A DNA stretch of 64,000 nucleotides from Diplonema japonicum. Lineage: Eukaryota > Protista > Euglenozoa: Diplonemea. The stretch is from contig OZ025672.1 of NCBI GenBank assembly GCA_964019335.1, positions 1-64,000 of the forward strand. The letters are read 5' to 3'. A program made the position numbers and the translations under genes. Of the stretch, positions 1-64,000 are shown one piece after another (position 1 is the stretch's first letter; the number at the start of each line of letters is the position of its first letter). The notes beneath the pieces are model-generated. The model made no database searches, was not told where the DNA came from, and saw only the letters and a list, made by a program, of their open reading frames with translations.

Positions 1-1050
1 AAGAAACGCCTAAGGTACCAGCGTCTCCAAACACATACCCTTCTCCCCAGGTCGTCATCTGAGCAAAACCCCCCTAGCACCCCGAGGCCCAAGCGAAAAA
101 AGTAAGGAAGTGTCTAACCTATGGGTGGGGTTTTACAATAAATTCCACTTCAATTCCTTATTCTATTCACTTCCCAGGGCCTTTGATGGGCGTCTGGGGG
201 TGTTTTTTGTCCCTCCTGGGTGATGTATTTTCTTTTACACAAGCGTCGTTCTATGGTTGCATGCTCAGGATGTTTTAATTTTAGAAAATAAAAAAGTCGA
301 TGGTGACCTTTTTTTTGCCCAAAAACCCCCGTCCTTTAATGGTTAAAATACCACCCCTAAGAGCTCATTGATGAGACTGATCTTAAACCCTTGGACAGCT
401 TTTGTTCTCTTTAAGAGACCGCTACTAAAGCCTCCGTTGGGGTAGGACCCTTTTTGCAATCTTTGCTGCCTTAACCTGGCCGGGCTTTCCATTTCAACAC
501 GGCAGGTGTCTACCCGTTGTGTTCTGAGCCACTCCAGTTCTGGCATTCATTCTATTCTAGAAGGGCCTGCAGAACGAGCATTGTACCACTTGCACGACCC
601 TCTTCTCCCGAAGTGGACGAATCAATGATTCTCTCCAAAGGCCGGCCTGAGGTACCCGACGTTACATAACTCGAGATGACTTGCTATGGCTCGGGGGCTA
701 ACAAGAAGAGCTTTTTAACATGAAAAGAATTGCATAAAAAAAACCTTTAAAAAGGAAACGATGGAAGAAAACAAAAAAGTAAAAAAGAAAAGAAAACGGG
801 GCTAAAAAAATATAAGAAATGGATTATGGGGAGGGCTGTGCTTCAAATCCGACCAAGGAGCATCTATGTGGTTGGCCATGGGGCTCAGGGTGCCGAGTGG
901 CATGAGTGAGCGGAACGGAACCCCACTTTAGCTGACGTAGTTCTTTAAGAAGCTCCTTAAGAAATGTAGCACGGGAGGGGTGGGCACCTTGCCATTGCGC
1001 TATGAAAGTGTAGCAGAATGGTAGAGTCCCCACCCATTCCCTTCAGCTGC

Positions 1051-2534
1051 TTACTGCAGGGATGCGGCGTTCTTGCGGATGAACTCTTCCATGCCGGCGG
1101 CGTCACGGGCACCATCGTACTTCATGACCTGTGTATGGTGTGTGTGTGTCCCTCCCCCCCCCCCGGGTTGTTTCATACCTTGTTGCTGCCCGACTGCACG
1201 AACATGAGGGTGGGGAAGCCCTGAACATCGAACTCCTTGGGGGTGTCGTTGGCGGTGGCGTCCACCTTGGCGATCACAATGTTCTCGTCAGCCTCGAAGG
1301 TCTTGGCGAGCTCATCGTAGGCGGGGATCATCGACTTGCAGTGGCCGCACCACGGAGCGTAGAACTTGATGAGCACGTCCTTCTTCTCGTCCATCACGAT
1401 CTCCTTGAAGGTGCTTCCCACAAGCACGGTCAGACCGTCCTTGGTGGGCTCGGCGGGGACCTCCTCAGTCTTCACGGTGGCGGTGAGGGTACCCTCAACG
1501 AACTTTGCAACCCAGGGACCAAGCTTCTCGGTGGTGATCTCGGACTTCTCGTCGAAGGCGAAGTGCTCACCGCTGTCGTCAATCCCGAACGCGGGCCAAG
1601 TCTTGCCAGACAGACCCACCCTCTCGGCCATCTGGCCGTACTGGGCACCGCTCAGCCACACCATGCTGATCTTACCCTTGTGTGCCTTGGCGACCTCAGA
1701 CGCGGCGGCCTTGGCGGCGGCGGTGGTCTCGGTGTCAGCGGGGTCCACGAAGAGCCACCCGAGGGGAAGGCCCCTGCTCACGTAGTTCTTGTAGTTGTCA
1801 GGCCCGATCTCGGCGAAGAGACGGAAGCTGGCAGCCTTCACGAAGGGGAGCACCTTCTCGATGTCGAAGTCACCCACGAGCGCCTCCTTCTCGTCGTCGA
1901 ACTGCTTGTAGGCCACAACGGCGGGGGCCTCAACACCCTCAGCAGAGGCGATGTCCTTGCTGTACACGGCGGCGAAGACGTGGTCAGCACGGTTCTGCTT
2001 GGCGAGGGTGGCAAAGGCCTTGGCCTCGGCATCCTCAGCAGAGTTGAAGAACCCAACGACAACAACCTCGGACTCCTTCCTCAGGTCGGCGAGGGCAGCG
2101 GCATCAGCCACGTCCTTCACAGCGGGACCAGACATCTTGCTCACCCAGGCAACGATGTCGTCGCTGGTCCTTCCACCCTCGTAGTCCATGGCGGCACCTC
2201 CCTCAATGAAGGCCTTGATGGTGGGGTAGCCCTGGACACCGTACTCGTTGCCGAGCTCAGTCTCCACAGTGGCGTCGACCTGTTAGTGTGTGGTGCATGG
2301 TGTGGTGTGATGTCTTCATACCATGACAAGGGTGGCCTTACCCTTCAGGGCGGTGGCTGCCTTCTCCCACTCAGGGGTCAACTTCTTGCAGTGGCCGCAC
2401 CACGGGGCGTAGAACTCCACGAGAGTGACACCCTCGCTGATCAGGGTGGGGAAGTTCGCCTTGTCACCAACGACAACGTCGCTGGCGGCACATGCTCCGA
2501 GCATGGCCAGAAGGGTCAGGGATGCACGCATCAT
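1051..2534 (-). CDS. PDI: Protein disulfide isomerase (a-b-b'-a'), 3 exons: 2534-2322, 2279-1179, 1128-1051
   Basis: Signal peptide and two [10 protein letters not shown] active sites. Removing two GT-AG introns joins ORFs 2316-2534 and 1173-2267 and adds the C-terminus VMKYDGARD...NAASLQ*. Confidence 0.95.
1129..1178 (-). other. 50-nt spliceosomal intron in PDI
   Basis: GTATGA...ACACAG; removal gives GSNK|VMKYDG. Confidence 0.85.
2280..2321 (-). other. 42-nt spliceosomal intron in PDI
   Basis: GTATGA...CTAACAG; removal gives TLVM|VDATVETEL. Confidence 0.9.
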
Positions 2535-4280
2535 TTTTATTTCTCGATAACTGTGAAGGCGATTTGAAAGTAAGAATATTAAGATATATGAATCGAACTA
2601 CCAAAGACAATCGCTGCTACCTTCGCAGCCCCTTCCCGAGGTCTGTGTGGCTAAAGCCCGAAGGCATACGCCCGTAACTACCATTCCGCCTGAATGGAGA
2701 TTGGGGCACGGAGAGTAGCAGCACGAAGAAGAAATACGTGAAGAAGTGAACGAAATAGAAGAGAGAAAAAAGTGGAGGTGGGAGTAGGCAAATACGAAAC
2801 TGCCGTAAAAAAAAAAAAAAAAGTGGGGGGAACGAATGAACATATGAAGAATACCCCCTCCCCCCCCCTCCCCCCCAACGTGCTGCGGCTTTTTTGTGCC
2901 CATTTTATTTCCTTATTTCTTCCGTTTTTCTTTTATGTAGAAAAAGGTTGTAAAAAAAGGGGGTGGACAAGGGGGGCATTTAAGCAGAAGTGATACACGT
3001 TCAGAAGGGGTAGGAAGAGAAGGGAAACACTTTAAAGAGGAAAGGGGGGTAGTACATTCCTTTTCTTTTCTTTTTGATTAGGGATCGCAAGGTGTGTGTG
3101 TGTGTGTGGGGGGGGGGGGGGACAACAACACTAGAAAAGATTCCAGATAAGTAATATTTTCAAGGGGACTAAATGCTCCCCCCAACCAAAATCTTTTTAA
3201 AAACTTGTCTTAAACAAAAAAGGGGGGAGGGGGGACGTTACCTAAAAAAAAGGCATATTTGCTACTTGCACACAAAGGTACAAATCAATACGTTGTTTTT
3301 CTTTCTTCTTTCTTTTTTTTTTTTTTTTTTTTTTTTTCTAAAGTCGGATTTTTGTTGAGTGATAATTCTCCTTTTTTCCTTTCTACTCAGGCGACGAAAA
3401 AAAAGAGACATTTATAGAAAAAGGGGGGAAGATGAGTCATTGATGTTTGCTAAGCAGCTGGTATTTATGTAAGGCGACAAACTTGATCTCCTTCCACATA
3501 ACTGTTGACTTCTCTCTTCACCACCAAAGGTTGCTACAAAAAAGAATAATAAACGAAAATATAAATCTCTTTTGTGCTGCCGCAAAGATCATAATCCTAT
3601 GGAAAGTAAGAGTGGGAAAGGGAAGGAAGGGTGGGGCTTGTTACCCGGTCTAGCTAGTTCTATTTTCTTTCTTTTTTTTCACCCCTACTTTTCTTTTTTT
3701 TTATTTTTTTGAAAAAAAAAATCACAATTGGTTTTAAAATAATTATTCGCAAAAAAAAAAAGGAGGGAGGGGCTACCTTGCCCCTCCCTAAGCACTCGGA
3801 ATATGAATTGTTTTGTTTACCTCCTTCTTCTTCTTTTTTTCTTTTATTCAGGAAGAGGAGGGTGGGAAATGAGGTGCAGGGGGAAAATAAAAAAAGAAAT
3901 CTCGCCTCTTCAATACCGTATTTTCGTGACAAAACAAAAATTATTTTTTTATTTCTTCACAATATTTTACTTTCTTTTTTTTTTCTCCACTCCTAACTTT
4001 ATTTCTACACACGCCCCCGCCCAGTAGATCAAATAACCCACGCGAAAAAAAAAGCCGATCTCTTTGTTTTTGTCTCTCCATACCATTCTTCCTTTCATTC
4101 TTTTTCTTTTTGTATTTTGTTGATTGATCTTTTCATTCTTTTCTTTTTTCTTTTACACCTTTTCTTTTTTTCTTCTTTGGTGACAATTGGTCACGCGCCT
4201 TAGAAAAATGAGATGATAGTGGGAAAAAAACAAGAAAAAAGGTGAGGAAAAAAAAAGAAGAAGAAAAAAAGAGAGATTTA

Positions 4281-4312
4281 AAGGGTACCTGCGGTGTGTG
4301 GCAGGACGCCTG
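4281..4312. repeat. Dispersed 32-bp hairpin repeat, copy 1 (copy 2 at 22948-22979)
   Basis: AAGGGTACCTGCGGTRTGTGGCAGGACGCCTG, 31/32 identical; CCTGC/GCAGG stem; both copies are followed by A-runs. Confidence 0.8.
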
Positions 4313-5313
4313 TCCAAAAAATTAATTAGAACAAATAAAAAATTCGCAGTGTTCACCTAATAATCAGGGAAAGAACGGGGTCATATTTACGTCTTGCCTA
4401 TTCTTGCATAAATGGCAGTTAGAGACTCCTTTTGCATTTCCCCTTCGTCTTTACATTTCTTTTTTCTTTTTTTTTTTTATTTGTGCATAGGAAGAAGAGA
4501 GTAAAGACTCCCTAATCTTTTTTTTTTAAAAAAAATGATTTAAAAACGTGCGGGCCCGCGAGAGGTATGGGGAGGGGATCGTGGTGTGCAGGAAAAAAAA
4601 AAAAAAGAAAAAAAAAAAATAATGCAAACCTCATCCCCCTCTACCCTTGATCTTTTTTTTTTTCTGCGGTGCAGAATGTTTTATACACATATGGTCAGTT
4701 AGTTTATACTTGCCCTTTTGGGTCATGTGCACCAAAAGATCTTTTATAAAATGCCGGTATGGGCTCAGTGATGGCAAAGGTACTTGGGTCTCACCTGTAG
4801 AAACCCGCGAAAGCAAGCCTTTCTTTTGACATGTAGATCAATAGCTGGGCAGACAAAAATTCGATAAAGCTCAGTGTGCATGGGGGTGCTACTGTTTATG
4901 TTCATGTTCATGTTCATAAAAATTGACCATATTTGATTTCCCTCCTTTTTTCCCCCTTTTTTTCCCTCTTGTTATCCTCTCCCCCCTCACTCCAAAACAT
5001 CTTTCAAAAAAAAAAATATATGAGTTAACTTAAAGGAAGTCTTTGTGAGACGCCCCCTTGTTCTCATCTTCTACCAAAAAAAAAAAAAAAAAAAAAAAAG
5101 AGATGAGATAAAGGAGGTTCCTGTCTTGGAACGTCCCCCTTGTCTCTTCTTATCTACCCCTTTCTCCCTTCTGGGGCCTCGGCCTTTCTTTCTTTTTTGG
5201 CTGTTGCCTTTCTCAAAGTATCATCTCTTTCTTCTTGCCACTTCCTGCCCAGTTTCTTAAGGTCCTTCTTGGTTTTCTCTGATGCAAAAACTGGCCTTCC
5301 GTTCCATCCATGG

Positions 5314-5360
<47 letters not shown>

Positions 5361-5615
5361 ATATGGTCGTTTATTCAATAGTTATCCCCTAGGTCTGGGT
5401 TCCAGATGAGAAACCATCCACGAGTTAAATAAGTATGGGGACAACTATATAAAAAAAATTAAAATTAAAAAAAAAAAAATAATAATAATAACGGACTATA
5501 TTTTACATAAAAAAAATAAAAGGAGGGAAAAAGGTTCTCAGCAATAACTAAACGGACAACAAATCGAAGGAGAAGAATAGGAAGAAGAACCATAAGAAAA
5601 AAAAAATATATATAT

Positions 5616-6634
5616 GAGCTCGTCCGAAAAAAAATGTCAACACTTTTTTGGGCACCTCCGAAAATTTCTTGTTTTGATTATTTGAGCAAAAAAAGGGCAG
5701 CACGCAACCATAGGAAGATGACATATATGGTGTACATGACGCCGTTCTTTCAATTGCGATGCTTGTTTTGCCATGAGAGTGGCAGGCTTTGCAACCGGTT
5801 GCCCCCGGGAAGCGAAAAACAGATCAGAAAACAGGTCAGAAAAACGACGAAAAATGTTTAAAATGCAGCTTAAAAGCTTGAAATGCAGCGCCTAGGGTGC
5901 ATAAAAGTGGTGAACACACACCTTTGTGACCCCTGGGTACAACCCGGGGTCGGGTTACTGTTAAAAGTACTTAGCGAAGAATATATGGCGTTGCATAGCC
6001 CCCAAAAACCCGGTTTTTTTAGCCCTATTTTTTGTTTTTTCGAGGGGTTCCTAAGGGAATTGGCCTAAAAGGCCCATTTTCCTGAAAACCCAATTCTTAA
6101 CACTTGCCTGCTCAACATCGGTATCTTTGGGGCCATACATGCATTCTCTATCCATCTGCTGAGTTTTGTCATTTCTTTTCTTACTCATGACAAATTAAAA
6201 ATTGAGAAGTTTGCTTTTAAAGGGCCCTTAAGGGATTTTAGCCTAAAATGGGCATTGTAGCCTAAAATAGGCCAAAATGGCAGTATTTTCCCCACCCCAT
6301 TTTAATAGTGATAAAGAGCCCAAACCACCCAAAATGACCCCCTAAGTTTCACAGATTTCCCATCTGCGTCCATTTCTTCTCGCTTTTCAAACAAAAAAGG
6401 GTCATTTACAATTTCCGGATGACAAAAACTAAAAACCATTCTAAAAAGCATGTTTTTGCACGTGCGTTTTAGAAATGAAACAAACGGCGTGCATTGTGAC
6501 CTATATGGTGAACACACTTAGACCGCAATTCTGCACACAAAGTGGTGTCGGACTACTTTTGTACTTAGAAATCTTCCGAGGGTTTTCCGTTGCAAAAGAG
6601 GGTCATTTGTTGACATTCTTTTTCGGACAAGCTC
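5616..6634. mobile_element. Non-autonomous DNA transposon with 27-bp TIRs (GAG...CTC termini, Sola-like)
   Basis: 5616-5642 GAGCTCGTCCGAAAAAAAATGTCAACA is inverted at 6608-6634 with 2 mismatches; ATAT on both flanks; no long ORF. Confidence 0.8.
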
Positions 6635-6790
6635 ATATATATTTATAATAAGAGTTAATGGAGGCCAGTGTTGGCGGCGCCCCGCGGCCGAATTGTAGCT
6701 TCTTGAGGAGGTAACAGCGAACAACACATCTGATGTACTTATTTTTCCATGTTATCCCCACCACCTTATAAAAAAAACTAGTTTAGGATC

Positions 6791-6852
6791 TTACCTAATA
6801 AAATAGCTCATTACGCTGTCATCAACTAGTTTTTAGTCGACAATTATATTGT
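6791..6852. repeat. Dispersed ~62-bp repeat, copy 1 (copy 2 at 10173-10237)
   Basis: TTACCTAATAAAATAGCTCATTACGCTGYCATCAACTAGTTTTTAG..CGACAAT.ATATTGT is near-identical in both copies. Confidence 0.8.
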
Positions 6853-6960
6853 TAAAAAAAAAAAAAAAAGAAGAATCCACCCCCACGTCACGTCAAAATA
6901 AAACAAGTTCCACAGATGACACACAGTGGTGTTCTTTGGAGGAAAAAAAAAAAAAAGAAA

Positions 6961-8051
6961 TAAAGGGGGGGTCCGAATAACCCCTTTATTTGGGCAGTGG
7001 AGGAGGGGTGTTTGGGCTCCAAAAAAAAAGAATTATTTGGAATACACTTATTTGGGTTGTACTTATTTGGGCTGGGGGCCTGCCACATGGAAAGCAGGGA
7101 GCGGGGCTTGGAGCACTTCGGAAATCTTAACATGCCAAATCGTGCCAAGATTTCTTTCATGCCCTTTTTTTTTCCTAAGGGAAATTTTAACAGTTTTTCT
7201 CCCAGGCTGTCGAGAACGCACAAACGTTGCGACAAACCGCCTGGTTTGGCGTTAGGTGGTTGCTGGGGAGGTTGCAGGGGTCTGAGAGGCTTGAGAATCT
7301 GTCGGGTCTTGAGAAGCAGCAAGGGCTTGGGAGGCTGCTGGAGTCTCGTCAGGTGCAGTGTCCATTGTAACACCCGCAACAACGTTCTGTGCTGCACTGT
7401 CTAAAGGGTCCGACCCCTTCAAAGTGCTTACTTCGCTAAGTGCGCTTAGCTGTATGGTCTCCTCGGAACTACCTGCCACACAGAAGCAGCCTCACAATAC
7501 GTACTTTTCCTTTTCAATCGATTGTTATATGTACTTATAAAATATAGTGCGCACTCGAAACAAAGCAAATACTGGATAAGCTGTCAACACATGAATCCAC
7601 GTGCCCTTCCGGCAACGCAGAAGCACCCGGGCCACCCACAAAGCGCCTTCGAACTAAGTAGTTCCGTGAAATTTTGAACCGTTCATCACGAACCATCTAG
7701 CTTCTTGCGTTAAGAAATAAAATAGTCCCCCACAATAACCCCCAGGTGCCAAACCCCGTGGTCCCTGTTCAAAAATGCAAAAGAATTGCTTGTAAGTGCC
7801 CAAAACCAGGCGGAAATACTTTTTGGTCAAAAAAGGGGTGTATACATGGGTTAGGTAGGCTAGTACCCTGCACAGGCGTAACCGAGAAAAACCCGTTGTA
7901 CCCCCCCACCCCCCCGGTCCCCCCAAAAAAAAAGAAAGGGGGTCGGGAATTATTTGGGAAATTTGGAGCGGAAAAATCCCCGGAAAAAAAAAAGAATTAT
8001 TTGGGAAAAAACACATTATTTGGGAGGGAATTATTCGGACCCCCCCCTTTA
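6961..8051. mobile_element. Non-autonomous TIR element (~1.09 kb)
   Basis: TAAAGGGGGGGTCCGAATAA (6961-6980) is inverted at 8031-8051; subterminal TTATTTGG(G) repeats at both ends; outer TA may be the TSD. Confidence 0.75.
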
Positions 8052-8539
8052 GAAGCATATTCGAGAGTATTCACATGTCCTGTTGCGGGACGCGAACTGC
8101 GGTCTCCCTGTGTACCCTACTCAAAAAAAAAAAACTTAACTGGCAAGAACTCGCTTTTTTTTCCTTTCCACATTTCAGTTAGGTTTTTCCCCCTTTTTTT
8201 TTATTTTAAAAAAACTGAAAAGAGAAACAGACAGTAAAAAAAAAGAAAGGCAGGGGACCAGGTAGTGCGGGGAGTGGGGGCACCACCACCATCGTCTCAC
8301 TGCTGTAGAAACAGCCCTTTTGGTCACTCTCACAAAATTACTTCTTTTTCTGCAAAGAAAACAAAAAGAAGAGAGCTGACCTAAGAATAAAGAGAGATTA
8401 GATTGGCCCCGCTAACAGGAGATGGGGAAAGGAAAGAAGGCAGTAAGGAAAGAAAACTCGATCACTTTCTTTTTTCTTTTTTTCTTTTTTCCTCCTGGAT
8501 CCACTGAAGCCCCCGGGTTGTAGTCAGTGGGTCAAGAAC

Positions 8540-8567
<28 letters not shown>

Positions 8568-8570
<3 letters not shown>

Positions 8571-8594
8571 AAAGTGCAGGACAAACCCCCTCAT
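8568..8594. repeat. Dispersed 27-bp repeat, copy 1 (identical copy at 24238-24264)
   Basis: CTCAAAGTGCAGGACAAACCCCCTCAT exact match, next to A-runs. Confidence 0.8.
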
Positions 8595-8884
8595 GGGGCC
8601 GCCCTTGGGTGGGTTGGGGGGGGCTATCTATTTATACTCCCCTTCTGGAGCATTGCTTTCGTTCCAATCGAGGCCTTGAGCGTCTTGCGGAGTCGTGTGA
8701 TGCGGTCTCGCTTGTAAGCGGCTTTCAGTTCCATCAGCTTGTCGTGCGTGGAGTGGGTGGCGAAGATGGGCCTCCTGGCGAAACCCATAGCTTCGTCTGG
8801 CAGGCACCACGTTCTCAGGCACGCCGGGTTGCAAGCATGGTTGCATCGCCTTTCATTTGACGTCAATTTAAAACCCGATTGTAA

Positions 8885-8924
8885 TTAAAAACCCGCGGGT
8901 GATCGGTTAACCCTGGATACTATG
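8885..8924 (-). mobile_element. Isolated terminus of the MITE family found at 28859-29205
   Basis: Minus strand CATAGTATCCAGGGTTAACCGATCACCCGCGGGT matches the MITE left end CATACTACCCAGGGTTAACCATCACCGTCGGGT. Confidence 0.65.
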
Positions 8925-10172
8925 AAAAAAAGAAAGAAAAAAGAAGAAGAAGCGGTTGAAAATTCAGAAAGACGGAAAAGCAGGAAGGGAAAGGGAATAA
9001 CTTAAAGAGGGGGGAGGGCACACCAATTGCTGCCCGAAAAGAAATAGAAAACCCAAGCGCCCACTGGGGCCCTTCTTTTTTTCTTTATAGAACTCCAGTC
9101 AGATTCTCAACTGTGGAGTCGATATAATATTTCACTTTATTTTCATGCTATATTTCAGGCTTGTTGTAGGAGGAAAACAGGTGCAGGAATGAACATTACT
9201 TTATGCATGAATATAAAGTACTTTATATTCACGCTTAGCCCCATTCACTGGTTCGGGTGTGCAAACACGAAAAAGATATCACCCAAGTGGTAGTGGGAAT
9301 CTCACTTTTTTACGTCACTCAAGGATCTGGTGGATAACGAGCCGAGGTGTGCCCCCTGTAATCAAGTAGAGGGCACTCCCACCGGCTTCCTTTAAATTCG
9401 AGTTTTGTTTTTAACATCTTCATCCACGTTGCGCTGAGGCGTAAGGGTGCTTCCCCCCCCCCCCGCCCGCACTTCGCTTGGCAACAAGAATTCAGAGAAA
9501 AAAAAAAGAAAAAAAAAAACAAAAAAAAATCCTTCTAAAAAACCTGGTGAGGTTAGGTAACATACGTCACACCCATTATTGTGCTAATGGTTTACCGGAA
9601 CGCCGCCCTGTTCCCACACTCAAACTCATGACTCGCTTAGGGGGAGGTGTCGTCTGAGAGCTGCTGCCCCAACAACAGAAAAAAAAAAAAAAAAACACAC
9701 ACAGCAGTACTCATAAAAGCGGTGGTTAAAAAAAAAAAAAAGGAAGCGGGACAGAAGTAGGGACATGGGAGGGGACAGAAAAAAAAAATCTTCTTTCCCG
9801 TTTTCCTGTTTCCCACTCCCATAGTATCTTACAGCAGCCCAGGCCTCTGTAAAATAATGCCTTCCGTTCTCCCGACACCGCGTGTCGTGGTACTGTGTAA
9901 ACAACCGGTAGGAGGGAGGGAGAGAGAGAGGGAGCGTAGGGAAGAATGAAAGACATCGGGGAAGGGGAAAAAGAAAAAAAGGTGGGCTTCGCAAAGATCT
10001 GTAAAACAATTCTTTTTTTTTTTTTTTACAAGATCACCGTTCCCCATTTGCTTTTTTGTTTCGTTCCCCCTACATCACTCGTAGCAAAAAAAAAAAAAAA
10101 AAAAAAAGAAGAAGAAAAAAAAAAAAAAACTAGTATGGCTTCATTATTTTGTTTCTGCGCACGAGCGGAATT

Positions 10173-10237
10173 TTACCTAATAAAAATAGCTCATTACGCT
10201 GCCATCAACTAGTTTTTAGCCTCGACAATAATATTGT
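10173..10237. repeat. Dispersed ~62-bp repeat, copy 2
   Basis: Matches 6791-6852. Confidence 0.8.
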
Positions 10238-12507
10238 AAAAACAAAACAAAAAAAAATAATAATATATAGTTGAGTTAAAAAAAGAGGTCTTTTGTGAGA
10301 CACCCGCATGTTCGTGCTCCCGTTCTCAAGAGAGAATAGAAGGGAGGGGGAAGGGGAAAAAAAATCCAGGAAGAGTACTATTCTCTTCCGTCATAGAACA
10401 TCCCCCCCCCCCCCCCCCCCAGCTTCTATAGAACATTCTCTTTAAAAAAATCTTTTTTTTCTTTAAAAAGAAATGATAAGAAATGTGGGGGGGGGGGGGG
10501 TCGGAGATGATTGTTTGAAAAATGTTAAAATCGTTATTTCTTTTCTCTCTTTTTTTTCTTAAAAAAGAGAGAGAGAGAGAGCACACACGATGGGTGGGGC
10601 CAAAACAAAAAAAAAAGAAAAAAAGAAAAAAAGAATATAAGAGTTAAAACGGAGCTCTTGCCACCATCATTTCTTTTTTTTTTATATCATTTCCTTTCAA
10701 ACACAGAAAGGAAGAAGAAGAAAAAATTAAAGACTGTTTCTTTTTAATAAAAAAGAACACCTTCAATTCTTTTGCCCCCCCCCCCCCTCCTCCCCCTTCT
10801 TTCTTTCTTTCTTTCCTCACTCCCTGCTCAAGGAAGCAGTGCTTGATTACAGGGGGCCTGTTAGATGAAGCTCTGTAATTTTCAGTTAAAAAAAAAAATC
10901 CTACTTTTCATATCACTATCTAGGAAAAAAAAAAAGTCAACTCTTTGTAAGATCTCAAGGTACTTCTAATCTTTACGACATTCCCAATGGCAAGCGCCAG
11001 GATAAATCCTAGAATCCGCTTCGCCATTGAAAAAAAAAAAACGTAGCGTTGCTTGGGGGGGGGGGGGGGGGGGGGGGGGGAAGTGGTCGCATGGGGTTCT
11101 GTTCTTTTCTTTTTTCTTTCTTTTTTTTTGTTGGGTTCATCAGCACCACGTGTTCCCAGTCAACCATTATTTCATTATTTTAGCAATTTCCTTTTTCATT
11201 TTTTTTTTTTTCTTCTTTTGCTTTTGTTCAATAGATTCTTTCTTCGCAATTGCTTTGGGCATGCGAGTAATGAAAGCTGCCAGTATACAAAAACAAAATA
11301 AAAAAAAAAAATAGCTATTTGTTGCCAACAATGAGTTGAATTACTTAACTCAAGTTTCCCAAATTTCTGCACGAGGGCCCAGTGTTAAATAATGGCTCAT
11401 TTGGCGGCAAGTAAGTCGTTTTATTTCACTCTTTTCCTCACACGGACCAGCTTCTTTGGGGATTTCCCTAAGGTATTTCGCAGTGGCATTTTAAGGGGAA
11501 GTAAAGCACCTATTCCCACTTTAAGGGCCGGGGGGGGGGGGGTACATTTCTTTACCACGACAAGGCTCATTTTTCTTTCCACTCTGAAGCCCCATAATTT
11601 AACTAGTTTAGGCGTCTCGCGTTAAATTATGATGCCCCCTAGTGAGTGAAAAAAATCACGAAGAGTGAAATAATAACTATTAAAAAAAAAAAGTCAGTTT
11701 TTATGAAGTACCATGCAACCACTACTATTTTTTTTTTTTTTTTTTTTTTTTGCTCTTACAAGAAACTGAGCAAATAAAAAAAATTGTATTTATTGTTTGA
11801 TAGATAGGCTGAGGGATGGCGAAAGGAAGTGGGGGGGGGAGAAATGGAAAAGTAAAGAACTAATGGAATATCAAATTTATATTACTGGGGGGGGATAGGG
11901 GGAAGGGATTAGGGGCAGGGGCAAGGGAGGCTCTTATAAGCACCCCCCCAAAGGCATAAGGCAACGTAGGTACCTTCCATATTCGTAATGCTCTCTGCTT
12001 TGAAGAGCCGTAGCTAAAAACTGAGACGCGCGACAGTACACACTGTAGCTGTCCCTGTTTATGAGCAACAATCAACTGTGAGAAGGGGAGAATGAAGAAA
12101 AGAAAATGAGAAGAAAAAAAAGAAGAAAAAAAAGGGGGGGAAAAAAAAGAACTAGACATTCTAAGCGGTTTTCGCCCTCCAGCTAGTCCTTATTATTCGG
12201 CTTTTCTTCTTCAGCTTTCTTTTTTGTTTTTTGTTTTTTTTTGTTTTTCCCCTCTTTTATTTTTGTCCCTTCTTCTCTTGTTTGGTTTCTTTTTTTTTCT
12301 TTTTTCTTCTCTTTTTCTTTCTTTTTTTGTATTGTTTTTGTTTTTTTTTTTTTAAAAATGGTAGCTATTGTAGTAGGTAGGTTGGAAGGTTTTTTCAGAA
12401 TCAAATAAGAAATGTTGGTAGAGGGGAAATAGGGAAATATGTTTGAAGGGGGGAAAATAGATCAAAAGGTAATTGGTGCAGTAGCTGGAGTAAAGAAGAC
12501 ACCCTTC

Positions 12508-13368
12508 TTACATCTGTTGTTGCTGCTGTTCCCTTTGCTGCTGTTGCTGGAGGAGCTGAGCGACTGGAACGGCAACCAAGGTGACTGGCTGCGTCTGCTG
12601 TGGCTGGTGCAAGGAACTGACTGTTGCTGGCTGTACTAGTTGCACGTTAGCTGCTGCGTCAGGTGAGGTGGCTGAAGCGGTAGCACCTGACTGTGCTGCC
12701 TGTCTGGCATATTCCCTCTTCGCCTTCCTCACCGCTTTCATTGCCAGCTTCCGCGTCTTGTAGTGCTCCATCTTAGCCTCCTGGCTGGCAGGGTTGGACG
12801 AGTACTTCTTATAATTATGCCGTTTCTGCCCAATAACCTCCATGAGCTCAGGTGTGATCCATGGCTTCTGCTGCCCTTTCCTTCGCCACTGCCTTTGACC
12901 TGTTTGTTGTTGTGGCTGCTGCTGCAATAACTGCTGCTGCTGCTGTTGCTCCTGCTTCTGCTGTTGCTGCAACTGTTGTTGCAATTGCTGCTGCTGCTGC
13001 TGCTGTTGTTGTTGTTGATGCTGTTGTTGTTGTTGTTGTTGCTGCTGAAGCTGCAACTGCTGCTGATTAGCCAACTGCTGCTGCAGAGCAACCTGCTGCA
13101 TGGGCAACAGTTGTTGCATAGTCAACTGATACGAAAGTGGCTGCACCTGCTGTATGGGGTAGGAAGGCACGGCAGAGGTAGAAAGAGATGGGGAAGCCTG
13201 CAGCAACTGCAGACTCTGAGCAGGTAGCTGTTGATACACAACCTGCTGCATGGGGACGCTGGCTAGCTGCACTGGAGCTGTTGTCATAGGCAGGGCCTGC
13301 GCAGAGGAACCGGCATCACTCTGCCAGAGCGGAATCTTGCTTTCCTGTAATCCTTGGTCAGGGTTCAT
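12508..13368 (-). CDS. Polyglutamine protein with a basic helical domain resembling a LINE ORF2 linker
   Basis: 286-aa ORF with CAG/CAA tracts and the segment KPWITPELMEVIGQKRHNYKKY...YKTRKLAMKAVRKAKREY. Confidence 0.75.
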   Translation of the reverse strand: MNPDQGLQESKIPLWQSDAGSSAQALPMTTAPVQLASVPMQQVVYQQLPAQSLQLLQASPSLSTSAVPSYPIQQVQPLSYQLTMQQLLPMQQVALQQQLANQQQLQLQQQQQQQQQHQQQQQQQQQQQLQQQLQQQQKQEQQQQQQLLQQQPQQQTGQRQWRRKGQQKPWITPELMEVIGQKRHNYKKYSSNPASQEAKMEHYKTRKLAMKAVRKAKREYARQAAQSGATASATSPDAAANVQLVQPATVSSLHQPQQTQPVTLVAVPVAQLLQQQQQREQQQQQM

Positions 13369-13491
13369 GTCGTGAGGCGTAAATATAGAGATGTTGTTTG
13401 TTTGCGCTCAGTCTCCTGGTGGGGTGGCGTGGGTAGTAGTAAGCAGAATATAACCAAATGAGTGTACAAATACACTTTCTCTAAGTAGAAT

Positions 13492-16400
13492 CTAAGGGCA
13501 GTTAAGGTAAGCTAATCTACGAGGGACAAGACCACCATGGGCAGACAAGGCCTTGGCTGAGGGTGTTGGGGTAGCAGCGCTGCTGTTTGCGCCACTCGTA
13601 CGTTCTTCGAAGCCGTTCTCGAGTAACTCAAGCCTTTTAGTATACATAAGCCTTTCGCGCTTGAGCTGAGCGTCTGCGATGAATAGCGTCTCAACTTGCA
13701 TGTGTTTCAATGCTGTGATCTGCTCACGTAATCTGCTTAAGTCACCACCATCACCACCATCAGGGTCTACATCTGTGCCTACTTTGTGAAGGTATTTTCC
13801 TTGCACCTCATTCAGTACTTGTCTGGGCTCAATGCTGTGTTCAATATTCCTGACAGGGACAGTTGGTGGTGTGCGTAGCGACCGGCAGGTCAACTGCCGC
13901 TTTGGTGTGTACACTTCTTCATCCTCTGTCTGGCAGCTTATCTCCACAGTCTCTGTATTCATGTTGGCCATCACCCCGACAGCACTGCACGTAACTGCAG
14001 CCTGCACAGCTGAAACTGCGATAGTAGCCGACTTACCCGACTGTACTGCCCGCGTCCGTGTGGGCACTTGCACACCTATTTGGGTGCTTCTGGTGCAGCT
14101 TGACGATGACTCGCACTGCAAGCCCACATCACAGCCTTGAGCCTTTGGCACCTGAAGTGTCTCAACACGTTCGACAAGCTCCTCAAAGCTAGTCTGTGTG
14201 CACCCTGCTGCGTGTGGTATTGTTCGCATCACTGTGTGCTGTATATGCGATGCAAGCTGAACCTTTGGAGCGCCGACTGTGATGTTCTCTGCTTGCGTTT
14301 GGGTGCTGTTGGTGTTTTGAACGGGTTGTGGTATTTCGATGTGCATCGTGTGCGACGTGAGACTCAGTCTTATTGTGTCTGTCTGCGTTGTCATGGAAGC
14401 AGTGTCGTGACTCGTACGTGTTTGGGTGTCGCTGTCCTTGGTGTCAGGAACCTGCCGTGCTGTTCCAATGCACGTTGTGTAGGATGCGAGTGCTCCCCGT
14501 TGTGTTCTTGATTGCAGCACAACATCCGCGGTCTGAGTGCTGTCTTCGGCCCTCTGAGGCGGTTCGTATGTCGCTGAGCCCACCACCCGCATGAATGTCG
14601 TCTGCGGTGTCAGATTCACAACATTCTGGTGTCTTCTCGTACTTGTCTGTGTAGCGATGTCATTGGAGGTGCGCGAGTTGTTTTCAATTGTCTCCTTACC
14701 ACTATGGCCTACTAGTAGCAGTTGAGCAAGCTCTCTCTTTGCCATCAACAGTATATCATTGCGGTTCCTGCCTTCATTGACTCGCATTGACTTTCGCAAC
14801 AACGCCTCCTGTGACACCTTCCGTTGTGTTGGCACCACATCCCCTGCACCAGTCCTCACTAACTGAACCATCCTTTCGTGGTCGGACTGTATTCTCGCGA
14901 GCTCTTGTTGCTTCTCAGAGCACAGTATGGACACTTTGTTTCTGAACTCTCTCTTATCCAGGGCTGCCATCTCCGTCTGGTGTTGGCACTTCACTTGGAG
15001 GTCATCCTTCTCTGCTCGCATCCTAATAACGTCTTCACGTAGCTTGCTGATTGTATTTTGTTGCTCTGTAAGTGTCTGTGTCTTAGCCGCGACTTCATTG
15101 AGTGTTCTCTTCAGTAGCACAGACACCTTTGCAGCGTCTCCTTGCAGAGCAGCTAGCTTGTGCCCTTCTTCTTGCAGCGACACTCGAAGAGCCCGTTCTT
15201 TGGAAAGCGACGCTGAGACTTCTTCTCTCGCGGCGTTCAAGAGCGAGTCCTTGAGCAGCCCGAAGGTGTACACGATGTCCTTTAGCGACTCCGCTTCATC
15301 TAATTCCAGCATCTTAGTAGCAATCTCTGCCTCACGGATGAGCTGTTGTTGGAGTTGTGTAACATGGGACTCGGTTCTCTTACTGTCACGCAGCTGTTGC
15401 TTCTGCTGCTGCTTCTCACTGAGCTGAAGCAAGTTATGCAGCTCAGACAGCTCAGAACGTAGAGTCTCGACTGTTGCGCTATTCACATGTATAGTACATT
15501 CCAATGACGACACGTGCAACTCGGATTTGGTTAGCTGAGTGCTGAGTTCTTTTTCTCGTTCAGTTTGGCTGGCAAGGAATGCGGACTGATCAAAAAAGGC
15601 ACTGTTAAGACGCTCTACCTCAGCTTCCAACTGTTTTATGCGAGCCACCCCCTCCGTGCTCACACCAGCTGTGACCTCGCCCGTGTCCTGTGCCAAAATG
15701 GCGTTGTGCAGTGCGTCACGCTCAGCGATGCTTGTGGCCAGCTTTTCTTCAAGACCCACAACTTCATCTTGTGCTGCCTCAGACTTCCTCTTATGGAGCT
15801 TCACTTGCAGCTCTGCTTCCTCTAACATAAACAGCAAGTCGGTATTACGCTTCTGATGGCTTGAGAGAGAAGCTCTGAAATTGCTGATCTCCTGCTCGTG
15901 TTGAGCCCTGTTCGCTTCGCCTCGCTCTCTGAACGTAACCCCAATAACCTTTGCTTCCTTGGCACCCTCCACACTGATCTCTAACGCGTGTTGGAGCTTT
16001 TTGTTGTCTGTCGAAAGGTTCACAGCACGGTTCTTTGCTGCCTCCAATTCACACTCGATTTGTACCTTGTCCTGCTGCAACTCAACAAAGGCGGCACTGC
16101 GCACTTCCACATCTTCAGCCAGCCTCTTACTGACGACGTTCAGCGACGCTATCCGCGTATCCTTCTCGGACACCTCTCGTTGAAGCTGTAAAATGCTAGC
16201 GTCAAGGGCATCAGTTCTTTTGTTGCAGTCACGGATAGTCTCCTTCTGGTCTTGTCGTGCTTTGCTGAGGGCTTCATCTAAAATAGTACACTTGCTTTTT
16301 AGCATGGAAGCCTCTTGGGCACTGGCCCTTGCGTTTCTCTGGGCACCGTCTTGCCTCGCCTCAAGGACAGCCAGCTCTTCTATGATCTTGTTATTCTCGT

Positions 16401-19400
16401 TCTTCTGACCTTTCACTGCAGATATATGCTTGACGCAATCCGCTGAAATTTCCGCACAACATCTCATTACGCATTGTGTGCTCTCAGCAAAGATGCATCC
16501 CCTCCGTGCGCTCTCTTCGTGCAGCAACGTGCTTAGCTTGAATCTGTATTCCAAGTCACGTGTTCCTGAACTGTACATAGCCTCCTTGTCTTGTATCTTC
16601 TCCTCACATTCGCTGAGCCTTACAGCAAGCTCCCTGTGCTTCTGTACCGCCTTTTCCGCTTCCTTTTCCGCTCTCACCTTCTGCTCTATCTCTCGTTGAT
16701 TGTCAGCATCCCTTTGTTGGACGCGTGCTGTCAGTTCGGTGATCTGCTTGATGAGATTGTGCTTTATATCGGAGTATGTTTGTTTCTGCTCATCAAAAGA
16801 CTTGCGCTCTTCTTCCATCTGTTCCCGCAGCCGCCTTTGCTCAACAGTGGCTTGCTGCCTTTCATTTCCCAGCTCGTCGTGCAGTTCATCTATTTTCTTA
16901 TTGTAAGACATCCGCAGCTTGTTCTCGTGTGTCTTCAGTGCCTTCAGCTTTTCTTTAGTCTCCTCGACAGCAGCAGCATCTGTTGCTTTCTGAGCTGAAA
17001 ACTCAGCTGCTAGAGTTGCGACCTTCTCCTCACGTGCTTCGCTGTCTGCGTTAGCCTTCGAGCATTCGTCCTGTAGCGCTGCGTTCTGTTCCATCACCTT
17101 CTCCAATTTGTGACATGCAGTATCTCTTTCGTGCGCCAGCTCCTTCATTGCTTTTTGGAGTTCTTGCAGCTTCTCATTAAAATCACACCGGTTCTGTATT
17201 GTCTCCTTCTCAAACGCCTCTGCAACTGCTTTCTGCTCGTTTTCGCTGTTATGCAGTATCGCTATTGTTTCCTCAAAGCCCAAGCAGCGTCCTTTAAGTA
17301 TTTCCGCTTCGCCTCGCAGGGCAGCACCTTGGGACCTCTCAGACTCCAGCTGGCTGCTCAAAACATGTACCTCTCTCTCCAATACCTCGCGAGACCTTCT
17401 TTCATCATCCAGTTGTTCTTTTAAACTCACAAGTTCCAAGCTAGCATTCTTGTTCTGGTGTTGCTGTGCCTCTTTTTCCTTGGACCTTTTGTCTTCTGCC
17501 ATTTTCAGGCTCTGCTCGAGTGTTGCCATCTTTGTTTCTTTAGCGGACAGCATCTCTTTAATCTGCTCCACCTCAGCGAAAAGAGCTGTTTTGTGGCGTT
17601 GTTCGGCAAGTGCTTCCTCTCGAAGGGAAGTAATAAACACCTGTGTTTCGTCATCCTTCTCACGCTGCGAATCTAATGCCCTTGCCGCTTCCTGCTTCAG
17701 AGCTGCATTCCGTGACGTTTCCAACTGCAGCTTGTTTTGTAACTCATGCACCTCACGACCTGACGACTCTATCAACACCAAGTGCTCTTGGGTTCCCTTG
17801 CTCAGTTCATGTGATAACTGCTTCTCGCGTGCCTCGTACTTCATGCGCAGCTCGTTCATCTGGGCCGCATGCTCGTCAGCAGCCTCACGCTTGGCTTTTG
17901 TGTGTGCTGTCTTAAGACTGTTAAGATCTGAAGACAAGGAAGCTACCCTTTCTTTGTCTTCTCTTGCGGCGAGAGATTCTTCTTCCTGGAATATCTTCAT
18001 CTCTCTCTTTAATGATGTGTACTTTGAAAGGAGTGCTTCTTGCTGGTTCTGTGCAGTTGTCTCCTTGGAGCGCAGCTTCAGCACCACAGCATTGTGGTCT
18101 GTTTCCTGTTGTGCCAGCCTGTCCCTAAAATCGCAGATTACGCTATCAAGTCCCCGCCGCGTCTTTGTCAGTGTTTCTTTTTCCGCCGTCAGCAGCCGTA
18201 CCTGTTCACAGAGCTGCTTGTTCCGTGATTCCATGTCCGTCCTTTCTAGTTCAATGTTTGCAAGCCGGTCCTCCCTCTCATGCATCTTAACCTTCAGTTC
18301 CTCTACTTCTTTGGTGTCTTTCGGTGTTTTGATTTGCTTCCTAAGGGATACGATCAGCGAGTCACGTGCCGCCAGCTTCTCTGATAGCTTCTGTGCTTCT
18401 CCAGATGAGGCCTCGGCATCGTGCATTTTGTTCTTCATTATTTCTAGCTCATAGTCACGCTGCCTCAACAGGCTGTACACCTCTCGGAGCTTTGCGGCGC
18501 TCGTTGCCTCATCTTCATCCTCATCCTCTGAGTTCGTGGGCTTTCGCTCCCCCATCTCCGCCTCAAGGATCCTGTTCCTGGCTTCCAAGATGTTGATCCT
18601 GTTCTCTAAGGCGGACTGTATCTCAGCAAACCGGGCACTCTGATCGTACTCAATGTGAACACGTGGGGCATTCTTCACCAGCTTTGCACGCTCTGCGAAG
18701 AGAAGCGTGTTCTTGCTCTCGAACAGGCTGTCCCCCGCCGGTGACACTGTCACAATAAACGATGCGAAGCCCGAGCCTCCTAACGAGTCCTGCAGGAGCC
18801 GCGTCAGCTTGGAGTCCCTGTAAGGCACATGCTTCGACCTGTCAACAAGCGACTGCAGCACGTTGCCAAGCGCAGCCAGCGAGGAGTTGATGGACTTTGC
18901 TTCCTCCTTGCGGATGCCTTCTGAAAGGGACTTCTTCAGACGCTCGCTGCCTGCCAGGTCGACGATGCACAGTTTGCCTTTTGTGATATGCCTGTCGTGC
19001 AGATGCCTTCCAGTGACGTGGTCTGCCTGTGTAAGGGTACGGCGTTTGGCTACTGTTACTATACAACAAGAGTGGCTTCTGCTGGAGTGGGCGTTCATGC
19101 GGGTCAGTGCGGTGACGCGGGAACGCTCGGCCTTCTTAGACAGAGCGGCGAAGTCGGAGGGCTTGGCGAGCTCGTGGGACTGCGAACCGACAAGGAAGAC
19201 GCCATTGTCGGGGCATTCTCGAATCTGCAAGTTCACGGAGCTCGGCGACAGGAGGTCCTGGACAGCGTCCTGGTAAGTTTGGATCCACTCAACACTGACC
19301 TTGTATTCGTGCTGCGTGTCGCTGGCGATGAAGCTAAAGATGTCGTCAATGCAGCGTGGCATCACACCGCATGTAGGTGTTAGTGACTCCTTACACGACA

Positions 19401-19680
19401 CGCCTGCTGTATACGTCTTCCCTGACCCTGTCTGCCCATATAGGAAAACAGTGCTGTGGTAACCCGCAGCAACTTGCTTGATCCCCTGCACCCCGACTAC
19501 TTTACGGTACACTTCCTCCTGGGTGGAGCTTCCTCCAAACGCGCCATCGAACTGCCGTACAACATCACCGCGTACCCTTACGCCCTTCCCAAGAACCTCA
19601 ACACACCCTTCCCCCTCGCCCTTTAGGGGAGGCCGTACCCTTACATACACCTTCAGGTTCACACGCTCAGCCTCGTCCAT
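13492..19680 (-). CDS. Kinesin: N-terminal motor, long coiled coil and TQT-rich tail
   Basis: VYVRVRP, YGQTGSGKT, NAHSSRSH, VDLAGSER and HVPYRDSKLTRLLQDSLGG. Start placed at MDEAER after a CACAG acceptor. Confidence 0.95.
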   Translation of the reverse strand: MDEAERVNLKVYVRVRPPLKGEGEGCVEVLGKGVRVRGDVVRQFDGAFGGSSTQEEVYRKVVGVQGIKQVAAGYHSTVFLYGQTGSGKTYTAGVSCKESLTPTCGVMPRCIDDIFSFIASDTQHEYKVSVEWIQTYQDAVQDLLSPSSVNLQIRECPDNGVFLVGSQSHELAKPSDFAALSKKAERSRVTALTRMNAHSSRSHSCCIVTVAKRRTLTQADHVTGRHLHDRHITKGKLCIVDLAGSERLKKSLSEGIRKEEAKSINSSLAALGNVLQSLVDRSKHVPYRDSKLTRLLQDSLGGSGFASFIVTVSPAGDSLFESKNTLLFAERAKLVKNAPRVHIEYDQSARFAEIQSALENRINILEARNRILEAEMGERKPTNSEDEDEDEATSAAKLREVYSLLRQRDYELEIMKNKMHDAEASSGEAQKLSEKLAARDSLIVSLRKQIKTPKDTKEVEELKVKMHEREDRLANIELERTDMESRNKQLCEQVRLLTAEKETLTKTRRGLDSVICDFRDRLAQQETDHNAVVLKLRSKETTAQNQQEALLSKYTSLKREMKIFQEEESLAAREDKERVASLSSDLNSLKTAHTKAKREAADEHAAQMNELRMKYEAREKQLSHELSKGTQEHLVLIESSGREVHELQNKLQLETSRNAALKQEAARALDSQREKDDETQVFITSLREEALAEQRHKTALFAEVEQIKEMLSAKETKMATLEQSLKMAEDKRSKEKEAQQHQNKNASLELVSLKEQLDDERRSREVLEREVHVLSSQLESERSQGAALRGEAEILKGRCLGFEETIAILHNSENEQKAVAEAFEKETIQNRCDFNEKLQELQKAMKELAHERDTACHKLEKVMEQNAALQDECSKANADSEAREEKVATLAAEFSAQKATDAAAVEETKEKLKALKTHENKLRMSYNKKIDELHDELGNERQQATVEQRRLREQMEEERKSFDEQKQTYSDIKHNLIKQITELTARVQQRDADNQREIEQKVRAEKEAEKAVQKHRELAVRLSECEEKIQDKEAMYSSGTRDLEYRFKLSTLLHEESARRGCIFAESTQCVMRCCAEISADCVKHISAVKGQKNENNKIIEELAVLEARQDGAQRNARASAQEASMLKSKCTILDEALSKARQDQKETIRDCNKRTDALDASILQLQREVSEKDTRIASLNVVSKRLAEDVEVRSAAFVELQQDKVQIECELEAAKNRAVNLSTDNKKLQHALEISVEGAKEAKVIGVTFRERGEANRAQHEQEISNFRASLSSHQKRNTDLLFMLEEAELQVKLHKRKSEAAQDEVVGLEEKLATSIAERDALHNAILAQDTGEVTAGVSTEGVARIKQLEAEVERLNSAFFDQSAFLASQTEREKELSTQLTKSELHVSSLECTIHVNSATVETLRSELSELHNLLQLSEKQQQKQQLRDSKRTESHVTQLQQQLIREAEIATKMLELDEAESLKDIVYTFGLLKDSLLNAAREEVSASLSKERALRVSLQEEGHKLAALQGDAAKVSVLLKRTLNEVAAKTQTLTEQQNTISKLREDVIRMRAEKDDLQVKCQHQTEMAALDKREFRNKVSILCSEKQQELARIQSDHERMVQLVRTGAGDVVPTQRKVSQEALLRKSMRVNEGRNRNDILLMAKRELAQLLLVGHSGKETIENNSRTSNDIATQTSTRRHQNVVNLTPQTTFMRVVGSATYEPPQRAEDSTQTADVVLQSRTQRGALASYTTCIGTARQVPDTKDSDTQTRTSHDTASMTTQTDTIRLSLTSHTMHIEIPQPVQNTNSTQTQAENITVGAPKVQLASHIQHTVMRTIPHAAGCTQTSFEELVERVETLQVPKAQGCDVGLQCESSSSCTRSTQIGVQVPTRTRAVQSGKSATIAVSAVQAAVTCSAVGVMANMNTETVEISCQTEDEEVYTPKRQLTCRSLRTPPTVPVRNIEHSIEPRQVLNEVQGKYLHKVGTDVDPDGGDGGDLSRLREQITALKHMQVETLFIADAQLKRERLMYTKRLELLENGFEERTSGANSSAATPTPSAKALSAHGGLVPRRLAYLNCP

Positions 19681-20265
19681 CTCGATCTGTGATGTGCAGT
19701 GAAGGCTTGAAATAAAATTAGAAGGGGAAACAACTAACATTATGTGTACTTTCTTCGATTCTCTTTAACCTTGTTAGAGAGGGCTGTGTGCAAGGGGGAG
19801 AAAAATATGAAAAAATGAAGAAGATTATACTTATTATAATAAGGCTTTGTTCGGAAAGGTTGGGCGAAGGGCTTCGGCTTCCGACTCCTTGAAAGGTTGG
19901 TTGAGTGTATGGCGGCTGAGTAATCTTCACTATGTCGATGGTAGTGAAAGCAACCCACTGCAAAGAGAAATGAAAAAAAAAAAAAAAACGGAGGGGATCA
20001 AACAAATGGACTTTACAAAATAGAATAATATAGAAAGAAATAATACAATTTATTGCACCCCACCAGCCTTATAGCAATTGGTTGTATTTGTTGCCCCGCC
20101 CCGTCCCCTTCCCGACCCATATTAACTTCACTGTAAATAATACTCACTGCAACGGAGAACGGAGGGAGGGAGGGAGGGCGAAGGATAAAAAGAAATACGG
20201 ATCAAAAGGGGAAGGGGAAAAAAAAAAATAAAGAAACAAAAATATGCTTCCTTTCTTAAAAGAAC

Positions 20266-21183
20266 TCATTGCCTAAACCCACCGGCCGAAGAAGACCGCT
20301 TGAGGGAACTCTTTTTACTAGACACAAGAATATTATTACTACTGGTGGGGCAGAGGGTATTGCTGCTGCCAGTCCGTAAGCTGGGGTTCCTGTTTAGCAA
20401 GGCACCGAGTGAGCTTGGCTTGCGCTGGATGTCCATAGGTGTCTTAGACCGAATGCTGTCCTGAGGTGACCTAGAGCGAACTGGTTTAGTAAAGGTGGCA
20501 GACAAGGAAGGTGGTGTGTAATCATTTTGTATAATGTTAAGGCACCCGAGGCACGTACGAAGCTTCTTGACAAAGGCGATACACGATACAGCTCCTTGTG
20601 CTTGAGGGGCTTGCTTTAAGTGCTTTAAGAGCTCTGTGGGTATCGCGCCTGCTCTTTTGTCGGTCTGAGTCCCCACTCCTGTTGTTTTCACTCTTCTGTT
20701 GGCGTATGGGGTGCTCACCACCATCGGCATCTTGAGCACCACATCGCTGTTCAGCACGCGTGGCGTCATGAGCACTGACCTCTCTAGTGTGTCGTATTTC
20801 AACTTCACCATTTGTATCTCTGCTTCCTTGCTCATCACCTCCCCCGACAGCTCCACGAGCTTGTCGTGCAGATCACTGCAATATTCTTCCATCGCACCCA
20901 GAGCCGCGTGTGGTATCTTCTTCCCTCCCCGCAGCACCTCTTCCACGTACTCGGCATGCTGCTGCAGCACTGTGCTGTCGTATGGCCCCACATCTGGCAC
21001 CTCGCAGAACACTTTGTAGCACTGCCTCAGATGCAGCACCTCGTCATGGCTCTCTGCCAGCTTCCTTGTGAGATCTGCCACCTGGCTCTTCACCTCGTCT
21101 AGGTTCTTTTGAAGGCTCAGCGCTTGCAAATCAGGTGGAGGGACACCGCTGAACACCTGCTTCGTCGGGACACGGCGCTTCAT
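20266..21183 (-). CDS. Hypothetical coiled-coil protein
   Basis: ~305-aa ORF from MKRRVP with heptad pattern and a Ser/Lys-rich tail. Confidence 0.75.
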   Translation of the reverse strand: MKRRVPTKQVFSGVPPPDLQALSLQKNLDEVKSQVADLTRKLAESHDEVLHLRQCYKVFCEVPDVGPYDSTVLQQHAEYVEEVLRGGKKIPHAALGAMEEYCSDLHDKLVELSGEVMSKEAEIQMVKLKYDTLERSVLMTPRVLNSDVVLKMPMVVSTPYANRRVKTTGVGTQTDKRAGAIPTELLKHLKQAPQAQGAVSCIAFVKKLRTCLGCLNIIQNDYTPPSLSATFTKPVRSRSPQDSIRSKTPMDIQRKPSSLGALLNRNPSLRTGSSNTLCPTSSNNILVSSKKSSLKRSSSAGGFRQ

Positions 21184-21348
21184 ATCCCTCCCTCCCCTCC
21201 CCCGACCTTTGAGTTGGAAAAAGATATTGTAAAACAACAGGGATCACGCAGTTCCAAGGTATTCTCTAGTCACGGATTTAAAAGAGTGGAGAAAAAAAAA
21301 ACACTGTTGCCCTTGCAGCACACTTCTTCCAGCGCACGGTACGGTGCC

Positions 21349-22224
21349 TTACTGGCCATACTGTGGGGCGGGGGGCTGAGGTGGGGCAGGGATAGAAGGC
21401 TGCTGAGGAGGCATGTAAAGCACACCAGGGATAGGGGGCGGGGACGCGTAATAAGTCTGCGGTGCGACGAGCTGAGGAGCTGCGATGACCTTGCTGTAAA
21501 CAAGGTACGAGGAGGCGATGGTGAGAGCTATGGCAAGGAGCGCCACAGAAGACATGGAGAAGGCACCGTCAGGCTTGCAACACGATGCGTACTGTATGCT
21601 CACTATGCTGCGCTCCCTTCTGTCGGGGCTGTCCAAGCGACCCAACAGCTCACGCGAGTTGCTGTACTCCACGTAACCCTCTTTGCTAAGCCGCTCCTTC
21701 AAAACAGGCAGCATGGCAGGGTCGTAGAGAAGCCCCGTGTGTGCATAAGGTTCGTCCTTCAATAAAGCCACGCAAGCCTCCCCTGCTTCCTCCGCCAGCC
21801 CACGAAGTCGCTTGCGGCCCGACACGATGCGCCATGGGCTCAGCTTGTAATCATGCAAGATATGTATTTTCGTGTCCGGGAACTCTACCATGAAGTTCGG
21901 TATGGCATGCGGCACTGCTGGTGTCATCGTCTTTTGTTGTGTGTTCCCCATGGACTCCCCTACCAGTATTCCGTCGTATTTTGATATTTTGCTTCGTACT
22001 GCGTCCCAGTAGTGTGGGGTGCCGAGGTAAGGCAAGCCCACAAGGCTAACAATCTTACCCTCGTCGCTCATGAGGATCCGTTCCACGAAGTACAGCTCGT
22101 GTCCTTCCCTCTCTGCGAATTCGCTGTTTTTGAATGCGGGCCCCAGGCCTTGCGCGCTCCCTACACTCTCGCTGCATGATCTTCTTCCCAAAGATCTGCT
22201 GCAGACCAAGAACACTCGCCTCAT
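21349..22224 (-). CDS. Hypothetical protein, probably mitochondrial, with one C-terminal TM helix
   Basis: Arg/Ser-rich N-terminus MRRVFLVCSRSLGRRSCS; hydrophobic SVALLAIALTIASSYLVY; Pro/Gln tail. Confidence 0.75.
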   Translation of the reverse strand: MRRVFLVCSRSLGRRSCSESVGSAQGLGPAFKNSEFAEREGHELYFVERILMSDEGKIVSLVGLPYLGTPHYWDAVRSKISKYDGILVGESMGNTQQKTMTPAVPHAIPNFMVEFPDTKIHILHDYKLSPWRIVSGRKRLRGLAEEAGEACVALLKDEPYAHTGLLYDPAMLPVLKERLSKEGYVEYSNSRELLGRLDSPDRRERSIVSIQYASCCKPDGAFSMSSVALLAIALTIASSYLVYSKVIAAPQLVAPQTYYASPPPIPGVLYMPPQQPSIPAPPQPPAPQYGQ

Positions 22225-22947
22225 CTTCTTTTATTCTGCTCTTTTTCCTGTTATTTATTAAAGCCACAGCACGATGTTTGCACACCTTCTTTTTTTTAGC
22301 GATAAAAAGAATATCCCAAGAGAAAATAGGAAACGAAATATATAAAAAGAGAGTGGGGGGGGGACGAGAGGGACCGGGTAGCACGACTGAGGCCCTACTG
22401 AAAACCCCCTCATGAAGGGAAAAGGGTCCCTTTTGACTTATGTTGGTTTCTTGTTTGTTTGGTTTGCCCCCCCCCCCCCCCCCCCCCTTTATTTTCCCCC
22501 TTTGTTCTTTCTTTCTCCTTTTTTTTTCAAGAATGAAGAAGGCAGCGAGGAAGAAGAAAGAAGGTTGAGAAAGCCCTTTCCGCAAAAAATAAGAAATGTG
22601 TGCGGTGGATTCTGCCTTCTCTTTGCTTTTTCAACACATCCTCAAGCCTGCCGGTGGGGGGAGGGAGGGGGCGTGAACCGGAACAAAAGTAGGGGAAGTG
22701 GAGAATAGGGGAAACGAAAACTAGACATGTAAAGGCTCGCGTTTCGCATCCACTACAGTTGGGTGCTCCTTGATCTGCTCTGCGGGAGAAATAAATAAGT
22801 GCGTCGTCCTAAGCTCGCTGCCTGCCTTTCAAGGCGGACAGGTCTATGGCTAGTTTTGAAAAAGAAGAAAAAAACAACAACAACAACTACAACAACACAC
22901 CTAAACCTTTTTAGAATACAAACTGGAATAAAAAAAAAAAGACATTT

Positions 22948-22979
22948 AAGGGTACCTGCGGTATGTGGCAGGACGCCTG
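22948..22979. repeat. Dispersed 32-bp hairpin repeat, copy 2
   Basis: Matches 4281-4312; followed by a long A-run. Confidence 0.8.
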
Positions 22980-23138
22980 AAAAAAAAAAAAAAAAAAAAA
23001 AAAAAAAGCACCAAAGCACACAAATCTTTCAGCGAACAACAACCGGTAGCTGCTCTTATCGCTCTTCTTTTTTTTTAAACTCCTTATTACCGCTTTCCCC
23101 CTACTTTTTTGCACTCGGCCAAAAAAAAAAAAAAAAAA

Positions 23139-23661
23139 CTATTCTGTTAACTGAATCGTCCAATACTACCTATAGGCGCTCTTGCAACGACCACCACAGC
23201 CATCGCCAACGTGCCAAAAAATGGGCTAAACTCGCACACTGGTGTGAGCTTCAAGGGAGCTAAACGTTTCAGACATGGCGTGCCACACCCATAGGCCTCA
23301 CGACCGGGGAGGGGGACATTTATCTTTCGCCCGTAAGCTAGAGTGCGCATGCATCCCCAGCTCGCTTTGGGAGGTGTTGCCAACACCTGGGTCGCTTCGC
23401 GGTCCGACCTGCTGCCCAATTCAAAGCGCGGTTGCGGTGAATCCAAGCCCCCTAAGCATCGACACGATTAACAAAGGGGTTTGTTACGCCGGGATATCTT
23501 GTTCACCAATGCTCCATACGCCCCCTGTTGCCAGTTCGCCGGATGAGCATACTGCAGGGTCTTCCACTCATCCGTTGCCCGGTGGGTACCACGAGGAGGT
23601 CAGCAACAATTCTATACTTTTGGCCACGTAGGGCCTGTTCTACATTTAGTATAGTCCCACC
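23139..23661 (-). mobile_element. Ribozyme-headed non-autonomous retroelement, or 5' fragment of a non-LTR retrotransposon
   Basis: GC-balanced, hairpin-rich ~520-nt island between A-runs at 23121-23138 and 23665-23686; its 5' end is an HDV-like ribozyme. Confidence 0.6.
23526..23661 (-). ncRNA. HDV-like self-cleaving ribozyme
   Basis: Minus strand: P1 GGUGGGA/ACCCACC; J1/2 stem CUAUACU/AGUAUAG; P2 UGUUGCUG/UGGCAACA; P3 ACC/GGU; L3 UCCUCGU; P1.1 GG within GGGCAAC; P4 CGGAUGAG/CUCAUCCG; J4/2 GCGAA with catalytic C at 23538. Confidence 0.9.
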
Positions 23662-24237
23662 TTGAAAAAAAAAAAAAAAAAAAAAACCCAGAAATTATTC
23701 CACTCTTAAAAATTACTTCACGCACTCAGGGGGTTACTGTTCGGCCTGTTGGGGATCGCCAACTGAGGTGAGCTTATCTAAGCAAGGGTGAAGTAATCTC
23801 AGAGCGCCGTTACTCTTACCATCCTCTCTCTCGATGGTAATGTGCAGAAAGTTATTTCCTTTGTTTGACATTAAAAAATGGCCGACCTTTTTTAATTTTA
23901 TTCTTTTTTTTTTTCTTCTTTTTTAGTAGAATTGCTTGTACAGCTTGCCCTCGACTTCCCCTCAGAAAAAAAAAAAGAAATAGAAAATCGAGAATATTCT
24001 GTGAGTCAATCGACGAAGTTAGGTGCAAAAAGAAAAAAAAACCCCCCTAAAAACCCCTCAGAAAAATAAAAAAAAAAAAAAAAAAAAACGTTTCTTTTAA
24101 AAAAAAGAAGAGAAGAGCAATAAACCGTGTGTTGATACAAAATTCACTGCCAGTCGCATATCCAGTTTGTTTTTGAATCCTGATTTTGAAAAAGCCTTTG
24201 ATCAGGTCGTCTCTGCATCTCAGGGCTAAACATAAAA

Positions 24238-24264
24238 CTCAAAGTGCAGGACAAACCCCCTCAT
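24238..24264. repeat. Dispersed 27-bp repeat, copy 2
   Basis: Identical to 8568-8594. Confidence 0.8.
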
Positions 24265-24363
24265 AAAAAAAAAATACACGTTTTTTCACACTCGTCGTCT
24301 CATTGAAAACAGAACAGAAAGAGCGGCGGACTCTTTTACTTAAGAAAAGCTCTGACTTTTTTC

Positions 24364-24399
<36 letters not shown>

Positions 24400-24734
24400 T
24401 CATTCACACAAAACACATTTCACACACACCCCCTCCTTTTCTTTTCTTTCCCTGAAAACACTTCATCATGCAGCGCCAGTTTGTTGGGGAATACAGCATA
24501 AGACGAAATCTGCTCGAAAAGATAAAAAGAAAAGAAAGAACGAAGAGTTATATCTACGGCCCCTTTCAAAAGATTACAATTCAACATTAGAGGGCAAAAA
24601 AAAAAAAAAAAAAAAAAAAACGAAAAGCCTCCTCTTTTTTTTCTTTGTTTCTTGCTTTCTTTCTTTCTTTCTTTTTCTTTGGTACAAGTGTGTATGAAAT
24701 CTATCTTCCATATCCTTTCCCCCGTGTTGCTGCT

Positions 24735-26927
24735 CTAAAGGCCAGATAGTACATCTTCTCGCCTCTTGAGCAACCTGTAGAGCTTTTCCACAATGGGGGG
24801 ATGCCTTGTGGTGCGGGACCGCCTTTTCGAGTACTTCTTGAAGCTAGCCTCAAGGGCAGCAAGGCTCGACGTGCACCAGTTATTGTATTCCGCTGCAGGA
24901 AGGCGTTCAAGGTGCCGTCTGAACACCACCTCATCAGACATCCAACTCTGCGACGCCTTCGTTTTCGGGAGCTGCAAACCAGCCTCCGTCAGTACAGCAG
25001 GGATGGTTCCGCAATTCTTACGCAACAGCAAATAAGGCGCATAAAGCGTTTGCAAGTCGTTCAAATACAAACTGAGAGGAAGGTGGAGTGACGCCTGCAC
25101 CCATCTCCGGTCGTGACACTGGCACTGCGGGGTCGACCCACAGTGCGTTCTTACAAAATCATGCCGCAGCAAGGACTGGTTGTCATGCCACCCACATGAC
25201 AGTGTGGCCACTGTACGTTCTTCAGGCAGATATCTGCAACACCCTCCTATAAAGTCCTGAAGACTCTCGCTAAGTACTCCTGGAATCCTGAAATCCCCTA
25301 CACACTCTGCACCTTCGGAAAACGCGTCCAACGGCTTGCACCAAGGCCCCTCTCGATGCCCCGTCGCCAGCCTCAGGATCGTCACCCCAAAGGCCCACAC
25401 ATCAATGGACGTGCTGAACTCCTTCTGGTTCACCACCTGCCGCTCGTCCCCTAATGCCAGACTCGACAAATCGCACAAACTGAAAAAGTTCTCGTCTCCC
25501 AAAATATCACTCGTGTTGTCTGTGAGCTCTGGTGCCTGGAAGTCAGGTGTCGTGATGCCCGATGGCGACACGGCCCTCATCTTCTCGCCCCGCTCTCTGA
25601 AATTCGCCGTCTTGGACGTTCCAAAATCCCCTATCTTGACCTGCCCTTGTTTGTTCACAAGTATGTTCGAAGGCTTTATGTCTTTGTGCACGATGTTCTG
25701 CCTGCGCAGTGCGGACAGCCCGCACCCCACCTGCTGCGCGATGGCGGCAATGACCCCCTCGGGCAGGATGCCCTTCTGCGACTCGTACTCGTCGCCCATC
25801 TCGGTGCGCAGCCAACAGAACTCCGCAATCAGCTTCACAACTGACGGTGCGTCTCGCATGGTAAGGGGAAGCTCTCTGAGTGCAAGGCTGCGTGGACAAC
25901 CGCAGGACAAGCTACACCAAACCCCAGCATAGTAAGGGATGGACGTAGAGGTGGGTGTGGTTGTGCATGTCACGGCGAGGAGGGCAAGGACCGCGACGAC
26001 GGGGGAAGGGAGATCAGACTCTGGAAAGGTGTTACAGAAGGAGGTAGGCACGAACAGAGGAGAGGCTAGCTTGCTTGTTTCCCAGGGCTTCAAAGTCAAG
26101 CCGTGTTTCACAGCGAGCTTGCCGTGTGTCTGCTGATCGATGACCGCAGCCATCATCCTCAGGGACTCGAGCGTCCAGTCCATGTACTCCATCACGAACT
26201 CGACAGCCGCTGTTGGTGCTGCTTTCGTCGTTGGTTGGTTGTCGCCGCCCACAAATCGTGCTCCATAGAAAGGCACGAAGTGCGGTCCTGACAACCAGAT
26301 CCGCCTAAGCTCGCCAACGATCGCCGACACCACACTATTCTGTTCTCCTTCTGACTGTGCATCCACGCCCTCCAGCGCGGCGCACAAAGAGGGGTCGAAC
26401 CCACTCCTGCGGAACGGGATCTGCTTCACAGCGTACGGTGTGCCTTTCAGCGTGCGGAACATGAAAACAAGGCCTTGGCCACCAGACCCGACCTGTATCC
26501 TCCTGTGGTCCCCCGGTGGAGGGCAGCATTCCATGATGCACATCAGGCATCCTTTGCTCCTGCAAGGAAACTTGTGAGCCACCGCTGGGATTGCATCCTT
26601 CCTCAAACCGAAGGGGTTTAGTTTGCCTCCCAGAAGAACTACACACAAAGCACCCGCCACAGTTGCGTACTTCGACAGCCCTTTCTGGTGAAGATTTCGC
26701 TGCCTGTTCCTCAGTGCTTCTCCTCTAGGAGGTGGCGCGACGCCACCTGGTGCTGTGAGCAACCTTGCGTTCCTGATGAAAAACAAGTGCTCGCTTGTCA
26801 CGACAGCAAATACAGGCGGTTGCCCTTCATTTCTAATCTTCAACGACGCGCTGGAGCCGCCTACTTTGAGTTCGTCACCGCCTAAACTTAAAATCCTGTT
26901 CCGCGTTATGGCATCGCATAACACCAT
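24735..26927 (-). CDS. Ser/Thr protein kinase, MAP2K/STE7-like, with large inserts
   Basis: GSGGQG, YAVKQI, MEYMD, HKDIKPSNILVNKQGQVKIGDFG, APE and DVWAFG motifs. Confidence 0.9.
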   Translation of the reverse strand: MVLCDAITRNRILSLGGDELKVGGSSASLKIRNEGQPPVFAVVTSEHLFFIRNARLLTAPGGVAPPPRGEALRNRQRNLHQKGLSKYATVAGALCVVLLGGKLNPFGLRKDAIPAVAHKFPCRSKGCLMCIMECCPPPGDHRRIQVGSGGQGLVFMFRTLKGTPYAVKQIPFRRSGFDPSLCAALEGVDAQSEGEQNSVVSAIVGELRRIWLSGPHFVPFYGARFVGGDNQPTTKAAPTAAVEFVMEYMDWTLESLRMMAAVIDQQTHGKLAVKHGLTLKPWETSKLASPLFVPTSFCNTFPESDLPSPVVAVLALLAVTCTTTPTSTSIPYYAGVWCSLSCGCPRSLALRELPLTMRDAPSVVKLIAEFCWLRTEMGDEYESQKGILPEGVIAAIAQQVGCGLSALRRQNIVHKDIKPSNILVNKQGQVKIGDFGTSKTANFRERGEKMRAVSPSGITTPDFQAPELTDNTSDILGDENFFSLCDLSSLALGDERQVVNQKEFSTSIDVWAFGVTILRLATGHREGPWCKPLDAFSEGAECVGDFRIPGVLSESLQDFIGGCCRYLPEERTVATLSCGWHDNQSLLRHDFVRTHCGSTPQCQCHDRRWVQASLHLPLSLYLNDLQTLYAPYLLLRKNCGTIPAVLTEAGLQLPKTKASQSWMSDEVVFRRHLERLPAAEYNNWCTSSLAALEASFKKYSKRRSRTTRHPPIVEKLYRLLKRREDVLSGL

Positions 26928-26986
26928 TTGCTCCTATGTGTTGGCGTGGGAAAGAGAACAGAAAAAAAGAGAAGGGAATAGACTAT

Positions 26987-27886
26987 CTAATGCCAGGCAG
27001 GCCGACTCGCATTTTGCATTTCTATTGCATTCCTGCGTGCCCGTGTCGAGCTCCCTGTTGGGGGCGCGGGGAACATGGATGATATCCGTGCTGGTGGTAA
27101 GTAGTTCTCGGCCTGTCGTGCTGTGTGCACGAACGGAGGCTGTGAGATGCAGTTACCAACAACACGTTTGGGAAGCTTTAGGGGAGCGACAGAGTGGTGG
27201 AGAAGAGGTGCCACGTTGTCTTTTAGATGAGAAGCCATTTTGTGCAGCTCCGAAGTATGGTTCGAAGCGTGGTCATTTGCCAGCTGCAGCGGCTCATGGT
27301 AAGTGTTCCGTGACCCTGGAGGGGCGTGGGGGAACAGTGGTGGCGATCCTGCAATGTGGTCCTGCATAGCTGGGATGTCCTGCATCCTCTCCCTGTTGTC
27401 CCTCTCCTTCTGCAGCCTATCTATTTTTGAATACACTGAAACAGTAGCCTCTCTGCGCTTCTTGTGTATCCTTCCGTGTTCAGGTTCCTCCCCTGAAGGC
27501 TTCCACCAGTCCTTCACTAGCTTCTTACCTGCAGTCTTGTCCTCATGTATGACACTCTCTACCATTTTCTTCCCACGTGGCTCATGTGGTGTTGCAATAA
27601 CCCCCTCAGTAGGAAAGTGTATTTTCCCCAAGTGCTTCCAGTCGACGTCGCTCTTCGTGTAGTTCCTATGCGACCACTGTGTCCTGTGTACCCCTTTTGG
27701 CATTTGTGCCTTGTCCGTCTGTGGGACGCCATGACAGAGCTCATGCAACAAAGCGCCTTCTTTTTTGATATCAGCTTTTTGCAACGTGTCAACCGCCTTC
27801 CGCCCCATCCGCCCGATTGGAAAATCGGGCACGTTGCCAGCAATGTGTCCCACTGTGCAAGGCGGGCGTGGGTCTGCTGTTACCAT
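26987..27886 (-). CDS. Hypothetical protein
   Basis: ~300-aa ORF on the common coding strand; first ATG follows an AAACAG acceptor. Confidence 0.7.
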   Translation of the reverse strand: MVTADPRPPCTVGHIAGNVPDFPIGRMGRKAVDTLQKADIKKEGALLHELCHGVPQTDKAQMPKGVHRTQWSHRNYTKSDVDWKHLGKIHFPTEGVIATPHEPRGKKMVESVIHEDKTAGKKLVKDWWKPSGEEPEHGRIHKKRREATVSVYSKIDRLQKERDNRERMQDIPAMQDHIAGSPPLFPHAPPGSRNTYHEPLQLANDHASNHTSELHKMASHLKDNVAPLLHHSVAPLKLPKRVVGNCISQPPFVHTARQAENYLPPARISSMFPAPPTGSSTRARRNAIEMQNASRPAWH

Positions 27887-27968
27887 ATTCGTGTACAACT
27901 GTTTATTGCTATGTCAAATGACAAAAATACACAAATATACAAATACACAAATACACCACAATGCACAT

Positions 27969-28715
27969 CTAGATACAAGGCGTCAGCCCATTGGCAGCCA
28001 AACGCTGTGCCCTCTCCCTGCGATACTTCGATGTCAGCTTCAGCAAGGTGTCCCTCCACATTTGGAAATGCTCTGCGTCGCTTGTAGCGATGCAGATGCT
28101 GCCGTTCAGTGTGGTGATGACGATGACGTGGAACCTAACAGCATGCGTGATGCCAGGCACGTTCTGAAGGATCGTTTCCGTCTCTATCCTGATTGTGTCC
28201 TGCAAGTGGATCCAATCAGAGACAAAGTGGTTGATGTCATTGCTCTTGCTCCAGTACAACTGCCACCTCTTCCTGTCTAACCAGATGAACCTCCTGTGTG
28301 GGTGTTCTTCCTTCCGCCACTTTAGAAACCATTGCCCCTTCATGAGCTCCTTTACGCCGGTTTCCAAGCTGCTTGTAGCTGATACTTCACTCTTTGCTTC
28401 AGGTTTTTCAGTAGGTCTTGCCAACCAGGCATTCACACTGGGGTGATTACCGGGGCCGTGGGAAAATCTGCTGTACATGTTCTGGTCCTTTGCGCCTTTG
28501 CTACCCTGTGGGGCAGGGGCGTACTTGCCACCCTTCCCTTTTCCGTGCTGTCCATCTCTTTCCGAGTAGCCGCTTTGCCCACCTTGACCTCGTTCAGGTG
28601 CCATCCGGTGCTGCCCTGAGCCCCCGCTGAACCCCCGGCTGTCATTGGTCAGTTGTCCGTAGCACGGTGACGACCACACATCGCTGCTCACGTAACTGTC
28701 CTTCACGACACTCAT
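27969..28715 (-). CDS. PH-domain protein
   Basis: KGQWFLKW...HRRFIWLD...LYWSK...FQMWRDTLLKL; low-complexity N-terminus. Start placed at MSVVKD. Confidence 0.8.
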   Translation of the reverse strand: MSVVKDSYVSSDVWSSPCYGQLTNDSRGFSGGSGQHRMAPERGQGGQSGYSERDGQHGKGKGGKYAPAPQGSKGAKDQNMYSRFSHGPGNHPSVNAWLARPTEKPEAKSEVSATSSLETGVKELMKGQWFLKWRKEEHPHRRFIWLDRKRWQLYWSKSNDINHFVSDWIHLQDTIRIETETILQNVPGITHAVRFHVIVITTLNGSICIATSDAEHFQMWRDTLLKLTSKYRRERAQRLAANGLTPCI

Positions 28716-28858
28716 GTCACCTTTCGTGGTTGCAGGCGAGACAAGAGCAGGAATAAACAACATTTCATCCAAGGGCTTTATACCCTCCCAAAAACCCCCC
28801 TTTTCTTTCTTTCTTTCTTTTCTATGGTTACTACTGACAGCAACCATCCTTCTTCTTT

Positions 28859-29205
28859 CATACTACCCAGGGTTAACCATCACCGTCGGGTCTTAAATGC
28901 CGACTCGAGCTATTTTTAGATTCTCGTATCACAGTAGGGTTTCGGCGGTCTGCGGGAATAAATAACGGTGTGATCGATCTTTCCCAGATAAAAACCGGGT
29001 CGATCCAAAACTCACGTTTCGGGCAAAACATGCCAAGCAGGGCCTTCTGATTTGATGCCCATTCCGACCTCTAAAACTAAAATAGACTTGTTTATGGCCC
29101 AAATATGATTTTGAGCAACAAAACGCAAACAAGCTCCAGAGAACCTGCTCTCGTGTGCGGCAGTTTTAGTTGCCTTCGTCGTCAATTGAAACCCTGGATA
29201 CTATG
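28859..29205. mobile_element. 347-bp MITE with 16-bp imperfect TIRs and a 6-bp TSD
   Basis: CATACTACCCAGGGTT ... AACCCTGGATACTATG (14/16); TTCTTT at 28853-28858 and 29206-29211; related terminus at 8885-8924. Confidence 0.75.
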
Positions 29206-29253
29206 TTCTTTCCTTTCTTCTTTTTTTCCAAACCATTTCTTTCTATCCCCTAG

Positions 29254-30325
29254 TCAGACCTCCATTCGGGATAAGATAGCAGCCAGGTCGGTAAAGCCCT
29301 TCTTGTTTGCAAGGGCCAGGGCAGTTTCATTGTTCTTTGTTTGAAGGTGCACACTAGCATCTTTGGAGAGGAGAAACTCGACTGTGGAGATGTGGTTATT
29401 CCATGTGGCGTTCATGAGGGGTGACCAGCCGTGTTTGTCTTGGGTGTCAATGGGAGCACTGTGAAAGAGCAAGAGGCGTGCTGTGTGCGTGTGGCCGTTT
29501 TCACAGGCGACCAAGAGAGGGGAACTGGTATTCTTCATGTCCGCGCCAACTGAGAGGAGGGCCTCGACGATCTCGTTGTTGCCTTTCTTGGCGGCGAGTG
29601 ACAGGGCGGTGCCATAGTCGCTCTTCACACGCACGTTGGCTCCCTTCTCTATGAGGAGCTTGGCAACATCGACAAACCCACCCATGGATGCAACCATGAG
29701 CGCTGTCCGTCCACTCGCATCGACGGCGTCTATGTTGTTGTCGTACTCCAGCAGTGCCTTCGTCACTTCGTGTTGACCCGCGCGTGCTGCGTACATCAAT
29801 GGTGTCGTCCCTGAGTTGCTTTGTGGTCACAGGTAGATACATACTCCAAGTGTCGCACAAAGTGTGGTCCGCACCAGCTTGCAATAGATACACAACGATT
29901 GGGAGACACCTTGCCACGCAGGCTTCCATGAGCGGTGTGCAGCTGGCCCCGTTGTCCTGCGCATTGATTGGGACACCTGCTTCTAGTAATAGTTGTGTTG
30001 TGTCCAGGTCGCATTGCTTGATCCTCTCGAACAACGACTCGACCGTGCGGGACACCGCACGGTCTTTCAAAAGACACCTTGCGATGATCTGCTTGTCGGC
30101 TTCTACTAGCAGCGTCCCCTCATTCGCGATGCCGATATCACTCAGAGGGAGCTCCTCCTCCTTCAACTCCGTGTCGTCAAGAAACAAATGGCACTTCTTC
30201 ATCTCTATCTTAGCAGTCTTCTCAATTTCATTTTTCAGCCCCCTTACATCCGTGTTTCCTGCCACTTCCAATTCGTACTCGTACCTTCCTACCTTCACAC
30301 GCAGGGTCACAACGTTGTCATTCAT
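29254..30325 (-). CDS. Ubiquitin-like domain plus ankyrin-repeat protein (2 exons)
   Basis: UBL-like N-terminus; repeated TPLM/TALM ankyrin motifs; the two frames join through intron 29811-29844. Confidence 0.9.
29811..29844 (-). other. 34-nt intron
   Basis: GTATGT...ACTCAG; removal gives LCDTW-R-TTPLMYAA. Confidence 0.85.
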
Positions 30326-30518
30326 ATGTCCTTCTAATGTGATGAGCAGCTAGGGGTGAGGGGGAAATAAAATATGTCGCCATTGGAGGGAAACCTTGCG
30401 CTTTCCCTCCAGTTCTACACTACCGGTGTTGCAGCGGTGGGCTCGTTTACTGTACCTCCGCACCTGCAATGGGAAACATAAGAATTGTACAAGGAATGGT
30501 TGTCAAAAGGGGAGGGCA

Positions 30519-31892
30519 TCATGCGAAAGACAACATTTCATCGACGGACGTAATCTTTTCGGCAACCTTGTTAAGCTTCTCACCACGAACCTGCTCCTCG
30601 GCCCTTATGGACTGCCATGTGGACCACGTGGTAGGATTCTTAAGGAGTGGGAGGATGGCGGCAGACCCGGCACCAGTGCACGAAGCATCCTGGTTCGCAA
30701 TCGGTGCATCTGTAGCCATGGTGCCGCCCACTGTCTTGCCGTCAACGTGGGCTGCTAAGATGACTCCCACGGGGCCATTCTTCACCCACCCGCTGCAGTA
30801 CGCTCTTGGTAGCGGCTCCCCGTCTTTCATTATCCTTCCCCCCTTGTCAGAAGGCACCACACCTCTCGCGTTGTCGAACGGCACGGTTTCATCTGTCATT
30901 ACCGATCTGTACCCAATACTTCTCAGTACCATGTCCGCGGGGAGTAGCTCAGTGACCCCCGTGTCCTCCACCTTCCCATTCCTTTCATCGCCCGTCACCT
31001 TCATCACACTCACCACCATCCCTTCTTTCGTTACCTCCACAGGCTTGCGAAGGTACCTCACGTGGAACGATCTCTCTTTCTCTTCATTTTTTGAGTTATC
31101 AAGAATAAGAGAAATGAGTCTCTTGTACTTCCTTTCTAGCTCAGACTCGTCGAAGGACAAGATGCCGTCGTGGATGTGTGTCGAGAGGTACTCGTTAGGC
31201 TCCCCCTTGCCACCTGTGTGACCGAGGGAAAGCATCTCACGAAACTCCTTGATGGTGAAGGCTGTGTTTATGATGCCTCTTCTAGCTACAAGGCTCACGT
31301 TGCGGACACCTGAGGTGGCCAGCTCGGAAAGGGACTCCGATGTAATGTCCGTCGGCTGGAGGAGGGACTGCGGGGCGAGCAAGATGCGTGCGCAGTCGAC
31401 TGCAACGTTGCCATTGCCAACGATAAGCACGTTGCGGACCTCCGAGAGAGGGCGGGATGGAGCAGGGGCACCCGGAAGTCCGTTGTACCAAGACACAAAA
31501 GACCTGGCAGACTGCACGTGTTCATCCTCCCCAGGGATATTTAGCTTCTTGTCGTTATCGGCGCCCGTCGCGACGACCACCTGGTGGTAGTTCTCAAGAA
31601 GCTTCGCCACCGTTACCTCCTTCCCAACTTCTACGTTGCCATAGAACTTCACCCTGTCGCTCATGCCCCCCTCAATCATCTCTGTGAAGGTGTTCCCCAC
31701 ATTCTTCACCTCGGGGTGGTCAGGTGCCACGCCGTATCTTGCCAACCCGAAAGGCACTACCATCTTGTCGTACACGTCCACCTCTGAGCCCTCGATGCCC
31801 TTAAGTGCGGCAAGTGCTGTATACCACCCACTAGGCCCGCCGCCCACTACAGCTATCTTGTGAGCCTGGCGCAGCATGTTCGAGCGCATCAT
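30519..31892 (-). CDS. FDXR: NADPH:adrenodoxin oxidoreductase, mitochondrial
   Basis: VVGGGPSG, PFGLARYGVAPDHPEVKNV, IVGNGNVAVDCARIL, FTIKEFRE, RSIGYRS and GWVKNGPVGVI. Confidence 0.93.
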   Translation of the reverse strand: MMRSNMLRQAHKIAVVGGGPSGWYTALAALKGIEGSEVDVYDKMVVPFGLARYGVAPDHPEVKNVGNTFTEMIEGGMSDRVKFYGNVEVGKEVTVAKLLENYHQVVVATGADNDKKLNIPGEDEHVQSARSFVSWYNGLPGAPAPSRPLSEVRNVLIVGNGNVAVDCARILLAPQSLLQPTDITSESLSELATSGVRNVSLVARRGIINTAFTIKEFREMLSLGHTGGKGEPNEYLSTHIHDGILSFDESELERKYKRLISLILDNSKNEEKERSFHVRYLRKPVEVTKEGMVVSVMKVTGDERNGKVEDTGVTELLPADMVLRSIGYRSVMTDETVPFDNARGVVPSDKGGRIMKDGEPLPRAYCSGWVKNGPVGVILAAHVDGKTVGGTMATDAPIANQDASCTGAGSAAILPLLKNPTTWSTWQSIRAEEQVRGEKLNKVAEKITSVDEMLSFA

Positions 31893-31958
31893 TTTATCTA
31901 AAAGTAAGCGTTTGTCGCTACTGAAATATTTCAAAAACACATATTGGTTAGCCACAGA

Positions 31959-33455
31959 TTAGGAGTGGACCACTGAAAAGTAGTCAGCACCAGCGGATGG
32001 CCTGACAGGCTGCCGTTGCCGTTTACGTGCAGTCGGTGGGGCTGAAGGGGTGTCGGTGACAGTGGGCGTGGGCACCAAAAAAAAGGGACTGGGGTGTGTG
32101 GAGCGGAGCTGTGAACTACTGAAGCCTGCCGTTCTGGGACGCAGGTCAGTGTCGAGGGATGAGTCCTGTCGCGCATACCAGGAGAGCGCCTTCATAAAGG
32201 GGTCAGGCTTGGCCACAGGTGGTGAGCTGCACCTAGAACTACTGCTTGAAGAACTCAACGAGGCAGGTGCCTCGAAGTGGTCAACTGCCGTGTTGCCCCC
32301 AGTCGTAATATGTAGTGGTGATGTGGGGCCAGTGGCAACCACAAGCCGCTTCCTAGCCTTTAAAGTAAACGTACACGGCTTGCAACTTGGCCACACAATG
32401 TGACCCGCAGTCAGATTATCGGGGAAATCCGCCACTATCTCTGTGCTCGTTGGACTCTTCGGCATACGGTGCTCAGCAGTCCCACGCCCCCACGCCCTCC
32501 CCGCCGCTCTTTGCGAGGCTTTGTACTGCTTCGGGACATACTGTTTACACTCCGGCTTTTTCTTCCACTTTTTGGAAGCTATTGGGAGCCGTCTTCTCCT
32601 GTACGGCATACGTGGTTCGGGACTTGCTTGACTTACTAAGGGGGACTGTTCGGCTAGCGCTGAGGGGGTCCATGGGATGTCTTCTGGTTGTTTGGATGTC
32701 TTACAACTGTCCAATGACAGCTTCTTACGCGGGGGGGGAGGAAGCTTGCGGGACAAGGGCTGGAAACAAATGGCGGCAGAGAGAACCAGCAAGGCCTGGT
32801 GCAGGAAGGACAGTGTACGTGGTGCCTTGCAGTGCGCTTTAACGACCTCTGCACGGATGGTTGGGAGAGCGTCGATCTCGGTGATACTTAACCGTGCCTT
32901 AGTGATGGAAGCTCTTCTTCGTACCACTTCTGAAGCCTCGATGAGGCGCTCTACCGTAATGCCTTGCAGGATATGGGTGAGGTCATTGGCGAGGAAGCTG
33001 CTAATGCAGTGCTTGTGGACATGCGAGGCAGCTGCGGTTTTGATGTCGTTGTCGACCCAGTCGGCTGTGTAGCGGGCTGTCTCTTCTGCTTGGATCCACA
33101 ACTTCACGCACTCCATGATGCGCACCCGTCGTGCGGCAAGGTACCGCCTGATGTACGCTTGCACTTTGATGGTGTTGATGAGGTACTTGTGGACTACACG
33201 CTTAACGCGTGATATGCATCGTAACCAGCACCCGAGGGCGTGAGTCGTGGTGTCTGTTGCTGTGCGTATTACCGACATATCGAAGGAAGGGCTTGTAAAG
33301 TCCTGAGACCCTCTCCCCCTGGCGAGGACAAGCTTAGACCGAACAGAGAACTGAGCAAACTCTTGTTGGATAGGCGGCACCGACGGCGATGCATCTTCAT
33401 GAAAGAGGGACCTCAGGTCCTGAGCGTTTGAGGCCCGCCTTGACCTTCGCCGCAT
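31959..33455 (-). CDS. Hypothetical protein with an IQ-like motif and disordered C-terminus
   Basis: ~500-aa ORF containing IKVQAYIRRYLAARR. Start placed at MRRRSRR after CCACAG. Confidence 0.7.
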   Translation of the reverse strand: MRRRSRRASNAQDLRSLFHEDASPSVPPIQQEFAQFSVRSKLVLARGRGSQDFTSPSFDMSVIRTATDTTTHALGCWLRCISRVKRVVHKYLINTIKVQAYIRRYLAARRVRIMECVKLWIQAEETARYTADWVDNDIKTAAASHVHKHCISSFLANDLTHILQGITVERLIEASEVVRRRASITKARLSITEIDALPTIRAEVVKAHCKAPRTLSFLHQALLVLSAAICFQPLSRKLPPPPRKKLSLDSCKTSKQPEDIPWTPSALAEQSPLVSQASPEPRMPYRRRRLPIASKKWKKKPECKQYVPKQYKASQRAAGRAWGRGTAEHRMPKSPTSTEIVADFPDNLTAGHIVWPSCKPCTFTLKARKRLVVATGPTSPLHITTGGNTAVDHFEAPASLSSSSSSSRCSSPPVAKPDPFMKALSWYARQDSSLDTDLRPRTAGFSSSQLRSTHPSPFFLVPTPTVTDTPSAPPTARKRQRQPVRPSAGADYFSVVHS

Positions 33456-33545
33456 ACCACCTGTGGAAACAACTAACAAGGCAGGGAGGGGGGGGGGGGG
33501 GGGGGATTAAGACCCAAAGAAAATAAACGACAACCCCACCCCCAA

Positions 33546-33797
33546 TCAGTGTAACCCAAGCTCTCTAAGAGTGCCAAACCCGTCTCCTATCTTCCGCCCG
33601 CCTTTGAACACAGACGGGAAACTGGTGACTCCTGCTCTTTTGCACGTGTTCGTGTGCGTGTCGCAATTCACATATGTATAAGGTATCTTTGTGAGTTCGT
33701 TCTTCTGCCGTATCGTCCAAGGACAAGCGTTGCTTCCGTACAGCACAATGCTCTGCGACTGCGATGAGGACCGGTGGCCTGCTGGCTCCGTCGACAT
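33546..33797 (-). CDS. Small thioredoxin/glutaredoxin-fold protein (CPWT site)
   Basis: LYGSNACPWTIRQK...YVNCD...C...GVTSFPS...G...GDGF. Confidence 0.8.
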   Translation of the reverse strand: MSTEPAGHRSSSQSQSIVLYGSNACPWTIRQKNELTKIPYTYVNCDTHTNTCKRAGVTSFPSVFKGGRKIGDGFGTLRELGLH

Positions 33798-33944
33798 GTT
33801 GTTCCCTCTTTTTGTCTGTCCCTACCTTTTTCGTTGTTCCAGGAAAACGATCTTAAAAAGGAAAATACTGTTCGAAAATTGATCTTGTTCTTGATAATGA
33901 GTGGAATTTGAGGGGTAGGTTAGTAGTCAGCAAATCATTCCATA

Positions 33945-34463
33945 TCACATGAGGTGTGCAAACCTGTTTTCTTTTTCTTTTTTTGAATTCAGATCATACA
34001 TGGACTTCAAAGCAGCCTGGTCGGCCACGGTAAGCTTGGGCTTCTCAACAGACTCCAAGTCTTTTTTCCGTTCTTCTTCTTGTTTCTCACTGTAGGTGGG
34101 TAAGTAAGGATGGGTTACACAAAAAGCAAACACATACGCTTCGAAGGCTTCCATCTCCTCCTTGTGCCGTTGCTCCATCCCATCTTTAAGATCTATCATA
34201 TGCTTCCTGAGCACCTTCTTCTCATGCTTCTCATCAGGGTTCTTGTTCGAGTACGATCTCTTCTCCTTTGTCAGCTCCTGGAGCGTTGTTCTCAGACGTT
34301 TCCACTCAGCGTTCTGCCTCTTCTGCAGCATCCCCTTCGTCAGCTTCTTCTCCTCTCTCACCTCCTCCACATCTTCCTCCATTTTTTCATCTTTCACAAC
34401 CCCAGCCAATGTTTTCTCATAAGGCGCCGCTGCCTTCTTCCGCTGCTTTTTCGCCTTTCCCAT
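33945..34463 (-). CDS. Small basic coiled-coil protein resembling the OTUD6/Otu2 N-terminus (2 exons)
   Basis: MGKAKK start; KRQNAEWKRL...MEQRHKEEMEAF; probable in-frame intron 34090-34137. Confidence 0.75.
   Translation of the reverse strand: MGKAKKQRKKAAAPYEKTLAGVVKDEKMEEDVEEVREEKKLTKGMLQKRQNAEWKRLRTTLQELTKEKRSYSNKNPDEKHEKKVLRKHMIDLKDGMEQRHKEEMEAFEAYVFAFCVTHPYLPTYSEKQEEERKKDLESVEKPKLTVADQAALKSMYDLNSKKEKENRFAHLM
34090..34137 (-). other. 48-nt in-frame intron without a stop codon
   Basis: GTATGT...CCTACAG interrupts a charged helix with an out-of-character peptide. Confidence 0.75.
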
Positions 34464-34596
34464 CCTATTCTCTGTGATATCTAATGAAACAAGAAATAAA
34501 CTGCAAAGATCAAAATGGAGGTGGGGCACACTATTAAAAAAAAAGGAGACACTGGTGAGAGCGGGAGGGCATCTCAAAGACGCCCAGGAAGGCCCT

Positions 34597-35281
34597 CTAG
34601 CGGTCGCGTGAGTCGTGTGACCTCTGAGGCGTCCTGTCGGCGGACTTGCGGTCATTCCGGCCCAACGACTCAGAACGAGAGGAAGAGGAGCTGCGGCGTC
34701 GCGAGGGAGGCGTTGGGTCTCTCTTTTCTTCCCTATCTCTCCTGTCTCTTCTGTCCCTGTCCCTGTCCCTCCTATCCCTATCTCTGTCTCTGTCTCTGTC
34801 TCTGTCCCTTCTATCCCTGTCCCTATCTCTCCTGTCTCTATCCCTGTCCCTATCTCTATCCCTCCTCCTCCTCCTATCCCTTGAGTCTGACGAGGTTGTC
34901 CTCCTCCTCCTCCTTCTGCTGTCTCTATCGTTCTTTCGTTCTCTCGTGTCTTTTCTATTTTTCCTCTCTTCCTTTTTTTTTCTGTCTTCTTCTTCTCTAG
35001 CCAGGGCAAAACCAATTCGCTGCCTCAGCTCGCGCATCTGTCTTTGCTGGGCTAGGGTCGGGCGGGGGAGACATTCCAAGTTGGACAACTTAAGCTGCAA
35101 AGCCTGTGAAGATGGTGTGAAAGTTTCAAAAAGAAATATTAAATACCTGTGTCTGTTTGTCTTCGGAAGGCGTGGCTGTCAGCTTGGTGATGACGCCGAC
35201 CGGCACACCGCCCGCCATGTTCCCAGACGCTGCTGCGAGCTCAGCAGCCAGCGTCAGCGAGGTTACTTCCTCTAAACTCAT
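34597..35281 (-). CDS. RD/RS-rich protein (SR-like, probably nuclear), 2 exons
   Basis: MSLEEV... exon joins ALQLKL... through intron 35104-35146; long RD dipeptide tract. Confidence 0.75.
35104..35146 (-). other. 43-nt intron
   Basis: CAG|GTATTT...TCACAG|GCT keeps the frame. Confidence 0.8.
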
Positions 35282-35416
35282 CGCATGTGAAGTCCTATGG
35301 CGGTGTTGCGGATATGGAGTTGCATTGAACAAATGACAAAACAAAAGAAAAGGGTTAAAACTGTAGCTATCGAAGGGGAGAATCGATCACTGTATTTACA
35401 AACAGTCGCATGAACA

Positions 35417-38400
35417 CTAGCTATCGTCTTCCTCTTCGCCATCCTCACCATCGTCACCCTCCTCGCCCTCCTCCATCTCATCCTCGTCCACCTCTGTTAA
35501 TGCATCGCCAACACTTGAGTTCAGCTCTGTCACAGTTTCTTCCTTCTCCTCTGCTACTTCTTCCGTGAAGTCCAGCATCCCATTTGCTTGCAACTTCCTC
35601 AGATTGGTGGCAGCATACCTCAACTGTACTGCCGCATACGTCCAGTGGTAGAATACTGAAGTCGGTTTCGACCCTTTCTTCGCCACGTAGTCAACAGTGA
35701 GGCCCTTCGTCATTTTCTTCGCTCTGATGAAAAAGGCCTTCGCAGGCTTGGAGGTCGTGGGGTCGAACTCGGCCATCTTCTTCAGGACGGGGTACTTTAT
35801 GCACCTCCTTGTCTTTTCCCACGTTGATACGACCTTGGGCTTCTTCCCCATCACTATGAAGGCTGCAGCGCAGACAGGCGGGATAGCTTCAGGCGGCTTG
35901 TTGTACTTGGCCATCTCAAGAAGCTCTTCCTTTTTCATACTATTCAGGCTGGCAAGCGTGTGCAACCAAACCTTTTTCAAGAATCTGACGCAAGAGGGTG
36001 ATATGTCATCCTCGATCTTCAGACGCACCTCCTCAGAGCCGATCTCGTCGACGTTCCCCTCATCGACCTCAACTAAGAGAGTGCTCAGCAAGGACGCTGC
36101 ACTAGTAACCATTGCCAAGTCAGCATCAGTGAAATTCCTCTTTCCTTGTGTCCACTGCACGGTGTCCATGAACAGCACACCTAGGGAGCCCACAGGCATC
36201 GCTACGAGCTGTCCGTCGTTCACCTCACCGTCGCCCAAATACTTCATAGCAGGCTCTTTGGTCACGTCTTGATAGTGCTTCACCTCGTTCCCACTCAGCA
36301 AACTCGGCGTTATTCCCTCACCCTGCGGTAATACCTGCCCAACAACCCAACTCTGCGGCGGCGTTGCGGCAACATACTCCATGTCTTCGCTCTTTGTCTC
36401 CCGCACCACGTTTCTCTTAAGAGACATGTACACATGGCTACAACCAGACAGTGCACTGCACCACTGCACGCACTGCATGGCGTACATCCTCTTCATCCTC
36501 ATCTTCAGTAGAGGGTTCCTCCTCTCACCCAGCTGGCCTACTAAGTCCAAGATTTGTTGAATCTGTGCTTCCTTCAAAGGGTACTGCGCGTCGCCTTCAA
36601 CACCCAACACAGAGATCACTGCAAGGCCGCTTTTGAAGTTGACTAGCACGGGGAACAGGTACAAAAAGTTGTTCCGCTTGTCCTCCGGTACATAGCACTT
36701 TGCGTTGGCTGCGTCTTTTACGTTCTCGATGTACTCGTATGACCCTTCTGCAGGCTTCATGTTGAACGACTGCGCCTCCTTATCACTGAGTGTTTTTGTT
36801 AATACGTTGTTGTGAGGACCAAAATTCTCAGGTGCCTCTTGCCCAACGGTGTACCCATTCTGTGCCACCACCGTTAGAACATCACCATGAGGGCGAGTGA
36901 GAGTTGCTAAGTAGCAGTTGATGCCAGGGCCGAAGTCGCTGACTGCCTTCGTGACTCTTGAGAACAGTTCAGGGACTGACGTTGCCTGTTGTACATCAGG
37001 TGTCATGCCGTTGACATAGGCTTGCGAAAGGAGATTAGCAACTGCTTCAAAGAATGTGACCATGTCAGGCGAGATTGGGACAGCAGGCAGCGCAGTGTCG
37101 AACGCGTAGCAGTCTTCTTCGCTCTCTATGAGGTTCGTTTGCTGCTGGTTCAGGTTGTTCACGGTGTCAGCGTTAAGCATTGCGGCCACCTCGCCTGCGG
37201 AGTTGTAGATGGGTGTTGTCAGGAAGTCGCCAAAGCCGCCGTCTTCCTTTGTCCCCACTCGCACTATACCCTCTTCGTTAGTTTTCAAAGGGTCCTTCAG
37301 GTGTATGGTCTCCTTCTCTTTTATAGCAAGGACTGTAGGTGCATTGGGGTGATCAGGTATCGCAAAGGTCTCTTTCCCTGCTCGCAGTACGTTGCTGCAG
37401 TTATCCGACGCGTATCTAAAACACAAAGACGGCCCGTCGAGGACTGCTATGTACACTGCACAATCGAACAGCAGCAACCCCAGCTCAGGGGCAACCTTGC
37501 CGAGGAGCTCACGCAGCATGTCCTCCGTCTTGCAGTTGTCGACCCTTGTCCGTAGCTGTACGAGATACTCATCCATGTCGTTCTCCTGTCTCTTCAGTCT
37601 CAGCAGTCTCGCTTCCTCCCTCCGCTTGTCTTTGATGGACACTTGGTCAAGTAGCTTTGCCGAAGACCGTCTCCTGCTATCCCTTCGTGAGGCGGCCAGT
37701 TCTTCTTTCGACTTCCGCTTGTCACGTTCTGCCATGACTCGCGCTTTGCGCTCTGCCGCTTTGCGATCTTTGTCCTGCTGCACTCGCTTCTTCTCTTGAT
37801 CAATGCGTTCCTCCTCCGCCCTCTTTGCTTCTTCTTGTTCTCTGGTTTCTCGTTCTTGTCTTTCGGCATCAAGACGGGACTGTTCAGCTTCCTTAGCACG
37901 TTCTGCGGCTTCTTCAGCTTCCTTCTTCTCTTGCAGAAACAGCTCAATATCCTGTATTCCCTTGTCCCATAACTCTGCTGTAAGATCCATCCCCAAGGTG
38001 TACTCCTTCATGAAGTAGTTCCTTTCTGCGGTCTCCTCATCCTCCAGTTGCTTTCTGACTTCCTCGTCTTCTGTTTTTCTCTTCTCCTCAAAGTCAAGAA
38101 GCAAAGTGTGAAGAACAGGAAGCAGCTTTTTCTTTCGCTGCTTCTCCGCCTCCGACATGTCCTCAAGGATCTCTGCTGTTTTCTCATCATTCTGCTTCTG
38201 CTGCCCCGCATCGGCAGTTTCTTTTCTTTTCAAGTCGCTGAAGAAGGTATCGATCACACCAGGCTGTGCTCGTTTCCGCTCTTCCCACTCGTCCCATGTC
38301 TCCGTTAGCCACTTGTCTCGGTGGGGTTCTTCGGGAACTCTGTCTGCCCTTCCTATTCTGAGGCAGTAGTTCGACCATGGTTCATTCAGCAACACCTGCC

Positions 38401-38500
38401 TGTCATATACTGCCTCCTGCTGCTTCACCTCCTCCAATGTGGTCCTCGGCAGCTGCTTCACATACGAGAAGGTCAAGGCTCGCTCCATTCCTAACGACAT
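35417..38500 (-). CDS. Coiled-coil, GAF-like and dynein microtubule-binding-domain-like protein
   Basis: E/K/R-rich coiled coil; repeated YIA/YLA/YMS..L strands typical of GAF folds; EMAKYNKPPEAI..VC.A...MG...TWEKTR...LKKMAEFDP; acidic tail. Confidence 0.8.
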   Translation of the reverse strand: MSLGMERALTFSYVKQLPRTTLEEVKQQEAVYDRQVLLNEPWSNYCLRIGRADRVPEEPHRDKWLTETWDEWEERKRAQPGVIDTFFSDLKRKETADAGQQKQNDEKTAEILEDMSEAEKQRKKKLLPVLHTLLLDFEEKRKTEDEEVRKQLEDEETAERNYFMKEYTLGMDLTAELWDKGIQDIELFLQEKKEAEEAAERAKEAEQSRLDAERQERETREQEEAKRAEEERIDQEKKRVQQDKDRKAAERKARVMAERDKRKSKEELAASRRDSRRRSSAKLLDQVSIKDKRREEARLLRLKRQENDMDEYLVQLRTRVDNCKTEDMLRELLGKVAPELGLLLFDCAVYIAVLDGPSLCFRYASDNCSNVLRAGKETFAIPDHPNAPTVLAIKEKETIHLKDPLKTNEEGIVRVGTKEDGGFGDFLTTPIYNSAGEVAAMLNADTVNNLNQQQTNLIESEEDCYAFDTALPAVPISPDMVTFFEAVANLLSQAYVNGMTPDVQQATSVPELFSRVTKAVSDFGPGINCYLATLTRPHGDVLTVVAQNGYTVGQEAPENFGPHNNVLTKTLSDKEAQSFNMKPAEGSYEYIENVKDAANAKCYVPEDKRNNFLYLFPVLVNFKSGLAVISVLGVEGDAQYPLKEAQIQQILDLVGQLGERRNPLLKMRMKRMYAMQCVQWCSALSGCSHVYMSLKRNVVRETKSEDMEYVAATPPQSWVVGQVLPQGEGITPSLLSGNEVKHYQDVTKEPAMKYLGDGEVNDGQLVAMPVGSLGVLFMDTVQWTQGKRNFTDADLAMVTSAASLLSTLLVEVDEGNVDEIGSEEVRLKIEDDISPSCVRFLKKVWLHTLASLNSMKKEELLEMAKYNKPPEAIPPVCAAAFIVMGKKPKVVSTWEKTRRCIKYPVLKKMAEFDPTTSKPAKAFFIRAKKMTKGLTVDYVAKKGSKPTSVFYHWTYAAVQLRYAATNLRKLQANGMLDFTEEVAEEKEETVTELNSSVGDALTEVDEDEMEEGEEGDDGEDGEEEDDS

Positions 38501-38648
38501 CTTCACTCTGTTCGAGTGCCTGTGGTGGTTAGTTTTGCGAATGCGCAATGTGAATAACAGGCTAGAATAGGTCCTCAAACCTTTAGCTTATAATGGTAAA
38601 GATACGACCATCTAAGGTTGAAATCAGGTTAAAATACGTGCACTGAAT

Positions 38649-39929
38649 CTACAGCAAGAAACAGCAGCACGCAATGAGCAAGCATGCCTTCAAGATGGAC
38701 GGTTCCAGCGTCACCTCGCTGCCGTTATCGATGGTGGAGCTCAGCAAGACAGTTTTCTTGCCGGTGTGGCGGTAGTTACAAAGAAGCCCCGCCAGCATGT
38801 AGTGGGATAAGTAATACTGCGAGAGGTTCAGCGCCCTGCCGTTGATGGTGAACCACGTGGCGGGGATTGCATTCAGTTGCTCGGAGTTGGCACCTGGGAT
38901 GTATTCAACAGGCTTCGTGGGGTTGGCGAGGCTGGTCCCTACAACCGGTGTAAGTGTCTTAGACATTGTGAGGAGATCAAGCTGCCGAACGAGCGTATCA
39001 TGCGGTGTCTTGGGCAGCTCAAGCGCCACATCGCTGATGGTGAAACCCTGTGTGCCTGTACGGCGGACTACGTTGCGGACGGCCTTGGCGATGCCAGGGC
39101 TGAACCCTGTACTGTACATCTCGTCGTGAGGGACGAGCTTGTCCAGTTTGTGCGGTTTGGAAGGGATCCAATTCTGTAGCATCCTGTCGCCGTCGTACCA
39201 CATGGAGGCGCGCGTGTTGCAGTCGTTGTGCTTGACGCACTTTGAAGCCTCGCCGACGACAAGCACGTTGGCAGAGTTGCTGCGGACAACATCCAACATA
39301 AGCAGGCGGAGCAGGTCCACCTCTGCAACGAGGTGGTCACCGTTGTCGCCCTTCCTGATGAGGTCCACGAAATAGTGCACATCGCGAACAACAATGATTG
39401 GCTTGGGTACACCAGGCAAGCTCCCGACTGCCATGACAGACCGCATCACGTGCTCCAGCGTGAGATGGATGAGCATGAAGGTTGTGTGGTAGTGCTCGAT
39501 GTTCCCGGTGATGACATCAGCGAACACATTGATAGCCTTTACGTAGGCAAGAATAAGACGGCCAGAGAGACCAAGCGGCTCAAGGATGTGGGTAAGGACT
39601 CCATAGAAGATGAGTCGTGGATCGTCAGTTGCCTGGATGAGAACGTGGGGGCGGCCCTCGATTGCCTGGTGGATCTGTTCTTGAAGAGCTTTTTTATCAT
39701 CGCTTAGAATCACCCTCCACTGGCAGTCCTTCTCTTCCTCGTCCACCACCCAGTTGTTCCTACCCACGAGAAGAGATCGCTTGAAACAATAAGGCATGCC
39801 GTACTCATCCACAGCGGGCCACATCAGCAAACACGCGGCACCTATACCAAGGGCTCCTTTCATGAATTGCATCCCCTTTCCATTTGACGATGCGGCTTTC
39901 GTGCAGCGCCTGCTCAGGAGGTGTCTCAT
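38649..39929 (-). CDS. Hypothetical protein with a probable mitochondrial presequence
   Basis: MRHLLSRRCTKAASS followed by a hydrophobic segment; the upstream ORF extension is homopolymer sequence. Confidence 0.75.
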   Translation of the reverse strand: MRHLLSRRCTKAASSNGKGMQFMKGALGIGAACLLMWPAVDEYGMPYCFKRSLLVGRNNWVVDEEEKDCQWRVILSDDKKALQEQIHQAIEGRPHVLIQATDDPRLIFYGVLTHILEPLGLSGRLILAYVKAINVFADVITGNIEHYHTTFMLIHLTLEHVMRSVMAVGSLPGVPKPIIVVRDVHYFVDLIRKGDNGDHLVAEVDLLRLLMLDVVRSNSANVLVVGEASKCVKHNDCNTRASMWYDGDRMLQNWIPSKPHKLDKLVPHDEMYSTGFSPGIAKAVRNVVRRTGTQGFTISDVALELPKTPHDTLVRQLDLLTMSKTLTPVVGTSLANPTKPVEYIPGANSEQLNAIPATWFTINGRALNLSQYYLSHYMLAGLLCNYRHTGKKTVLLSSTIDNGSEVTLEPSILKACLLIACCCFLL

Positions 39930-40143
39930 TTTAATAAGAAAGGGAGGCTGGAGGTGGCTTGGGGGGGGGGGGGGGGGGGGAAGACGATCCACCGAGAAAA
40001 AAAAATCAGAAGAAAGCACCCTCGTTACCGGAAAAAAAAAAAAAAAAAAAAAAAAGCGAGACTGTTCAAAAAAAAAAACAAAACAAAATATAATATAAAA
40101 AAAAAAAAAACTGGGAACAGAAGAATGCTTAGTTGAAAAGGCC

Positions 40144-40178
<35 letters not shown>

Positions 40179-40736
40179 GAGCTGCACGTAATATAACATC
40201 AAAAAAAAATGCACTGATTTTCCTCTTAAAGACAGCTTGAAGAGTGTGATGTCAGAAAAAACAAAATGGGGATAGCTGGTGCAGCTCGCTGGTTGCGAGA
40301 ATAAAAAAAAAAAACCTTTTCTCCCAACAACACTCATGTTCTTCTTTTGTTTTTTTTTTTCTTTTTTCTTTTTTTGCTTTGTTTTTGTTCTTCTTTTTGA
40401 AGATTTAGACATAGTCTCACCCGGTAACCCCACCCCGTTTCTTTTTCTTTTCTTCTTTAATTTACCGTAAAAATGAAAGTGCTTGTCAGAACAACATTTC
40501 TTTTCACTTTACAGAGTTTATGATACACTAGCGCTTGTACTTGGCTATGTGCATTACCCACGAACAATATAAAAACGAAGGAACTAAAATAAAATAAAAA
40601 AAACAAAAACTCAGGACGTGATGGAGAGGGGTACATCAAAACAACCCCATTGTAACACCACCAATGGTGCTGGTCAATTTAACCTTTAGAAAAAAAGAAA
40701 AAAAAAACCTTGTTGGGAAAATCTCGTTTCAGATGG

Positions 40737-40779
<43 letters not shown>

Positions 40780-42127
40780 GCTCTGTGTCATTATCCCAAG
40801 TCCCCACGGGGCCTTTCCAGCCCATGATTAAATGTACCAAAGGCGATGTTTAAGGGGCAAATCCCACTTGAGGACCACCCTTGGGGGGGGGGGGGGGGGG
40901 GGGGGGGTCTATCTTTTGTTGAACAAAATGGGCGGTGAAGAAAAAGGTGAATGGGTGGGGGGGGGATATCTAAGTAACCGTAATTAAACCTGAACGCAAA
41001 AAAAAAAAGAAAAAAAAAGACAGAGCAAATGACCCTCCCAATCCTTTCTTCATTTTCTTTTTTTTTTTTTTTTTCGTCGTTTTCTGAAGGGAACAAATAA
41101 AGTCGTCGCCCCACTGCCGATGAAAGTACGACTTTAAATCAGCATGTTTCCTCGACAGACGCAAACAGGGGTCGTTTCTTTTTTCTCTATTCTTATTTTC
41201 CGTTCAGCTGCTTTTCTTTTTCTTTTGAATTACGTGCATCTCTTGTTAGTCACTATAATTTCGGGCGGTTAAGAACAAAAATCATGAGCTTAGTCAGGTG
41301 GGGAGAAAATCTTCCAGTAGGGAGAATAGAGGGGAAAAAAAAAATATAAAAATTAAGTTATGGCATATCGTCGCTGGCGGGGGGGGATAAAAAAAAACAA
41401 TCGCGAAACATTGAATTGTAGTGCTGTGCACCAACAGAGTTGCGGTAAGGAGGTCTGCTAGTCCCAAAAACTGTGTTGGTTGTTAAAAACACAGACAAAA
41501 AAAAAACAGAAAAAGGTATATGGATGAGGGGTGACCATGCGAACCAGAGGATTTGAAAACCCCTTGTTCACGTTGGATCGCAGAGGAAAGTAAGAAAAAC
41601 ACACAAAGAAAAGAGAGAGGGGAAAGTAAAAAAAAAAATAAAAAAAAACTTAGCCGGTGTTTTAACAAACCAACGCGCTTATCAAATCAAGCTGTAGCGG
41701 AAAACCTAGGGGGTAACCTAGGGGGCCTTCGAACGAATTGACTATTCATTGTTTCTGGTGATTCTCGCCTGGTCATAAATATAAAAAAAAAAAAAGTAAA
41801 GACTCGCCGAGGGTTTTTTGAACTGAAATAAAAAATTGCATGCAAAAAAAAAAAAAAAAAAAGTTCTCCCAACTGAGTGGGCTTTTTTTTCTTTTTTACT
41901 TGCCAAATGGTTTCCCCCTTTTTTTTTGACAGAACCAGAAGAGAAAATAATGAAAAAGAGGAGTAAAAAAGAAGAAGAAAAAAAGGGGGGGAGAACCTGA
42001 TCTGAGAGATGAGAAAGACAAAGTTTGTTTTCTCTCTTTTTTTTGTTGTTTGAAACACCAAGACACCATATTCTAGGTGGTGAAGAAAGAAAAACAAAAC
42101 AACACTGAATAGCATATGTAATCGTAC

Positions 42128-44545
42128 CTATGTGCCTTCGGCCACGCTCCCGGGGAGCTCGGTAAGCTCAGTTAAGGGAAGAATCTGGCGCAGGCTTGTT
42201 AAACCAGTTTCAGCGCCACTCGTCTGCATTGGCAGACCGTGAGTGAGATGCCCTCGCTCTTCGAGTCTTGTGAGGAGCTTCATTGCCACTCTGTCGCGAG
42301 GCTGGACGAGTTTCGCCAGCTCTGCCACGGCCTCCTTGTCCCCCTTCATAGCGTGGTGCACGTTCGCAGCATACTTGTCGCTGCCCCATAGCTCGTCGTC
42401 CAGGCACCAGGGCGCCTCTGACTCCGGCTTGACCTCGTACACGTACACCCACCCCGTCTCCAGAAGCCATTCGTCGATGATACGTGTTGTCCGCCGAACT
42501 GCAGGGTCCTCTGTCACCCTGAGGTCTTCTTCCTCACCAAGTAGGGCAAAGGCCCCCGCCTCCCGCCCTACACGTGACAAAGCGCTGGCAAGGTTCATGC
42601 AACTCCCGATCGCCACGATGAACTTCGTCCTGTCAGTCCCGACACTCCCGTGCAACATCTTCCCCGAGCACACACCCACGTGCCCGTGTGTCTCCTCGCA
42701 CCCTCCTGACAGTTGTGGTTGCACAATGTTTGCAAACCGCAGCGCCATCGCCGTGTGCTGCGGGCATGCTCGCCCCACGTTCCACATCGCCGTGAGCCCC
42801 AACCCTGTCACTGAGGACACCGTCCCTAGCGTACGCTCCACACCCTCCAACAGCGCGCACACCACCCGGTTGCTCACACCGTACGCACCGTCTTCGTCAA
42901 GGAATCGGAATGTGATGTCAACACAGGCTACCGTTGCACGCGACAGCTCCATGGCTGTCCGTGCCCCCAGAGGGTTGATGATGGCGCTTCTGCGCTGTGC
43001 GGGTGAGTTAAGCATCGCATCGACGTGACGGCTCCTCCAACTCGCAAGCACCTCTGGTTTCCTATTCTTCAACGATGACGGGAACACAAGGTGCACACCA
43101 CTCTTCTCTGCGACGCCCTTCAGCGCGATGGCACCCATGGACTCGGAATGGAAGCCGCCATCCTTCTGCAAACTGCTCATCACTTCATTTGTGACTGCAA
43201 TGGCACCCCCAACACTCGAGCCTTCTACGCGAGCAGCTTTGTTCACTGTGCTGCCGAAGTAGTCGTACCTGTTTGTGATGGGGTTCTGCTCTGCATCGAC
43301 GTCGCCTATGTGCACTCCCATGCGCACGCGCAGGCCGTTCCACAGATAGGTGAGAGTAGTCTCTTTGTCCTGCACCTGCGCACAGTCCGCGAGTGCTGTC
43401 AGGTCCTTGTGGTATTTCTGATTCACGAGGGCCAGCTGCGCCTGCAGACAGAACTCCACAGCCTGCTCTGCTGTCTTGAAAGCTACCATGAAGGCATCGC
43501 CAATCGTCTTCACTTCGTACCCACTGCAGGCTGCGATGGTTTCGCGCATGGTCCGGTTGTGTATTGCCAGAGCATGACGCATGGCATGGGGAACTGCCTC
43601 CCATAGCGATGTCGAGTTCTGTATGTCAGTGAAAACTATGGCAGCATGCTCCCTTGGTGCCTCGCATGAACTCACTGCTGCGACTTCAACAATCAGAGAC
43701 CCAGAGCTCTCGTGTGTTAGCAAATGTTGTGGGAGGTACGGGCGATAGTGCTTTAAGTTCTGCAAGAGCTCTCGGAATGGCACTAACAGCTCGTTGTCAT
43801 TCCCCGCATCGCGGTAGGCGTCAAGCAGGCCCTCCGCCTTCTCCAAGTCGAACCGCACGAAGGAATGTGCCACTTCCTCTGCCAACTGCACGGATTCCTT
43901 CACCTCCTGCTGCCGCAAGCTCATGGAAGCTGCGAAGTAGTGTGTCATGCCGTAATCACTGATGTAGAACAAGGTGCGGAGGACGAAGGTTTGCACGCCG
44001 ACAGACTGACTCTCAGAGACCCTGCGGGCGACGGTGGTGTCGGAGGGGATGTCGTACAGCCCGAATTGATATACTTCTTCGAAGGACTTGACAGCAAGGT
44101 AGACAACAAGGATGTTGCGCACCGAAGAGCCGACAAGGGGGCGGAAGCCACCGAGGAGGCAAATGTCGCCGATGATAATGGCGGCGATCCACATGTCGTA
44201 GCCGCCGCGTGTCTGAGCGTCAGTGACAAGCACCGCGAAGAAGCTTATGAAAATGAGTATCTCACTGTAGAGAACAGGTGACCGCTTTGTCCTGAAGACG
44301 TACACAAGATACACACCAGTGGTGATGATTGTCACACCCTGGACGGGGATATTCGCCCATGAGGCTGTCACCACTTGGAATATTATAAAAGTCAAATACA
44401 TCACCCAGTACACAGCAGACACAGGCACCATGGTCACCTTCATCTTTCTGTCGGCATCGCTGTCTTCATCTCTAACCACCGCGCTTACAAGAGGCTTGAA
44501 GAGCCTCGAGACTGTCTTCTCGAGCCATCCTACTTGGAGAGCCAT
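42128..44545 (-). CDS. Multi-pass membrane adenylate cyclase with a second, degenerate cyclase domain
   Basis: About 5-6 TM segments; IVFTDIQNSTSLWE, YEVKTIGDAFMVAF, LRVRMGVHIG and YDYFGSTVNKAARVE. Confidence 0.92.
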   Translation of the reverse strand: MALQVGWLEKTVSRLFKPLVSAVVRDEDSDADRKMKVTMVPVSAVYWVMYLTFIIFQVVTASWANIPVQGVTIITTGVYLVYVFRTKRSPVLYSEILIFISFFAVLVTDAQTRGGYDMWIAAIIIGDICLLGGFRPLVGSSVRNILVVYLAVKSFEEVYQFGLYDIPSDTTVARRVSESQSVGVQTFVLRTLFYISDYGMTHYFAASMSLRQQEVKESVQLAEEVAHSFVRFDLEKAEGLLDAYRDAGNDNELLVPFRELLQNLKHYRPYLPQHLLTHESSGSLIVEVAAVSSCEAPREHAAIVFTDIQNSTSLWEAVPHAMRHALAIHNRTMRETIAACSGYEVKTIGDAFMVAFKTAEQAVEFCLQAQLALVNQKYHKDLTALADCAQVQDKETTLTYLWNGLRVRMGVHIGDVDAEQNPITNRYDYFGSTVNKAARVEGSSVGGAIAVTNEVMSSLQKDGGFHSESMGAIALKGVAEKSGVHLVFPSSLKNRKPEVLASWRSRHVDAMLNSPAQRRSAIINPLGARTAMELSRATVACVDITFRFLDEDGAYGVSNRVVCALLEGVERTLGTVSSVTGLGLTAMWNVGRACPQHTAMALRFANIVQPQLSGGCEETHGHVGVCSGKMLHGSVGTDRTKFIVAIGSCMNLASALSRVGREAGAFALLGEEEDLRVTEDPAVRRTTRIIDEWLLETGWVYVYEVKPESEAPWCLDDELWGSDKYAANVHHAMKGDKEAVAELAKLVQPRDRVAMKLLTRLEERGHLTHGLPMQTSGAETGLTSLRQILPLTELTELPGSVAEGT

Positions 44546-44648
44546 CTCGGGCTCCTGTGAGGTGAGTGTTGTGACAGAAGTTACATGAAACAAAAAAATC
44601 CTTAAGGGTATAGAGTTTCCATTCTCGAAAGAGAATGCGTGGGGTCCT

Positions 44649-45035
44649 TTATTTGTGTTTGGCATGCTTCTTAAGCTCAGTTGCAAGCCACGAGATGGGG
44701 TCCGTGCTGGTAGACAGCGCGGTGGAGGGCAGAATACGAGTGGACTTCCATTTAACGTGTCTCTCAATAGTAAGCTCTTGCTCGAGCTGTTTCTCTCTCT
44801 CTGTGTACTCCTCTGAGCGTAAAGGCGCTAGGGACTCCTCGTCCTCCTTCCGGTTCCTCTCTTGGTTCTCATACACGATCTCCGTCATCATTTTCTCCAA
44901 TACCGGCACTAACACCGGTAGCACCTTGTCTCTGAAGTAAATGCCTTCTTCAGACCTCACTTTAAACTGCGATAAAATGTACCGAAAGCTGTCATGGTGC
45001 TTGCTGTCCGGGTACCCTACGTCCCCAACAAGCAT
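44649..45035 (-). CDS. Small Dpy-30/RIIa-like dimerisation-domain protein
   Basis: YFRDKVLPVLVPVLEKM ... DPISWLATELKK split by a charged insert; ATG follows a CATCACAG acceptor. Confidence 0.65.
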   Translation of the reverse strand: MLVGDVGYPDSKHHDSFRYILSQFKVRSEEGIYFRDKVLPVLVPVLEKMMTEIVYENQERNRKEDEESLAPLRSEEYTEREKQLEQELTIERHVKWKSTRILPSTALSTSTDPISWLATELKKHAKHK

Positions 45036-45095
45036 GCTGCTCCTGTGATGCACTGGGATGGGCTTCTCATCAATAATAATGATAAAAAAGATCTA

Positions 45096-46961
45096 CTATT
45101 GTTTAGCCTTGTCCTTCGCGTTTTGGATTGTCTTCAAGTTCTTCTGGTATGTGTCACGCTCTGCCTTTGAGAGCGAGGCACCACAGGGCGGGTTGAGGAT
45201 GAGTGTCAACTGCTCTTCCGCGTAGTCGTACTGCTTGTCCTTGAGGTAGAGCACGGCGAGGTTGCGGTTCCACAAGCAGCGTGTGGACATCACAGTGCCT
45301 GGGTAGGACAGGGCAGAGCGGAAGGCTGCGATACTGTCAGCCATACGGCCCGCCATGCCGAGGGCTGCAGCGTAGTTGCCGTACAGGTCCGACGGTGTGT
45401 TTGGAAGCAAGAGCGACTTATGTATCCTGAGGGCCTTCTCGATAAGACGAATGCCCTCAGTGGCGTTGCCCCTCTGGCTCAGCACGACCCCTAAGTGGTG
45501 GTTGGCGTCCACATGCTTCGGCTCGCTGTTCAACGCTTTCATGAAGTACGGAACACTGTCATCCAGCTTACCAGCATCCTTCAGGATCCTCCCCAGCCCC
45601 ACCAAAGCCTCTGCATACTCCGGATACGCCTTCAACGCGGCTTCGAAGTGCGGCACAGCTTTCTTCACATCCTGCCTCTGCATGTACACCACCCCCAAGC
45701 TGTACTGGGCCTTGGCACTCGACGGACACGTCTCGATTGTCCCTGTGAACAGCTTCTCTGGCGTGTTCCAGTCGTCCGACCGCATCGTCGTCTTGTAAGC
45801 AAAGAATGTGAGCAGCACAGCAACACAGACATACGCTACACCACTGCGTCTCTTGCCAAGCTTTGCAAGCGAGATGTCAAGGAGGAGGCCACCCCATATA
45901 GCGAACCCAGCAGTGGGGATGAACAAGAGACGCTCTGCAAGTACAGTGCCGACCGGTACAATGCCCGAGGCGGGGAGGAACGGGATGACGATGAGTACAG
46001 TACCAAGCGCGCAGGCGTTGCGGTACCTTGTGAACAATGCAGCAAAGGGGAAGGAGATAAGCAAGGAATAAGCAATAAAGGCAGGGAAGGGGCTGTGCTC
46101 CTTAGGAAGTACGTTGAACCCCCAGTCACTACAGGACCAGTTAGGGAAGACAGACAGCAAGAAGTACCATGCATGCACATACGTGTAATGAGACAGCTTC
46201 TCGCCCCCTGTCTTGTAGAACGAGATGGGGTTATCAATGAAGGACATCTTGGGTGTCATGCGGTCTCCTCGCATGCGCATTGACCCAACAAGGATGGCAA
46301 TAGACAGTGCGGCTGAGACGACGGTCAGCAAGACGCCTCGCTTGTCAAGCTGTCTGTGCAGCAACCTGCTGTTGATGATCAAGTCGAATGCTGCCGCGAC
46401 TGCCAACGTAACAATGCCTAGCTCCTTGCTGAAGGTCGCCAGAAGACAGAAGCACACTGCAGCGGTGTAGCCCACTACGGTGCGTTTGAGGTACGCCAAT
46501 ATGCTGAGCATCATGAAGAGGAAGCAGAGAACGTCGGCCCTGCCGACGATGCTGGCGACATTCTCGACGTGCATGGGGTGCAGCGCGAAGAAAAAAGATG
46601 CAAACAGGGTGCCCTTGCGCGAGAGGACCTTCAAATCGGTGACGAAAGCCCACCACATGGAACAGGTGACGGCGTACAGCACCATGTTCCCTATGTGGTA
46701 TGCCGTGGGGTTGAGGCCGGACACAAGGTGTGTGGCCTTGAAGGTCAGAACGGTCAGCGGACGGTAACTCTTGTGCGAGGCGTTCGATCGCAAGGGTGTC
46801 CCCCAGAAGTCGTTTACGAAAACCTTGCTCATGTCGGTCGCCCAGTCGACATCTGCATTGTCTCTCACTGCACGGTCGTCGTCGAGCACGAACTCCCCCC
46901 GCATGCTGTTCAGGTACGGTGCCACGGCGAGCACAACCACCGCCACAATCTCCCACTTCAT
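45096..46961 (-). CDS. TMTC: TMTC-family protein O-mannosyltransferase (multi-TM plus TPR)
   Basis: FVLDD, NDFWG, SHKSYRPLTVLTF, HPMHVENV..IVGRAD, SKELG, AERLLFIP and C-terminal TPRs. Confidence 0.92.
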   Translation of the reverse strand: MKWEIVAVVVLAVAPYLNSMRGEFVLDDDRAVRDNADVDWATDMSKVFVNDFWGTPLRSNASHKSYRPLTVLTFKATHLVSGLNPTAYHIGNMVLYAVTCSMWWAFVTDLKVLSRKGTLFASFFFALHPMHVENVASIVGRADVLCFLFMMLSILAYLKRTVVGYTAAVCFCLLATFSKELGIVTLAVAAAFDLIINSRLLHRQLDKRGVLLTVVSAALSIAILVGSMRMRGDRMTPKMSFIDNPISFYKTGGEKLSHYTYVHAWYFLLSVFPNWSCSDWGFNVLPKEHSPFPAFIAYSLLISFPFAALFTRYRNACALGTVLIVIPFLPASGIVPVGTVLAERLLFIPTAGFAIWGGLLLDISLAKLGKRRSGVAYVCVAVLLTFFAYKTTMRSDDWNTPEKLFTGTIETCPSSAKAQYSLGVVYMQRQDVKKAVPHFEAALKAYPEYAEALVGLGRILKDAGKLDDSVPYFMKALNSEPKHVDANHHLGVVLSQRGNATEGIRLIEKALRIHKSLLLPNTPSDLYGNYAAALGMAGRMADSIAAFRSALSYPGTVMSTRCLWNRNLAVLYLKDKQYDYAEEQLTLILNPPCGASLSKAERDTYQKNLKTIQNAKDKAKQ

Positions 46962-47092
46962 CTCTTCGTCCCCTTTCTTTTCTTCTTTCTTTCTTTTCAC
47001 TGGAGTAAAAAATAGAAAAGTCAGGGTATAAAAAAAAATTCACCATGATAGGAACGAATGTGCCTACCAAAAAAAAAGAATGAAAACCTTGC

Positions 47093-47869
47093 TCAGTGCA
47101 TAAACAATCTGGAAATCTGTTGGAAGTTACCATCAGAAGGGTCTGATTTGTACAATTTGCACGCGGCGCGGATGCACCCGATGTCAAGGCAGTGCTCCGA
47201 AGTGGAGAGAAGCGAGACAAGCCGCTGCGAGGTGAGGTACTGCACCACCTGCGTGGTGTTCTTTGAAGTGGGTGCTGAGGTGCGTTGGGAACGGTCGAAA
47301 TCGATGAAGGTGACCTTCGGAGGGTGGAGGGTGACGATGATGTGCTTGATGGGGTGCGACATTTCTGTTTTGACAAGGCCGACAGTGTCGAGAGAACGGC
47401 ACTGAGATAGAATGTTGTGCACCACCCAGTCAACCATGCTTGGAGTTGCGCTCTCCAGGTATGTTGGCACATCTACACCTGTGACCCAGTCCATTGTCAC
47501 CTTGTCTGAAGACGCACAGTGAAGCCTGGGGCCCACACCTACCGAATTTGCCAGCTGCAGTCCAAGTGCTTCCTTTTCTAAACTTACGCCTTTTTTTGCT
47601 GCTTCTTTCACGGCATACTTTTTACCCGATTCATATGTTTCGTAAACCACCGCGTGCCTTCCTGCATGTACTACGCCCTTCCCCCCCACCCCCCACCTCC
47701 TCCACCTCTTTCCGGCCCCCATCACCGCTTCTTCTTTCAGTTCACCTCCTGCGTGTCCCATGACCCTTGCCCATCTGCTCACGTGATTCAAAATCTTACT
47801 GCTCGTACCAAGGAAGCCTACTATCTTAATCCATGTTTCTACAGGTAAGACGGAAATGTCTGGCGTCAT
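47093..47869 (-). CDS. F-box-like N-terminus plus atypical archaeal-type (COG2112-like) kinase
   Basis: ISVLPVETWIKIVGFL; GVGGKGVV, YAVK, LEKEA, VGPRL, MDWVTG, EMSHPIKHIIV, FIDFD and KNTTQ. Confidence 0.75.
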   Translation of the reverse strand: MTPDISVLPVETWIKIVGFLGTSSKILNHVSRWARVMGHAGGELKEEAVMGAGKRWRRWGVGGKGVVHAGRHAVVYETYESGKKYAVKEAAKKGVSLEKEALGLQLANSVGVGPRLHCASSDKVTMDWVTGVDVPTYLESATPSMVDWVVHNILSQCRSLDTVGLVKTEMSHPIKHIIVTLHPPKVTFIDFDRSQRTSAPTSKNTTQVVQYLTSQRLVSLLSTSEHCLDIGCIRAACKLYKSDPSDGNFQQISRLFMH

Positions 47870-48691
47870 TGTTCTTTGTTCATTTCTTTCTGTTCTAGGT
47901 TCTTTTCTTTTCTTTTTTTTCTTTTTTTTAATGTCAAGTGATGATGTCTTGGTTCGGAAATAAGAATAGTTAAATTGGATGAAAAGAAAAAAAAGCGGGG
48001 GGGTGGGGTGTACTGAAGATAACCATACAAAGTCATCACTTCCCATGTCCATGTTACACAGTCCGGTCCCGAGAGGAAGCCAGTGGGCAGCCGCATGCCC
48101 TTTCCAGTTGGACAGCACTAGTATGAAGTTAAGGGGGAATACAAACCATAGAAGCAGATGGAAAAAGAAAGAAGAAGAAAAAAAGAACCAAATGTTATGT
48201 GAACACACGGAATGGACCTTGCCGCCTCTTTTTTTCTCCCTCCCCCCTTGTTCTTTAGAAAAAAACAGGGCAAAAAAAAAAGAGGGAGAAAAGCTAAAAG
48301 ACAAAAAAAAAAAGGGGAGGGGGAATAGAAAGTTACTCCCCCGTCCAGTTCCCCCCCAACTCAACTAAAAAAAAAGGGGGGGGGGAAAGAGAAGGGGAAT
48401 GAGAACGCTAAGTCTTTCATTCCTCCCGCCCCAAAATAACACAAAAAAAAAAAAAAAAAAAAAAACAAGGGGCGAACGATTAGCTTTGAAGTTGGCACGG
48501 GCAAGAAAAAAAAATTCACTATGATAGGAACGAAGTGGTTAGCAACGGCCCACCAAGAAAAAAAAAAAAAAAAAAAAAAAAACACGCTTCAATCACCTTG
48601 TCAACCATAACAGCTTGAGGGGGAAAAAAAAAAGAAAAAAAAAGATCACAAGCCTGCAAGGCCAAGGTAACGCTTTTTCTTTTTCAATTTA

Positions 48692-49339
48692 TTAACAGGA
48701 ACACGATTTCTTCTTTTCAGGGAGGGCCTCTCTGGTTTCGGTTAAGACGCCCCGATCGGCCATGTTGCCTTCAGGAGCACGGCCGCCGGCGGTGGGGTTG
48801 GTGTTGTAGACATGCTGCACCAGCCAGTTCACAGATCTTTCAACATTCTTACCGGATTTTGCAGAGGTTTCAAAATAGTTAGCGTAGTGGTACTTTGCAC
48901 AGATGCTGTCACTCATTTCCGGGGTATGTGTCTTACTCGACACAAGGTCGCATTTATTCGCAACAAGAATGCAGGGAATGGGAGTATCGTCTTGCGTGAA
49001 TACTTTGTGTTCTATATCTGTTTTCCACTCTTGAGCTCCTTCAAAAGAACTGTTGCTGGTGGCGTCATATAGAATAACAGCAGCTACCGCCTCTTTGTAG
49101 TAGACCCTTGTTAAATTTTTAAATCGTTCTTGTCCTGCGACATCCCACAGCTGCACCCTCACGGTTGTATTCATGCCCACGTCGTAGATCTCCTTCAAGC
49201 TGAAGTCCACTCCTATCGTGGACTTGTAGGACGGTTGCCACAGGTTATAGGCGTACCGTTTGACGAAGCTGGTCTTCCCCACCCCCACATCACCCACAAC
49301 TAGCACCTTGTACAGTAGCTCGGATCGGTCAGAAGACAT
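48692..49339 (-). CDS. RAB32: Rab GTPase, Rab32/38-like
   Basis: LYKVLVVGDVGVGKTS, YKSTIGVDFSLK, WDVAGQERF, TRVYYKEA, ANKCD, ETSAK and C-terminal CSC. Confidence 0.85.
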   Translation of the reverse strand: MSSDRSELLYKVLVVGDVGVGKTSFVKRYAYNLWQPSYKSTIGVDFSLKEIYDVGMNTTVRVQLWDVAGQERFKNLTRVYYKEAVAAVILYDATSNSSFEGAQEWKTDIEHKVFTQDDTPIPCILVANKCDLVSSKTHTPEMSDSICAKYHYANYFETSAKSGKNVERSVNWLVQHVYNTNPTAGGRAPEGNMADRGVLTETREALPEKKKSCSC

Positions 49340-49698
49340 CACTGCTTCCCTCCTGAGATTTTCTTTTTTTTTGACGATACAAAGAAAATAATAATAATAA
49401 AAAGAAAGGAGAAGAGAGGAAACTTTTTTTTTTTTTTAAAAATGAACTACTGCCGAATAATTTTCTTTCCGGGAGAATCTTATATAAAAAAAAAAAAAGA
49501 ATTTCAACAAAATAATAAAAAAAAGAAGCCCCAATTACCCACCCACACTGTATTTCTTCTTTTTTCTTTTTTTTTTCCCCTTCCTCAAATAGGGAAAAGA
49601 AGGGGGGGAAAGAATAAGAAGAAAGAGCTAACGGACGACGACGTGCATGCCCGCGCTGCAAGCAGATCAACCAACCCCCCCCCGATGCCGCTGCCTGT

Positions 49699-51018
49699 CT
49701 AGTAACGGTAGTGGGCGGGCTTGAAGGGACCCTCCACAGAGACACCGATGTACTCAGCCTGCTTGGCGTTGAGCTTGGTGAGCTTGGCACCAAGCTTGTT
49801 AAGGTGCGCGGCGGCAACCTTCTCGTCGAGCTCCTTGGGGAGGAGGAAGACCTCGGTCTGGATGCCCTTGGGGTACTTGTCGTTGTCCTTGTTGGTCCAA
49901 AGGTCGATCTGCGCGAGCACCTGGTTGGAGAAGGAGTTCGACATCACGAACGAAGGGTGGCCGGTGGCACAGCCAAGGTTCACAAGCCTGCCCTCAGCAA
50001 GAAGGATGATGTGCCTGCCGCTGGGCATGGTGTACCTGTCCACCTGGGGCTTCACCTCGATCTTCTCCTTGCAGTTCTCGTTCAACCAGGCGACCTGGAT
50101 CTCAGTGTCGAAGTGCCCGATGTTGCACACGATGGCGTCGTTCATCATCTTGGGGAAGTGCTCCTTGGTGATGATGTCGTCGTTGCCGGTGGTCGTCACG
50201 AAGATGTGGCACTCCTCAACAACGTCCTCCATGAGCACCACCTGGTACCCCTCCATGAGCGCCTGCAGGGCGTTGATAGGGTCGATCTCGGTCACCATGA
50301 CACGCGCACCGAAGTTGCGAAGGGCAGCAGCGCACCCCTTACCAACGTCACCGTACCCCGCAACGACGCAGGTCTTACCGGCGATCATGACGTCAGTGGC
50401 ACGCTTGATCCCGTCGACAAGGGACTCACGGCAGCCGTACAGGTTGTCGAACTTGGACTTGGTGACGGAGTCGTTCACGTTGATACCAGGGAAGGGGAGG
50501 GTCTTGTTCTTGCACCTCTTGAAGAGGGCCTTCACACCGGTGGTGGTCTCCTCGGAGACACCCACGATGCCCTTCACAAGGTCGTTGTCGAAGCCCTTGG
50601 AGAGCACAAGGTTGGTCAGGTCACCACCGTCGTCAAGGAGGATGTTGGGGTACCCGTTGCCGGAGAAGCCCTTGATGGTCTGCTCCACGCACCAGTTGTA
50701 CTCGTCTTCGGTCTCACCCTTCCATGCGAAGGTGGGGATCCCGGCCTTGGCCATGGCGGCGGCGGCGTGGTCCTGGGTGGAGAAGATGTTGCACGAGGAC
50801 CACCTCACCTCAGCACCGAGGGCCTTGAGGGTCTCCATGAGCACGGCAGTCTGGATGGTCATGTGGAGGCACCCAGCCACCTTGGCACCAGCAAGGGGCT
50901 TCTTCTCACCGTACTCCTCGCGAAGCTCCATGAGACCAGGCATCTCGTTCTCAGCAAGTTCGATCTCCTTGCGCCCGAACTCAGCGAGCGAGATGTCCTT
51001 AACCTTGTAGTCAGTCAT
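49699..51018 (-). CDS. AHCY: S-adenosylhomocysteine hydrolase
   Basis: [48 protein letters not shown] and a HYRY C-terminus. Confidence 0.98.
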
Positions 51019-52314
51019 TGTTGGTTAATGTGATAAAAAGTTTGATGAAATACCTATTTTTTTTGTTTGTCGTTCTATGATGGTATGTGTTGTGGAAATA
51101 TTGGAATAAACCAATAAGAGAAAAAAAAAAGAAAACCCTCTTTCTTTCTTTTTTCTCTCGCTCGAGCATAGAAGTGCGAGAGGCAGGAGGGAAGAAGAAG
51201 AAAACAACAAAACAATCTTCTTTTTTTTTTCAATAGTGGAAATAACTACTAGTGGGGAAGAAGTATTCCCCTCTAAAGAAAAAAAAAAAAGGAAGAAGAA
51301 AAAAAAAGAACTGGATCCACGAAGTGCGCTTTTTTTCTTTTTATTTTTCCTAGCGCACCTCGCTATACAGATCTACATACAAATAGTATTTTTTAACATT
51401 AATAAGAAATCGTATTTAAATCCCTGATATTACATCAATTGAGGAAACCACTGTGTTCTCTTACACCAAAAATTATTCTTTTTTCTTTTTTGTTTTGTCA
51501 TGTTCCTAGTTGGTCATTCGAAGCGTGATAGATATTGATGAAGAGATCGGGTTTCTTCTTTTTGTAGTTTCCTGGGGGGAGGGGGAGAGAGGGGTACAGT
51601 GATTACTTCAATTCTCTCTTTTTTCATTTGTCGTTACCTTGTTGTCTCGTGCGAAGAAAATAATCTAGGTAAATTGAGGTGAGCAAATTACATTTTTTTC
51701 CTCTTTTTCTTTTTTTTGATTCTTTTTGAAAAAAAAAAAAAAAAAGGAAAAAAAGAAAAAAAGATCCCCGCATTTTTCATTCTACTGTACACTGAAAAAG
51801 AATCAGATTATCACGAGTAATAGGAGGTTTTTGCTGTTCTCATCCCCATCTAAATGTGCCTCAAAAAAAAAAAAGGAACATAAGATGGTTTCTTTTTCTT
51901 TGTTTTATTTCTTTTCTTCTTTCTTTAAGCTCAGCACGACGAGATTCTGTGCTGTAGAATGAGTGCCCAGGCCTCTTCCCTTTTCTTCTTTATTATTGTA
52001 CTATACAGAAGTTGTAAAAAAAAGGCAAAAAGTATGCGGCGAGCTGAAAGGTCACAGCCACCACTACATTGTCCCCTCCTCACATTCGGTATATTGTTAT
52101 CCAGAAAAAAAAAGAGAGGAAGAACTGCGGGCAAGCTAGAGGGGGCGGAAAAAAAAAAAAAAAACCTAATCACATAAAAACCGAACAGCCAGCAAAGCAG
52201 AGTAACTTAAAAGAAAAAAAAAACAATAATTTGGTATCTTGATTATTATCTCGTCAGTCTCTTAAAGTCAACAACAAAAGCCCAAAAAAAAAGCAGAATA
52301 TACATCTTCGGCTT

Positions 52315-54093
52315 TTACTTGAACTTTCTGGCACGCCTAGAAAGGGTGACGGCAGCCGCGCTGCGAAAAGCAAAAAAGATGCCCACCATAATGAGGACGT
52401 AGGTGCCCCACGAATCACGGCTTACATCGCTGTTATAGATAAGCCTGTTCGTGACGTTGACGGCCGCAGAATTGTTGCTGGGAACGGCTGACTCTGCGAA
52501 CTCGATGATGGTGGCAAGGCCGATACTGTACTTCAGAGGGCAGACCCATTGGATCCATCTCATGAAGACAGGGATAGCATCTGCTGATACAAAAAACCCT
52601 GCAAACAAAATCTGCGGAACGTATATTGCAGGCACAAGGTTCACAGCCGCCTCTGCTCTTGTCGTTGCTGCGCCCAGCAGCAGCGCTGTCGATGCCGACA
52701 CAGCGGACAACAGCGTCAAGCTCAATACCAAATACAAGTAATTCCCCTGCATGTCCACCATGTAGTAGCATACAAGGGCGCTGACTGCCTGTTGCACGAA
52801 TGATGACGGTATCTCGACCATTGTCTTCGCAATGAAGTAAGCACTCGTGGAGTACGTCCCCACAGCGTACTCCCTGATGAACACAGCACGCTCAATGGGG
52901 AATACAAGAAGGAGGGGCTGCGCCGACAGGAACATGGCGTTCAACGTAAAGAAGACCAACGCGCCCCAATGATTGTTCACTTCCTTCATCACCTCGGTCC
53001 CGTCGTCGTTGCCCCACCTGTTCCCCGCGCCCTGAAACACAATGCCTGTCATCAACGCCAGCAGCACGCTCATTCCAAACCTCGCCCCCAACGTCATCTT
53101 GTCTCTGATGAATTGGTGGAACTCTCTCCTCAACAGGTGTGCCACCTGAACATGGAAGCTTGCTGTCGGGTTCCTCATCATGTCTACTGCCTTGTTGTCG
53201 TCGTGCGCCTCTTGCTGAGGTTCTTTTTGGAGGAGTGGTTCGATCTCCTCATCGGATAACGTCTGAAGTTTTCGCATCGCAAAGTCAGCAGGATTGTAGT
53301 TGGGCTTGCAGTGGTGGTTTCGCGCAGCGAAATAAGGCACGATGCCATCGATAGCACCATTGTACACCATCTGACCAAGCCTCAGGAACATCACACGGTG
53401 GAAGAGGTCGAACACCTCACTCGAAGGCTGGTGGATCGTGCAAATAATGGTGCATCCTTGCTCAGCAAGACCTCTTAAAAGCTTGATCAGCTCGGCGGCG
53501 CTGTGGGAGTCCAGCCCACTGGTAGGCTCGTCAAGGAAGATGAGGGAGGGAGAGGAGATGAGCTCCACAGCAACAGCAGTCCTTTTCTTTTCACCACCAG
53601 ACAGCCCAGGCATCATCACAGAGCCAATCATCGTGTCAGCACACCTCTGAAGACTGAGGGAGCTGATAGATCTTTCCACGAGCTCTTCACGTTCTGACGC
53701 TGAGGTATTAGGAAGCTTCAGGGCAGCCGTGAATCTAAGGCACTCCCTGGGTGTTTGTGTGGCGAAGAGGGCATCCTGCTGCATCACATAAGCAACCTTC
53801 TTCCTGTACTGCAAGGGGTCAATTGCTGCACCGTTTAAGGAGACTGTGCCTAACATATTCCCATACGGTGCCCTCCCAGCAAGGACGTTCATGAGGGTGC
53901 TCTTCCCGGCACCAGAGGGGCCCATGATGGCGGTTACCTCACCCGGCCTAAGCACACCTGATACGTTCTTCAAAATCTTCTTTGTTGCCTCCGGCACTTC
54001 AAAGCAAAGGTCTGTCCATTGCAGAGTAAGGCGCTCGCCCTTTGCATGGAGGGGGTTGGCAGGCAGGTCGTCGATGGGGACGATCTGAGACAT
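52315..54093 (-). CDS. ABCG: ABCG half transporter, copy 1
   Basis: GPSGAGKS, LSGGEKKR, FLDEPTSGLD, TIHQP and C-terminal TMD. Confidence 0.95.
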   Translation of the reverse strand: MSQIVPIDDLPANPLHAKGERLTLQWTDLCFEVPEATKKILKNVSGVLRPGEVTAIMGPSGAGKSTLMNVLAGRAPYGNMLGTVSLNGAAIDPLQYRKKVAYVMQQDALFATQTPRECLRFTAALKLPNTSASEREELVERSISSLSLQRCADTMIGSVMMPGLSGGEKKRTAVAVELISSPSLIFLDEPTSGLDSHSAAELIKLLRGLAEQGCTIICTIHQPSSEVFDLFHRVMFLRLGQMVYNGAIDGIVPYFAARNHHCKPNYNPADFAMRKLQTLSDEEIEPLLQKEPQQEAHDDNKAVDMMRNPTASFHVQVAHLLRREFHQFIRDKMTLGARFGMSVLLALMTGIVFQGAGNRWGNDDGTEVMKEVNNHWGALVFFTLNAMFLSAQPLLLVFPIERAVFIREYAVGTYSTSAYFIAKTMVEIPSSFVQQAVSALVCYYMVDMQGNYLYLVLSLTLLSAVSASTALLLGAATTRAEAAVNLVPAIYVPQILFAGFFVSADAIPVFMRWIQWVCPLKYSIGLATIIEFAESAVPSNNSAAVNVTNRLIYNSDVSRDSWGTYVLIMVGIFFAFRSAAAVTLSRRARKFK

Positions 54094-54640
54094 GTGTCCT
54101 GACGGAGGTGAGGATACAAGAACATATTTTTAAATACAGGGAAAAGAGAGTAAAGCGCCTTGACACAGGGGCTCGGAAGAAAGGAAGTAAAAGCGGCGAA
54201 AGAAACGGTGGAACAAATATGTGGTGCGAAGAAAGGATGCCACAGCAGGCTTCTCACACGAATCAGACGACCTTGGCAATACACCAACGGCAGGCAGGGT
54301 GTGGATTTTACGGGGTCTGACAACCCGCTTTCGTCTCACAACAAGTTAGATCCTGCCTGCTCGGTTATTGACAATGTAGAAAAATAATAAATAAACACAA
54401 AGGGCAAAGAGAGACAGAGCCACATATGCCAGAGATTCGCCGCGTGGGATAGTGCGACAGTGCATGCAGTTCTTTGAATTCGTAAAATTCGTAGCGCAAT
54501 GGATAATACATGGTTTCACACGAAGAAAAAGAGGAAGTGGCCGTTTGTCCGTACGGGAAGAAGCCTGAACGAAGCTTGTAACCCGTAACACGTCGTTGCC
54601 AACGTTCCCCAACAAAAAAAACACGAAAGCATAGTATCAT

Positions 54641-56416
54641 CTATTTGAACGACCTGGAGCGCAAAGAAAGCACTACAGCCGCAACGGTACGAAAGACAAG
54701 AAAGATAGCCAGCAGAATAAGGACGTAGATCCACCAGGAGTCGCGGGAGATGTCAGACTTGTAGACAAGAGCGGCGGCTGCGTCTGTACGGTTGTCGGGG
54801 ACGGCTGACTCTGTGAACTCGACGATGGTGGCCAGCGACACACCGTACTTCAAGAAGCAGATGTACTGCAGCCATCTCATGTACACGGGGATCGAGTTTG
54901 ACGAGATGAAGAAGCCTGCGAAAAGGATCTGCGGGACATAGATAGCGGGTACAAGCTGCATAGCTGTCTCCACCGTTGTAGTCGCCGACCCCAGAAGCAG
55001 CGCCGTCGATGCCGACACAGACCCCAACAGCGTCATCGATAGAATGAGGTACCCCAGGTTCCCGTTCAGCTCCAGCAACAGATAGGCGATGCTCACATTG
55101 ATGCACTGCTGCAGGAGGATCGCGGGGATCTCAACGAACGTTTTTGCGATGAAGTATGCAGCTGTCCCGTACGTTCCTGATGTGTACTCCCTCATGAAGA
55201 CAGGCCTCTCAAGGGGGAACACTAATAGCAAGGGCTGCGCAGCAAGGAACATCGCATTAATGGCAAAGAATACCAACCCGCCCCAATGGTTGTTTACCTT
55301 GTCAGCGACGTCTGCTGGGTCCGTATCGTCGCCCCACTCGTCGCCCACACCCTGAAAGATCAGCCCCACGAGGACGGCCAGCACGATGCCCATGACGTAC
55401 CGTGCGCCCAAGCTCACCTTGTCACGGATAAACTGTTTCATCTCGCGCACTGCTAAGTACTTTAGCTGTTTGAAGAAGGGCGCCATTTTCGTGTCCAGTG
55501 CATCGCCGATGCCGTCCAGGTTGCTGGTGGCACGTAACATGCTGTTCCTCTTGTTGTCCATGGGCTTCAGGTCGTAGCTCTGCAGCAGTGTCATGGCGTG
55601 GTCAGCCGGGTTGTAGTTGCTGGGACAGTCGTGGCCTTCCCTCGCGAAGTACTCACAGATAGTCTTCACAGGTCCGCTGTAGATGGTGCGCCCGTCGCGG
55701 AGCAGCATCACTTTATCGAAGCTGTTGAACACCTCACTTGAAGGCTGGTGGATCGTGCACACAATGGTGTTCCCTTTGCTGGCAAGCATCTTCAGGATAC
55801 GGATCAACTCGGCGGCGCTGTGGGAGTCCAGCCCACTGGTAGGCTCGTCAAGGAAGATGAGGGAGGGAGAGGAGATGAGCTCCGCAGCGACAGCAGTCCT
55901 TTTCTTCTCACCACCCGAGAGCCCCGGAGCCATCACAGAACCGATCATCGTGTCAGCACACTTTGTGAGGCCAAGATCGGAAATGAGGGAGTTAACCAGC
56001 TGGGTTCGCTCCTCTTCTGTTTTGTCAAGAAGCCTCAAAGCCGCTGTGAAGTGGAGGCATTCTCTTGGAGTTTGTGTGGCGAAGAGAGCATCCTGCTGCA
56101 TCACATAGGCAAGCTTTCTTTTGTACTGAGAAGGTGAAACCGGCTCTCTGTTCAAAGAAACTGTCCCGCTGGCTATGCCGTGGGGTGCCCTCCCAGCAAG
56201 GACGTTCATGAGGGTGCTCTTCCCGGCACCAGAGGGGCCCATGATGGCGGTCAGCTCACCAGGGCGAAGGGTTCCTGAAATATTATCAAGAATCCTTTTC
56301 TGCTTTACATCAAAGCACAGGTCATCCCACCTGAGGGTCAGAGGGTCTGATTTGTTGTCCCCAGCTATAGCACCATAAGAGACAGAAGCTTCGGGGCTCA
56401 ATAGATTGTGCACCAT
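54641..56416 (-). CDS. ABCG: ABCG half transporter, copy 2
   Basis: Same motifs as copy 1. Start placed at MVHNLL. Confidence 0.95.
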   Translation of the reverse strand: MVHNLLSPEASVSYGAIAGDNKSDPLTLRWDDLCFDVKQKRILDNISGTLRPGELTAIMGPSGAGKSTLMNVLAGRAPHGIASGTVSLNREPVSPSQYKRKLAYVMQQDALFATQTPRECLHFTAALRLLDKTEEERTQLVNSLISDLGLTKCADTMIGSVMAPGLSGGEKKRTAVAAELISSPSLIFLDEPTSGLDSHSAAELIRILKMLASKGNTIVCTIHQPSSEVFNSFDKVMLLRDGRTIYSGPVKTICEYFAREGHDCPSNYNPADHAMTLLQSYDLKPMDNKRNSMLRATSNLDGIGDALDTKMAPFFKQLKYLAVREMKQFIRDKVSLGARYVMGIVLAVLVGLIFQGVGDEWGDDTDPADVADKVNNHWGGLVFFAINAMFLAAQPLLLVFPLERPVFMREYTSGTYGTAAYFIAKTFVEIPAILLQQCINVSIAYLLLELNGNLGYLILSMTLLGSVSASTALLLGSATTTVETAMQLVPAIYVPQILFAGFFISSNSIPVYMRWLQYICFLKYGVSLATIVEFTESAVPDNRTDAAAALVYKSDISRDSWWIYVLILLAIFLVFRTVAAVVLSLRSRSFK

Positions 56417-57495
56417 CTTTTCTTTCGGTAATATAAACCTGGTGTGGTGAGTAAAGATCATGCTGAAAACTAGTTCTTTGTTTCTTTTGAGGGAAGGTGG
56501 CATGGGAGGGAGACAAAAATGAGTTGGGAGGGGATAAAGAAATAAAAAGTTATGACCATACATCCCGTTTTCTTTTTTTTTTTTTCCCGTCTTTCCTCTG
56601 AAAGCTCTTTGTATGATAAAGTATTGGATGAGTTACTCTTTCTTTGTTCTTTTCCTTTTCTCATCGTAATATTGGTTTTCTTTTTCTTTTTTCTCTTTTT
56701 CACGCCATTCTATTCATGCCTCTGGGGGGCTAGTGGTGAACCCTAACATAGTATAGCCTTTCTTTACATGATATTCTTCTTTTTCTCTCTGTTTTCTCTT
56801 CCTTCTTTTGGAATGTCGGAAACATCAACGACTTAACAAGAAAGTACACTACACAGAAGCTAGCTCTTTGAGGAGGGGGGGGGGGTTAAAGAATACTTTA
56901 AAACAAGAAAAGTTTGGACTCTCGGGCACCTATTTGTTCGTCTTCTAATTTATTTTTCCCTTTTTCCTTTTTTCCTATTCTTTCTTTTTTTTTCTCCTTT
57001 CCTTTTAACAATTCTCTCCATATGGTTTGCTCAAGAAAATAAAAAGGGGGGCCGTGTTAGGAATCGGCAGCAAATGATGGAGGACGCAATAAAAAAAAAA
57101 GAGAAATGCCAGAAAGCATCAAGCGCAGCGGGAAAAAAGAAAAAAATATACATTCGAGGCAACATCTTAAGCGAGGACACCCTTAAAAAAGAGAAAGAAC
57201 AAAAAAAACCCAAGAAGATTGGGGTACTTATTTCCCACCCCTGTCTACCCCATCCATCTCACTCCTTAAAAAATTAAACAGGCACTTTCCTTTTTTTTTT
57301 TTCTTCTGACTATATTCTTTGAGAGGGGAAGGGGTATAAAAAAAAGGGGGAAAGAGGATCTTACTCCTGGGCCGAACATCTCTCTTTTATTTTTCCTTTC
57401 TTTTTTTTTTTTCTTATCGTAAACCCGTCTTTCTTTCAGGGGGGAAGGGGGGGGTAGGATTGCTAGGAACCCAGAGACAGTGAATGATAAGGCGC

Positions 57496-57526
<31 letters not shown>

Positions 57527-57547
57527 CAAATTCTTCAAACCAATTCT

Positions 57548-59308
57548 CTACTTAAACTTCTTGGAGTTCATAGACAACATGACAGCGGCGAGGATGCGGA
57601 AGGCGAGAGTCAACCCAAAGAGAACGATAACGTACCACCACCAAGAGTCACGGGAGATCTCGTACCGCCTGAAGATGTCGTCACCAAACGACTCACGGTA
57701 GTCAGGAACCGCCTCGTGGGAGAACTCAGCAGCAGTGACAAGCCCAAACCCGTACCTAAGGGGCATGACCCAGCTAAGCCACCTGCACCAAGACGGGACG
57801 GAGTCAATAGAAATAAAAAAACCACCAAAGAGGATCTGCGGGACAAGAAGAGCAGGCATCACATTGACAGCAGTCTCAACAGACCCAGTGCTGGCCCCAA
57901 GGAGCAGCGCCATCGACGACGACGCCACAGCCAACAATGTCAGAGACACCACAATGTAGATGAAGTTGCCCTGCAGGTCCATCATGAAGTAGTAGATGAC
58001 TGCTGCGGTGATCTGCTGCAGGAAGTGCGTTGGGACCTCAACGATCGTCTTTGCCAGGGAGTAGGCGGTCGTCCCGTATGTCCCTGTCGTGTACTCCCTC
58101 ATGAAGACAGGCCGTTCGATCGGGAACACGATAAGCAGCGGTTGCACCGCCAAGAACAAACACGACATCGAGATGAAGAAGAGCCCCCCTGTGTGGTTGT
58201 TGATGTCCTTTTCGATCTCCTGCAGGTCCGTCGAGTCGCCGCCCCACTCGTTCCCTGCGCCAAGGTACAGCAGCCCGCACAGCAGCGCAACGAACAGGTT
58301 CATCCCAAACCTCGCCCCCAACGTCATCTTGTCTCTGATGAACTGATACCATTCACGCACAACGAGCAGCCTCACCTGCGTCAAGAACGGTGCCGACCTC
58401 TCCGCGAAGAACCCGTTGCTGATCCCTTCGATCTGACTCGAGCACTTCACAGGCGTCACCGCAGAGGCAAGTGGTTGGATCTCCTCATCAGTGAGCGTCT
58501 GAAGCTTCTGCATCGCAAAGTCAGCAGGGTTGTAGTTGGGCTTGCAGTGGTGGCCCTGAGCGGCGAAGTGCTCCACAACACCTTCGACAGTACCGTTGTA
58601 CACCATCTGACCGAGCCTCAGGAACATCACACGGTGGAAGAGGTCGAACACCTCACTCGAAGGCTGGTGGATCGTGCACACAATGGTGCATCCTTGCGAG
58701 GCAAGCCTCCTTAAAATGCAAATGAGCTCATAAGCATTGTGGGAGTCCAGCCCACTGGTAGGCTCGTCGAGGAAGATGAGGGAGGGAGAGGAGATGAGCT
58801 CCACAGCAACAGCAGTCCTTTTCTTCTCACCACCAGAGAGACCAGGGATGTTGATGGACCCGATCATGGTGTCAGCACACCTGTTGAGGTTGAGCTGGTC
58901 GATGGTCTCGTTGATGAGGGCAGTTCGATCCTCGACACTCATCTCGGGAAGCTTCAGGGCTGCTGTGAAGTGAAGGCACTCCCTGGGTGTTTGTGTGGCG
59001 AAGAGGGCATCTTCTTGCATCACGTAAGCAAGCTTCTTCCTGTAAAGAACAGGGTCCACCGCCTCACCGTTCAACGAAATTGTCCCAGAAGTCTTCCCAT
59101 ACGGCGCCCTTCCCGCCAGCACGTTCAGCATCGTGCTTTTCCCAGCACCAGAAGGCCCCATGATGGCGGTTACCTCACCAGGGCGGAGTACGCCGCTTAC
59201 TTCTCTCAAGATCTTCTTCGTTCCCTTCGACGTCTCGACATCGAAGTCCACCGTACTCCAGCTGAGCGTCAGTTGCTCTTGTCCATTGGGGGCATCGGGT
59301 GCCGACAT
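57548..59308 (-). CDS. ABCG: ABCG half transporter, copy 3
   Basis: Same motifs as copy 1. Start placed at MSAPDA after CTGCAG. Confidence 0.95.
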   Translation of the reverse strand: MSAPDAPNGQEQLTLSWSTVDFDVETSKGTKKILREVSGVLRPGEVTAIMGPSGAGKSTMLNVLAGRAPYGKTSGTISLNGEAVDPVLYRKKLAYVMQEDALFATQTPRECLHFTAALKLPEMSVEDRTALINETIDQLNLNRCADTMIGSINIPGLSGGEKKRTAVAVELISSPSLIFLDEPTSGLDSHNAYELICILRRLASQGCTIVCTIHQPSSEVFDLFHRVMFLRLGQMVYNGTVEGVVEHFAAQGHHCKPNYNPADFAMQKLQTLTDEEIQPLASAVTPVKCSSQIEGISNGFFAERSAPFLTQVRLLVVREWYQFIRDKMTLGARFGMNLFVALLCGLLYLGAGNEWGGDSTDLQEIEKDINNHTGGLFFISMSCLFLAVQPLLIVFPIERPVFMREYTTGTYGTTAYSLAKTIVEVPTHFLQQITAAVIYYFMMDLQGNFIYIVVSLTLLAVASSSMALLLGASTGSVETAVNVMPALLVPQILFGGFFISIDSVPSWCRWLSWVMPLRYGFGLVTAAEFSHEAVPDYRESFGDDIFRRYEISRDSWWWYVIVLFGLTLAFRILAAVMLSMNSKKFK

Positions 59309-59468
59309 TTTTTTGTTCTTGGTGTTAGTAATCTGCAGTGTTGTAAGAGGAGGGGAAAAAAAGGGGAAACAAAAAGGTGCTTGCAGAATAAATTTAGAAC
59401 GCAACATAACTGATTTGAATGACACCCGCACTCCATAACTCGGAATGTATAACAGGGTGAGGGCTAGC

Positions 59469-62400
59469 TCACTCCTCGTCGGTGGTGCGATTTTGCAGGT
59501 CAGGTTCGATCTGGCCTGGATCTATTTCAAGGGTAGTCTCTGGTTTCAGACTACAGGAAAGGGAAGGAGAAGCTTCGCTCTCATTGACAGGGGGCACTGA
59601 CACAGCAGCAGACTCACGAACAGGAGACTCACAAGCAGGAGACTCACAAACAGCAGACTCGCGATCGTCAATAACCATCTCGCACGGATCGTCTTCTGGG
59701 TCACGGACTGACATTTCCATCTCTAGTTCGACCTTTATAGTTTTGCAAATTCTCTTGAAAATGCATACCTCAGCAGTTCCAATTACCACCTCAGGTGCTT
59801 CAGGCGGCACCAAGGCGCGATCTTTCTTGTCTTCAGACTCTTCGCCCTCATCTATGCGCTTCATGCAGAAAGGGGCGTAGTGCTTAACGGCATACCCCAC
59901 CAGTGCTGCAGCGACAAAAGCTGTTGTTGGTGTCGTTGTTTTTCATTGCAAGATCTCTAACATACCTGCAAGGAGTGCCCCGACAAGCACGATGATAACA
60001 TTCTCCGTGTCGTCCCCGCCACCGCCAGTGTTATATGCAGGACTGTGGGCCTCCTTCGCCACCAAGACGAGGTTAGCGCAGTCGATTCTGCTCCCGTCCA
60101 TTGCATGCACTACGATACTCTTGCCCCTCGCTTTGTCGACACCGTTCGGAACAATGGAGTTCTCAGACCCTACTGTGTCCATGATGGGGTCTGTAAAAAG
60201 CTGCTTCCCTGGGATGGCTACCAGACCGTACTTCCCAGACAAGTCTCCAATTTCGCAGTTAATGATACTTTGTTGGCTTCTTGATGTGGGGCACTTCCCC
60301 GCCACGACGTCCAGCGGGTTGTAGTGCTGCCCTGCGCTCTTGCATCTTGTGTCAAGGTTGGTGCCCACCTTTTCGGTGTGGATGTGCAGGTTGTATTTTG
60401 TACCCGGTATGTCCGACACCCATGCGAGATCGATCAGAACTTGCGTGTTCCGTAACAACTCTGTCTGTGATATAAGAACAGAGCCCTTCAAGTACGGGCC
60501 ATCGAACTTCGCGATCAACTGTTCTTCAAGCGGCTCACCGATGCGTGCGCAGAGAGGAGGATTAGTCCCTAACACCACGGCCCTATTGAGCACACTAGCC
60601 ATCCCGTTCAAAGGAAGGCTTAAGTCAATGAAGTCTTGCGTAGAGTGGGCACTGAGAGGCCCGTGCTTCCCCACCATATCGCCCACCCTACAGTGCTCGA
60701 AACGTGAGCCCACCGCCTTGACGCAGTATGTAGAGTGGCCTATCATCAAAGGGTCGTAGTAGGCCTCGTCAGCAGGAGGGCAAGTTGTGTTTTCTTGCCA
60801 CCATGTGTTGTGCACCATCCAGCGAACACCCGAGCTTTTCAAACCAGGCAGGTTCACCTTGATCAAAGTCTCGTATTCATCTGACGTGAATGTAATGTTC
60901 CCAATGCTTCCAAAGTTCGCAACGTACTCCATCTTCCTTCCAGGCCGCTTCCCCACCACAAGATGTTCTGGAGTCATATCTTCTTTTGAATAAAGCACAG
61001 GACCCGTAAGCTTCAGGATCTCGGCATCTGACGCAAACGCGGCATCGGCGTCTGCGACCTTATCTTGCTGCTCGCTCTGTATGACGCCCACGTGCTTGTC
61101 AATTTGTGTTTGGTTCTTCACATCGTATCTGTTGAGCAGCGTATCATCGAAGCTGATCTGTACATCGATCATGTTGTGGCTGAATCTCAGAACAAGTCGA
61201 TTTGTTCGGATGCTCAGAATCCGCAACAAGAGGTCGTGCGTGTCGTTGTGGACAGCCTCCGGTACAGCATTCTCGAATGTCAGAGTCAAGTACTTCCTAT
61301 CAACCGTTTGTATTATGTCCCTGCTCTCATGGAGGAGAGAAAGGTCTATCTTACTCATGACTACCTCGCATTTGTACTTGCAGCAAGTGTCTACTCTGTT
61401 CGCGCACTCATTCACAGCACATACCGGCGTGGGGCATTCTGCTGGATTAGAACACAGTTTTGTGTGATGGCTGCTGTCGCACCATTTAACTTCCTTGTCG
61501 CGTGCCAAGCCGCACGATAGGGTTTGCGTAGCAGTGGTGCGCGTCCCCGACATGGCTGAACCGGTAACCACGTCAGCGCACCAGCATTCATCAAGGTGGC
61601 ACTGCTTTGGCAGCCACTCGACACCGTCGCTGCTGCACTCTGGGACATAGGCACCAACTGTCCCGTGCATGGCTCTTTCCCTCTCTAGACTGCAGGGCTC
61701 ATGGGGTGGTGCAGTCACTACTTCGCACACTTTTGCGATAACCGTGTTTATTTCCGTGCAAAACTTGAAAGGTCTGCACACGACAACATCGTTCCAACCC
61801 TCATTGGGACAGCCATTTTCTAGAAAGTAATCCACGCATGCGGACAAGTCGCTGTGCTTGCAGATGTCCACAGGATCCGTAGATATATTTCTGCACTCTC
61901 CACAGCTATCCTTGCAGACAGATCGCAGTGGTGTGTTCCTCGGGAACATGTTGGAGTAGAGGTACAAATCGTAGTCGCACCCTAAACCTAGGAACACCGA
62001 GCACTCCTTGAAGAGCACGCTATTGAGGATCCCGTTGGGATCGTCGCGGCAGGTCTCGACCACAGCATCATCGTCCAACAGCGTGAAAGAGTGTAGTATG
62101 TCAGGGGATTTTGATGATGGAAAAACTTCGACCCTGGCGGCAGACCTGTAACCTGCCCTTACTACGTCCCCGACATCCACGTGGGAAATCTTCCATCCCG
62201 CTCGAGTGCTTACTATTGTGCTGGTTGTAATAATAAACTTGCGTGAGTCGATGTGTACCTCCATCAGGTGTTGGGGCTCACCGTTGCTGCACGTTAACTT
62301 ATCATGCACTACCGACCCAGGGCATTTGTCCAGCAAGCTTATGTATTTGATGAGCTTCCCCCAAACGTCGGTGATGCCCGAGCATTCACTCCCCGGCTTG

Positions 62401-63773
62401 CAGGAGGTGCCGTCACACACGAACTCCTTATCCACACACTTCGTCTCAAGCGACTGGCACTCGGTACTGCATGAGTCGGACACCGAGCAGTACAGCTCAG
62501 TTAATTTACATGATTTTTGCGATAAAGGGGTCGTAGTGTTTGTCGTCAAACCGACTGCCTGGATCACGTTGGGGTACAGGTTGGCTGGCCCGACGTAGTC
62601 TATCTTCACGTTGGTGCCTCGAACGAGGTCGCTGACGCTCAGGGGAAGGCTGTCACCTGTCTGAACGTTCCGGACACGCGTGTCCGACGTAACGTTGAAG
62701 ACATGACCTGACTTGAGCCGCACCATCATCCAGAAAGCAAAGTTGTCGACCACCGCAATTGTTACATCCAATGAAATGTCGCCCGTCATAGACTCCACAG
62801 TGTCGCTCAGGTCTGTGAGATCGGGTGGGGTGATGTGCAGAATGTCCACTCTATTCACGCTCTTCTTCACAGCGTCTGTATATGACGCTCGCACGTACAT
62901 CCCGGCTCCCAATTCCATTCTGCTTGCCAGGACGGTACCCAGAGTCATTGTGTGCTTAGTCGCGTAGTAGGCCCCGTCAAAGGTGGGTCCATCATTGCCC
63001 AGTTTTAAAGGGTCGTCAGAGGGGCACGTCATATGGGGGATGGACCCATCAGCGCAAAGGGGGTCTGCCTCCTCAATGGTTAACTTATTAGCATGAATAT
63101 CGAAGTGACGGATGATGCCGTAGACTGGTGGGACGCATGCCTCTTCGTACGACAAGTCCATCTTCTGCCCTGAAACGGCACAGTTCGACTTCAAAGTGTC
63201 ACATGTCTCACGTGCGGTGTGCCCATTTATCAAGCACACGGGATTTGACAACGGTTGGTTCCTTGTGCATTTGCTACAAACTTCCTTCGAGGCTGTTTTG
63301 CAGGTCCCGCAAGTGTGTGGGCACAGTTCGCTCATGTGAGGGTAGCCGGCGACCCTTTCCCCGAGGTTTGCGAGTTGGGCGTTGCAGCCTATTGACTCCT
63401 TCAGCATAGGGCAGGTTAACTTGTTATTCACGAGAGTCTTCCACGGATCGTCAGGGCAGTCTTGGCAACATCCGTGCGTTCCAAAGTCAACACACACACC
63501 TTTAGAACAGACAGGGAGGATGGTCACGGCAGTGGGGTCGCACCTGATGCAGGTTTCCAGTTTTGGCTGCTTAATTTCGAAGAGTCGTGTGAAGACTACC
63601 TTCGTCGATAAATCAATGTCGTGTGTTCCCTTCATCAGTGCAGACAGACGATTAACCGGGCTGTGCCCACTGGCGCATCGGTTGAGTGGCTTGCAATCAT
63701 CACTCCCAACGGCGGCGGTAGCAAGCAACACGATGCAGACAACGCTTCTCTGCATTGTCCTACGAATCATCAT
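59469..63773 (-). CDS. Large type I membrane protein with ShK-like, thyroglobulin-1 and two Cu-only-SOD-like domains (2 exons)
   Basis: Signal peptide; CPHTCGTC and CKDSCGEC; YVPECS...QC...CWCAD..G; LHIH...C...GQHYNP...GDLSGKYG...SIVVH...C. Intron 59921-59965 completes the TM helix and adds an acidic tail. Confidence 0.88.
59921..59965 (-). other. 45-nt intron
   Basis: GTATGT...CAACAG; removal gives VGALLA-A-FVAAALVGY. Confidence 0.85.
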
Positions 63774-64000
63774 GTCCTTCCCTGTTTGCCGTCAATCTAA
63801 AAACTGGTAGATAAAAAAAAAAAAGACGAAGAGAAAAAAAACACTCGCCGCTCACCATCTTAACCGTTCGGTGTGTAGTTAAATATCGCCGAAAGCAATC
63901 TCCTTATGCATGCTATGGCTGTTTGTAAATGATAAAAAGAGAAGTTACCCTTCTTTAACATACTTTGAAGCAAGCTTCATGCTCCCGCTGCTCCCGCTCA

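What the first reader, a model, noticed from the sequence alone, without database searches (positions are those of the whole stretch)
23526..23661. Complete HDV-like self-cleaving ribozyme in an intergenic spacer, on the same strand as all the genes
Seen: the minus strand reads GGUGGGA-[CUAUACU...AGUAUAG]-AAU-UGUUGCUG-ACC-UCCUCGU-GGU-ACCCACC-GG-GCAA-CGGAUGAG...CUCAUCCG-GCGAA-C-UGGCAACA. All five helices of the nested double pseudoknot (P1, P1.1, P2, P3, P4) are present in the right order. Known: CCUCCUCG in P3/L3, GGGCAAC after P1 and GGCGAA with the catalytic C match the genomic HDV ribozyme, and a mismatch at the top of P1 also occurs in the CPEB3 ribozyme. Inference: it cuts 5' of G23661. 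It lies about 1.07 kb past the kinase stop codon, so it would cut the polycistronic pre-mRNA or the kinase 3' UTR. Its sequence is unlike the ingi/L1Tc Pr77 ribozyme as I recall it, so it may be a new family in this lineage.
Basis: partly seen in the sequence, partly recalled or inferred. Interest (0 to 1): 0.92.

Follow-up and report, generated by a model that had tools for sequence, protein, structure and literature searches.

The report
Ribozyme-headed short retroposon copy
The stretch is a well-formed HDV-like self-cleaving ribozyme, but it is the 5' head of a 523-base mobile element present in about 20 copies, a known way for retroposons to cut themselves out of host transcripts, seen here in an unstudied protist.

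Summary
Minus strand 23661-23526 contains all five HDV helices, the L3/P1.1 core and the J4/2 catalytic C (23538). A structure descriptor finds only this site in the window, and no shuffle matches its quality.

The interpretation needs correcting in three ways:
- It is not a lone intergenic ribozyme. G23661 is the first base of a 523-nt non-coding retroposon (23661-23139) with about 20 copies, ten or more of them at least 98.5% identical.
- Its last 12 nt match, 11 of 12, the 3' end of a 6.5-kb APE/RT LINE that carries its own HDV-like ribozyme.
- The host is not a trypanosomatid. Its best named protein match is Diplonema.

Four element families, one with at least 746 copies, keep the same catalytic core but have entirely different, still complementary, P1, P2 and P4. 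All start exactly at G1, after a T-run and a variable 0-5-nt junction. This points to cleavage at the predicted site in vivo.

No Rfam model reaches its gathering score, no raw RNA reads were available, and P1 has an A-A mismatch, so cleavage by this copy is inferred.

It is a new member of a known kind (R2/SIDE, L1Tc/NARTc). Other first-stage notes of this scan flagged the same families elsewhere in this genome.

The parts
23665..23686 (-). 22-nt T-run immediately upstream of the element. It is the remnant of the polypyrimidine target tract.
   Evidence: Every copy of every family is preceded by a T-rich tract of variable length and composition.
23662..23664 (-). Variable 5' junction nucleotides, CAA in this copy. 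With G1 they read AAG|G, and in most copies CAG|G, which is a possible spliced-leader acceptor.
   Evidence: The junction differs between copies: CA, none, CAA, CG, CTTCA. The same heterogeneity is seen in about 50 family-3 sites.
23526..23661 (-). HDV-like ribozyme, 136 nt. P1 23661-23655/23587-23581; J1/2 insert 23654-23609; P2 23608-23601/23533-23526; P3 23600-23598/23590-23588; L3 23597-23591; P1.1 23596-23595/23580-23579; P4 23574-23567/23547-23540; J4/2 23539-23534. Predicted cleavage is 5' of G23661.
   Evidence: P1 covariation across four families is read directly.
23538..23538 (-). Candidate catalytic cytosine, the equivalent of C75 in HDV, within GCGAA.
   Evidence: The motif (G/A)CGAA is present at this position in all four families.
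23139..23525 (-). Non-coding body and 3' end of the retroposon. The whole element is 23661-23139, 523 nt.
   Evidence: Copies align from G1 to ...CAGAAUAG at 85-99.8% identity. There is no ATG-initiated ORF of length, no tRNA and no Rfam match.
23147..23315 (-). 3' module of about 170 nt. It also occurs, at 91-94% identity and without the LINE-like tail, about 600 nt downstream of tandemly repeated BspA-type LRR genes.
23139..23150 (-). Terminal 12 nt, UUAACAGAAUAG. The LINE ends in UUAAAAGAAUAG, so 11 of 12 positions match. Probable recognition tail for the LINE reverse transcriptase.
23121..23138 (-). 18-nt T-run after the 3' end. It is a target-site duplication and/or an oligo(U) tail copy.
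   Evidence: The length varies from 6 to more than 40 T between copies and is often interrupted. LINE copy L075 has only T6.
22941..22979 (-). 5'-truncated 3' end of a second, abundant ribozyme-headed family (family 3). It follows a T30 run (23010-22981) and is followed by another T-run.
   Evidence: One search compared with the family-3 3' end.

Best explanation
Window 23661-23139 (minus strand) is one recent copy of a 523-nt non-autonomous (SINE-like) non-LTR retroposon. Its first 136 nt fold into an HDV-like self-cleaving ribozyme.

Proposed life cycle:
1. Copies lie in the sense orientation inside polycistronic Pol II units, so they need no promoter. This is shown for orientation and inferred for transcription.
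2. The ribozyme cuts 5' of G1 and removes all upstream host RNA, which defines the element's 5' end. This is inferred from copy boundaries, not from an assay.
3. A 6.5-kb APE-endonuclease/RT LINE, which has its own HDV-like ribozyme and the same ...AGAAUAG 3' end, recognises the tail. It reverse-transcribes the RNA at a nick in a T/A tract. This leaves T-runs on both sides and a few untemplated bases before G1. This step is inferred.

At this locus the ribozyme would also sever the primary transcript 1.07 kb past the kinase stop codon. That is a side effect in a spacer that is processed anyway.
For: 1. The fold is present and beyond chance. Three Rfam HDV models converge on the core.
2. Repeat family: about 20 head-bearing copies, ten or more at 98.5-99.8% identity, each spanning G1 to CAGAATAG.
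3. Conservation begins exactly at G1. The bases between the T-run and G1 vary (CA, none, CAA, CG). The same is true for about 50 listed sites of a family with at least 746 copies. R2 shows the same pattern, where self-cleavage stops junction bases from being inherited (PMC3774820).
4. Four families share ACC-UCCxxGx-GGU, the P1.1 GG and (G/A)CGAA, but have different, complementary helices. P1 is GGUGGGA/ACCCACC, GGGGUUC/GAACCCC, GGUGGUG/CAUCACC and GGGGACC/GGUUCCU.
5. P2, P3 and P4 together: 92% of cells paired, against 24-50% when the pairing partner is slid. 12 of 19 pairs show compensatory changes, and 0 of 500 shuffles do as well.
6. Orientation:
 - The LINE ORFs (ORF1 759 aa; ORF2 1,374 aa with Exo_endo_phos and RVT_1) are on the ribozyme strand.
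 - The LINE ends ...UUAAAAGAAUAG-T(n), against the SINE's ...UUAACAGAAUAG-T(n).
 - A 5'-truncated copy keeps the 3' end (L079).
7. In copies L001-L014, every flanking open frame of 200 aa or more is on the element's sense strand, with one ambiguous case.
8. Eight retrocopies of the sister family carry a spliced leader fused at G1 or G2. This shows sense Pol II transcripts of such elements exist.
Against: - No biochemical or raw-read evidence of cleavage. Only assembled contigs of uncertain kind were available, and they are uninformative.
- All Rfam scores are below gathering: 21.7 of 50 bits here, and 22.3 of 44 even for the compact family-4 ribozyme.
- P1 of this family has an A-A mismatch at the top. 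Its base pair is G1-C rather than the G-U wobble. P1 mismatches have abolished in vitro activity in some HDV-like ribozymes (PMC3774820).
- Within family 1 there is no covariation. Diverged copies simply decay.
- The alignment used for pair counts was fitted to the model's structure.
- The LINE-SINE partnership rests on a 12-nt shared tail only. BLAST finds no other similarity.
- No spliced-leader-fused copy and no expression evidence exist for family 1 itself.
Confidence: 0.85

Rival explanations
1. The element's 5' end is defined by spliced-leader trans-splicing at the T-run plus AG just before G1. On this view the HDV-like motif is incidental or serves another role, such as RT binding or translation.
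For: - T-run plus CA plus G1 reads as a textbook polypyrimidine/AG acceptor.
- Eight family-3 retrocopies carry the spliced leader joined at G1 or G2.
Against: - Only 8 of at least 746 family-3 heads carry the leader, and none of family 1. Spliced RNAs would give leader-bearing copies.
- Splicing does not explain why four families keep the catalytic core while P1, P2 and P4 covary.
- Copies with no A before G1 (T-run directly on G1) still start at G1.
Confidence: 0.06
2. This is a host-domesticated regulatory ribozyme that controls the kinase mRNA 3' end.
For: It lies on the same strand, 1.07 kb after the kinase stop codon.
Against: - The sequence is one of ten or more near-identical copies scattered over many contigs next to unrelated genes.
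- The copy is young, which leaves no sign of locus-specific conservation.
- Older copies decay freely.
Confidence: 0.04
3. A plus-strand poly(A)-tailed SINE (23147 to 23663, then A22) whose antisense strand only happens to resemble an HDV ribozyme.
For: On the plus strand the element is followed by an A22 run and preceded by an A18 run, like an L1-type insertion.
Against: - The LINE with the same tail and the same flanking T-runs has its ORFs on the ribozyme strand.
- Truncated copies lack the ribozyme end and keep the CAGAATAG end.
- The runs are often impure or as short as T6, unlike a poly(A) tail.
- Covariation across families supports a functional fold.
Confidence: 0.02
4. The fold is real for the family, but this lineage's ribozyme is catalytically weak or dead because of the P1 A-A mismatch. 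Copies would then spread by another route.
For: P1 mismatches are uncommon and have abolished in vitro cleavage in horseshoe-crab R2 and other HDV-like ribozymes (PMC3774820).
Against: - Ten or more copies at 98.5-99.8% identity show recent, repeated retroposition with the mismatch present in all of them.
- All of these copies begin at G1.
Confidence: 0.1

Closest known systems
R2 retrotransposon ribozyme and its non-autonomous SIDE derivatives (arthropods)
   Same: - An HDV-like ribozyme at the 5' end releases the element RNA from a host co-transcript.
- The J1/2 insert is large (216-498 nt in silkmoth R2).
- Non-templated 5' junction bases are variable and are not inherited.
- Non-autonomous elements use the same machinery (PMC3774820, PMC3414825).
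   Different: - R2 has a restriction-like endonuclease and a single 28S rDNA target, and is co-transcribed by Pol I.
- Here the partner is an APE-type two-ORF LINE, the targets are dispersed T-tracts, and the copies lie in Pol II polycistrons.
- The short element carries a ribozyme whose helices differ from those of the LINE.
L1Tc/NARTc, ingi/RIME and SIDER with the Pr77/L1TcRz HDV-like ribozyme (trypanosomatids)
   Same: - A euglenozoan host with polycistronic transcription.
- LINE plus short non-autonomous partners, each headed by an HDV-like ribozyme that cuts at +1 (PMC3185411, PMC4035085).
   Different: - Pr77 ribozymes start with C1, are 77-96 nt long and are shared by LINE and SINE. They double as an internal promoter, and the elements end in poly(A).
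- Here +1 is G and the core is the canonical HDV/drz-Agam type.
- The LINE and SINE ribozymes differ in every helix, there is no poly(A), and the flanks are T-runs.
- LINE ORF2 has no close relative among 5.8 billion proteins (best 25% identity).
drz-Agam-1 (RF01787) and genomic HDV ribozyme (RF00094)
   Same: - The P3-L3-P3' segment ACCUCCUCGUGGU is identical to the drz-Agam-1 consensus.
- GGGCAAC and GGCGAA match HDV.
- The G1-C pair at the base of P1 is as in the drz-Agam-1 and RF02682 consensus (alignments).
   Different: - The 46-nt J1/2 insertion and the different P1, P2 and P4 keep the scores at 15-22 bits, far below gathering.
- P1 has an A-A mismatch.

Membership tests
HDV-like self-cleaving ribozymes (structural class) | Nested double pseudoknot with P1, P1.1, P2, P3 and P4 in the canonical order. 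| tested here: met
   All helices were read on the sequence and recovered by an independent descriptor scan. P2, P3 and P4 are supported by covariation. P1 is supported by four different complementary pairs of strands.
HDV-like self-cleaving ribozymes (structural class) | Catalytic cytosine in J4/2, and two L3 cytosines pairing with the GG after P1 (P1.1). | tested here: met
   GCGAA with C23538. C23596-23595 pair with G23580-23579. Both features are conserved in all four families.
HDV-like self-cleaving ribozymes (structural class) | Self-cleavage immediately 5' of the first P1 nucleotide, giving 5'-OH and 2',3'-cyclic phosphate ends. | not testable with these tools
   Indirect evidence only. 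Retroposed copies of all families begin exactly at G1 behind variable junction bases. No raw RNA reads were available.
HDV-like self-cleaving ribozymes (structural class) | Fully paired 7-bp P1, usually with a G-U wobble at its base. | tested here: inconclusive
   6 of 7 positions pair, with A-A at the top, and G1-C81 instead of G-U. G-C at this position occurs in the RF01787 and RF02682 consensus. Mismatches can be harmful (PMC3774820).
Rfam RF00094, RF01787 and RF02682 | Covariance-model score at or above the curated gathering threshold. | tested here: not met
   21.7 of 50, 15.7 of 37 and 18.9 of 44 bits. There were 0 hits at gathering thresholds. The models cannot bridge the J1/2 insert, so the P1 5' strand is left unaligned.
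Ribozyme-headed non-LTR retroposons (R2/SIDE, RTE, L1Tc/NARTc type) | The ribozyme forms the exact 5' end of a dispersed repeat. | tested here: met
Ribozyme-headed non-LTR retroposons (R2/SIDE, RTE, L1Tc/NARTc type) | An autonomous partner that encodes endonuclease and RT and shares the 3' end. | tested here: met
   L075 has ORF2 with Exo_endo_phos and RVT_1. The terminal 12 nt are 11 of 12 identical. The partnership is inferred from the tail only.
Ribozyme-headed non-LTR retroposons (R2/SIDE, RTE, L1Tc/NARTc type) | Marks of target-primed reverse transcription: flanking duplication, 5' truncation and variable 5' junction. | tested here: met
   T-runs lie on both sides. There is a 5'-truncated copy, L079. 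Junctions are variable. The exact length of the duplication cannot be read inside homopolymers.
Trypanosomatid Pr77 hallmark (L1TcRz) | A 77-nt signature starting with C1, shared by the LINE and its SINE. | tested here: not met
   +1 is G. The LINE and SINE ribozymes differ in P1, P2 and P4. Pr77 ribozymes cut before C1 (PMC4035085). The Pr77 sequence itself was not aligned here.

The most novel reading that the evidence does not exclude
A whole guild of retroposons (at least 4 families, at least 750 copies) in a diplonemid-like euglenozoan lives on the host's trans-splicing system.
- They land in the polypyrimidine tracts that direct spliced-leader addition.
- They are transcribed only as passengers of polycistronic units.
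- They prime reverse transcription by pairing a read-through oligo(U) tail with the A-strand of the target.
- They use HDV-like ribozymes to shed the upstream RNA.
- Ribozyme cleavage and leader addition compete at the same nucleotide (CAG|G1), and the leader-fused retrocopies are the record of the losing events.
Probability: 0.3. Interest if true: 0.7.

Novelty: new member of a known kind. Interest (0 to 1): 0.45.

Why it matters
- Canonical HDV-type ribozymes are abundant in a euglenozoan lineage outside the trypanosomatids. I found no paper in the library reporting ribozymes there. The Diplonema genome paper does not mention them and leaves transposable elements uncharacterised.
- It gives a clean natural set for ribozyme work: four helix-divergent, core-identical variants, with J1/2 from 4 to 69 nt.
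- It explains many poly(T)-flanked repeats that would otherwise confuse annotation of intergenic regions and 3' UTRs in this genome.
- The cleavage site coincides with a spliced-leader acceptor, which offers a testable case of competition between RNA self-cleavage and trans-splicing.
- For the kinase gene itself, nothing special is implied.

Tried and rejected
- Rfam at gathering thresholds: nothing.
- Rfam on the element body and ARAGORN: no tRNA, 5S or 7SL origin detected.
- MFE z-score: uninformative for a pseudoknot.
- MAFFT alignment of families 1 and 2 misaligns P4 and J4/2, so it was not used for pair counts.
- A full-length covariance model (R2) put family-3 P1 in a register shifted by 3 nt and missed families 2 and 4. 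P1 covariation is therefore reported from direct reading, not from that alignment.
- My first descriptor was too loose, at 0.6 strict hits per shuffled window. I replaced it with a quality score.
- Sequencing runs: only Logan contigs of uncertain kind. They cover the repeat but not the flanks, and cannot show RNA ends.
Orientation was therefore judged from 1.5-kb flanks only, and the more than 100 family-3 hits were not aligned.
- Plus-strand poly(A) SINE reading: considered seriously and rejected on the LINE ORF orientation and the truncation pattern.
- Spliced-leader-fused copies of family 1: none found.
- The LINE clade could not be assigned; ORF2 has only three distant hits.

Full report
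**1. The observation**

I numbered it 1-136 from G23661.
- P1: 1-7 with 75-81, GGUGGGA/ACCCACC. Six pairs plus A7-A75.
- J1/2: a 46-nt insert, 8-53, with the 7-bp hairpin CUAUACU/AGUAUAG.
- P2: 54-61 with 129-136.
- P3: 62-64 with 72-74, ACC/GGU.
- L3: UCCUCGU.
- P1.1: C66-C67 with G82-G83.
- GCAA follows P1.1.
- P4: 88-95 with 115-122.
- J4/2: GCGAAC, with C124 at window position 23538.

The kinase ORF (Pkinase) stops at 24735, 1,074 nt upstream. All long ORFs between 13 and 34 kb are on the minus strand.

**2. Is it more than chance?**

- Rfam at curated thresholds finds nothing in the window.
- In E-value mode, three HDV-type models all land on the core and all end at 23526. The scores are 21.7, 18.9 and 15.7 bits, well under their cut-offs. 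The alignments show why: the models cannot reach across the J1/2 insert to the P1 5' strand.
- I wrote an HDV descriptor. It requires P1 of 7 with at most one mismatch and G at +1. It allows J1/2 up to 90 nt and asks for a 3-bp P3. L3 must have CC at positions 2-3, and GG must follow P1'. It also needs P4, J4/2 and P2. It returns one strict hit in both strands of the window, at 23661-23526.
- The bare descriptor is loose, giving 0.6 strict hits per shuffled window, so I scored quality.
  - The real site has 22 helix pairs (P1 + P2 + P4).
  - In 200 dinucleotide shuffles, no hit with a CNAA J4/2 exceeded 20.
  - Only 6 of 1,954 relaxed hits had L3 beginning UCCUCG.
- The nested minimum-energy fold is not unusual (z = -0.34). 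For a double pseudoknot this says nothing either way.

**3. What it belongs to**

- A search of the window's own 62.5-Mb genome with 201 nt around the site gave 41 matches.
- Pairwise alignment shows a repeat running from G1 to ...CAGAAUAG at 23139, 523 nt in all. Ten or more copies are 98.5-99.8% identical, and others are 85-95%.
- The element has no long ATG ORF, no tRNA and no Rfam match in its body.
- Upstream of every copy is a T-rich tract of variable length and purity, followed by 0-5 variable bases: CA most often, or none, CAA, CG, CTTCA. Then comes the invariant GGUGGGA.
- Downstream of CAGAAUAG there is again a T-run, from 10 to more than 40 nt and sometimes interrupted.
- The predicted cleavage site is therefore also the first conserved base of the repeat. 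This line of evidence is independent of the fold.

**4. Orientation and partner**

Because A-runs flank the element on the plus strand, I considered a plus-strand poly(A) SINE with a chance antisense motif. A pattern search for the L3/P1.1 core settled this.
- It revealed a second family whose head is GGGGUUC...GAACCCC.
- That head opens a 6.5-kb element with ORF1 (759 aa, OTU-like domain) and ORF2 (1,374 aa, Exo_endo_phos plus RVT_1), both on the ribozyme strand.
- The ORF1 AUG lies inside the J1/2 insert.
- This LINE is also preceded by T-run plus CA. It ends ...CCUUAAAAGAAUAG followed by T6 to T19.
- The short element ends ...CAGUUAACAGAAUAG, so the last 12 nt are 11 of 12 identical.
- A 5'-truncated copy of the short element keeps this 3' end (L079).

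The element is therefore sense on the ribozyme strand, and the T-runs are the target (duplication and/or oligo(U) tail). The short element is most simply a non-autonomous passenger of this LINE or a close relative. That partnership rests on the shared tail only, because BLAST finds no other similarity.

**5. Comparative support for the fold**

- A covariance model of the 86-nt core, run on the whole genome, returned at least 149 hits, which is the scoring cap.
- The hits comprise about 22 family-1 copies and a very abundant 89-nt type.
- The head of this third family, GUGGUGGGGAUAAC, occurs 746 times, against 1 for the control. The element is about 340 bp and ends ...CCCUUAAAUAGUCUC-T(n).
- A fourth, compact ribozyme of 74 nt with a 4-nt J1/2 lies at L009:1047-1120. 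It aligns end to end with RF02682 with no non-canonical pair flagged, but scores 22.3 of 44 bits.

| Family | P1 5' strand / 3' strand |
|---|---|
| 1 (this element) | GGUGGGA / ACCCACC |
| 2 (LINE) | GGGGUUC / GAACCCC |
| 3 (about 340 bp, at least 746 copies) | GGUGGUG / CAUCACC |
| 4 (compact, 74 nt) | GGGGACC / GGUUCCU |

- P2 and P4 are unrelated in sequence between families, yet complementary in each.
- P3 (ACC/GGU), the L3 start UCC, the P1.1 GG and (G/A)CGAA are constant.
- On the model-derived alignment of ten distinct rows, 92% of cells pair, against 24-50% when the partner is slid by 1-3 columns. 12 of 19 pairs carry compensatory double changes, and 0 of 500 shuffles do as well on any of the five measures. 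The caveat is that this alignment was fitted to the model's structure.
- Within family 1 there is no covariation. Old copies simply decay by deletions through P1', P4 and J4/2, as expected if only source copies are under selection.

**6. Evidence that the 5' end is made at G1 in vivo**

- Among about 50 distinct family-3 sites listed, the bases between the T-run and G1 are CA (about a third), AA, A, none, AAA and assorted others. G1 onward is invariant.
- This is the pattern described for R2. There, 5' junctions carry non-templated bases that are not propagated, because self-cleavage removes everything upstream (PMC3774820).
- That paper also documents J1/2 loops of 216-498 nt, so a 46-nt insert is unremarkable.
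- It warns that P1 mismatches are uncommon and can abolish in vitro activity. That is the main caveat for family 1, with its A-A at the top of P1.

**7. Relation to host transcription**

- In copies L001-L014, every flanking open frame of 200 aa or more lies on the element's sense strand, apart from one ambiguous locus. Copies are therefore co-oriented with the host gene arrays.
- T-run plus CA plus G1 reads CAG|G, a polypyrimidine/AG acceptor.
- While checking the organism, I found the 3' part of the spliced leader at 337 dispersed sites, against 2 for the control.
- One of these sites has the full leader...ACCAACGAUUCUAAAGCUACAGUUUCUGUACUUUAUUG, fused directly to the family-3 head (L032).
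- Genome-wide there are eight such fusions, five at G2 and three at G1. There are none for family 1.
- These fusions are retrocopies of trans-spliced element RNAs. They show that sense Pol II transcripts of such elements exist and that splicing can occur at the ribozyme's own cleavage site.
- Their rarity (8 of at least 746) argues that the usual 5' end is not made by splicing.

**8. Organism**

- An FDXR-like ORF (30519-31955, minus strand) matches a EukProt transcriptome at 76% identity.
- Among named proteins it matches Diplonema papillatum best, at 57%. The next named hits are animals at about 42%, and no kinetoplastid appears among the 120 listed.
- From memory, the leader's ACCAACGAUU start resembles the diplonemid rather than the kinetoplastid type.
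- I therefore call the host a diplonemid-like euglenozoan. The species was not determined.
- The D. papillatum genome paper reports polycistronic arrays, universal spliced-leader addition and about 2,500 retroelement gene models. It makes no mention of ribozymes and gives no curated elements (PMC10161547).
- LINE ORF2 has only three distant hits (25% identity or less) among 5.8 billion proteins.

**9. RNA evidence**

- The run search returned only Logan contigs, and none is on record as RNA.
- Laid on 22800-24300, three small runs cover only the repeat (23150-23654) and another repeat near 24230-24264. They do not cover the unique flanks.
- One large run covers the flanks at about 400 and the repeat far deeper.
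- Contigs cannot show RNA ends, and low-coverage DNA would look the same. I draw nothing from this.

**10. Verdict**

It is wrong about the context (a mobile element, not a gene-specific device), about the lineage, and about novelty.
- The arrangement is the established one of R2/SIDE and L1Tc/NARTc. The differences are an APE-type LINE of unknown clade, T-tract targets without poly(A), and a short element whose ribozyme shares only the catalytic core with that of the LINE.
- Cleavage by this particular copy is inferred, not shown.
- Other first-stage notes of this scan flagged the same stretch and sister families elsewhere in this genome. I reached families 2-4 independently.

Noticed in passing
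L032:1463-1520 (G000:C1:~890240-890307); 8 sites genome-wide: A full spliced-leader sequence is fused directly to the head of the abundant ribozyme-headed family, at G1 (3 sites) or G2 (5 sites). These are retrocopies of trans-spliced element RNA. The acceptor AG overlaps the ribozyme cleavage site.
   Followed up: partly
whole genome G000: The 3' 16 nt of the spliced leader occur at 337 dispersed sites, against 2 for the control. L031 and L033 show the leader fused to other sequences, which suggests widespread retroposition of trans-spliced RNAs.
   Followed up: no
L075:258-2537: LINE ORF1 carries an OTU-like cysteine protease domain (29.4 bits, cut-off 23.3). Its AUG lies inside the J1/2 insert of the LINE's own HDV-like ribozyme, so the reading frame runs through the ribozyme core.
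   Followed up: partly
window 23147-23315 (-); L077:4252-4426, L078:1991-2165 and 4562-4735, L080:1595-1769: The 3' third of the short element is 91-94% identical to a segment about 600 nt downstream of tandemly repeated BspA-type LRR genes (8.1-kb period on C66, several on C95). That segment lacks the CAGAAUAG tail. The element may have captured a host 3' flank, or the reverse.
   Followed up: partly
window 22941-22979 (-), after the T30 run 22981-23010: A short 5'-truncated 3' end of the abundant family-3 element (...CCCUUAAAUGUC then a T-run) lies 160 nt downstream of the studied copy. T-tracts appear to be repeatedly hit.
   Followed up: partly
L009:1047-1120: A compact 74-nt HDV-like ribozyme (family 4) lies directly after a T-run, about 480 nt upstream of a family-1 copy. 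It has a 4-nt J1/2 and a G1-U wobble, and aligns end to end to RF02682 at 22.3 bits.
   Followed up: partly
L067:1427-1835: An internally deleted derivative of the LINE, about 410 bp, that keeps the ribozyme head and the ...UUAAAAGAAUAG tail. This is a second route to non-autonomous elements, like NARTc or SIDE.
   Followed up: no
window 24230-24264: A short stretch covered at repeat-like depth in all runs that hold the element, with different continuations on both sides (loose ends GGAGGGCCGCCC...). It is probably another dispersed repeat. It was not identified.
   Followed up: no
G000, about 150 or more RVT_1 hits: There are many intact LINE ORFs of several size classes (about 1,430-1,480 aa and about 2,000 aa), clustered on contigs C51, C52, C61 and C95. 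Their 5' ends were not examined for ribozymes.
   Followed up: no
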